Assembly: GCF_000143415.4 (NCBI RefSeq)
Contig: NW_003314286.1
Span: 1,797,718-1,861,717, forward strand
From: Selaginella moellendorffii
Taxonomy: Eukaryota > Plantae > Lycopodiophyta
Reading direction: 5' to 3'
Length of the DNA: 64,000 nucleotides
Made by a program: the position numbers and the translations under genes. Below are positions 1 to 64,000 of this stretch, piece by piece. The notes below the pieces were generated by a model. That model did not search any database. It was not told the origin of the DNA and was given only the letters and a program-made list of their open reading frames with translations. The stretch's first letter is position 1, and each line of letters starts with the position of its first letter.

Positions 1-3000
1 CCAGTTCGCTTCTCTCTCTCTCTCTCTCTCTCTCTTCCTGCCATCTCACAATACTTGCGTAGAAAAAAAAGTGTGGAAAAATACGTTTCCAACTGGAAGA
101 ATGGATGCATTTATCAATCTGCCTGGGGTAACAAGCTTTTTCCTGCGTTTGGCCCCATACACCCTCGTGGTCTCGATGGACTAGGCACGCTACATTCCAC
201 CGATCTATCCGTGTCATACCAAAAGCAATTTGCTCTTGCAGGACAGCTTCTCTTTGAATGCCTTCCATGCCAACTATAGCTACACTGACTCAAGCCCGCT
301 CATCATAGATTTTTCTCTCTTTTCTTCTTTTCTTTCGGTGGCAACTACAGGGGCGTGACTTTAATCCCCCGGGAAAGTCAGCCCTTTCAAACCATTCGAA
401 AAGAATATTAAATCTCAATCAAAAATCTCACACAACCACCATGGTCCCCAAGTTTTTCCCAGCTAAGTACTTCCGAGACGAACGAAAATGACCAGCTTCG
501 CTGCCAGATGATTGGCCCGGGATTTGGAATCGAATCCACCGACTCCAAAGAAGACGAACACGAAGAACACAAAGAGACGACGCGTGATAAAAGCCATTTT
601 AACTCCATCTTCGAAATGAATGCCACAAACACAAAACATACACTCACGAAACGAAAAAGAAAAAAAGGAAGAAAGCAACAAAGAAACGAAGAAGGTCGCT
701 TCTCCATAACTCCAGCTTGGATTTTCCAGCATTTCTTCTCACTAGTGTACAGTCGAGCAACCTTATATGATTGGTGTAACGTTGCAATATAGGCATGGCC
801 TAAAGGCAATGTTAGATATGGCCGTGGGTCCGAGAAACGGTACGTTGCTCCCCACGCGAATCATCCTCCGCGCCCAAGCCTGGATATGGATTGAAATGGA
901 TGGGCAAGCAGTGATCCAACTTCCACTTTTCCTTTTGCTCTTCAAGAACGAAGCCAAGCGGCTGAAACGCTATTCGTGATGGGCACGGATACGGTAGTTT
1001 TCACGTTTTGCGGCTCGATCTTCTTCTTAAGCTAACAAAGAGAAGGCCAACCGGAAAAAAGTGGAACTGATAGAATCTAGAGACGACACACACACGTTCA
1101 GAAAGAAGGATCAACTTGTTCCATAAAGTATAAAGCAAAGGTGGCAGGGCAACGCAAGATTGCATGAATCTTTTCTCCTTTGCAAGGGTAAGTGGTACCG
1201 CCACCTTTTCCTTTAACGAATATACTAAGAGTTTTCCTGTATTTGTGTATGTGTGAGTTTGTGGGGGTGCTGCTGCTCCTGCTGCGACCAGATCCTGATT
1301 TGATAATATATCCCAGATTCCACCACCACCTTGGAACCATGCAAAAGGCACCCCACGAAAAAAGCAAACTTGCAGAATCTTCCAATCAACCCAACTCAGA
1401 TGTCCCTCTGCTGCAAAATGCGAAAAAAGCAAAAGAAGCTGCCAGCCAAGAGGGGTGGCAACTTCTGCAAGAATCAAAAAAACCGCAAGCCATTGCAACA
1501 CAAGGTGACAAAAGGGCACAAACTCGTACCTTGGGTGTCAACTTGTCCAATTGTTGCTGCCTGCCCCTTGGCATTCCGAGAGCCAAAATCATGAGATCAT
1601 CGTCACACTATACATGATCATCTTGCAAAATTTTCCATCAAGCGTGTTTTCTTATGAGCTAATTTCCGTGTATCAAAGGTTTGTACACCACCTATACCAG
1701 AAAAGAGCACTTCACAAGTAACGAAGAAGAACTGGTCTGGCGAGGAATGATTTGGGAGCAGCAAGAAATCATGCTGGTATGTGTAGAATCGCCTCATTTC
1801 ACTAGTATTCATTGTTTACATTTTTTTTATTCTGCTTCTGCTGCTGCTGCTCCAGCAGTAAATCAGTTCTTTGCAGAAGCAACGATCGAACATCTCCCAT
1901 CTTAACGCAACCATAAAGAGAAACGAGAAAATATCACGTCGTTTTTCTCGTTTGCCGTGTGCGTTTTGTATTTCTCTGTGTGTTGTGTTGTGTTGTCAAC
2001 TTTCTCATGATCAAATGTCTTTTCCCCGCGAGAGGAAGAAACAGGAGAGAAATATCTGATCACGTATAAATGATGCGGAGAAGTTAAGAGCTTCCGGATC
2101 AAAAAACGGGGAGCGTGATCGGAATCAATGGCTCAATCTCATCATCTCGCACACATTCCCTTCACTGGAGAGGTTGCTTTCGCAGCAGATTGCCCCCAAT
2201 CCATTCCCGAGCACACCAAGAAGGACCATTTAATCAACAAATCGACCCATTCCAATCAAATATCTCGCACTCGCAAAGGTAGAGCTACCAGATATTTATG
2301 CTTCATTCTCTCTGAAATAATAACCAGAAAAATGAAAGAGAATTTTTTTTTTCTCTCTCGCGAGAAAGAGCTACCGAGCTCTGGACGCCCGCCAGAGCAA
2401 ATTGCTAGCTATGCGCGCTGCGCCTGTTTGTCAAACCGTATGGAAAGCGATAACGGCGAAAGATCAAGCAATTACGCCGCGGCATCTTCCTTTCAACATC
2501 AGAAAACACTCTCCCCAGCAGCAGCAAAACATGTTGAGTACGAGCGAGCGAGAGAGAGCACTGCTGGCTACTACTACCAACTTTTACTGCCACCACCTCC
2601 ACTCTCGCAAGTTTTTATAACTTTTTAACTGCCTTGATTGGTGAGTTCCTTTCATATCTCTTAGAAAATCCTTTTTGATATTCCGCATGGCAAGCTTTGA
2701 TCTCAAACAAAAGTATGAAGTCTGAACATTATTTTCATCTCTTTTTCTTTAGTTCTATGTACACTAGTGGGAGCATGGTTTATAAACGAAGCCAAAAAAA
2801 CCTCTTCTTGTTCTTGTTCTTGTTCCAGCAAGTTGCAAGTCAGGATTACACCACCGGGCATCTGCGTGTTCTTGTCAGTCATTCTTTCATTGTCTCTCAC
2901 CAGTACACAGCTGCCGAAGGTTGGAAGGAGAAAAGAAAAAGAGAAAAAAGAGAGAAAAATTTCCTCCTCCCTCTCCTTCCCAAACTTATCCCAAGTCCGC

Positions 3001-3290
3001 TTCAATCCAAATCCTTCTGGAAGTTCTGATGGACGGAGCCACAACCAGTAGTACTTCGGTGCTGTGCACTAGAACTTTGCCTTCCCGTGTCCGCACTGTG
3101 CGTCGTTTGATCGGCATTGGGTGTTTCTTGTTGTGTTCCCTGTACTACTCCGGGAGCTTGGGCACTTAAATACTACGAATTCCATCACCTGGGTGTTGTG
3201 GCCTCCTCTCTTGCCAACTTGGCGTAAAAAACGACTTGAAAGGACGAATAAACTCGTACTCTGGCGTCGACCGAATGGATCACTCGTTCG

Positions 3291-5562
3291 TTATTGCTGC
3301 TGCTGTTGCTTGGCCCTGTTGCTGGAAACAAGCTTGCGTACCAGGCTATATTCCTTGCTTATATCCTCTGCGATCATCTGTGCGTCTTTGGAGCCTCCAA
3401 AGATCCCCTTCCTGGACAGTCCAGCAACGTAGAGTCCCCGCTCTCCTTTCCACCCGCACCGCGGGAATCCATCGGCACTGAACGAGTTGCCTACTTCTCC
3501 CTGGAATAAGAGAGAAAAACGCCACGGGTCAGTCGCTGTGACAAGAAAATCTAAGTGAAATGGCGATGCGACGATCAAGCACTCAAGCCGAGCTTTTAAA
3601 ACAGCAAGCTAGGCAGCTAGATGGCAACCTTAAACTTCGCAACTTGCAAGCTGTACCACACAAAATGGAAAAAGAGGGCCAGGCAAAAAAGCTAGGAACA
3701 AAACCAAGAGAAAAAGAAAGAAACTCAACAACAACATACCAAAAAATACAACGCATTCCTCATTTCATGGGCAAACTTATCTGCAATCTGAGCTTCATAC
3801 TACATGCGCACATCAACATCCCAACAACACTTCAACTCCAACACTGATGCTACAACCACCATTCCCATGAACAGCTCTGGACCATATTCACTCGCCATGC
3901 TGTGAATTCCCTCTCACAATTTCACCATTTCTTTTCTCTCTTTTTGTGAAATCTTTCCCCCCTCCAGATGATAATTCAAAGTCAACCAAGCAACCCCAGC
4001 AAAGCAGCGAGCTCACCAAGCAAGCCCAGCAAAAAACCAGGAGATGCAAAGAACAATCCAGTGGAGCAAGCGAAGATGGAGGAATGGAGAAGCATTGCGT
4101 GGGAAGAGTTTCCAAAGGATTTTAAAAGTACCTTGAGCCACTGAGGAACGTTGCTCTTGTAGCCGGTCGCAAAGATGATAGCGTCGTAATCGCCTTGTTG
4201 GCCATCAGAGAACCTCGCGGAGCACGACGATAGCGATTCCAAGCTCGGCCTCACCTGGATTGACAAGCATCCAAAGAAAAATGTTAGAATCGAATCGACC
4301 ATGAAAGAAAAAAGAAAAATGCCTTCTTTAAGAAGGACTACTGCATGTACCTTGATTTTTCCAGCTTTGATCTTGGACAAGGTTCCAACGTCGAGCACCG
4401 GAGTTCTTCCCGTCTTGGCCTTCATCTCCATGGGACCGACGTCGGGCCGCCGGATGCCATGCCGCGCGGTGCTGCCCAGCGCCGCAATTGCGTACGACAC
4501 GAGGAGGCGGTCTGCCAGCCACACAGGCAAATGCTTGAGCAGCTTCATGGCCACCGAGTACGTCGAGAATCCAAGCATCTCCCTGGGAAGGATGTGCACC
4601 TGGAAGAACAAAAAGAGAACTTTCGATGAGACAACCATCCATGACGATCGGGAAAGAAGAAAGAAGAAGAAGAGGAAGGAATTTGATCTAGAGCTTTCAG
4701 AGAAGAGAGAACTCACCGGACTTCTCACGACAATTGCTGGCTTGGCATTGTGCTGGACCAAGTCGAGCGCAATCTCCATGCCGGAATTCCCCGAGCCGAC
4801 GACGAGGACGCTCTTGCCCGCGTAGTCGCAGCCATTCTTAAACTCCGATGAGTGCTTGACGGATCCCCGAAAGGAAGCAAGGCCGGGGAGGTCCCATGGC
4901 AGTAGCGGCTCCGCGTTCTCGCCCGACGCCACCACCAGCCATCGCCCAACGTACTCGCGCGCCTGGCGCTCGCGATCGCCCTCGCCCGACTCCCTGATGG
5001 TGCGCACCCGCCACAGCCCCAATCGCGGATCGAACACGGCCGACTGCACGCACTCGTGGAATCGGGCCCGGATCTGGAAGTGAGCCGCGTAATTCTCGAG
5101 GTAGTCCACGAACTGGGTGCGCGTGGGATAGATTGGGAAGCTGTCCGGGAAGGGCGACATCGGGAGCTCGCAGAACTGCTTGGGGATGTGGAGGCGGAGG
5201 CGATCGTAGGTGCGGTTCTGCCACAGGGATCCAATGCAACTGTTCTTCTCCAGGATCACGGAGGAGCCGATCCCCGCGGCGCTCAGGCACGCCGCGGTCG
5301 CCAGCCCCGATGGCCCGGCTCCCACGATGATGGCGCCGTCCACCCACATCCATGGACTGGGCGGTGGCGGAGGCGACGGAGAGGCATCCATCGCCGCCGC
5401 CGCCGCTGCTTGTGGTGGCGGTGGCAGAGGCGGTGGTGGTGGTGGCGATGCCGTCTCCATGACGATCTTGCTCTTGGTTGCTCGCAGGAGATTCTTGAGA
5501 CTGATCTGGTCGCAGAGCTCCTTCCCCCACTGCTCGCTGTGCGGGGAAATGTGGGGTGGCAT
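3291..5562 (-). CDS. YUC: YUCCA-family flavin monooxygenase (indole-3-pyruvate monooxygenase, auxin biosynthesis); exons ~5562(or 5460)-4717, 4599-4351, 4254-4132, 3500-3291
   Basis: FAD motif GAGPSG, WQNRTYDRLRLH, FRGSVKHSSEFKNG, NADPH motif GSGNSGMEIALDL, FATGYKSNV, and last exon WKGERGLYVAGLSRKGIFG. All three introns are GT-AG and in phase. Start codon uncertain (5562/5460/5391). Confidence 0.95.
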
Positions 5563-8500
5563 CTCTGTGCTGCAGCTACTACCACACGAGCAGCAGCCTC
5601 TCGGCGCCGGCGGTGATGATTCTTCCAGCGGGAAGTAAAAACGCGCGGGCGCGGGAGGATCTCTCTTCTTCTTCCCTCGAATTTGCAATCTTAAAGAGGA
5701 ACTGCGCTATCTCTCACTAACACAGGTTGGTGGTGGCGGAGCTCTCGCTTGTTACTATCAACTGTTCTAGCAAAGGGGAGCGCGCCGGAGAACTTATAAG
5801 TAGCAAGCTCGAGTAGATCTCGTTCTCTTCGCTCTTTCTCTTCCGGGAGTCTCTACTCCTCTACTATAGCAGTACACTACTAGACCCGGAGGTGATGGCG
5901 GTGTCTAGAGATTCGAGCTGAGCTTTCCGCCCTTGATTCTGAGTGGGATTCTGATTGATTCCTGACCGATGCGTGTGTCACTTCCAACACTGATCAGGCT
6001 GCAGCATTGCCCAACATACCTCCCACACTACCTCAGACCAAAGCGAACCTGCCAGCGGCAATCTTTGCTATAGAAGCGCGATTGCTAGCTTTTAGAATAC
6101 GAATAGCAGGGAGTGAAACAAACACCAAACGGGAAAGAAGTAGCCTCTCTCTTTCCTTTCACTGAAGAACTACGCACACACCCAATTCGTGGGGTGGATC
6201 CTTTTCTTCCTCAAATCAAACCGAGAAAGCAAGGCCGCCGGTCGAGCGCTGGAGTTCTAGGCAAACAAGACGCACAGAAAAGGGGCGGCTTGTAGCTAGT
6301 GGTAATATGGGAGACAAAGGACGATATCCAGCAAGGGCATTGCTCCGACACGCCGACCATATATATATATAAACAATTTTTAAAATCGCTACACTACCAC
6401 CAACGCTTGTTGTAGTAAACAAATTGCGTTGTGTGGGATTTGTTTATTTGCATGATGCGATCCACACACAAACAACGAGAGGGATTCCAATTCGATTTTG
6501 CCTGCTTCTCATGATTTTTTCCTTAGTTTTTTTTCCTTTCCCTTTCCCTTTTTGTTTTTGTGTTTGTTCGGTGGAATATTCCTGACAGCTGGCCGGGATT
6601 AGGGCAAGATGAAGGGCTTAGGGTAGTGATGTGCATTTGGCAACACCAACCTCTGCCCCTGACAAGCAACAACAGCTTGAAGTTGAGAGAGAACGAAACA
6701 CGAATTAGGGTTATAATGGCACTCGAAAACAACTGACTGACCTCTCATGACGCACACATGAGAGAATCAATGACGACGATGATGATGAGCGTGATGATGG
6801 TGATGATGCACACACACAACTTGGAGGAGACCTAATAACAACGAAAGTTGGCGCGAGCCGAGGGAGAGAGGGGATTTAACCGGCCAGCTCGCAGACGATT
6901 CATGCAGGACAATTGGCGGATGGAACGAAATTCTATTTCATTCATTCCCGGATGAATGATCCCATCCGCCCGCCCCCTCCCTCATTCCGCGAAATCTAAT
7001 AGATCCTTTAACAACGGACGCCACAAATGTGTGGACAACCAACGCATTCAAACAAATGGGCCTTTTCATTCCCATGCCGCTGTGCTGCGCTGCCCTAAAT
7101 CACGATTGCACTTAACATTCTCGCACACTTTCGGGATTTGCCGAAATGTCAACAATCTGGTTTAAGATGATGAAAGTAGTCATGTACACCTAGCCGCCGG
7201 GCATTAGTGTTGCGGAGGGGGAGGCATTGAATGCACAATCATATGGCCACATTGACATGCTCTTTGGCCGCATAATAATTATTTCATTAGCGAGAGGGAA
7301 CGACGAAAGAGCCGCAGCCAACCAGCCGCCAACCCGCCGCTTACGGGTGGCCATTTATGGCCCAAACACCTGCGTTTTGTGTGTATGTGACAGCAAATTT
7401 GCCCAGCCTGGGCATTTTGCACGCTTGTTGCTTGGATGCTTGGACATTCGTTGCGATGGATCGAGCCTTACAAATGACGGACGTATTCTCTCCATTCTTT
7501 TAAACCTGTAAAGGCGACGGCGGGCTTTCGCGTGCATGCAAATGTAGTGAATCTGGGCCGCCCTCTCGCGCCTCGTCTGGCCCAAATCTTGGGCCTCATC
7601 ATGAGATCGTCTTGGGGATCTCGACTAGTATAAACTACAACCGGAAACCACTTCGCCATTAAACTCACAGGGACGGGCGGTAGAGTACGCCGCCGCGTGT
7701 GGCCGTGAATTGGGGGCATTCCGTACTGGCGGACGGACGGCCGTTATGTCGTCACGCCAGCCCAGTCTCCCCAATCAAAAAACTCTAAAAAATGGGGCAC
7801 GGACAGAGCTCCACAGCACCAGCGCCACCACCCATCTCGTTGCCAACTTTGGCAGCACACAAACAAACCCCAGTGCGTCCGGTTTAAAAATACCATAACA
7901 ATAGGCCCGCCCAATGTCGCCAACATTCCATACAAGAACCCGTCACCCAAGCCCCGCCCTGTTTTGTTGCGGTGTTTTTGCCCAAATGCCCCTGCGGGAG
8001 AAACACTAAGCTCCGCCCGGGGGCCCCGCACGGCATGGCCATCATGCGTCCTCGCTGTCGCAACGCTGCATGCCACATTTTGTCATTGGAGATTGGGAAT
8101 GGTGGTTGACGGGTATTCAAGCTACACCGCTGCTGCCAGTCCCGCAAGGGATCCATGAATCCCCAGCGGGTTATCCGGCGAAGAGATAGGACGTCAATGC
8201 AAATGCCCAAGACCGGCCAAGGCGCCCCAAGATGCCCAGGCGCGGCATTTTGCATCTCGTGTGTCAACACTTACTGGCCTGCGCGTCAACTTCGCGCTAC
8301 CCTACACGGACGGTGACGCCCCGCGGCCGGCAACTACCATCCAACCATGCCCATAGCCATGCCTGTGGCTGGGACCCATGTCTACTCGAGAATTAGGGAT
8401 ATGGGCCATCTTCCATGGTGGAGACTTTCTGGTACGGAAGGGAATCAGGGAACGTGTCTGGAAGCGAGCCTTGTTTTCGTCGCGGGGGGGTGGCCACTGG

Positions 8501-9495
8501 CCACAATTTCCGATCGCAATAATTGGGCCACTGTACGGGGGCCCTTCTTCCTACGTGTTATGCGATAGATGGATAGATAGCCCCGCAAAGTCAACCGTGG
8601 GAGGAGGTATGAGACGAGTGGCCTTGTTCTAGGCCGATGATTTGCGATGATTACAAGCGGGAATGTTAGGATTCCATGGCTTGTGCGTGCATGCATGCAT
8701 TTCTTACTTACGGGCTTGGCTTAGGGGACACCGTTGCGCCTTAATAACGCTTTTGTAGCTAGCAGCAAATCATCACCTGTTATATTACTTACACGCAATT
8801 TGCCTGGAGGGTTGACTCCGTGGCTTGGATAGCGAAATCTCTGCTTGCGAGAAATAAAAATTCAAAAAAAATTCCAATAATAGGGGAGGTTTCACGTGAC
8901 TTTGAGATACATTGTAGATCAGAAAATGGCGTGCATACATGATATCGTTTCGCTGGATTCGATCCTTTCGTGTGTGTAGGGGTGCAACTTGGAGGGAAGG
9001 GCTTGCTCGCCTTATCACTCTCACGGGACGGGGAGCCCATCCGCTAGGCCATCTGTTGCGACGCAGCCGTTGGATTCGCTCCTTGTATACAGTCAATGAT
9101 ACGGATAGGTGGCGGAGAATGACAAACCAAAGGTTGGCTGGCTGGTCATTTAATCGATTCGAGAGCGACGAGGGCGCTTTTTCGATCATGGAATAGAAAA
9201 CTCGGCCTCGCCCGCGCGCTTGATCCTCGTCTGGAGATCTCGTCTTGCTTTATTTTCTTTTCCCGATCGTACACTGCCCACGAGCTTACCGGCCAAGGGG
9301 CGGCCGCCACGTGGACCTTAGGGTTCCAGCGCAAGTCTGTTTTGGCGCCTTGTAGACAATGATTTGAATGGGAGCAGGGTCTACCTAGGAGAAAACTCAC
9401 ACACACCCAGAGCCCATCATTCATCACTCCAAAAATCATCCTGTTTTTGTTTGATGGTGGTCTTTTTGAAAACAACTCCATCCTCGTTTTAGCTG

Positions 9496-9538
<43 letters not shown>
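9496..9538. repeat. Compound (GT)n(GA)n microsatellite
   Basis: Directly visible. Similar SSRs occur at 11-34 (CT), 13507-13571 (GA-rich), 31053-31087 (GA), 48690-48740 (CACAC), 49045-49073 (CAG) and 49385-49408 (CT). Confidence 0.9.
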
Positions 9539-9540
<2 letters not shown>

Positions 9541-10000
9541 GAAAAATGTGAAAAGAAAAGAGAGTTTTTCCATGTCCCTGCTGCTTCTGCTGCTGCTACT
9601 GGTGCTGCTACTCCTGCGATACGAAAGAGAGAGGAAGTAAGTCCCTTCATTTACCAATCTTGTCGTCACGACCTTATACCTTTGTACCTCGCGAAAGCAG
9701 CACCTCAACAACAACGAAGCAAATGAGCAGCGAATTCGGTTAAGTGTCACCTGGATTTTGGGTGGAGGGAAGCAGCAGGAGCAGCAGCAGCAGCAGCAGC
9801 GAGGTACCGAGCAGTGGCCACTCTGGAGCTCATGATTGAGAAAAACTGCTGAGGCGAGATGACGTTTAAGCTCTCTAACCGGTGCAGTCCTGGTGACGAA
9901 AGGAAAAAGGGAAAACCATAACGGAGGTACTCGAGAGAAAGAGAAAGCAGCGAACCTTTGAGAGAAAACAACCGGCGAACCCCCGGCTTTGGGAGCACTG

Positions 10001-11711
10001 TCACTGCTGAGCGCATTGCACTCGGTGTCCTGCAGATGGATCATCATCGTCGTCGTAAGCCTCGCGCTGTTGCTGATGCTTGCTCTTCATCTCTTCATCA
10101 ATGTTCACGTCGTGGAGAGTTGCTTCCTCGCACTCGTCCAGCTCCACTTGCGTCAGCTGGAGTGCAGGCCTCGGCGGTAGGACCGATTCCAGCGTTTTCA
10201 ACATGTCCGGGTTGAGGGCTCGCGGTTCCGGAAAATCAACGCTGAACTGAATGTACAATCTTCCCTTGACAAACGGACGTTGATGCTGCGGCATCCCTTC
10301 GTCATTTACTGCCTTGAACTGCCCTGCCGCAGTCGAAATGACTAGTCAGTTGAAGAAACTTAACGTTCAAGAAAAAAATAAGCAAAAAAAATGGTGGAAG
10401 TTACTACCAGGCTTGATGATTTCTCCCGCTGCAGATTTTATAAGCAGCTGCCTGCCATCAAGTTGCGTGAGTACAAACTGGAAGCCGCACAAGGCTTCAA
10501 CCAGCGTGAGTTTGTGCTCCGTGAAGAGATCGTCGCCTTTTCTCTTGAATTTGGAGTGCTCCTTCTCTTGCAGGATGAATATGACATCGCCGGTGATCGC
10601 ATCTGGCTGCAAAGAACTTCTCCTTTTATCAATACCAAAACTGGAAATAAACGAATTAAAAAGATAAAAAGAAAAAATGACTAGCAAAGACTTACATATT
10701 CATCTGCTTCTCCCGGAAAAGTTATCTTCTGGCCATGTTGCATCCCCTTCTCAACGTGAACCTCGAGCATTTTCTTGTCGTGGACAACTTTGCTTCCTTT
10801 GCATTCCGAGCATTTATCCTTCTCCTTAATTACCTCGCCTGTTTAGGAAGAAGAAAAAGAAAACAATATCAAGCATGATCTCCAGGATCTCAACTGGGAC
10901 AGACCTGCGCCACTACAGTCGCTACACATGTGTTGCATCTGTTGTATCATGCCTGGTCCCAACTGGCGGATGGTAACCTTCGTTCCGGAACCTTGGCAAC
11001 TTGCGCAACGGCTGCTCAGGCCAGATTTGGATCCCTTCCTGTTGACAAATTTTGAAGTTTCTGAGATGAGAGGAGAGGAAAAAGAAAAAAGAAATTTTTT
11101 TTTTCTCAAACTCACGATACGTTTGAATGATTCAACAAGGAACTCACCCCTTGCAGCTTGAGCAGATAACGCTTCTCATCAAAATCAGCTTTTTGGAGGT
11201 TCCGGTGTAAACTTCTTCCAGCGAAACCTGTAAGGGATGGATCACATCCTCTCCTCTTCTATGCCTCCGGCCTCTGCTACTTCCTACGCGCAAAGGCATA
11301 AAAAACATAAGTATACCAGGTGGAACAATTACCTCCAACAAAAGGATTTCCAGAAAAGAAGGACTCGAAAATGTCGAAAGGATTGCTGCGCGAGGAGCAA
11401 CCAGGCATTCCTTGCTTGAGACCACCCTCCCCATGCTCGTCGTAAATCTCCCGTTTCTCCGGATCACTCAGCACTTCATAAGCTTGCGCTAATTCTTTAA
11501 ACTGCAAGGAGCGGGAAATGGAATGAAGCAAGAGAAGAAGAAAAAAAGATGAACATAAAGAGAAAGGGAATGCTACCTTCTCGACATCGCCTCCCTTGTC
11601 CGGATGATTCAAGATCGCTGCTCTCTTATAAGCTTTCTTAAGATCATCGGGGGAGGCATTCTTGGAGACTCCAAGAATCTCGTAGTAGCGCGTGCTGCTG
11701 TCGCTCGACAT
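10001..11711 (-). CDS. DnaJ: Type I DnaJ/Hsp40 co-chaperone (cytosolic ATJ2/J3-like), multi-exon
   Basis: J domain TRYYEILGVSKNAS...HPDKGGD, CxxCxGxG zinc-finger repeats, C-terminal farnesylation CaaX box CAQQ. Confidence 0.95.
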
Positions 11712-11835
11712 GGCGGACCGGATCAATTACTTACATTTGCGCGATCGATCGCGGGATCGGGCCATCGATCGCAACCCTAGCCCGGGATTCAAAGCAAGAA
11801 CGCGTGAGTGAGCCCTAAAAATAAGGTCTCCCCTT

Positions 11836-13319
11836 ATGGCGCTCGCGCTTGGCCACGCTGCCTTCGTCGACGAGGATTACGCCCGCGCGCTCGAGCTCTA
11901 CAATCAGGCAGTGCTCGAGGAGCCTTCCAACGCTGGCGCGCTGGTGAGTAGAGCACAGGTCCATATCAAGCTCGGCCATTTCACAGGTAGGACTGTCCTC
12001 TCGCGAGATCCTTTCATGGCTCTAGTTTATCTACAGATGCTATTGCCGATGCAAAGGCGGCTATCGACCTCAACCCGGCCCTGTCCAAGGCGCATCTTCG
12101 CCAAGGGTACGTGATTTCTGGGAAGAAAAACTCGATTTTGGTTTTCCAGGATTGCCTGTTTCTCTCTAGGGGAATACGAGACAGCCAGGGCCGCTTTCGA
12201 GAAGGCTGCATCGTTGGAAGACGATCCAAAAACCCGAGACTGGATCCACAAGTGCGATGAAAAACTCAAAGGTGACTTATACTTCGTGCTCAAGGATTGG
12301 ATCGCTGAATGCTCGATGCTTGTAGAGGAGTCTGGCGTTCCACAGGAAGCTGATATGCGTGATAGCGCCACGGATGAAGAAGTTTTCATGACTCCTTCGT
12401 TACCTCCTCCCAAATACAGGTTTGGTTTCGAAGAAAATTGTCGTTCTTTTTCCTTGAGTCTTGAAATGCAGGCACGAATGGTATCAGTCTCAAGAAGCTG
12501 TCGTCGTTACCGTCTTCGCGAAAGGCATCAAGCAAGAGGACGCGCGTATTGACTTTGGAGAACAGATGGTATATATGCTTTCTTAGGCAGTGGGCTTGAC
12601 GTCCTGGTCTTGCAGCTCAGCGTAGTAATCAGAGTTCCAAACGAGAACCCGTACGCTTTACAGGTTCGCTTATTCGGGAAGGTAATATGCTTTTCTTCGC
12701 TAGGAAACGGATGCTCACGAGTATATTTCTAGGTGAATGTTCCCAAATGCAAATGCAGTATTTTGAGTACTAAAATCGAAATCCGACTCTCCAAAGCTGA
12801 TGACACGCACTGGAAGGGCTTGTCTTACGAACAAAATCAAGGGCCAGTGCTGAAGAGTAAGCATTTCTGATTGCTTTCGATGGGAAAGAACTTAGTTCAC
12901 GGTTACAGCTCCGTCGAGAGTGACTGCATATCCGAGCTCCAGCAAGAAAGCTGCCGAAAAAAACTGGGACAAGCTGGAAGCTGAAGTGAAGAAAGAGGTA
13001 CTTTTCTTTGCACTGTGATCACTATATCGGCTGGAAACTCTTTCAGGAGAAGGACGAGAAACTGGAGGGTGACGCTGCACTTAACAAGCTCTTCCGAGAA
13101 ATATACGGCAATGCGGACGAGGACACTAGACGGGCCATGAACAAGTCATTTGTAAGTAGAAAAGTGGAAAGCTTTTTCTCGCAGTGATGATGAGCATGTG
13201 TGCTTGCGCAGGTTGAATCAAACGGGACCGTTTTATCGACAAACTGGAAAGAGGTTGGCAGCAAGAAAATCGCAGGAAGCGCCCCACAAGGCATGGAGAT
13301 GAAGAAGTGGGAGGTTTGA
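11836..13319 (+). CDS. SGT1: SGT1 (TPR-CS-SGS Hsp90 co-chaperone), multi-exon
   Basis: TPR start [14 protein letters not shown] domain KYRHEWYQ...VFAKGI, SGS domain [32 protein letters not shown]...[16 protein letters not shown]...MEMKKWEV. Confidence 0.95.
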
Positions 13320-13571
13320 AAAGCTTCATAGCCAGGATATTTTACGTATCCGCTTTATAACTTGTGTGTGTTTGGAATTTTAAGCGACGGCGATTTTTTA
13401 CAAGTGTTGGCCTCTCAATACATGCAATCTCGCTTGCTGACACGCAAGGACACCCAAAAGTCGAGAGACAAAAAGTAGTGTTCTCTCTTGCGAAAAGCAC
13501 ACAAAAGCGAGAGAGAGAGCGAGAGAGAACGAGAGCGAGCGAGAGCGAGAGCGAGAGAGAGAGAGAGAGAG

Positions 13572-13878
13572 ATGGATAACACGGAAGGCTCGGTGCAAAA
13601 CGTTGGCAATTTCTTCAGGAGGAACAGGAGTAGTGTTCGCACAGCGATGATGTGGACTTTTGGAGCTGGGGGTAAGTTTTAGAGGTAGTTCTTCGTGTTC
13701 TTCCGGAGTTTTTGGAACAATGGATGATCCTTGCCGTACAGGTTTGCTGTGGCTGCTCTACACGGTGGAGCCATTCAAGTCCAAAATGGAGCCGTACAAC
13801 TACCGTGGCTCTGGAGTTCCCACTGTCCCGAAAACCGGTAGCGAGGCCGGGTCGACGGTGGCCCATCCAAAGTCTTGA
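13572..13878 (+). CDS. Small 78-aa single-TM protein, resembling cytochrome bc1 6.7-kDa subunit (QCR10/UCRY-like); exons 13572-13671, 13742-13878
   Basis: Clean GT-AG intron gives MDNTEGSVQNVGNFFRRNRSSVRTAMMWTFGAGGLLWLLYTVEPFKSKMEP...; the W-x-small-rich-W-xxxx-(E/Q)PF pattern recalls plant QCR10. Family call is from memory. Confidence 0.5.
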
Positions 13879-13911
13879 TGTAAAGGCGCTTTAAAATGGA
13901 GCTCTAGATAG

Positions 13912-26557: not shown

Positions 26558-27608
26558 ATGTCAATGTCAGGGAGCGCCAGCACTGGACCAGCAATCACGA
26601 TTATTATAGAAGACGATGATGCCGATCTCCAAATTTCTTCCGAAGATTTGTTCTTGACTTTACCGCAGGTATGTTGCTGAGCACGTCTTGCGCCTTGCGA
26701 TCACTCCAAGAAAAAAAACAAAATATCTTCCGCTTCCATTGATTTTGTTTGAATTTTTTTTGCTTCTCATGCTGTTGTTTGCTGACATTGCTCAAGGTAA
26801 ACTCGGTCACTCGTCCAACACTCCACGACTTTATTGTCATTGATCCTCTGGACGATCCTTTAGAGCTGCGACTCGGTCCTTCAGGTTGCTCATAGTATTT
26901 TTTTATTATTTTTTTATTTCCTAGAGCTTAGTTTTTTCTAAGATTTAAGCTTTGCTTTGGTGTTTAATCCAGGTGCTTCCACTCCGAGACGAAGCGAGGA
27001 TGCCCGTGCAGACAGGCCGGACGCTCCTCCCGCGATCGATCTCCAGTTTTCGCTTAGCGGCGAAGCCATCACCGAAACTAAGAAGGTACGTCGAGCTCTC
27101 GTTTGCTCGCTTTCTCGGTTTGTTTGATTTGTTCGCTTGTGTTCGCGTCGTTTAGACTTTCTCGTGACGTGAGTGCTGTGTAGTTTATGGCCTGCCAGCC
27201 AAGTGGTACCTCGTAGAACTTGTGTGCTGGGTGCATCGTCATCACAATCAATTTCTCGAGTGAACTTCCAGGACCACCACGTTTCGTCCTTGTTTGACAA
27301 TTCCCTTTGGATTTTTCTTCTTCTTCTTCTTCTATTGATTTCCTCTCTGTTTTCTCTTTTCTTTGTTGTTTTCTCATGGGATGATCTTGCAGAGACGCAA
27401 GCCCTCCGCCGATGATTCGCTAAGCGCGGGTGTTAGGCTAACTTGTATCATCTGTATGGACGCGATGAAGGAAGAGACCTCAACCATATGTGGTCACATT
27501 TTTTGCAAAGAGTGTATTCTAGTGGCCATTCAAGCGCGCAAGGCATGCCCCACTTGCCGGAGGAAATTGACCAGCAAGGACATCCATCGCATCTACCTCT
27601 CGAGCTAA
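26558..27608 (+). CDS. RNF4-like SUMO-targeted RING E3 ligase (STUbL), ~4 exons
   Basis: SIM-like motifs (ITIIIEDDD, FIVIDP, AIDL) and a terminal C3HC4 RING CIICMDAMKEETSTICGHIFCKECI...CPTCRRKL...IHRIYL. Confidence 0.85.
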
Positions 27609-27951
27609 GCTAGCTCGAGAGAGAAATCCAGGGCCGCGTCTGCCGATCCACCGAGGGAAAAACTAAGAAAAAGATATGGAAAAGCAGGAAAGATATCGCC
27701 CGCCGCGAGAGATCTTCATACGTACCGCGCATGAAGAAATCGAGCAGCGGCAATTGTACCTTACGCTAGCTATAAGCTTGTCCCACCGCGGAAAAAGAAG
27801 AAGGGGTGACATTCTTCGTTCCAAAACCATATATGTGTATAAGCTATGATTCTTTTTGAAAGATTGATGATCTCTATCAATGCATTGACTGGGTGGGCAA
27901 AGAATATTTTGTCTAGTATGACATCCAAATCACAAGCTGGCCAGGCCATGC

Positions 27952-28024
27952 GCCACGTCCGCCGGGCGGGATCCTCCACGTCGGAGATGACGCGTCACGT
28001 GGCCTTCACGTGACGGTTCACGTG
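27952..28024. promoter_or_regulatory. Cluster of G-box/ACGT elements
   Basis: CACGTG at 27996, 28007 and 28019 plus two CCACGTC just upstream, in the long intergenic region 5' of the bHLH gene. Confidence 0.5.
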
Positions 28025-31000
28025 ATGGCCTGGGGGCCTTTTCTTTTCACCCCACGCCACCACCAGCGCAGTAACTCCAGTTAGTTGAAAATCCGCTGGC
28101 AAGGCAACAGTTTTGGATAAGAGACTAGGAGGCGGCACTTTCACCGAGGTGAAAGAGGCCCCTATCGGCGGCGTAATGGCCGCGCGGCAGGGCCAGCGGC
28201 GCCACCGGCGGCGGTGACGGTCGCGTGGCCCCGCCGCCCGCGGGGTGGCGCCGCGTGGCAGCCAGCTGGCAGAATATTCGGCGCTCTGAAAGCTGTAGCT
28301 GGGGACTGGAACTCCTTACCCGCGCTTAGATTTTTTCGCGTTCCTCTCGCTTTTGTTCTTCTTACAAGCAACGGCGACGATGAGGAGAGTTTTCAATGGG
28401 GGGCGTTGGCACGTCGTGGTAGCGGCATCTAGAAAACGTTGATGTGTGGGAGAAATTTTCGCTGGAACAAGAAGATTTCTATCATCCCCGCGGCGTCGTC
28501 AAGGGCGTTGCATCTATCTAGATTCTCCAGGGATCCAATTGCGCGCAACTCGCCATCTCTCAATCAGTTGGGATCGCTATCGTTAGTTGGGGGGTGGAGA
28601 ATCAATGCGTCGAGCTTGTTTGGTCCGTGCCAGTGCCTTTGACTGGCCAGCGTGGATTGATTTTCCATCGAAAGAGATTTCAGGGTTTCCATCGTTGCTC
28701 GCATCTTAGAATAGAGTATCTATATGATGCTCTACTCAAGGAAAACCACTAGTATAATCCCGGAATGATTGGCTTTGTCCATCGACGTGATCCATCCGGC
28801 TCATAAGTTTCTAACAAAATTAGTGTCTTTCTTTTCCACGCGCGCACGCTTGCATGCATTGCAAGCTGCTACACCGACACCCAACACATTGTTTGGTTCA
28901 CCCAACAAGCACCAATTTAGGCCAAGAAACTCCATCCAAACCAAAAAAAGAGGGTGTCAATGAATTGTGAATCAATGTTCTTCCCTGGACCCTGCGCTGG
29001 GATTCCCGAAAACAACCCCACAGGCTCCGGTTGATTGATCTCACGCCGACATATTCCCAGTTTTTTCTTGGCAATTTGGCCTGGAGTGGACGAGGACAAA
29101 GCTTTACGAAAGGGGTAATGTCGGTCGATCTCCAGCGACCGATTTCATCGATCAATCCAGTCCAATCCTCCTCGAAAAAGAAGGCCAAGGAAAAAGAGTA
29201 AGATTTGGAGAACTTGTGGTGGTTCTTCCAGTTGCCCCTTCCGTACAAATCCACATATCATGAAAATTAACATCCACCTCATCAAGTGTGGATCCAACAG
29301 CCGCAACAGCGATGCAACACACAAGGGTGCGATGTCGGTAAGTACAAGCATAGATCCATGTGCGCCATGGGGCCCATGTCCGGGCATTCAAGACAACGTA
29401 CGGCAGAGAAGCAGTGTGGGCGTACGGTGCCCACCCCAGGGGAAACAGCAGCATTTACTGCGCATCCCTGGAATATGCGCGGCCCAGGTGGGCTCGGGCT
29501 CCAGCCGGGTGACGTCGGCTGCCACCGTGGCAGGAGACGTCAGCGGGGGTTTTGGCAGGACACGCGTCACCGCCCCAGTTCCCCACTGTCCAAGCTGACA
29601 GATGAGCGGTGAAGATAATTCCAGCCGGGTAGTCCTCTTTTTTCCAACCGTCCGGCCGGGCGGTGGATCTTGACCACGGTTGTTCCGTAATTCAACTCGC
29701 CTGTGGCCCGTCCGATGGTGCCAGCGACGGCCAAGATTGCCCCTAGCGCTGCGCTTTTCTGTAATGTCCGTGGTCCGAGCAAGCAAAAGATCTTTGGCGA
29801 TTTCGCGAGAAAGGGGCGGATCCCACTTCGCATTCCTCGCTCTCGCTCGCATTGAATCCATGATCCCACAAACCGCAAACATCCTGTACAGAGGAGGGCA
29901 GAGTGTAGAATTGCCCAGATTTTAGACAAGGAAGGCACCCAATTGACGATCTTGCCGAGCTCAGGGAAAGCAAGCTCGCTGGTGCAAAGGGTAGCCTCTC
30001 CTAGTAGCTAGCGTGTGTCTGTGGATTCGATCCAATCCACCCAGCCATTTTAACCATCTTGCGCTCTGGATGGATGTGACATTAGCCATGACGCATTGTC
30101 ACTCTCTTTCATCGCTCAGCGGCAAATTCATGTCGATTCCTCGCTGCCCATGAATGAAATCATCCTGTCTTGTGTGTCTTCTCAAAGATCCCTCGTTTGT
30201 TTTTTATATAAATCCAGAGAGCCCAGTTTGCCTGGCCTAGAACAGGGGAGCCCTGGGAGAGAGAGAGAGAAAGAGAGAACCTCACTGTGAAAGGTATAGT
30301 TATGTCTTTCTCTGGCGCGTGAGAGTGTGTGCATTGGATTCCTTGCTCCTTCCTAAGCTCTATTTTTTTTTTCTCTCTTTTATTTCTTTCGCTGAGATGA
30401 CTTGAGGCCACCACCACCACCACCTCCCGCCCATGTGAAAAAAGCTTCGCTGCTACCTTCTTTCTTTGCTTTGGGGCTTTGGCTTGCGAGAGGAAGTGAG
30501 AGAGATTGAGAGGTTTTCCCCGAAGCCTTTTCTTTCCCCTCTCGCCCTCACCACATTCACTCCATTCGCCATCAAAGGCGGCCACACCACCCCCGCCAAA
30601 CGATCTGGAAGTGAGCGAGCGAGCGAGCGAGCGAGAGCTTGTTGTTAGCACCCCTTGGATTGATCCATCCAAAGCGTGCTTGCTTGAGCTTAAATCTCTG
30701 GGAACTAAACAAACGGGACGGGAAGTTGGCTCCTCACAGAAAAGGGAGAGCGAGAAACAAAAAGAGAGAGAGAGAAAGAGAGTCGCGTGGCAGTGCAGGC
30801 ATCAGCGCTGAGCGGCAGCACAAGAGCCAGAGAGCAGTGGTTTCAAGCGCAATTCAACGCTGCCAGTGTAGATCCATTCCCCTTGCTTTTGCCCACTTTC
30901 TCTCCTTTGCTCCTCGTCTAGATTCGTTTCGCCACCATTATATTGCTCGAGTAGCAGTCACTCCTCGGAATCCCTCTATACAAGGCCGTGGAGAAGCGTG

Positions 31001-31051
31001 AAGAGCGGTGAATTGCGATCAAATTCTCATTCCCGGGTGACTACAGATATT

Positions 31052-31089
<38 letters not shown>

Positions 31090-31383
31090 CTATCATCTCG
31101 CTCCAGGCAGCTCTCGCGGCGAATGAAAGTGCGCGGAGCAAGGATTCGTGGGGTTTAATCCCTGATTCTCCGAGAAGAAGAGGCGTCGAAGGCGCAGGGG
31201 AAGTTGCCCGCGCATGCCCGCAAAAATCTTGGCCAGTTTTTCCATCCCTCGCCCGAGTCGCTCCACGCCGCCCGTGTCGTTCTCCGGAATTGGCCGCGTC
31301 GCTGCGCTAGCTGCTGTGTGGCTCGCTCGCCTCTGGCTCGTAACGCCCTGGGCATTGACCAGATAAATGCGCTGCTGCTCCCC

Positions 31384-32655
31384 ATGGATTCCTCGTCGTC
31401 GGAGCAACTGGCCGGGTTCGGGATCGTGGGGCACCAGTTTGGGAGCGGCGCTAGCAGCTATGTCCTCGACATGGATCGAGTGGAGCCGCCGTTTCTCTGC
31501 GCGGGGGAGGAGCACGCCACGGACTCGTCCAGCCAGTCAAGCCCAGCCGGCGCCGGGATATCGATTGACTTTGGCGGCGGCATGGAGTCAACTGAGGAGC
31601 TCCACTACCTCATCCATGGCGGCGACCGCAGCGTGTTCGATCAATTGGACATCTTTGGGCAGCACAATTTCCCGCCGCTGCTCGACCCAGCCGCCGCGCT
31701 GGGCTGCGGCGACGCCCACCACGGCCAGCTCCCGGATTTAGACGAGCTGATCCAGGCCTCGGGCGTGGACGCGGTCGGATCCAGCAGCAGTGATGGCGAG
31801 GGCGTGGATCATCAGCACCAGCACCAGCACCAGCAGCACGAGGCGGTGCACGCTTCCGCGAGCTCGGCCACCTCCAGCGCCAGCTCCGACGCGGATGTGT
31901 GTCCCTTGGGCACCAGCAGCTCCGGCGCCACCTCGGTCATGCAGCAGGCCCAAGCAATCCAGCCGGGCGAGCCATGGGCTCATCGCTTCCCTGATGTCGG
32001 TTTCACATCCGGCATGGCCGCGGTTCCAGAGAGCAAGCAAGGGATGTTCTCGGCTTCCCAAGGAGGCAGCGACATGGAGCAAGGTTCTTCCCAAGCTCCC
32101 AATGAACAACATCAAGGTGGTGGTGGTGGTGGTGGCGGTGGCGCCGGCATGGAAAACATGCGGGAGACCTTGTATAGAATGGCGGTCTGGAGGCCCATCA
32201 CGGCCACGGATTGCCTGGGCGGGAGCAAGCCCAAGCGGAGGAACGTGCGAATCTCGTCGGATCCACAGACGGTGGCGGCGAGGCACCGGCGGGAGAGGAT
32301 CAGCACCAAGATCAGGATCTTGCAAAGGCTGGTTCCCGGAGGTACCAAGATGGACACGGCCTCGATGCTAGACGAGGCCATCCACTATGTCAAGTATCTC
32401 AAGTCGCAGGTCCAGGCTATGGAGATGCTGGAGCAGAGCAGTGGTGATCAACCCCTGCTCAGGAATTCATCATCAGCTGCATCATTAGCGTCCACAGCGA
32501 CAGCAGCATCACAAACTGCTGCTCCAGGGATCTGTCATTTGTACAACGCGCACAGTGGAAGTGGTCTGCTGAATGGCAGCATCTTTTGGCCACAGCAGTT
32601 TTCAATGGACAGTGGTGGACTCCTAGTACAACAGGTCAACATTTCAGGATATTGA
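31384..32655 (+). CDS. HEC: bHLH transcription factor, HECATE/INDEHISCENT clade (subfamily VIIIb), intronless
   Basis: HEC domain [17 protein letters not shown]...[63 protein letters not shown]. Confidence 0.93.
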
Positions 32656-34113
32656 TCAATCAATCAATCTTTTCCGTTCTTTTCTTCTTCTTGCTCTTCT
32701 TCTTATTGATCTCCTTGATATCTTTTTCCCCCCTCTGCATTGGTGCAAGATCAGGAGCAAGATCACACATGCACAAGCTGATCCGGGCAAAGGCACACAA
32801 CACCCACACATGTAACATGCCTCCCTCTCACTTGCTTTTCTGGTTTTGTTTGGATTCCTCCTCCTCCTCCTCCTCCTCCTTGTCTCTTTCTCTCTGTGTG
32901 TAATTTCCAGATTTTGATGAAACATCTGCATAGGGCTGGGCTTCCTCCTCCCTTGTCATGTGGAAAGGACCAAGCAGCTCGTGAGAGAAGGATCGATGAC
33001 CATATGATCTTGTGCTTTGCTCTCTCTCAAATGGAAATGTAAATGTCTCGAGTGTTAAATTGGCTGGTTGGGCCGGTTTGCTGGTGGTTGACCTGTGTCA
33101 ATGGAAGTAGGGTCCATTGGAGATCTTCCAAGAGCAGATCCAGATTCTTCTGCTTAGCATGATTGGCAGATATTCAACACTGCTTTAGGTGGACTTGTTC
33201 AGACAGACAACTACAACATCAAAGCACAGGATTTGCTTGCCATTTCCAACACAAACACATATATGCACTCAACACACACACACTAACAACCAAGACATTA
33301 TTGTGTAGCTTGGGGGGAACAAGGCATTGCCCAAAAGCTGAGGATGTGATTCCTCTTGGCCCCAATTTGTTTATGCAAGGAATGTTCCTCTATTTCGTGA
33401 CAATGTGGATTTGCTTTGGGAACACAAAGGAAAAATGTGTTGCACTGGGATGGATGACTAAAATACCAAGCCTCGTATTTGTTAACAATTGATTTGCTTT
33501 AGCACGTGTAACCCATGCTCTTGTATTTTAGAGCACAAAACTCCAGCCCATATTCCGTTACCATGAAAATATAAGTTTCTTCCTGTGTTTGGGGCAAGAT
33601 TTTTTGCAGTCCAGCAGATCACCCAAAATGAGCAAGATATCACACAATGATCTCAAATGGGACGAAAACAGCAGCAAAGCTCTTCTTGGTTATGTTTCCA
33701 AAACTGTTGCAGCAGCAACCTTTGTCTCTAGTTTTCATCTATCCGAGAACAGTGCGAAAGAAAACAAAGCGAACACTCCCCACACTGATTTCAATATGCA
33801 CGAGCACCAGTGCATGCATTTGGGCTACTGCATGCTCTCTCGAGGATTCCAGCCAAGTCTTGCAGAAAAAGGTGGCAACATTAGAGCCCAACTAAATATT
33901 ATATGCATTTGAATGTACTCTACGAAGGGTGGCGCTTCAGTGTCTCAACCTGCTTCTACATTACTTTTGTTGATTTCAAGAAGGAAACTATTGATTTCTT
34001 GATATCAAATAAAACTATATCATACTCGTTATACTAGTCAGATAACAAATAGATACTCCCTCAGAATCAGAAAAAAGTTGTTTCTCTAAATTGAAGAAAA
34101 GGATGAGCCCAAG

Positions 34114-35153
34114 TCATTCTATATTGTGAAAACCGGGTAGCAATGACGTGACGAAACCAACAGCGAGCATTTGCACTTCCCTCACGAATCCTCTCCAGTT
34201 ACCAAGTTGAGCTTGCGCTTGCGCTTGATCTTGATCTTGGGCTTGAGCTTGATCTTCAGCTCGTGCTGGCTGTTCGTCCGCATCGGGAGCTGCTGCCACC
34301 CTTGCCTCGTTTTGCAGATCCTCGGGTGGAATTGCTGCTGGAACAGCAGCAGCACCATTATCTCCACCTCGTGCCTCTAATCACCAAAAAAGAGCAAAGT
34401 AAAGCTCGAAAAGGAGAAGAAGAAAAAGAAAAAGAAACCTGGGACTGGAGCATTGCGAGCTGGCTGTATAGGAGGCATCATGATCCTCCTCGCTCTTTCC
34501 GAGGCCCAACGGAGTATTGGTGTCAATGCTCCAGTCTGATACCTGTCAAGAGCTCATAAGGACGCGAATAAATTCGCGAAAACAAAAACTTACAGGTAAA
34601 CTATACTCGCCAGGAAGAGCAGTAGTAGCCGGTCACGAGATCCATCTTGGCTGAAGATGAATACCATCGTGATAAGCTTGAGAATTAGCAGCAAATCGAG
34701 ATGGATGCCAACTTGAAACCTCCGGACGATGACTCTTTCTTGTTGATCCGGCCTGGCCCCTGCTGCTGCTTGACCTGCTGCCCCTTCTGTTGTTTCGGAA
34801 GGATCCTCTCTACCGAAAGGAATTCCCCTGGCAGCAATCAGGAATTTTCGAGAGTGTAGAACACCAAAGTTTTACACGAAAGGATAATTTAAAGCTTACA
34901 ATGGAGCGCCATATGCGAAAGGAACTGGCGGTAGGCTCGATCCCACCGCTGGGACGGCAAAAATGCCACCCTGACGCGAATTCTCATCCTGAGGAGCGGG
35001 ATAAAGAGGAATCATCGGCATTCCAGAGACCGGATCGAAGACAACGGGGACATAGAATGGCGCCTGCACGAGCATCGAGATGGCGAGATCTGCGAGGAAT
35101 TGGAGAGCTCTCACCTGGAATTGGCCTTGCTTCGTTGCGCCTTGTTCTTCCAT
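34114..35153 (-). CDS. EBS7: EBS7-like plant ERAD membrane component, multi-exon
   Basis: VRRFQVGIHLDLLLILKLITMVFIFSQDGSRDRL...YLYQTGALTPILRW and C-terminus WRGFVREVQMLAVGFVTSLLPGFHNIE match my recollection of the At4g29960 family. Confidence 0.8.
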
Positions 35154-35305
35154 TTCGAACAAAAAACCCTAGGTAGTTCAAGAAGGTTTGGTGTTCGAAT
35201 CCCTATAGAATCGTGGCTGCCTCGTTGTGTCCGTCCAAAATAAATGTACCGTTGGGGATCCGACGAGCAAGGGCAAATTCGTTTGAAGTTTTAGGGTTCT
35301 TGGGA

Positions 35306-37450
35306 ATGAAGAAGAAGCCGCCAAGCCCTCCTCCATTCTCGGAATCGACGGGTCTGCTGGAGCTTGTGACGCCGCCCAAGCCGCATTTAGTCGATCGGCG
35401 CCTGGATGCGTCGTCTTGCTGCCGGCAGTTGATGCTGCAAGGTACCAGATCTTGAGGGCTAGGTTTTCCCTTTCTCGCCGATAATCTTGTCAATTCTCTT
35501 CCAGAATCTCCTCAACGTGATGCCGCTGTCGGGAAAGAGAATCGCTCGGCTCGAAAATACAAGCAATCGAAGGCGATGAATGCCAAGAACGTTCTGGGGG
35601 AACGAAGCGTGAATCTTGATCGTGGAGCTGCTCCGGAGCAGAATGTAGCAGAGCAGGTTGAAATTTTGGGTGAAAATCTCAACGATCAGGAGCCCCGGCT
35701 GGCAGACCAGGCAGGATGTGAGAATCTTGACAGAGGCGGAAGCGCTGAGAAGATGGAAGATCAGGCCAAAGAAAGCTCGGTACCTGGTGCAGTGACGGCA
35801 TTTGTGATGGATCCAGCGGAAATTCAAGAAGGTGGGGAGGTGATGGAACTTTCTCCGAATCCCAGCGACATATCCAAGACAATTCTCGACATTCTCGAGG
35901 ACGACAGCACGGAAGTGGAGAAGCCGCCGTATCATCCAGTATCAAACCCATTTTCACCACGCCCTCGGTTCTTAAGGCTCAAGCGAGGTGGGAAAGCTCA
36001 GCAGCCTTACGATCCCGAGTCCAACCCGCTATCTCCAAGGCCAGAGTTTCTGAGATACAATCCTGTCAAGCACCGGGAGTTTGTGCAAGCACACGAGACT
36101 GGTCGGGTCGAGAAAGCTTTGGTTTTCTCGGACGTTGGTAGTGACGACGGTCAAGCTCCAGAGTTGTCCGGTTTGAAGCGAAGTGCCTCTTGTCCCGATC
36201 TGACCATCACAGACGACCAATTTCCACTGCCACCTTTAGGAAAAACTCCGGCTGTTTCGCTCGAAGGAAAGGCACAGGCAGACACGCAGGAATGCAATCG
36301 CAAAATCCCAGTAGCTTCTGGACAGAGCGTGATCTTGAGAAGAGCGTTGCTTCTACTGCTGTCTCTCAGCTTTCTTGCGACAGCCTGCGTCGAGCTACGA
36401 GGTCGCTCTGGTTTCTTCAGGGACTTGGGACAGAAAATAGTGTTTCGGACGCCGGAACGGAGAACCTCGGAAGCTGAAGGCTATCCCGGAAACTGGGGAA
36501 TCGTAACCGGTGTGTCCAATCACTCCCTGCTGATGGTACCCGAAGTCCGCGAGAGGATTCTTCTGTCGGTTTATGGTGAAGATGGGGATGATGCTGTGAT
36601 CACTTTAACGACAGATGAGCTAAGGAACGTGGAAGTTGCGGCAGCCTTGACCGACACAGAGGTTTCGGAAGCAAATGAGCCAGGAAGTGTCGAGGCGGCA
36701 AGCGACGAAGTTGATATGGTGGCGGAGCAAAAGAAAAAATTGGCAGAGAGTAGCGGAAAGTGCTCGAGGTTTGAGTGGGAGGAAAGCGTGGCGAAGATGT
36801 GTCTGGAGAAGACCATCTTTCGTCATACCCCAGGTGGTGAACTTCCCGTTCCGACTACAACAACGTTTGAAGCAGCGGTTACAGAGATAGAGGGCTTGGA
36901 GGATGCGGCATTGCTCGAATTCTTCAAGAGCATAGCTGGGGAGCCAATGGATCACACAAGAAACTCGAGCACGCCCGGTTTGCTTGGACAGCGCTTCGCC
37001 AACATGCTGGGCTCACTGTCGAGAAGCTTGAGGACTTCACTGTGGAGCAAGCTAGCAGTCGAAAGCTTATCAGTGCTCGGTGTTGCCGGCACGGCTATCA
37101 TCTGGCTGAGGAAGAGACGACGGGCAGGCGTAGCGCGCGCCTCAGCAGTAGCACCACTGGCAACATTTTCTCGTCGCGGAAAAACGCAAAGCGTTGCAAC
37201 TCGAGAGACGATGACCACCACCAGCAGTGAAGAGAGCGGATCGGGCAGCACCAGCACAAACGAAGACTACGGTAGCTTCACTGCGATGGAACCACTGGAT
37301 TCGCGGGTAAGTTCTTCCTCGCGTTGATTCATTCAAGCTCTGACATACTGTTTATCTGCTTAAAACCAGGGAGAGATCAAAATCACGCCGGTGAGAAGGT
37401 CTAGTAGGATACGAGGCCGTGGTACTCAGTCACCGATGCTCAGAGGGTAA
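35306..37450 (+). CDS. Plant-specific two-TM protein with YDPxxNxLSPRPxFLxY motif and C-terminal TPVRRSSRIR (At1g16630/At2g16270-like); 3 exons
   Basis: PYDPESNPLSPRPEFLRYNP, two hydrophobic helices, YGSFT, and a spliced last exon 37370-37450 GEIKITPVRRSSRIRG; upstream exon from 35306 splices in frame. Confidence 0.75.
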
Positions 37451-37536
37451 AAGATATAATCGAATGAAAGAAGCTTGAGAAGAGAATATACCCAAATTAT
37501 TTTAAATCACGAGGGATTTAGGGTTCTTCGCGGGGT

Positions 37537-40500
37537 ATGGCCGTGTCCGTGGCAGCGGAATGGAGCGCCATCGCCAACAGGTACTACCGGAAGCAGGAGA
37601 TCTATCGCATGGCGTGGCACAATGTGGAGCTGAGCGGCCACAAGGTAGCGTGCGCGCGATTCGGGGGGATGATCGCCATTATCAGGGACGACACCAAGAT
37701 CGTCCGGCTCCGATCCGAGCCAGCGCGCCCCAAGCTCCTGATATTTCGATCCTCCGGCCTGCTGGTCGCATCGATAACCTGGGACCGGCCCGGCGGCCGA
37801 TTGATCGCCATGGGATGGTCCGACGAAGAAATCCTCCACTGTGTGATGCAAGACGGGAGTGTGTTTCGATATGACGTCCACGGGAAGCTGCTACCCGATA
37901 AGGTCTGGTTTGGACAGGAATGCTGGGATCAAGGGATCATGGAATGCATCATCTGGGGAAATGGGATCGTCTGCCTCACCGAGGCCAACGCGGTGTTTTG
38001 CATCCCGGATCTCGGCTCCCCGCAGTTCGTGAAGCTCACGCAGCTCACTCTGGAAGATCCTCCTCACTGTATGGCGATCATAGAGCCCCAGCACACGGTG
38101 TCGGGGAGTGTGGAGGTTTTGCTCGCGGTGGAGTCGACTGTGATGGTGGTGGATGGCGGATCCATCCAGGATCAAGGGACGACGATAGGACCGCTCGGGA
38201 AGATGGTAGCTTCTCCTAACGGGAGCTACGTCGCGTGCTTCACTCACGATGGACGGCTTCTGGTCGTCACCAGTGACTTTTCAAAAACCATCTCGGAATT
38301 CGACACTCAGGTGGGACGCAAAGAAACGCTTTTTCTGGTTCTTAGTGTTGCATGCTGTTTTGCAGTCTGCTCTACCGCCCGAGCAGCTCATATGGTGTGG
38401 AATGGACAGCGTTTTGCTCTACTCCGACGACAGTGTGCTCATGGTTGGTCCTTACGGCGATTGGACCAAGTACACTTACGACGAGCCTGTCGTGCTTATT
38501 CCCGAGTGTGATGGCGTCCGAATCCTGTCCAACACGTTCATGGAGTTTCTCCAGCGGGTGCCGGACACGACGGTGTCTATTTTTTCGATTGGGAGCACGT
38601 CTCCGGGGGCAATGCTCTACGATGCTTACGACCACTTCGCGAAACGCAATGCCAAGGTTCGTGGCTTGATGCTGGTGTTATTGTATCTTTGACATAAAAT
38701 GCTCTACAGGCCGATGAAAGTATCCGAATGGTTGGTTCTTCTATTCCTGACGCTGTTGAAGCGTGTATAGATGCTGCTGGACAAGAGTTTAGGATGGAGT
38801 TGCAAGACACGCTAATGCGTGCCGCAGTTTATGGTAGAACTTTCTGCAGGTATGCTGCCATCTGCACTGAAATGTTGCACATTCTTTCTCCTGGCAGACG
38901 CTTCTCGAAGACCCGCATACGTGAAACGTGTAAGACATTACGAATATTGAATGGCGTAAGGGATCCAAATGTTGGCATTCCCCTGACGCTGCAACAGTTG
39001 AAGGTTCACACTTTATTGATTTTGTATCAACGTTACGCATTCCTTTCTACAGGTTTTAACTTTGCCAGTTCTTATCGAGCGGCTTGTGAATGAACACAAG
39101 CACTTACTTGCCATCAGGATGTCGGAGTACATGGGTCTTAGTCCAGTAAGCCTTTGAAACCATTCAACTTCTGCAATACCGAGCTCTGCCAGGCAGGAAA
39201 CAGTTGTAGTTCATTGGGCAGGCGCGATGATTACCGCGGCCACCTCAGTACCAGACCCAGAACTATGCAACCTTCTACTGGAGAAGGTACCTTTATGCAA
39301 GTCTGACATGCTCGTTTAACTTTCGTGTTACCAGCTGAAAATGTATTCTGTGTCATACGCTGCAATTGCTGCTCATGCTTACAGAAATGGCCGGCGAACT
39401 CTGGCTGCACTGCTTCTGGAGCACGAGCCACGGTCTTCCGAACAGGTATGATGAATGGCATAAGAAAAAGTCGGTCATCTGTTGTTTTTCAGGTTCCCCT
39501 TTTGACGAGCATGGGAGAAGAGGAAAAAGCTTTGGGGAAAGCCATCAAGAGTGGAGATACAGACCTTGTTTACTTCACGTTATTTCATCTATGGCAAAAG
39601 GTACGCCTTCGGCTATTCTCAATTTAACGCGCGGATGAACTTTTTGCGATTGTAGAAATCACCGTCAGAGTTTACACGTGCTGTTCAAGACAAGCCTCTT
39701 GCTCGCAACCTTTTTATCGCCTATGCGAGGTAATCTGTCGGTTAACTATGCAAGCCTTTCATTTGTTTTCTCTTTGTTTTAGACAAAATGAACCCGATGT
39801 TTTGAAGAAGTTCTTCGCATCAATTGGACAACTTCATGTACGTCTTTGTTGCTTTGTTTATTTATTATGAATCCGATTGCAGAGGGTTGGCGAGCTTCTG
39901 TTATGGGAAGCGTGGGCGCAATCCAAAAATCCTGTCACTCGACAAGGATCTCCTCTTCAAGGCCCTCGAATTCGTCTTATAGAAGAAGCTCAACGCCTGT
40001 TTTCTCACAGCAAGGAGCACGACTTTGAGGCGAAAGCTTGTGACGAGCAAGCACGGCTACTGAAGTACGCTAGTTTTTATGTGATCGACATCTCATTCTA
40101 TTCCACAGGATCCAGCACGAACTAGAAGCAAAAACTGGCAAAGCGATTTTCGTGGACACCAGTGTCAGTGATACGATTCGGACATGCATTGTTTTGAAAA
40201 ATCACCGAGAGGCGCAAAGGATTCGTGTCGAATTCAAGGTAGTCTTTTCTCGCACGTTGGAATAATCTCCATTGTTTCCGTCTCAGGTCCCAGACAAGCG
40301 ATTCTATTGGCTCAAGATTCTGGCGCTTGCATACATCAAGGACTGGGACGCGCTCGAAAAGTTTTCGAAAGAGAGAAGGCCGCCAGTTGGTAAGAAAAAG
40401 CTCAGCTCCACGTCACTTCTCTGATTCTCTCTTCCAGGATTTAAGCCCTTCGTCGAAGCTTGCCTACAAGAAGGCCAGACCTCCGAGGCACTGAAGTACA

Positions 40501-40747
40501 TCCAGAAGCTCTCAGATCCCGAAGAGAAGGCCGAGGTATGAACTTTGTTTTCGTTTCGAGAAGCTAAAACTTTGGGAAACTCCAGGCGTATGCTCAAGCT
40601 GGAATGGCCAAAGAAGCAGCGGAAGTGGCGGCGCAAGCCAAAGACAGCGAGATTCTTGGCCGTCTCAAACTTACATTCGGCCAAAGCACCACCGCCGCCG
40701 CCCTGTTTGATTCGATTCGCGATAGATTGTCTCTCCAAGGAGGCTAA
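37537..40747 (+). CDS. VPS16: VPS16/VACUOLELESS1 (HOPS/CORVET subunit), multi-exon
   Basis: MAVSVAAEW...RYYRKQEIYRMAW, ACARFGGMIAIIRDD, IPECDGVRILSN, SIGSTSPGAMLYDA, AIKSGDTDLVY, FKVPDKRFYWLK. Confidence 0.95.
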
Positions 40748-40805
40748 ATGCGAGCAAGGAATATACCCCGTTTTAAAACCATCGTCCCATTAGGGCTCTT
40801 GAGAA

Positions 40806-40832
40806 TTAGGGTTTTGGAGGAAGAACCCTAGG
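40806..40832. promoter_or_regulatory. Telobox elements upstream of RPL26
   Basis: TTAGGGTTT (AAACCCTAA on the - strand) and AACCCTAG just 5' of the ATG, typical of plant ribosomal-protein promoters. Confidence 0.65.
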
Positions 40833-40850
40833 CGGCGGCGGCGGGGCAAG

Positions 40851-41415
40851 ATGAAGAACAATCCGGCCGTCAGCAGCTCCAGGCGCAAGTGCCGGAAGGC
40901 GCATTTCAGCGCGCCATCAAGCGTGCGCCGGATTTTGATGAGCGCGACGCTGTCATCGGATCTGAGGAACAAACACAATGTAAGATTTCGATCTCTGGGA
41001 GCTGTGAGTGCCTGCTTTCTCCTGATTGCTGCGCGCTTGCTCTGTAGGTGCGCTCGGTTCCCATTCGCAAGGACGACGAGGTCCAGATCGTCCGCGGCTC
41101 GTTCAAGGGCAGGGAAGGCAAGGTCACCCAAGTTTACCGCAAGAAGTGGGTGATTCACGTCGAGCGCATCACTCGCGAGAAAGTGAACGGTGAGAAGCAC
41201 GGGGTTCTCCTCGATCTGTGGTTGATCCCTTTGATTTTTCAGGTGCTACTGTGAACGTTGGTGTTCATCCATCCAATGTGGTGATCACCAAGTTGAAGCT
41301 GGACAAGGACAGAAAGGCGCTGCTGGACAGGAAGGGCAAGGGACGCGCTGCCGAGAAGGGCAAGGGCAAGTTCACGGCCGAGGACGTTGCTCCGCCACTC
41401 CAAGAAGTGGATTGA
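40851..41415 (+). CDS. RPL26: 60S ribosomal protein L26 (uL24), 3 exons
   Basis: [25 protein letters not shown]|[47 protein letters not shown]|[28 protein letters not shown]. Confidence 0.97.
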
Positions 41416-41492
41416 GTGAGCTTGTCGACGTAGTCTCTCCTCTCACGAAATTGCAAGTCTCCAGGATTTTGGCTTTCTAACTTTTTATAAGT

Positions 41493-42010
41493 GATGAGCT
41501 TTCTCTCGTTTGTCTTGTGGAAGTGCGATTGGAAGTTTAGCTGGTTTGCAAATCTAGAAACACGCCTCAACTAATGCGTATGATTTGGCGAAGTCACGAA
41601 CAAAATAGCCTATCTCTTGTTTGTGTTGATGATGAGTTCTCTCTCGTTTGTGTTGTGGAAGTGCGATTGGAAGTTTAGCTGGTTTGTAAATCTGGAAACA
41701 AACTAATGCGTTTGATTTGTCGAAGTCACGAACAAAATAGCCTATCTCTTGTTTGTGTTGTTGATGAGTTTTCTCTCGTTTGTGTTGTGGAAGTGCGATT
41801 GGAAGTTTAGCTGGTTTGTAAATCTGGAAACACGTCTCAACTAATGCGTTTGATTTGTCGAAGTCACGAACAAAGTAGCTTATCTCTTGTTTGTGTTGTT
41901 GATGAGTTTTCTCTCGTTTGTGTTGTGGTAGTGCGATTGGAAGTTTCGCTGGTTTGCAAATCTAGAAACACGTCTCGACTAATGTGTATGATTTGTCAAA
42001 ATAGCCTATT
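41493..42010. repeat. Tandem repeat, ~138-bp unit, ~3.8 copies
   Basis: Unit GATGAG..TCTCTCGTTTGT.TTGTGGAAGTGCGATTGGAAGTTTAGCTGGTTTG... starts at 41493, 41631, 41763 and 41901; copy 2 has a 6-bp deletion. Confidence 0.95.
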
Positions 42011-42364
42011 GTCAAGTCGGTGAGATCTTTTAGTTTGAAGGAGACTCGTTTTTCTTGTTTTCTCGTGGTCAAGATCCTTTTGAAAAATCAAAGCACGGCA
42101 TCGGCGGTACGTCGGTGGTACCGTGCTACGTGATCGTTCGTCCTTTAGGGAGAAATCGACAGCTAAGTGAGTTTCTTGCTCTAGAAAATTTTGATCGCCA
42201 TACAAAACCGTGCACAAAAATGTACATGTAAATTGTTTTGTGTTTACAAATAATGTAGGGAACACACCACAGAATTTCCTCTCCAACCAGAAGATTTTCT
42301 CTCCAAACCAAACTACAAACCAAATTATATAGATTTTTGCTTCTCTGGTTCAGCTGTATGCAAT

Positions 42365-42787
42365 CTACTTATAAAGATTCATGTCTGTAACACACTTCAG
42401 TAGTGTATATGATTCTACAGGCTTGGGCAAATCTTCTTCGTTGTGGGTTTGCATGTACTGCAAAACACTCTCAAATAAAGGCACTCGGCAAGGAATAACA
42501 AGCTCCCCTTTCTCGCAAAATCCATATACCTCTTTCGACTGATTGAGCATGATTTGAAAGAACGAATGATTCAGATAACTGATTGGGATCACGAATCTCT
42601 CCCTACGAGGACCTACATAGACACATATATGCCCCTTTGGAACTCCCTTACCCTCTCGGAGCTCTGAAAACTTTTGGCCAAGCAAATCCTTGAACTTTTT
42701 GCTTTTCATTCGAGGCAAAAGCATCACTCCGCCACTGCTTTCCATTGCTCCACCACTGCTTTCCATTGCTCCACTGCTACTTTCCAT
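42365..42787 (-). CDS. SAUR: SAUR (small auxin-up RNA) protein, intronless
   Basis: VPKGHICVYVGPRRERFVIPISYLNHSFFQIMLNQSKEVYGFCEKGELVIPC..F; N-terminal (MESSGGA)x3-like repeat. Confidence 0.92.
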   Translation of the reverse strand: MESSSGAMESSGGAMESSGGVMLLPRMKSKKFKDLLGQKFSELREGKGVPKGHICVYVGPRRERFVIPISYLNHSFFQIMLNQSKEVYGFCEKGELVIPCRVPLFESVLQYMQTHNEEDLPKPVESYTLLKCVTDMNLYK

Positions 42788-43023
42788 TGTATCACAAATT
42801 GGAGCAATTGAAGAGGAGGAGAAGTGGAGGTTTGAGCAATAGAAATGAAAGAGAAGACTGAGTGAATTACCTAGAAACTGGAGAGAAGCACAGACGTGCC
42901 TAAAATTTCCAACAAGAGTCCTTGACCCCACAAAAAAGAATACTATTTAAAATATTTTCTTTATCGCAACCGTAAGATCAATTACTTCATCTGACGGTCC
43001 CTGCAATTCAAATCCTCAGAAAA

Positions 43024-44171
43024 ATGCGCAGCAAGAAGCGGCCATGGCGAGAAACTGGTAAGGTGCTATTTCTTCTTGTTCCGGGTGTTGTAGCAGTTTC
43101 TTAGCTTTAGAGGGTCAGGAGGATGATTCAAAGCTGCCGCTCTCTCTACTGGATCGCGCAGTGCCGTGGAAGGCACAGTCATGGAAGCAAATGGCGGGTA
43201 TCGGCGGGCTAGCCGGCGAGTTTCGGGTTGGAACCTCGGGCTACATCTACAAGCACTGGAGGGGTGTCGTGTATCCCCGGAGCTCGGCTCAGAAGGACTG
43301 GTTTCGACTCTACACGAATCTGTTCGACACGGTGGAGATCAACAACACGTTTTATCGCCTTCCAGAGCGCAAAGTTTTTCAGGAGTGGCACGATCAAGCT
43401 CCAGAGAATTTTTGCTACGCTCTCAAGTATAGTAGGTACTTCCTCGAGCTTTTGGATTCCTTGATCTTCTGCTTTGTTGCGCTGCAGGTTTGGAACACAT
43501 ATGAAGCGCCTTAAAGACCCCGAGAATCACGTAAACTTGTTTCTCGATCGCTCGGTTCCACTCCACGCAACTTGTGGACCAGTGCTAGTGCAGGTATGGA
43601 TCGCTTTTTTCCGTTTTCTATATGCTTTTGCGTGCTTGAGAGGTGAATGATTTTCTACGCACGCAGTTGCCACCGAAATTCAAGCTGGAACTGGAGCGGC
43701 TGAAAGAATTTCTCCACAGGCTTCCAACAAATATTCGCTGGGCGGTCGAAGTACGAGACTCGAGGTGGCTATGTGACGACGTCTACGAGCTTCTCAAGCA
43801 GCACAACGTAGCTCTCTGCATCCACGACCACGAAGACATAATTGACAAGCATCCAAAGGCAAGCCTTTCTGGTTTCGCGCTCCTGCTCGGTCGTTTTCCA
43901 CCGAAAGGATGTAAGAACTTTTCTCTTGTTCTTGTTCTTGTTCTTGTTCCAGGTAATTACCGCCAGCTGGTTGTACCTGAGATTCCATGGAAAGAACTAT
44001 CAACACTGCTACACGGCCCAAGAGCTGGACCACAGCAGCACTTGGATCCGCGAGCAGCTTGCCAAAGGACTGGACGCGTTTGCTTACTTCAACAACGATG
44101 CCGACGGGAATGCCGTGACCAACGCACTGGCTCTACGCAATCTCGTCTGTGGTGGCTACTCCAGTGCATGA
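43024..44171 (+). CDS. DUF72/YecE-family protein (prokaryote-type TIM barrel); exons 43024-43057, 43111-43435, 43488-43593, 43667-43858, 43953-44171
   Basis: RVGTSGYIYKHW, FDTVEINNTFYRLP, LVQLPP, AVEVRDSRW, YLRFHG, YFNND..GNA..NA are the DUF72 motifs; four in-phase introns (last one GC-AG). Confidence 0.9.
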
Positions 44172-44707
44172 CTTTCCGCCGGAAACAGTACAGTCGCTTT
44201 TGGAAACAGTTTTGGAAGAGCTGAGATTGATCCGCTCGCACTCCTCCACCACCAAGTAAGTCAAGTGGTGCTCTCGTTTTCACGCCATGACCGTGACTTC
44301 CACAGGAAATCCCGGCGGGGACGCAGATCCTTCGAAGAAAAAACGAGCTTTCTTCCGGCAGTGGTAAACAAACTACGGCGCTTTTCTCTTTCTTGTGATC
44401 GCGGGTTTGCTGAATCGTGAAGCTTAGTGGAAAGGGAAGCGTGGAGTAAAGCGCCAGGAAATTCGTGACCTTTTTATTTTGGTGGGGATGGATGAGCACA
44501 GGATCAAGCCAACATTCTTCTACCGCGGGAAAAGTTTACTTTAAACTTTTGAAGTGTTTGTGTTTGCCACGTGCTCTGACCAATGATTTACTCTGTGTGG
44601 ATCTCCGCCGTTGGCTATCTTGGAACGAATGCTAGGGCTTGACGAACGCGGGGATTTTCGATCGATATAGACACGAGATTTAGGTCTTGTTCTTCCGTCT
44701 AGATCAT

Positions 44708-46529
44708 ATGGGAGGCGATTTCTCCAAGCCGGATCCTCACTACGATAGCTACGCCGCGTCGCCGTCTCCGCGCGTCCAGCCCACCTCTCCGCCGAAAGCT
44801 AAGATACACCGCCGCTTCTCCACGAAGTACTCGCACATCGCCGATAATTTCGCTAGCATTGAGGAGGTATGATCGCCAACGATCTCGTGGCAATTTTGCC
44901 TCACTGGAAGTGGAAATTTTTGTTTTGGTCCTTCTCTCCATCCAGGTACAGCAAGAATTGCGAAGAACAGGCCTCGAGTCCTCCAATTTGATCGTTGGCA
45001 TCGATTTCACCAAGAGCAACGAGTGGACTGGAAGGATCACTCATCAAGGGAAGAGTTTACACGCAATCGGCGATGGTAGCGTGCCAAATCCTTACGAGCA
45101 AGCGATTTCTATCATCGGGAAAACCCTCTCCGACTTTGATGACGACAACTTGATTCCTTGCTTTGGCTTTGGAGATGGTACGAATGCTTTGTTTTTCTTT
45201 CACGAAAGCTCTCTACTTTGGACCGACTCGGCTCTCTCATTTTCCAGCATCCACGCACGACAATTACGTCTTTAGCTTCTACTCGGATCACCGCCCCTGC
45301 CATGGTTTCGAGGAAGCTCTTGCAAGGTACCGTGCCATCGCTCCTCACGTCCGGCTCGCTGGTATGTTTCCACGAAGAAGAAGATCTTTCGAGTGAGTTG
45401 ACATGGTTTGGCAATTTTCTCGCAGGACCGACTTCGTTTGCTCCCATAATCGAGGCTGCAGTAAGAATAGTGGAACAAAGCGGTGGTCAGTATCATGTTC
45501 TCGTGATCATTGCCGATGGCCAAGTAAGTGACTGCTTGTTTTTTTGTTTCCTAGGATCAAATGTGGGGCCGTAACTTATACTAGCTCGTGTTTCTGCTTT
45601 TCCACAGGTAACAAGAAGCGTAGATACGGAGGTCGGGCAATTAAGTCCTCAAGAGAAGAGCACGATTGACGCGATTGTGACTGCGAGGTACGCTTTGTTT
45701 TCTACTATTTTTCCTACGCCTATGCCTTCCACTCTTTTGCAGCAACTATGCGCTGTCGATCGTTCTTGTTGGAGTTGGCGATGGTCCTTGGGATATGATG
45801 AAAGAGTTTGACGACAACATCCCCAGACGAGCATTCGATAACTTCCAGGTACCGAAACATTGACGTCAATTTGTCATGCTAAACTGTGCTCGTTTTGACA
45901 GTTCGTTAACTTCTCCCAAATAATGTCGAAGAAGCTGCCTCTCCATAAGAAAGAAGCATTGTTCGCATTATCAGCACTCATGGAAATCCCAGCTCAGTAC
46001 AAAGCAACGGTAGAACTTGAAATCTTGGGGTAAGATTGCTTCTTTAAAAGGATTTCCGTTCTTATTCGTCTTTTAACTTTAGGCGAAGATCTGGAACTGC
46101 GACTAGTTCTCTTCCTTTGCCACCTCCTGTTCAAGTATTGCAAGCGGACTCTCAGTTTCACGTTGAGCCATCGTCGTCTGGTTACTATCCTCCAGCTGAA
46201 AACTACTACACTCCACCTGGATTTTCACCTACGGCACCGAGGGGCGTGGACCTTCCAGAAAGCCAGGTACGTTTCACTGTTCCGGACAAACTCTTCAGAT
46301 GAACGCTCTTGGTTTCCAGGTGTGCCCGATCTGTCTCACGGAGAGAAAGGACTTGGCTTTTGGCTGCGGACACCAGGTATGCAAACACCATTTCTTTGGT
46401 CTTTGGAAACTTGTCAAACGTGTTGTTTCCATTATGTCGTCATGGCAGACATGCAGGGAGTGTGGTGCCAGTTTGACGAACTGTCCGATTTGCAGACAGG
46501 AGATTTCGACTCGAATTCGGCTGTACTGA
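44708..46529 (+). CDS. RGLG: RGLG-type E3 ubiquitin ligase (N-myristoylated, copine/vWA + RING), multi-exon
   Basis: [97 protein letters not shown]...[15 protein letters not shown]. Confidence 0.95.
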
Positions 46530-49041
46530 AAGACTGGAGCTGGGATTCGCGCGGCCGTTCGTGTACAGGCAAAGGATTTGTTTTTCGAGGGAGGTTCGTG
46601 GTTTGCTACAGTTTTGTCGCAAGGAATCGGCGGCCAAGAGCTTTGACACTGGAATGATACCGCTGTAATTCTTTCTCGCGACTCTCAGGGAGGGAATCTT
46701 CTCCCCGCAAATCGTTTCTTCCTTTTCTTTTGGTTTCTTTTCCTTCCTTTGTTTTCAAAGGGGTCGTACTTTGTGATGTTGACGCAGACTTTCGTATGAT
46801 TCGAAACCATTTTTTCTCTTTTTTGCCACCCCTCTCTGTGTAGATTTTTTTTTTCATACTCCCCAGAGCCGGGACGTGCCCGGACCATCCATCAACCTTG
46901 GCTCTCTAACATTGTCTTCGAATTTATCAAATAGAAACATGGTTAGATTATCCGTCACCTAACAGTGAGTGTTGAATGTTAGGTGGGTGTGGAGTGAAGC
47001 GAATTGGTAGCTCAACCGAGAGTTGCCTATGTCATCACGATTGGTGACCCTTAACTACTAGCTATAATGCGAGCGAGTGCGCAAACTTTTTCTAAGATGG
47101 AGATGTTTAGCCTGTTAATCCTGAATGAGGGTCGTGAGTGAGATTTTTTTATATCATGTAGGGTTCTTAGCGTTCCGCGGGGGTCGTGTTGGTCGGTCTA
47201 TGAGCAAAGCCTCACGTAACCTAGTAGGATTTCAATTATCTTTTTCTTTTTTGTATTTTTGCAACGAGCTTGACTTAAACGAGACTGGGATGTTTGAGCT
47301 AGAAACTCGTATTAATATGCGTATTTAGAGTCAATCGTGTCCCAGATGTGTATAGTAGTCTCGTCTACTCTCAAAGATCCCTTGCATTGTGCACAGGGGC
47401 ATGAGTGGAACGGACACAAGGGCCGAGATCCAGTCGGGCCAAGGAAAAGGAAAAAAAGAAAGAGAGAAAAATGTGAATGCTGGAGTTTAGACTTCCACGG
47501 TGATCCTGTGACAAGGTTTTCCACTCGGTGACTTGGCAACCAAGTCAATGAGGCTCATCAAGGGAGGGCGGTGGCAGCATATTACCGACACACAACCACG
47601 GAAAAGGATAGATCTAAACCGAATCCCAGGGATTCCTCTTAGAGATGCTGGCGTCTTTTCGCATGCGGTGACGAGAGGTTTTAGATCGCGGCGGGCACTT
47701 GCGACTTTGTGGACTGGATCGGCCATAAAAATTTGGGGTGAAACTTGTGGATGGTCATCGTCAAGGACACGTAGAGAGACACAAGCCCCGGGCCAGCAAC
47801 ACAGTGGTCAGGCTGTGCGGCCAAAGGGAAGCGTTGCTTGCATCCCCCACGTACGTAAACAAAGAAAAAAGAGAAAGGGAGGATGAGAGGGAAGGCGAGA
47901 GAGAGAGAGAGAGAGAGAGAAAATGGACCCCTCCTTTTGGAAGGAGGGGCCAGGGGGAGATGGGAGATACAACCACAAGGGTCACAACTAGTGAATTGTT
48001 TGTTTTCATGGGTGGCCGCACCAATGGTTTTTGGCCGGATGTGATCGTTGGCAATGCCAAAGGTGCCGTGTTGGAGGCAAACTGGCCTAGTAGCAAGGCC
48101 CAGCCACAACGTTTATCTCAAGGTTTGCCGATTTTAATCCGTGGACCCTTGCATCAAAAGCCACTATATTATACTACGCAAGACATACATGCATCTATTT
48201 TAAGGGCCGGGGATGTCTATGCCCGGGACACATGCCATGTGAGCCGGTAACGTAACTATACGTAACCAGCTGTGTGTGGGAAACCACCGGTATGCCATGC
48301 TTGCCAAAACTTAACAGCAAGCAAACAAGGTAGGGTAAGTGGGGAAGGGACGGCTTGAATGCAGGCTGACTGTCCCCACCCACGCAGCTGCAAACCTGAG
48401 GTACCCAGTTTCTTCTTTTTTATTTTTAATGCCTTTTTTTACTCATTTTTCTTTTCCTTTTCTGTTGCTATTTACCATACCATGGTGGTAAGGCATGTGT
48501 TTGATCATGGTGAGCAGGCAATGTACTTGTGAGAGTGGTGTAGGTGCAGAAATGAACAAACAAGGCACACACACAAGTTCTGCACACACACACAAATCTT
48601 AAGAGGGGGTTTGCAGCACACACACTGGAGCAGCAGCAGACACCAGCAGCACACAGCAAGGATGGAGATGAGGTGAATTGAATGTAACACACACCACACC
48701 ACACCACACCACACCACACACCACACACCACACCACACACAAACCTCTCTCCTTTTTTTTTCTCTCCCCCTGTCTTTCTAAAAGTGGGAGCAGCAACTTA
48801 TCCCAAGAGCCTACTACACCTCCCCCCTCTCTCATTTTCTTCCCATTCATTTGATCTCCTAGTTTAATAGGAGGTAAAAAACTTTTGTGGGAGCTTGGGG
48901 GGTTGGGGGTTTGGTGAATTGGTGGTGTTGGGAGCAGGAGAGAGCAAGCACCAGGTAGCACAGATCTGATCCATTCTGTAGCTTAATTGATCCAAAGGCT
49001 CCCCTGCTACAGTGTGCTGTGCAACCAAGAATTCAGGGGAG

Positions 49042-49075
<34 letters not shown>

Positions 49076-49516
49076 CAACAAGAACAAGAGTAGGGGAGAG
49101 AAAAAAAAAAGAGATCTTTTAGACACCAAGTGAAAAGCAGAGCACCCCAAAACAAGGGAAGTGGGAAAAGGGAGAAAAGAGAAGCTGAGATATGGAAGAA
49201 GAGGGAACAAGAAGCAGGAACTGGCTATGGCTGTGGAGGGGAATATTCGCGTCTCCCATCGTGGAGGAGGGAGAATGGAGGGCAAGGGAGGGGTAAGAGG
49301 AACCCAGGATTGGACTGGAGTTGGGCTAGGAGAGCTAGTTCTAGTTTGGTCTTCTCTTTTTTTTCCTGGATTCCCCTCTCTCTTCTCTCTCTCTCTCTCT
49401 CTCTCTCTCCCTCGCGTGGTGTGTGTGCGCATTGATTCAGGTGTAGGACTTTCTCGCTGATTGATGGTCCATGGAAGATCAAGCGCTACCGTGTTGATCG
49501 GGGTGGGAGGATCCCC

Positions 49517-51937
49517 ATGGCAGCATCCAGTGATTCGGAGAGTAAGAAGAGCAGGAAGGAGGAATTGGGGGGCGGTGGGAGCAGCAAGGAGGAGAAATCC
49601 GATACCGCGGCGGGCGGGTCAGATCAGGCCCAGCAGCAGCAGCCGCAGCAGCAGCAGCTGGCGGTGGTGCCATCGCCGGCCGGCGGCGGCGGCACGGCCA
49701 ATGGCGCGGGCGGTACCGCCGGCGGTACGCAGCCGGCGGCAGCATCCTCCGCCGCGGCGGCTGCCAAGGAGCGCGACTACATCTGGACCGAGGACGCTGT
49801 GCACGTCCTCCTGGATCACTTCCTGGAGAAGTACATGAGCTACGAGAAGGGGATGATCCGCAACGCCGACTGGGTGGAGATCGCGCAGCGCGTCAACCAG
49901 CAGCTGGAGGGGAACAAGCCCGTCAAAACGCCCGAGCAGTGCAAGAACAAGGTGGACAATCTCAAGAAGCAGTACCGCAAGGAGCGGCGGCGCGGATCCC
50001 TTGGCCCCTCCAGCACCAATTGGGCATTCTTCTCGCGGATGCACGACATCTTCGAGAGCGATTACAAGAAAACAGGGGGTGGTGGCGGCGGTGGAGGTGG
50101 CGGCGGCGGAGGAGGAGGAGACCGAGATCCTGGCGGCGCGAGCGAGGACGTACCACCGCAAAACAATTCCAATCCCGCCCCCGCCGCCGCCGCGGCTGCC
50201 AACAACATCGAGGACGCCCACCACCACCACCGCTTGCGATCCGCGGTGGTGCCGGATCACTACCTGGCGTCGCGCGAGTTCATCCGCAAGCAGCAGGAGG
50301 AGCTGATGCAGTACAACAAGCGGCCATCGCGGCGGAGCGAGACGCCGCCACCGGGGTCTGGCGGCGCGCCGATCTCCCAGCAGCACCACCCACACCACCA
50401 CCACCACCACCCCATGATGCTACTGCCCGAGTCCTCACACATGGCCTTCCCGCCGCACGCATCCAATCACCACCACCGCGAGTCCGGCAGCACGCCCGCG
50501 CGGAAAAAGGCCAAGTCGGACCGGCACGAGCAGCACGGCGTCCCGCACGGCATGACGCACGGCATACCGCAGCGACACCACGACCAGCGGCACTTGCAGC
50601 CGGCGGGGCCGCCGCAGCACCACGCGGAGGGATCGGGGCCGCCGTCGTCGGACTCGGGCGGCGGGGGTGGTGGCGGTGGAGTGGCTGCCGTGGAGGGATC
50701 CACCAAGCACGAGCGGAAGCTCCACCGGCACCAGCTCGCGGCGCTGCGGCGCGACTTCATGGAGGGATTCACGGGCTTCGCGGAGGTGATGCTCAAGATC
50801 GAGGTGGCCAAGATGGAGATGCAGCGGGATCTGGAGCGGCAGCGGGCGGAGATGGAGCTCCACCGCACGCAGATGATGCTGAGCAACCAGCTCCAGCTCG
50901 CAAAGTACCTCAAGGCCAGCCCGATACCGCACGGCATGCCGCCCGACGGCGGCGGGGCGGGCCCCTTCTGGCCAAACTTCGGCTTCACCGACGCGAATGC
51001 CAATACCGCCGGCGGTACCGGCGGCACGCCGCGGCTCCAGCTCGCCATCCCGATCTTCCCGGACTTTACCGCGCTGGATGCCGTGGGGCCTTACGAGGTA
51101 CTGCATTTGCTCCCCAACGTGGAGGTGCTGTTTGTGAGCCACCAGCCTGGGCTGTACGCCGCCGGCATGGGAATGCTCACGTTGCAAGCCACCGCGTCAT
51201 TCGACCAAGTGACGCGGCCGCAAATCCTCGTCGTGCCTGGCGGTATGGGCACCCGGAGGCTGCTCCAAGACCGAGTTATACTCGACTGGATCCGAAAGGT
51301 ACGTTTTCTTCTTTAATGGCTTGAGTGGAGACAACAAGTTTTTGTTGTTTGCTACTGATCAACTTGGCTGCTTCTGTCCTCGTTCCACTCGATGCGTACT
51401 AAAGTTTCGATTTTTTCGTTGCTTTTGGTGGTGGTTCTTCCAGGTTCACGAGCATACCCTCTACACTGCTTCCGTTTGCACTGGATCGCTGCTGCTCGGT
51501 GCTGCCGGATTGCTAAAAGGGATCGAGGCAACCACGCATTGGAACTCGCATGAGCTGCTAGCGGAATTTGGAGCCAAGCCAGTATCCTCGAGGATAGTCC
51601 GCCAGGTTGGTTTCAATCACCCGCGCTCCTGTATAACTCTTTGTTCTTCCAGGGGAAGATCATCACTGCTGCTGGAGTGTCCGCTGGGATCGACATGGCT
51701 CTTCAGCTGGCCGCCCTTCTAACGGACGAGGCCACCGCCAAGACGCTCCAACTTTTCATCGAGTATGATCCTCAGCCTCCGTTTGACAGCGGCTCGGTGG
51801 CCAAGGCCGGGCCCGAGGTGGTGAGCAGGGCCAAAGAACTGTCATCCAAGCGACTCCAAGCCGTGGCTGGTGCCAGTGCTGCTGCTGCCGCTGCCGCCGC
51901 CGCCGCTGCTGCTGCTACTTCCAGAGCTCCAGCGTGA
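49517..51937 (+). CDS. Trihelix (SIP1/ASIL-type Myb/SANT-like) transcription factor fused to a C-terminal InhA-type DJ-1/PfpI (isocyanide-hydratase-like) domain; exons 49517-51298, 51444-51605, 51653-51937 (742 aa)
   Basis: WTEDAVHVLLD...DWVEIA...KTPEQCKNKVDNLKKQYRKE...WAFFSRMHDI plus coiled coil FAEVMLKIEVAKMEMQRDLERQRAEMEL, then FPDFTALDAVGPYEVL...VVPGG...SVCTGSLLLGAAGLLKG..ATTHW...AGVSAGIDMAL...EYDPQPPFDSG. Confidence 0.9.
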
Positions 51938-52511
51938 AGCAGAGAGAAGAAAAGTCTACTTGTTCTACGATGCTGCTGCTGCTGTTGTATGTACCAAAAG
52001 ACGATAGAGGAGAGTGAGGGAGGGAGACGAAGAGCTCTAGAATCGAGACGAGGAACGAGCAGCGAACGACTGGAATATCCTTCTGCTTTGGTCGGGGAGA
52101 GAGATGATCCAGTTTTCCAAGAACACAGCCGGAGAAAGAGAGGCTCCACAGCTCGAGAGTTTCCATTGATCATTGGTACGCTGCTGGGGCTCTCGCTCTC
52201 TTTTCATCTCTTTCTTTGCTCCATCTCTTTTTCTTCCCGCGGGACTAACAGTTCTTCTCTGCTAGCTCTCTCAGCTCTCTAAATTTTTTGTTCGTTTTCT
52301 TTTTTTCTTGGGCTCTCGTTCATACCGATTTGTGTACCGCTGCTGCTGCTGATTGATTGACATCACTGTGCGTTTCTTCGTTTTTTTCCTTATATAAATT
52401 CTTGGTAGCCTCTGAGACGAATAAAGAAGAAAAGAACTTCCTTCCTCTGTGGCCGAATTTTCCCGCTAAAATTTGAAAGTTTAAATCTCTGTAGGGTTAG
52501 GGCACGAGGAG

Positions 52512-55438
52512 ATGGCGACGGGCGATGGCGATGGCGATGGCGGTGGAAGTGACAATGCGAACGAGGTGGTGTAGTTTTTTCTTAGACACCTCGGACTGGG
52601 CGACGAGCTGGGAGGTGATGGCTCCTCCGCAAAGCAGTGTGACAGCGGGTGATTTCTTGCCAAGGACAGGGCTTTGATTTCTCTTGCACCAAGACGGCAA
52701 TGGTCACGAGAAGCTTGTGAGAGATCTCCTCTGGAGGGCAAGAAAGCGTAGCAAGCATGCAGGGAGCTAAGCCGGGGAGCCGCAAGGAGGTGGAAAGGGA
52801 GAGGCGGAAAAGCTTGGCGTTGGATAGAAGGAAGACCGCGGCCATTAATCAGGGAAGCACAAGTGGAGCCGTAAAGAATTTCGGTCACAGCAGTACGCTC
52901 ACGCCACGGACTCTGGTGAAGCGATCCCACCACAAGGAGCACGTCTTGAATGTGAGCGGCCTTCTTTTTCTTCCGCGAAAGCTACCACAGTATACTTTTC
53001 TTCCATCGCTCGCAGCTTGTGGTGGTGGTAATGGCGGTTGCTTTTCTAGATCCTTGCCGAGAAGAACTTGAGGATCGGAGCCTTCGGGAAGGTTGAGACG
53101 CAGGAGGATCAGCCGGCATGGAAAGCTCGGCCCAACGCACAGCAAAGCCCGCAAGTTCTAAACTTGAAGAAGAGGATGGAGCAGAGGAAGAGGCATATGA
53201 CGCAGTACACGAAGAACAACACATTTGTGGACATCTTCAAGGTGGTATCTTTTCTAGTTTTTCTTTCGATTTTTTTTTTGCTTTTGTTATGTCGTGTTTA
53301 GATTCCATGCCTTCTCTAATCAAAACTCTTACCGTGCAGGACACTGAGGACCGCCGAACACCGCCAGCGACGGCAGGAATTGTTGTTGCCGGTACAATCG
53401 AGCTGGTTGCTCGTCAGGTTATTGAGAAGCACGCAGAGATCCAACACAGGTAAGCAAGCGCACACCTAAACTTCCAGAGTTAGATTGATATGCCTCGCTG
53501 AGAGTTATCCAACAGCGATGCGTGCTTGAGAGAAAGCGACCAAAACACATTTTTCTTCGTTTTTTTTTTCTTTTTCTTGTATTTTTTATTTCTCTCTTTT
53601 TACGCTTGTGTGCGCAGTGGGTGAATGCAACTTGCATTGATGACTATCATCGTACTTGAGTGTGCAGAGAAAAGAAAGGAGTCTGGGCCCAATTAGGAAA
53701 GCCTTATGCGTGCTTTGGCTTACCAGCTTCGGCCATACCGAAGGACTGTCCAATGCCAGCCGGGGCTCCACCTGGTGAAATGTATCCTTTCTTTGGACAC
53801 GCTCAGAAGCCGCAACTGTTAGAAGTCGGACAAGACGTTACAAAGTTTAGAAGAAAGCGTGCTCAACCTGTCACACGGGAAAGCTTAAACATGCAGGGCA
53901 TGCTGATAAAGCTGGGCCTGCAAGGTAGGACTACTGATACTACTCACCTTTGTCACCCGTTTGCCTGTGATCTGATCCTACAAATTCTTTTCCTGAGTGA
54001 TTTGCATGTTTTGTACAGACTAATGGACGGCGTTTGTTTTCATCAGCGTGTTCTCATATTTTCTGTAGGCAGTACAAAATTCCCAAGGGCACCTCTTGTC
54101 GAGGCAAATGACTTGAAGACGGCTGTGAAGTACGGTGGTGCTTGCTACACACTTGGGAGGTCCGTGCCTTCTTCAAAGCGTTCCAATTTTGACGGTATGT
54201 ACTTCAGTGCCTGGCCTGTTTCTTTTTTCAGAACTTCTTCTTTGCAGGAAGAAGCAGGCTTTCCTTTGATCTAACTGAGCTGTTTGAAAGGTAAGATAAT
54301 AGTATACATCTGGATTGATGTGCTGTGGCTCCTAATTCTCAGTTGGCGGAGCATATCTGGTGGATCACAGGTATGGCCCTTTCATAGTTTTTTACATGAC
54401 TTGTAGCTGACTCCGACAAGGTCTATAGAGTGTTTTGGATATGGATTTTAGTAACGTGCCGCCGCCACGAATGCCTGGTGTGAGCTTGCCGCAGCTGGCG
54501 AAGTCACCCGCACCTCAACTTGAGCGTCCAAGCACCAGTGCTGGAGAACAGTCTTCGCATAGTCTGGTATTTTATTGTATGCTAAAGATTCCTGCGTCAT
54601 AGATGTTTTGTCTTCCCTGCGCAGCTATATGGCTGGAAGAAAGGTTTTGCTGATACGAGGAAAAGGCTGCAAGACAAGCTTACACAGCGGCTAATGAATA
54701 GAACAGTTCGGCGAAGGCATTTTAGATCGTGTTCCCCTTCTACAGCAGAGGTATCCTGTTTGTTTTATTGACAATGCCGAAGTAGTTTCTCCTTTTTGAA
54801 GATTTCCATCAAGCTTTTGGAACACTTAGAGGAACGGGGTGGTGGTTCTAAAACTCCACTACAGACAGGACACATCTGGTCAGCATCACTCTCAGAGAGA
54901 TCTGATTCCTGACAAATCAGGTGGCAATGCAGGAAGGGTGTCGAAGATAAACAGAGAGAGATGGACGCGTCGGCTGTAGATCCGGAAGTGGAAGCTATCA
55001 GCAAGTTCTACGAGCGTGTGTGCATGTTTGTCAACAACCAGAAGATGGATGATCCACTTATGGACATGCTTGTCAGCCATCTTAAAGAGTAAGTCGGCAT
55101 CGCTGTTTGATTGGGATTATTTTTCTTGTCCCTGTGTTTTATTCTAGACTGTTGGAAGAAGGCTACAAGCTGCAAAAGAATCTACTCATAGCTCTCTGCG
55201 AACGCTTGTCGAAGTTACAAGGTACTTTGTGCTTGGTCGGGTTTAACTTCTGTTCTTTTTCTTTCCAGATCACGTCGAGGCTACCGGGAGAATGACATGC
55301 TTGATGCCTATTCTCAACTTCATCTGCAAGGAGCTTCACCTCACGTCCGTGGAATTCAACTCCATTCTTGGCAGATTTGGCCTGGATTGGTACAACACTT
55401 TCACCAGGCCATCTCTCTCGGGGACACCAGCTCCATAG
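52512..55438 (+). CDS. Uncharacterised multi-exon gene (boundaries approximate)
   Basis: Chain of phase-compatible GT-AG exons (e.g. ILAEKNLRIG...TFVDIFK|DTEDRRTPP...EIQHR|EKKGVWAQLGKPY...; VEAISKFYERVCMFVNNQ...LKE|LLEEGYKL...|DHVE...PAP*). Telobox-like TAGGGTTAGGG just before the ATG at 52512. No family recognised. Confidence 0.55.
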
Positions 55439-55775
55439 AGTTCTTCCGCTCAACGCAAACTCATTGCAGTGAACTTTAAGAGCGTCTGGATGTAAGTCCG
55501 ACTCTATCATTCCCACCTTTCTCACCTTTCTTTTCTCGTTGGCTTGCAGAAATCAAAGGGAGGTGCCAAACCGTGCTGGCAAAAGTGTCCGCTTTAATTT
55601 GGAGAGGTAACATTATTTCCGTGGGATACAGAACGTCGGCTGGACTCACGAGAAACTCAATTCGTGGTCGGCGACTCTGGCCTTTGCATTTCGTATTTAA
55701 GCCTAACATTCTTTCCGTTCACTCCACTCATTCTTTCTTTTGTTTCCTTCGTCCTTTTTAAAACCGCTATAGATC

Positions 55776-56096
55776 ATGGCCGCAGCACGATCGACACTGG
55801 CAGCGCCACTTCTCATCCTCCTCCTGCTAGCTCTGGATCATCCGGCTCAAGCGAGAACCTCTCAAGGCAGTTGCAACTCAGTCCTGGGGACGCTGGGCCC
55901 GTGCTTGACGTCCGTGCTTGGTTCCAAGCCGCCAGCTCCATCGCGAGCGTGCTGTGCGGCTGTTCACGCCGTCGCCCCGCGGCTGGTGTGCCGCTGCTTG
56001 CTGGGCGTGGCAAGAAAACTCAAGGGCGTCAACTTTAGCGCGGCTCGATCCATTCCGAGCAAGTGCCATGCCTCAGCCAGCTTCAAGTGTATATGA
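55776..56096 (+). CDS. Non-specific lipid transfer protein (8-cysteine motif)
   Basis: Signal peptide, then C-x9-C-x15-CC-x11-CxC-x22-C-x7-C pattern (SCNSVLGTLGPC...ACCAAV...CRCL...IPSKC...KCI). Confidence 0.9.
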   Translation: MAAARSTLAAPLLILLLLALDHPAQARTSQGSCNSVLGTLGPCLTSVLGSKPPAPSRACCAAVHAVAPRLVCRCLLGVARKLKGVNFSAARSIPSKCHASASFKCI

Positions 56097-56207
56097 TGTG
56101 GTTCTCTTGTTCATGATCGAATAAAAGGATATCCCTACCTTTTTCTACCCTTTTTGTGTATTTAAAATACTGAATGATAGGGTTCATAGAGAAAGCTTGC
56201 GAAAAGA

Positions 56208-57071
56208 ATGAGGGTGTTCCCTGGATTCCCTGTTGCCCAACGAGTAATCGCCGCTAGCAACTCGATTGATTTGCCCTACCACCTCCGGCCCCTAAAGCTC
56301 GGCTGCCGCGCTCTCCCCCAGCCCGTGGAAAACGAAAAGTTTGCCGTGGACGTGGACGCGAGCTTTGCATGGGACTCGGGCATTGTCGTACAGGAGCGCG
56401 GAGCTTGCGTACGGAGGAGAGCCTTCCTGATGGACTTGGACGACGAGGTGTTGTTGTGGAGGCAAGTCCCGCCGTTGGATTTCCCCAGCGTGGAGTCGGC
56501 CGCGACATGCAACGGTCGGATCTACGCCCTGGCCAGCGGCGCCGTACACGCGTACGACGGGGTGGCGTGGCGGCGGCTCGAGGAGCTCGGCGCCGGGTGC
56601 ATGGAGATGTTTAGCGTACGAAACCGGCAGCTGGTCGGGGCCTTTGTGTACGGAGGCCCGAGGTTGGAGCTCCGGGCGCTGGATCCGGTGACCCAAAGGT
56701 GGTCGCGGGGCTTTGGATCCGATCATGGTTTGGAGGGCTCTTGCCTAGCCAGAGACAAGTTCAGGAAGCCGATGGTGGCGGCGATTGGAGACGCGATTGT
56801 GATGACCCGGTGGGTTTCTGGCGATGGCGGCGCGACGAAGAATAGATTTTATGCGTGGGATGGATCGAAATCGGCGTGGCAAGGGATGGGCGGAGATGGG
56901 GACTACATGATCGAGGGCGTTTGCACCCAAATTGCCCCGGCAAATGCAAGTGAAGTATATGTTTCCAGCCTGACGAAGGGCGTGATCGATAATAGGTCTG
57001 TTTACAAGGGTATGGTAAGGTGGCAGAGCTGGGAGATATGGTGGGAGCTGGTAAATAGTTGTGCCTTCTAA
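56208..57071 (+). CDS. Intronless 287-aa protein, possibly a degenerate kelch/beta-propeller
   Basis: Long clean ORF with W-R-x-V-P-P-L...CNGRIYALASG...YDGVAWRRL and LDPVTQRW kelch-like strands. Confidence 0.5.
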   Translation: MRVFPGFPVAQRVIAASNSIDLPYHLRPLKLGCRALPQPVENEKFAVDVDASFAWDSGIVVQERGACVRRRAFLMDLDDEVLLWRQVPPLDFPSVESAATCNGRIYALASGAVHAYDGVAWRRLEELGAGCMEMFSVRNRQLVGAFVYGGPRLELRALDPVTQRWSRGFGSDHGLEGSCLARDKFRKPMVAAIGDAIVMTRWVSGDGGATKNRFYAWDGSKSAWQGMGGDGDYMIEGVCTQIAPANASEVYVSSLTKGVIDNRSVYKGMVRWQSWEIWWELVNSCAF

Positions 57072-57242
57072 AGTAAACATATTTCAGTGTAAAAAGATAA
57101 AAAGGTAATCTCTCAGCCGTAAGAAAATGCTTGCATTGTAAATAATAAAGGTAGGGTAAAAATCATAAAGGTTTTATAAGGCGTAAACACCAAGGCATTG
57201 GAGTTGCTTTTTAGGGCTTGTGAGCAGTGCGACAGGAGAGCG

Positions 57243-59260
57243 ATGAGCGCCATGGAGGAGGACAAGGCGACGACGACCGCGAGCGAGGCTTCGTCCTCCA
57301 AGGCCGGCGCTGGCATCGATTACGCGGCGCTGGAGAGGGATATCAGCTCGCAGCGGGCAGTCGCGCTCCAGGTAATGCGATCTAGGGCTTGCCGGAGCAC
57401 GGCTCACCGCGGATTCTCTCCTGGCTCGTGGCTTGTCGTGGCAGGATGGGAAGCTCAATGCCGCCATTGAGTCGCTGCTCAATCTGGAGAAGGGAATGAG
57501 ACTCGCCGCGGATGTTCCTGGCACGCGCAAGGTCGTTGTGGCGATTGTGGAGCTCTGCTTCGAGACGAATTCTTGGAAGACGCTCAATGACCAGATTATG
57601 CTACTGTCCAAGCGCCGGGGCCAGCTCAAACAAGTGAGTTCCTTCTTGCGAGAGAATTTTCCAAGTGACTACCAATTTTTTCTTTCCCAGGCTGTGACGT
57701 CGATGGTCCAACAAGCAATGCAGTACCTCGACAAGGCTCCTGACCAGGAAACGGAGGTGGAGCTCATCAAGACTCTGAACCTGGTGTGCGCTGGAAAGGT
57801 TTGTAGTGAACAAGATTGCAAGCTATGAGTTGCTACTTAGATCACTTTGTCCAGATCTATGTGGAGATAGAGAGAGCCAGATTGATTCGAAGACTGGCGA
57901 CAATTAAAGAAGGCCAAGGACTGATTGCTGAGGCGGCAGAGCTGATGCAGGAAGTAGCGGTAAGCACATTCCAGCAAAGATCATGTCTGGTCTGGTTAAC
58001 CTGTTTGAAATTTAGGTGGAGACTTTTGGGGCAATGGCCAAAACGGAGAAGATAGCTTTCATACTGGAACAGGTAACAGCTCTCTTTCCATTTCTCTTTT
58101 CAGAAAAGAAAGAACTGACTATGCTGTATTTCAGATCAGGCTCTGTCTAGCCAAGCACGACTACATGCGGGCCCAAATACTTTCCAGAAAGATCAACCCT
58201 CGAGTGTTTGTTGCTGACTCGAAAGAAAAGAAGAAGAAAGAAGGAGACAACATCGTGGAGGAAGCCCCTGCTGACGTTCCCTCACTCCTGCAGTTGAAAA
58301 GAATGTACTACGAGCTAATGATTACGTGAGTACCACTATGTTTGTAACTCCTTTGGAATCTAATTTTTCTTGCTTGTAGGTTTTACTCACACAGCAACGA
58401 CTACTTGGAAATTTGCCGATGCTATCAAAACATCTACGATACTCCCTCTGTGAAAGAGAATCCGTCAGATTGGATGCCCGTAAGTGTAGTAATGGACTTT
58501 GGATTTTCTGCGCTAACGTTTTTTATGAACAGGCTTTGAGAAAGATATGTTGGTACCTGGTGTTGTCACCACATGATTCCATGCAATCTAGCTTGTTACA
58601 CGCCACTCTCGAGGACAAGAAGCTAACTGATCTTCCTCAATTTCGGTACGCCTCCCATCCGGCACTTAAAAGTTTTCATACTGTAGTTCCTCAGGTCTCT
58701 GCTGGAGAGTTTCGTGACCATGGAAGTTGTGAGCTGGGACCAGTTTTGGACCACTTACAAAAGTGAATTCGAGCTCGAGGCGACACTTCCGGGGGGCAAA
58801 CTGGTGGACAAAGCATTGGAGGATCTCCGGCGTCGAGTAATCGAGCACGTAAGCGTCTAGCTTCCTCTCAGCTTTGTTTCTAACAAAAGTTTTGTGCAGA
58901 ACATACTAGTTGTGTCGAAATACTACGCGAGAATCACCCTGACGCGGCTATCTCAGCTCCTGTGCTTGCCACTTGAGGTGAGCTTTGTGCTGCTAGGCTC
59001 AATCTCTGTCTCATCAATCTCGCTTTGTTTCGCTTCTTTAGGAGACGGAGACGTGCTTGTCGGAGATGGTAGTGTCGAAAGCTCTGGTTGCCAAAGTGGA
59101 TCGGCCCGCGGGGATCATCTCTTTCCAGATGAACAGAGAAGGGAACGACGTGCTCAACTCGTGGGCCATCAACATCGAGAAGCTGCTGGATTCGGTGGAG
59201 AAGAGCTGCCACAAGATTCACAAGGAGACGATGGTACACAAAGTGAGCTTGAAGGCTTAA
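57243..59260 (+). CDS. RPN5: 26S proteasome lid subunit RPN5 (PSMD12), multi-exon
   Basis: [99 protein letters not shown]. Confidence 0.96.
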
Positions 59261-59403
59261 AGAGAGACGTTTGTGTTCTCGAAATTTTTCATAACTAAAC
59301 GAATGTTCTTGCTAATAAAAGGAGCCCTAGAGTATGAGCAAAAAGAATTAGAGATTGTCCTTGCTAAAGCTCGAGTGTGAAGACCATCCTAGTTCTTTTA
59401 GGG

Positions 59404-61301
59404 ATGCTGGCGGTAAGATTGAGGTGGCTCGTGATCTTGGCGCTATGGCTCGACCAGGTAAACGCAATGCATTTCTTAGCTCCGACCGTGGCTGTGGTTC
59501 CCTGAAAATGATAGGCCGCTTCCATGGAGAGCATTGCGACCCCAAATTTTACACTCTACTACCCGAGGTTCTCTCAACTCGAGTGAAAGATGAATGTGGT
59601 TTTTGTGGTTATCGTCTTGCTTGCAGTGCTGCGCTCTTGAGAGAACTGGATGCTTTGGTGGCTCGCCATCCTTCGACAATGAGTGTAGGTACTTCTCTCT
59701 CGCTTGTCGAAGCTCTACTTTTGCTACTACTGTGAGAACTTATTTAATCTTATGTCGGCATTTGATTCTAAGTTGGAGGGGATCCAAGCGGATGCCTCCG
59801 ACGGCTACAAAGCAGAGATTCGAGTTGTCACAGTGGCTGACAGCGTTCAAGCATCGTCTTTCGACGATCGTGTGCGCATCTTTCTAGTAAGTAGCAATGA
59901 AATATCTTGCTGATTGTCAATAACTATCGAAGATCTAGAATTTTGGTCAGCATGGAAGGGAGCTGATCACGTCGGAGGTTGCTCTGCGGCTGCTGCGAAT
60001 TTTGAGCAGGGAGGACAAATCTGCAAGTAAGAAACATATAGATCGCATTCTTTCCAGAGCTGTGTTCAAGGTGAATTCACGTTTTTTTCTTTGTTTCATT
60101 TTCTTGCCGGTAACTCGAGGTCGAGGTTTCACATCTTGTTTTACTCGTCCAGATTGTCCCGATGGAAAATGTTAATGGACGGCAAACTGTGGAGAACGGA
60201 AGCCTCTGCGAAAGAAGAAACGGTACGCGTTTAATAGCTTGTAGCCCAGGAGCAAAAGACTTATTACTTGTTTCTAGGCAGGGGTGTTGATACAAATCGA
60301 AACTGGAAAGTGAACTGGGGAGTGAAAGAAAAGGTGACTAACTCTCTGTTTCTCAAGCTTGCTTGTGCCGGACGAAGGCATTTTTCTTCGCAGGATTACG
60401 ACCCAACCGAGGAGTTCCCGGGAACAGCTCCATTTAGCGAGCCAGAAACACGGATACTTCGAGACATTGCTCTGCGTTTTAAGCCTCATCTCTGGGTGAA
60501 CGTTCACTCGGGGATGCAGGTAAGGATCCTCCAAGGAAAAACATTGCGGACTCTCAAAAAAGTTTTTCCTTTTCCTTTCTTCCAGGCTTTGTTCATGCCT
60601 TACGATCATAAGAACGCGACGCCGGGCTATCAGGCAGCTGCAAGAATGAGCTTCTTGTTACAAACTCTAAACGCTCTACATTGCAACGGGAACTGCACAG
60701 TGGGCTCTGGAGGTGGTGCCGTCGGGTGAGGCTCGACCTTTTCTTTCTTTTCAAAGATTTGTTCTTGATCTCTGGATGAATTTGCTCGCTCAGATACTTT
60801 GCACACGGAACTGCGACTGACTACATGTACGATGTATTGAAAGTGCCAAGCGCATTCACGTTTGAGGTAGACAATTCTCAACTCAAGTTGATCCATTTTC
60901 ACGCTCTTCTTTTTGTCAGATTTACGGGGACGTGCATGCCAACCGCGACGATTGTTTTAGAATGTTCAATCCCACAACACCAGGCGCGTTTGAGGTAGCA
61001 TACTACTCTCGTTTCTCTTTTCATATAACAAAGGCAAAACTTACAGAGCGTCGTCACGAGATGGTCTCTAGCATTCGTGACACTCGCGTTTAATCTCAGC
61101 AGCATGCCAAGCAAGGCCCTTGGAAGAAGCCGCAAGGTTGGAAGAACTCTGTGGGATTCCACCAGAGATGACGCGCAGAATCCGATTGTGTCAAGGGAGC
61201 TCCGCTTCTATTTACTTGCAACTGGCCTCATCCTGTGCTGCGTTTGTTACAAGCTAGTTAGTCGTCTGTGCCATTGCAGTCCGCTTAAATCACTAACCTG
61301 A
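59404..61301 (+). CDS. Zinc carboxypeptidase, M14 family (At5g42320-like), signal peptide and C-terminal TM, multi-exon
   Basis: NFGQHGRELITSE (HxxE Zn motif), ERRNGRGVDTNRNW, PGTAPFSEPET, VNVHSGM, HGTATDYMY...FTFEIYG. Confidence 0.9.
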
Positions 61302-61861
61302 TACCAATTCTTCGCAATACTCGTGTTGTCTACGCAAAGCTCGAGGAGTCAAAGATGGACGATAGTCTTTAGTTCTATCACTTGTTTGAATACCTGCCGC
61401 AAGACAACACAAAGCAAACAGTGTGTGAGCCACAAGCTTGGAGCATGGCGAGAAAACAAATCTCACACCTGGGCTGCGAGTACACAGTGGTGAGTTTGGT
61501 GGGAAAAGCCTCAGTCCTCGGCCGTGCCGTTCGCCTGGAGCACCTAATCAAAACTAATACTTTACCACACAAGAAAAAGTAAAGGAAGAACAACATCGAA
61601 AAGTCTCACCTTTTCCAAGTGTTGGCCTCATAAAATGAATTTCACCCTCCACACCCACCGCGAGCAATTGCACGTCGATCGATTCTTTAAACCTCGTCGC
61701 GAAATCCCACTCCAGCGCGAGGTAGCCGATGGGATTCCAGGCAGCTACCTGAGCAGTCACAGCCATTTAGAACCAAAACAATCAGGCCCTGGCTGTCTAT
61801 AAGATTGGTCCATACCTCTCGCTGACGCTAGAGACATCTCTCCACATCGCGCCCCGGGAAA

Positions 61862-63492
61862 ATGGAGAATCTCCCACTCACGACCATCTTCAGCAGCTTC
61901 TTCACTGGGATCCGCTACCATCTCCAGCCATTCCCACTCGTCTCCAAATGCAAGAACCAGGCCAGGACGCACCACTCGATCGTCTCCAATTTCCTGGGCA
62001 CGCTTGTTCTGGAGAAGAGCCCGTTCCCGTTCTTCATGCTCGTAGCTTTCGAGGCCGGAGGCTTCATACGAGCCCTCCTCCTGCTCCTGCTCTTTCCGCT
62101 CGTCTTCTTCCTCAGTCACTTCTTGTCGGCTGGATCGTCCGTGAAGCTCATGATCTTCGTCACCTTCGCTGGCCTTAAGCTTTCCGACATCGAGCTCATT
62201 TCCCTGGGAGTGCTCTCCAAGTTCTACGGCGACAGGATCCGCGCCAGCAGCTACACAGTCTTCACGTCGTTTGGATTCCGCTGCATTGTCACGGAGTTGC
62301 CCCGGATCATGGTGGAGCCGTTTGCAAAACGCTACCTTGGAGCGGACATGATAGTAGGAACCGGAATCACGAGCTTCAGAGGCAGAGCTACGGGGCTTTG
62401 CGACTCGCATGGCGTCCTGGTCGGCGAAAAGAAGCTGGATGGCTTGACGAGAGCGCTCAAGGATATGGCTACTCCCAATGTAGGACTCGGCGATTCTCCT
62501 GCTGACTATCCCTTCATGGGCTTTTGCGAGGTGAGTAGTTTTTCTTCCTCCCAAAGATCTGGAAAAGTCTCCTTCCTTGCTGTGCTGTTTGCTGCCAGGA
62601 ATCGTATCTAGTGCCGCTGGAAAACTCCACTGCTCTCCCACAGGACAAGCTCGCGTCACCAGTCATCTTCCACGACGGCCGGCTCGTCAAGCTTCCAACT
62701 CCGATCAACATGCTCCTCACATTCCTGTGGTTACCGATCGGATTCCCGCTGGCGCTCATCCGGATGGCCGCCGGATCACTGCTCCCAATGCACGCCGTCT
62801 ACCACGCATTCCTCCTGCTGGGCGTCCGCATCATCATCAGAGGCAAAATCCCATCCTCCAGAAAGTCCGCGATCGATCAGCAGCCCGGTGATCACGGCGT
62901 GATGTTTGTCTGCACTCACCGATCACTGCTCGACCCGATCTTCCTGTCCGCCGCGCTGGGCCGCCCAGTCACCGCCGTCACATACTCCATCTCCCGCCTC
63001 TCGGAGCTCCTGAGCCCTATCCCGACCGCGCGGCTGACCCGGGATCGAACCCGCGACGCGGCCAACATCCGCGAGCTGCTTCGAACCGGCGACCTGGCCG
63101 TGTGCCCAGAGGGCACCACGTGTCGCACGCCCTACCTCCTACGATTCAGCGCCCTGTTTGCCGAGCTGACGGACAGGATCGTCCCGGTGGCCATGGAGGC
63201 GGGAGTTTCGAATTTTCATGGCTCCGCCGCCAGGACCTGGAAGGGCGCCGATCCATTCTACTTCTTCATGAATCCCTCGCCCAGCTACACGGTGACGTTC
63301 CTGGATCAGATCCCCACCGAGAAGACGTGCGCTGGGGGTGGATTCCCCGCGCACGACGTCGCGAATTACATCCAGGGATTGCTCGCGGCGGCGCTGCGAT
63401 TCCAATGCACGAGCCTGACGAGGAGAGACAAGTATCGAGCACTCACCGGCACGGATGGGATCGTCACAGCGGCGCCAAGCGCCATAGCCTAG
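61862..63492 (+). CDS. GPAT: Land-plant sn-2 glycerol-3-phosphate acyltransferase (cutin/suberin GPAT family); exons 61862-62530, 62599-63492
   Basis: [90 protein letters not shown]. Confidence 0.95.
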
Positions 63493-64000
63493 GGCTGAGA
63501 CCCACACAGGTCGGGGGTTCGAATCTATCTCACGCGCGCTTTCTTTTTGCGCCATGATGTAACGAAGTGGCACTTTGTGCTGTCTGGACGGATTCGAACC
63601 TGGGACCCCCGCGTGTCAGTGATAGTGATTTGACGTGGAGGGAAAGCTTTGTTTGCCAGTGAGAATAGCTATAGTGGACGATGAAGACGATGAGACACAC
63701 ACACACCGGACTGGAATGGCCATCACATCCAAGAACCCTAAAACTGGCTGACTGACTGGACTGACCATGGAAGGAGAAATTTGAGAGAGAAGGAAGGCAC
63801 GCCCAGCGCAGCGGCATTGTCTCGATCACCACCGATGTGGGTTTGTTCTGCTTTAGGTGGAAATCTTGCGAGAAATCGCTGGATTGAGAAAACTAAAATC
63901 TCACGAGTAATCAATCACAAGAAGAAAGCTTTTTGTCTAGATTCATTCGTTTCTTCGCCGATCGATCGATCTCACATCGCTAACACACTCGAAAAGAAAG

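Follow-up and report, generated by a model that had tools for sequence, protein, structure and literature searches.

A trihelix transcription factor and an isocyanide hydratase-type domain joined in one expressed gene of Selaginella moellendorffii

In Selaginella moellendorffii a trihelix transcription factor and an isocyanide hydratase (ICH)-type DJ-1 domain are encoded by one expressed gene with a chimeric product. The gene lies at 49517-51937 (+) of the window, i.e. the whole stretch of 64,000 nucleotides which was analysed, and all positions given here are those of the window. Transcription factors with a small-molecule-reactive enzyme domain of their own are familiar from bacteria, which supply the usual examples, and plants are not known for them. 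The gene presents a verified, expressed case in which a plant-specific DNA-binding family is combined with an enzyme family apparently taken from soil actinobacteria.

One transcribed gene

Spliced translation of 49517-51937 (+) yielded a single gene with three exons, a coding sequence of 2229 nt and a product of 742 amino acids. The list of open reading frames has the frame 49517-51316 open without interruption. Exon 1 (49517-51298, +; aa 1-594) codes for the trihelix factor, a linker and the start of the ICH-type domain (its first 88 residues), as seen in the ORF list, the spliced translation and the RNA contigs. The latter were assembled from runs of four studies and cover exon 1 wholly. 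This bears out the original prediction that one uninterrupted exon carries sequence of both halves. Intron 1 (51299-51443, +; 145 nt) is followed by exon 2 (51444-51605, +; aa 595-648) with the nucleophile elbow, Cys606 (51477-51479) and Thr607, intron 2 (51606-51652, +; 47 nt) and the coding part of exon 3 (51653-51937, +; aa 649-742 and stop). The translation of exon 3 contains the motifs AGVSAGID and EYDPQPPF as well as the C-terminal ICH helix, and has a tail of poly-Ala. The splice joints 51298/51444 and 51605/51653 are both GT-AG and both phase 0, and both were present as RNA joints in four of four runs; the two in-phase introns had been proposed from the letters of the DNA.

The 5' untranslated region (49122-49516, +) is represented in four runs by RNA contigs at 49122-49369 and from 49428 onward. 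The break between them coincides with a simple repeat, a (CT)n tract at 49370-49427, and the true 5' end possibly lies farther upstream. The 3' untranslated region (51938-52469, +) is defined by the contig from run X3, which extends to 52469; in the other runs it reaches 52372-52384. An RNA joint 49734->50393, seen in all runs, was rejected as a low-complexity mis-join, since one of its sides has only 21 nt and it lacks GT-AG.

Single RNA contigs span the trihelix part together with the enzyme part, namely 49428-52469 in X3 and 49679-51865 in X2, and continuous contigs cross the junction linker in four runs. This confirmed that the fusion is not a merger of two gene models, as had been claimed, but one transcribed open reading frame. 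An assembly chimera at the junction was contradicted by these contigs. The fusion's own protein was missing from the searched protein collections, as it might be if the gene were an assembly or annotation artefact or a bacterial contamination; against this stand the contigs across the junction, the spliceosomal introns confirmed by RNA in four studies and intron positions in common with a moss gene. The chance of an artefact is negligible.

Alternatively, the two halves might mainly be made as separate products, by an internal promoter, by processing or by an early transcript end, and the fused mRNA would be a minor read-through. Internal starts or ends are invisible in the RNA data, which are assembled contigs of flat mean depth, and an extra internal start that gives a separate enzyme is possible. 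An in-frame methionine, Met472, is located 35 residues upstream of the ICH-type domain. However, no stop codon separates the halves, and the ancestral start methionine of the enzyme has been lost, with RLQLAIPIF in place of M..KI.VA.PIF. In addition, contigs run unbroken through the junction in two studies and two other runs cross it too, and the word share of 0.7-0.78 across 14 RNA runs is consistent with the fully spliced form. We consider separate main products improbable.

The two halves of the protein

Pfam places a trihelix (Myb/SANT-like, PF13837) DNA-binding domain at aa 90-178 (49784-50050, +), practically where it had been predicted (about 49781-50053). The match has an E-value of 6.3e-16 and 59 bits versus a cut-off of 27, and covers profile positions 4-89 of 89. 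An AlphaFold2 model of the exon 1 product has helices at residues 92-108, 116-129, 139-158 and 169-185. Block means of pLDDT are mostly 85-94 up to about residue 160 and lower in the fourth helix. The conserved aromatics W90 and W119 and a WAFF motif are present, and the domain is 40-46% identical to angiosperm trihelix domains. A long conserved, coiled-coil-like helix of the SIP1 type follows at aa 397-467 (50705-50917, +). It was modelled as one helix of 71 residues with pLDDT 82-90 and encloses the coiled coil expected at about 50740-50912. Residues 409-465 share 45% identity with the C-terminal helix of P0001, a stand-alone trihelix protein of 382 aa. Between the folded parts of the exon 1 product, in His/Gln/Gly-rich regions, disorder is predicted. 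The translation also contains the basic patches KKSRK, RKERRR and RKKAK, which are only suggestive of nuclear localisation or DNA binding. Judged by domain match, predicted fold and helix, the first approximately 470 residues make up a complete SIP1-type trihelix factor. The junction linker (aa 468-506; 50918-51034, +) is rich in Gly, Pro, Ala and Thr, contains neither stop nor intron and is predicted to be disordered, with pLDDT <50 at residues 472-501.

The ICH/InhA-type DJ-1 domain is complete and comprises aa 507 to about 720. In the AlphaFold2 model, which covers its exon 1 part, the predicted beta/alpha elements start at aa 507, i.e. at nt 51035, and the expected onset was about 51030. 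The N-terminal third (aa 507-594; 51035-51298, +) includes the Asp521 codon (51077-51079). Its best match in the PDB was isocyanide hydratase 3non, chain residues 5-91, with an E-value of 3.3e-12. The exon 2 and exon 3 pieces also matched Pseudomonas ICH best, at chain residues 98-145 (E 6e-16) and 147-229 of 231 (E 1.4e-13). Jointly the three pieces tile the Pseudomonas chain from 5 to 229 with about 47% identity, as counted from the printed alignments, and other families scored 1e-4 or worse against the same pieces. They also tile a moss homologue without gaps, the piece aa 507-594 being 61% identical. The C-terminal EYxPxPPF extension of the fusion, EYDPQPPFDSGS, aligned to EYAPAPPFNAGS, and the alignment extends as far as residue 229 of the 231 in the chain. 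PF01965 on exon 2 alone, one exon of the domain, scored 26.1 bits versus a cut-off of 26.6 (E 8.7e-6); in precomputed tables PF01965 is listed for the moss and Selaginella homologues. The moss orthologue matched ICH with an E-value of 1.7e-46, Arabidopsis DJ-1D with 1.7e-15 and human DJ-1 with about 1e-5. An identity as ordinary plant DJ-1 was ruled out, as the scores of the moss orthologue and of the fusion pieces favour ICH. The assignment to the ICH/InhA clade instead of the usual plant DJ-1 proteins is thus upheld.

Asp521, Cys606 and Thr607 align with Asp17, Cys101 and Thr102 of ICH. D521 matches the LD of QQLDLTGP, C606 and T607 fall into the motif SVCTGSL, and an AGxxAGID motif is present. 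The catalytic set had been called intact, and its coordinates were exact: the Asp codon at 51077 is D521, the Cys codon at 51477 is C606, a threonine follows and the spacing is 85 aa. The C-terminal half is a complete and, judged by its intact catalytic residues, putatively active ICH-type domain.

In the ICH homodimer, modification of Cys101 sets off a helix shift that extends across the dimer. Since ICH-type proteins are dimers, the enzyme domain might have lost its chemistry and be retained purely for dimerisation or stability; trihelix factors of the SIP1 type already carry a dimerising helix. Conservation speaks against this reading. The columns of D521 and C606 are conserved at 97-99% among 142 family members, and the fusion has kept 38 of the 38 columns which are at least 85% conserved, both these residues included. 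The branch of the fusion's ICH half in the tree is not accelerated, but short (0.22 versus a median of 0.47). A pure dimerisation module is therefore highly improbable.

Origin of the enzyme half and distribution of the fusion

The stand-alone moss homologue has introns at both positions at which the fusion gene has them. A Selaginella paralogue has an intron at the position of intron 1 and none at that of intron 2. In the trees, the plant ICH-like sequences form one clade (support 99/94) nested among Actinomycetota. Its sister group (94/96) is an Acidimicrobiales clade within a bacterial radiation, and the nearest Atlas clusters are all bacterial. This suggests an old bacterial transfer of an ICH-type gene into plants and a later fusion. 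Because the moss shares the intron positions and Selaginella has stand-alone paralogues, the gene that was joined to the trihelix gene was probably an already domesticated plant gene. A recent horizontal transfer into Selaginella was ruled out by the intron positions common with the moss. The original prediction of a horizontally acquired enzyme grafted onto a plant factor was supported with regard to the bacterial origin; the transfer itself is old and not specific to the fusion gene. Possibly, an ICH-type gene passed from a soil actinobacterium into an early land-plant lineage, gained two introns there and was then duplicated. Later, in the Selaginella lineage, the stop codon of an intronless trihelix gene would have been lost, so that its frame continued into one of the ICH-type copies.

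No fused protein was found elsewhere in protein, metagenome or literature searches. Among the best 150 matches of a profile search against 1.84 billion representatives, none had a C-terminal ICH domain in a protein of about 740 aa; the longer matches were bacterial tandem ICH-like duplicates or YHS fusions. A junction-peptide query of metagenomes identified no relative, and a protein search with aa 496-594 returned the moss protein as the sole match. The fusion's own protein was absent from the searched collection at 327-1040 aa, and so were the exact exon 1 and ORF sequences. The whole exon 1 protein as a query retrieved trihelix matches only and was swamped by low-complexity words. A query with the trihelix domain alone returned nothing from 16 candidates, which has no bearing on orthologues. 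Literature searches on trihelix plus DJ-1, plant isocyanide hydratase, Selaginella isonitrile hydratase and horizontal transfer of PfpI to land plants produced nothing relevant. The main text of a paper on plant DJ-1 evolution mentions neither Selaginella nor trihelix (PMC8170915). As anticipated, we could not find the trihelix-ICH architecture described; it is known so far from S. moellendorffii only. Because no fused orthologue was found in other organisms, the fusion may have arisen recently and be restricted to one lineage. If so, the intact catalytic residues may reflect too little time for decay.

Possible coupling and comparison with known systems

Are the two halves functionally coupled? 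Quite possibly the fused protein is a coupled sensor-regulator, a dimer on DNA with a reactive ICH site that signals to transcription, and this is the reading we tentatively prefer. The protein would dimerise via the long helix and the obligately dimeric ICH fold and bind DNA with its trihelix domain, and Cys606 of its ICH domain would still react with an isocyanide or a related electrophile. Occupancy or covalent modification of the Cys606 site may then shift the conformation or the dimer geometry, on the model of bacterial trigger enzymes and of the AraC-DJ-1 regulators. The altered geometry would change the activity of the factor and couple a small-molecule signal, plausibly microbial, to transcription. 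Precedents for such combinations are an ICH-like fold with an AraC HTH in the GlxA family and a trihelix domain with a UMP kinase in several angiosperms. As a counterpoint, domain order and DNA-binding fold differ from those of the bacterial DJ-1 regulators. Many microbial isocyanides are copper-binding metabolites. A more specific version, a eukaryotic trigger enzyme which detects microbial isocyanides or electrophiles via Cys606 and relays this through the dimer to trihelix-mediated transcription, is rather doubtful.

The fusion may also be real and its halves uncoupled. The enzyme would then be a passenger on a trihelix factor, or a detoxifying ICH-type enzyme which is carried to the nucleus or chromatin and dimerised. 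The two complete, ancestral-looking modules and the disordered linker of about 40 residues suggest a read-through of two neighbouring genes, the lack of a fused orthologue in the searches points in the same direction, and the enzyme half evolves like stand-alone enzymes. On the other hand, coupling is usual among the enzyme-regulator fusions studied so far (PutA, BirA, AraC-DJ-1 regulators). Furthermore, seven of seven polymorphisms in the RNA contigs of the gene are synonymous and the whole open reading frame appears to be maintained; as the ICH part holds one of the seven, present-day constraint on this half is weakly shown. Uncoupled halves are possible.

If the coupled sensor-regulator is real, it would provide a simple route from a microbial metabolite, be it an isocyanide, an electrophile or an oxidant, to plant gene expression. 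With coupling via Cys606 it would be a one-polypeptide sensor-regulator of a kind undescribed in plants, and it might serve as a compact part for synthetic biology. Even if the halves are uncoupled, the ICH-type family in mosses and lycophytes bears marks of an ancient horizontal transfer, and two different enzyme domains have become attached to trihelix genes, a UMP kinase in angiosperms and ICH in the fusion gene. The fusion has so far been seen in a single species, which limits its practical weight.

Pseudomonas ICH/InhA (PDB 3NON, 6NI5 and others), a member of the DJ-1/PfpI superfamily, resembles the enzyme half in the end-to-end alignment, the catalytic set, AGxxAGID and EYxPxPPF. In contrast, the predicted enzyme domain of the fusion is C-terminal in a eukaryotic protein of 742 aa, is interrupted by two spliceosomal introns at the gene level and is placed behind a DNA-binding factor. 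The AraC-family DJ-1-like regulators (GlxA family: FtrA, GbdR, CdhR) also have a DJ-1 fold and a DNA-binding domain in one polypeptide. Next to the stand-alone enzymes, they are structurally the closest family (TM 0.56 for the GlxA row and 0.87 with a bacterial ICH-like cluster as structural proxy). However, the order is reversed, with DJ-1 N-terminal in the regulators, and an AraC HTH is used there, a trihelix here. By Pfam an AraC HTH is absent from the fusion, and the DNA-binding domain is the N-terminal trihelix. GlxA-family regulators were the best NCBIfam matches of the moss homologue, but these were partial and far below the cut-off (67.9 versus 425). The domain belongs to the enzyme clade and not to the regulator clade (ICH 1e-46 over full length versus FtrA 8e-19 over a part). 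The resemblance to the GlxA-family regulators is one of function only.

The angiosperm trihelix plus UMP-kinase proteins (PF13837 and PF00696; At3g10030-type, SIP1 clade) similarly combine an N-terminal trihelix with a C-terminal enzyme-family domain. At3g10030 is listed among the SIP1-clade trihelix genes (PMC4783932). These proteins were the best trihelix-domain matches found, with 40-46% identity. Their enzyme domain has an amino-acid kinase fold and they occur in several angiosperm species, whereas the ICH fusion was found only in S. moellendorffii. Pfam detected no match to PF00696 in any exon of the fusion gene, and the trihelix domain alone is in common. The stand-alone plant ICH-like genes (Ceratodon purpureus M758_11G004800, S. 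moellendorffii SELMODRAFT_439354 and the environmental P0009) are of the same clade as the enzyme half, 51-70% identical and share intron positions, yet none has a trihelix part. P0009 begins directly at the enzyme domain, and its leader apparently is non-coding and trihelix-free. The stand-alone SIP1-type factors such as P0001 correspond to the other half in layout, with a DNA-binding domain (36% identity), a middle part that is disordered and a conserved long helix at the C-terminus (45% identity). They end about 40 residues past the helix, whereas the fusion runs on into the enzyme domain.

One transcript across the trihelix-enzyme junction

The ORF listing of the sequence contained an uninterrupted frame from 49517 to 51316. 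Removal of two phase 0 GT-AG introns at 51299-51443 (+, 145 nt) and 51606-51652 (+, 47 nt) left a CDS of 2229 nt, which translates into 742 amino acids and terminates at the stop codon 51935-51937 (+). Logan contigs of four RNA runs, one per study, were mapped to 49000-52600. The GT..AG joints of both introns were present in all four. Contigs X3-13 (2874 nt, spanning 49428-52469) and X2-9 (2098 nt, 49679-51865) each lead from the trihelix part across linker and junction and on through the spliced enzyme part, and 50900-51100 was also crossed by contigs in the remaining two runs. Because RNA contigs cross the junction and both intron joints, the fusion is neither a chimera of the assembly nor a merge of gene models; the original prediction had denied a merge and had proposed an RNA check of these stretches. 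The fused mRNA exists. Assembled contigs are blind to any additional internal start, and separate products arising from such a start are unlikely. In 14 RNA runs that carry the label of this organism, a share of 0.69-0.78 of the sampled words of 50700-51937 was present, which is consistent with exons without introns. The window pieces also tile P0008, a homologue from the moss Ceratodon purpureus, gap-free at both exon junctions, and this independently validated the splice model.

All four runs further contained a contig with a 658-nt skip (49734->50393), anchored on one flank by just 21 nt and lacking GT-AG ends. Rather than an intron this is most likely a mis-join in GC-rich low-complexity sequence.

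Seven single-base differences were observed between the window and the RNA contigs of the other runs (49522, 50332, 50350, 50575, 50879, 50902 and 51715). All were synonymous and only one is located in the enzyme part. The sole coding indel, an extra in-frame GGC at 50098 in three of the four runs, falls in a poly-Gly run at residues ~186-201, where the low-complexity linker is polymorphic in length. Because every substitution was silent and the indel in-frame, the ORF appears to be under present-day purifying selection.

Architecture of the two halves

The N-terminal part behaved as a SIP1-type trihelix protein in the tests applied. Pfam reported PF13837 with 59 bits (cut-off 27) at residues 90-178, i.e. 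nt 49784-50050, where the domain had been placed from the sequence. AlphaFold2 of exon 1, run with a small alignment, predicted confident helices of the DNA-binding domain at 92-108, 116-129, 139-158 and 169-185, and a single 71-residue helix at 397-467 (nt 50705-50917, pLDDT 82-90) at the position of the anticipated coiled coil; residues 1-83, 187-244, 270-394 and 472-501 were of low confidence. In P0001, a stand-alone trihelix protein of 382 aa, the C-terminal helix shares 45% identity with the long helix, and the DNA-binding domain 36% with that of the window protein. The P0001 chain stops ~40 residues past its helix, whereas the window protein runs on into the isocyanide hydratase (ICH) domain. 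Based on the Pfam domain, the predicted helices and the P0001-like C-terminal helix, the first ~470 residues form a complete SIP1-type trihelix factor and not a fragment.

The top match of all three coding pieces of the enzyme half was Pseudomonas ICH. They tile residues 5-91, 98-145 and 147-229 of its 231-residue chain (E = 3e-12, 6e-16 and 1e-13) at ~47% identity, counted from the printed alignments. Arabidopsis DJ-1D matched a single piece, at best with 3e-4. P0008 (337 aa; 57-62% identical to the window pieces) scored 1.7e-46 against ICH, 1.7e-15 against AtDJ-1D and ~1e-5 against human DJ-1. With ICH far above AtDJ-1D, the match scores confirmed an ICH/InhA-type domain rather than a usual plant DJ-1. 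The domain starts near nt 51035. D521 (codon 51077), C606 (codon 51477) and the following T607 align with ICH D17, C101 and T102, thus the catalytic triplet is intact and the D521 to C606 spacing is 85 residues, all as originally read. The consensus residue is kept at 38 of 38 columns that are ≥85% conserved among 142 family members, and the tree shows a short terminal branch for the window protein (0.22 against a median of 0.47). End-to-end similarity and the catalytic residues place the C-terminal domain inside the ICH clade. Because of the tiling, the catalytic residues, the conserved columns and the short branch it looks like a working enzyme of this clade; a purely structural role of the domain is highly improbable.

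Ancestry of the enzyme domain and gene joining

The window domain, P0008, the stand-alone S. moellendorffii paralogue SELMODRAFT_439354 (P0013) and the environmental proteins P0009/P0159 formed one clade (UFBoot 99, SH-aLRT 94). It is sister (94/96) to a clade with Acidimicrobiales genomes, both within a radiation dominated by Actinomycetota (Solirubrobacterales, Conexibacter). The trees comprised 142 and 57 sequences in which fungi and algae were not sampled by name and taxonomy is missing for most representatives. In the ESM Atlas, all of the nearest clusters were bacterial. The predicted horizontal acquisition was supported insofar as the plant clade lies inside a bacterial radiation; however, it has to be qualified as an old event, since both introns recur in the moss gene with position and phase unchanged (one follows WIRK, the other RIVQD) and a stand-alone paralogue exists. 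The latter, from the GenBank assembly, is 51% identical and retains the first intron only. The closest sequence, P0009/P0159 (70% identity, stand-alone, 222-224 aa), has an intron-free ORF on environmental contigs of 1.4-2 kb with AT-rich flanks (L001-L005; JGI samples 3300056983-3300056995). Their leader contains no recognisable trihelix sequence; on two contigs a short ORF was called there. Because of flanks and leader the source looks eukaryotic, either mRNA or gene. The simplest reading would be a single ancient transfer that brought the gene from a soil actinobacterium into an early lineage of land plants, where it then gained introns and was duplicated.

The deposited 353-aa model of SELMODRAFT_439354 (L007, GL377571.1, 6001-6720) splices off just past EYDPQPPYDAG, and the genomic frame continues into an ICH-like C-terminal helix; a mis-splice probably accounts for its final ~140 residues. 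The stand-alone moss protein (L006, CM026444.1, 6001-7493) is extended N-terminally by ~67 aa of acidic, Lys-rich sequence, which includes the Cys/His cluster CTSMCHKHKC, and C-terminally by ~60 aa encoded past a further intron. Bacterial relatives (P0010, P0011, P0012, P0015, P0018 and Atlas clusters) include tandem duplicates of the ICH-like domain as well as fusions with YHS, heavy-metal-binding or AraC HTH domains. The metal-binding partners may link the family to copper-binding isocyanide metabolites.

In the fusion a disordered linker of ~40 residues connects a complete trihelix protein to a complete ICH domain, which begins where stand-alone proteins do (RLQLAIPIF versus MEKGKILQVAMPIF and MKPMGSKIQVAIPIF). 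The trihelix part is intronless and the enzyme part has retained its two ancestral introns. Together with the completeness of both halves this fits a loss of the stop codon and intergenic DNA between two adjacent genes. Third-position GC declines along 49517-51937, from 0.85-0.96 over the trihelix part to 0.79 where exon 1 encodes the enzyme and ~0.60 over exons 2 and 3. Either a 5'-to-3' gradient or the separate histories of the two halves could account for this. Upstream, ORF pieces at 44859-45574 (+) match the Copine domain (E = 4e-12 and 2e-11) and are probably exons of a copine/RGLG-like gene.

As had been surmised, the architecture appears undescribed: it was absent from the best 150 matches among 1.84 billion representatives, no second fusion was present in the metagenome contigs searched, and no account of a trihelix-ICH fusion was found in the literature searched. 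The window's own protein was missing from the protein collections searched. Lack of fused homologues in these collections, whose lycophyte coverage is uncertain, is weak evidence.

Possible coupling and known systems

The analysis establishes that one ORF is transcribed and that it encodes two complete domains with intact catalytic residues. Nuclear location, DNA binding and enzyme activity of the fusion protein, and any coupling of its halves, are inferred. Bacterial trigger enzymes and AraC-DJ-1 regulators serve as models for a tentative proposal, in which the enzyme domain might be coupled to transcription-factor activity. The long helix and the ICH-type fold are both expected to dimerise. 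In ICH, modification of Cys101 is passed on as a helix shift across the dimer. Similarly, a small molecule that reacts at, or occupies, Cys606 could alter the dimer, and the altered dimer could change the activity of the trihelix factor. The main rival accepts a real fusion with independent halves, the enzyme being a passenger or targeted to the nucleus; it is a serious possibility, if a somewhat doubtful one.

The window gene joins a DNA-binding factor to a small-molecule-reactive domain, and its occurrence, so far, in one species limits the weight of this finding. Bacterial GlxA/AraC-DJ-1 regulators differ in DNA-binding fold and have the opposite domain order. The best trihelix-domain matches (40-46% identity) were angiosperm proteins with PF13837 and PF00696 (P0002-P0007, from Mercurialis, Telopea, Eucalyptus and Logan assemblies), one of them named 'uridylate kinase PUMPKIN, chloroplastic' by NCBI. 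Presumably these trihelix-UMP-kinase proteins are of the At3g10030 type. PMC4783932 places At3g10030 among the SIP1-clade genes. The enzyme domain of the trihelix-UMP-kinase proteins is a different one. The window protein belongs neither to them nor to the bacterial regulators, and its likeness to both groups is in principle only. PF13837 with PF00696 is a second, conserved trihelix-enzyme architecture, so the joining of a trihelix factor to an enzyme has precedent.
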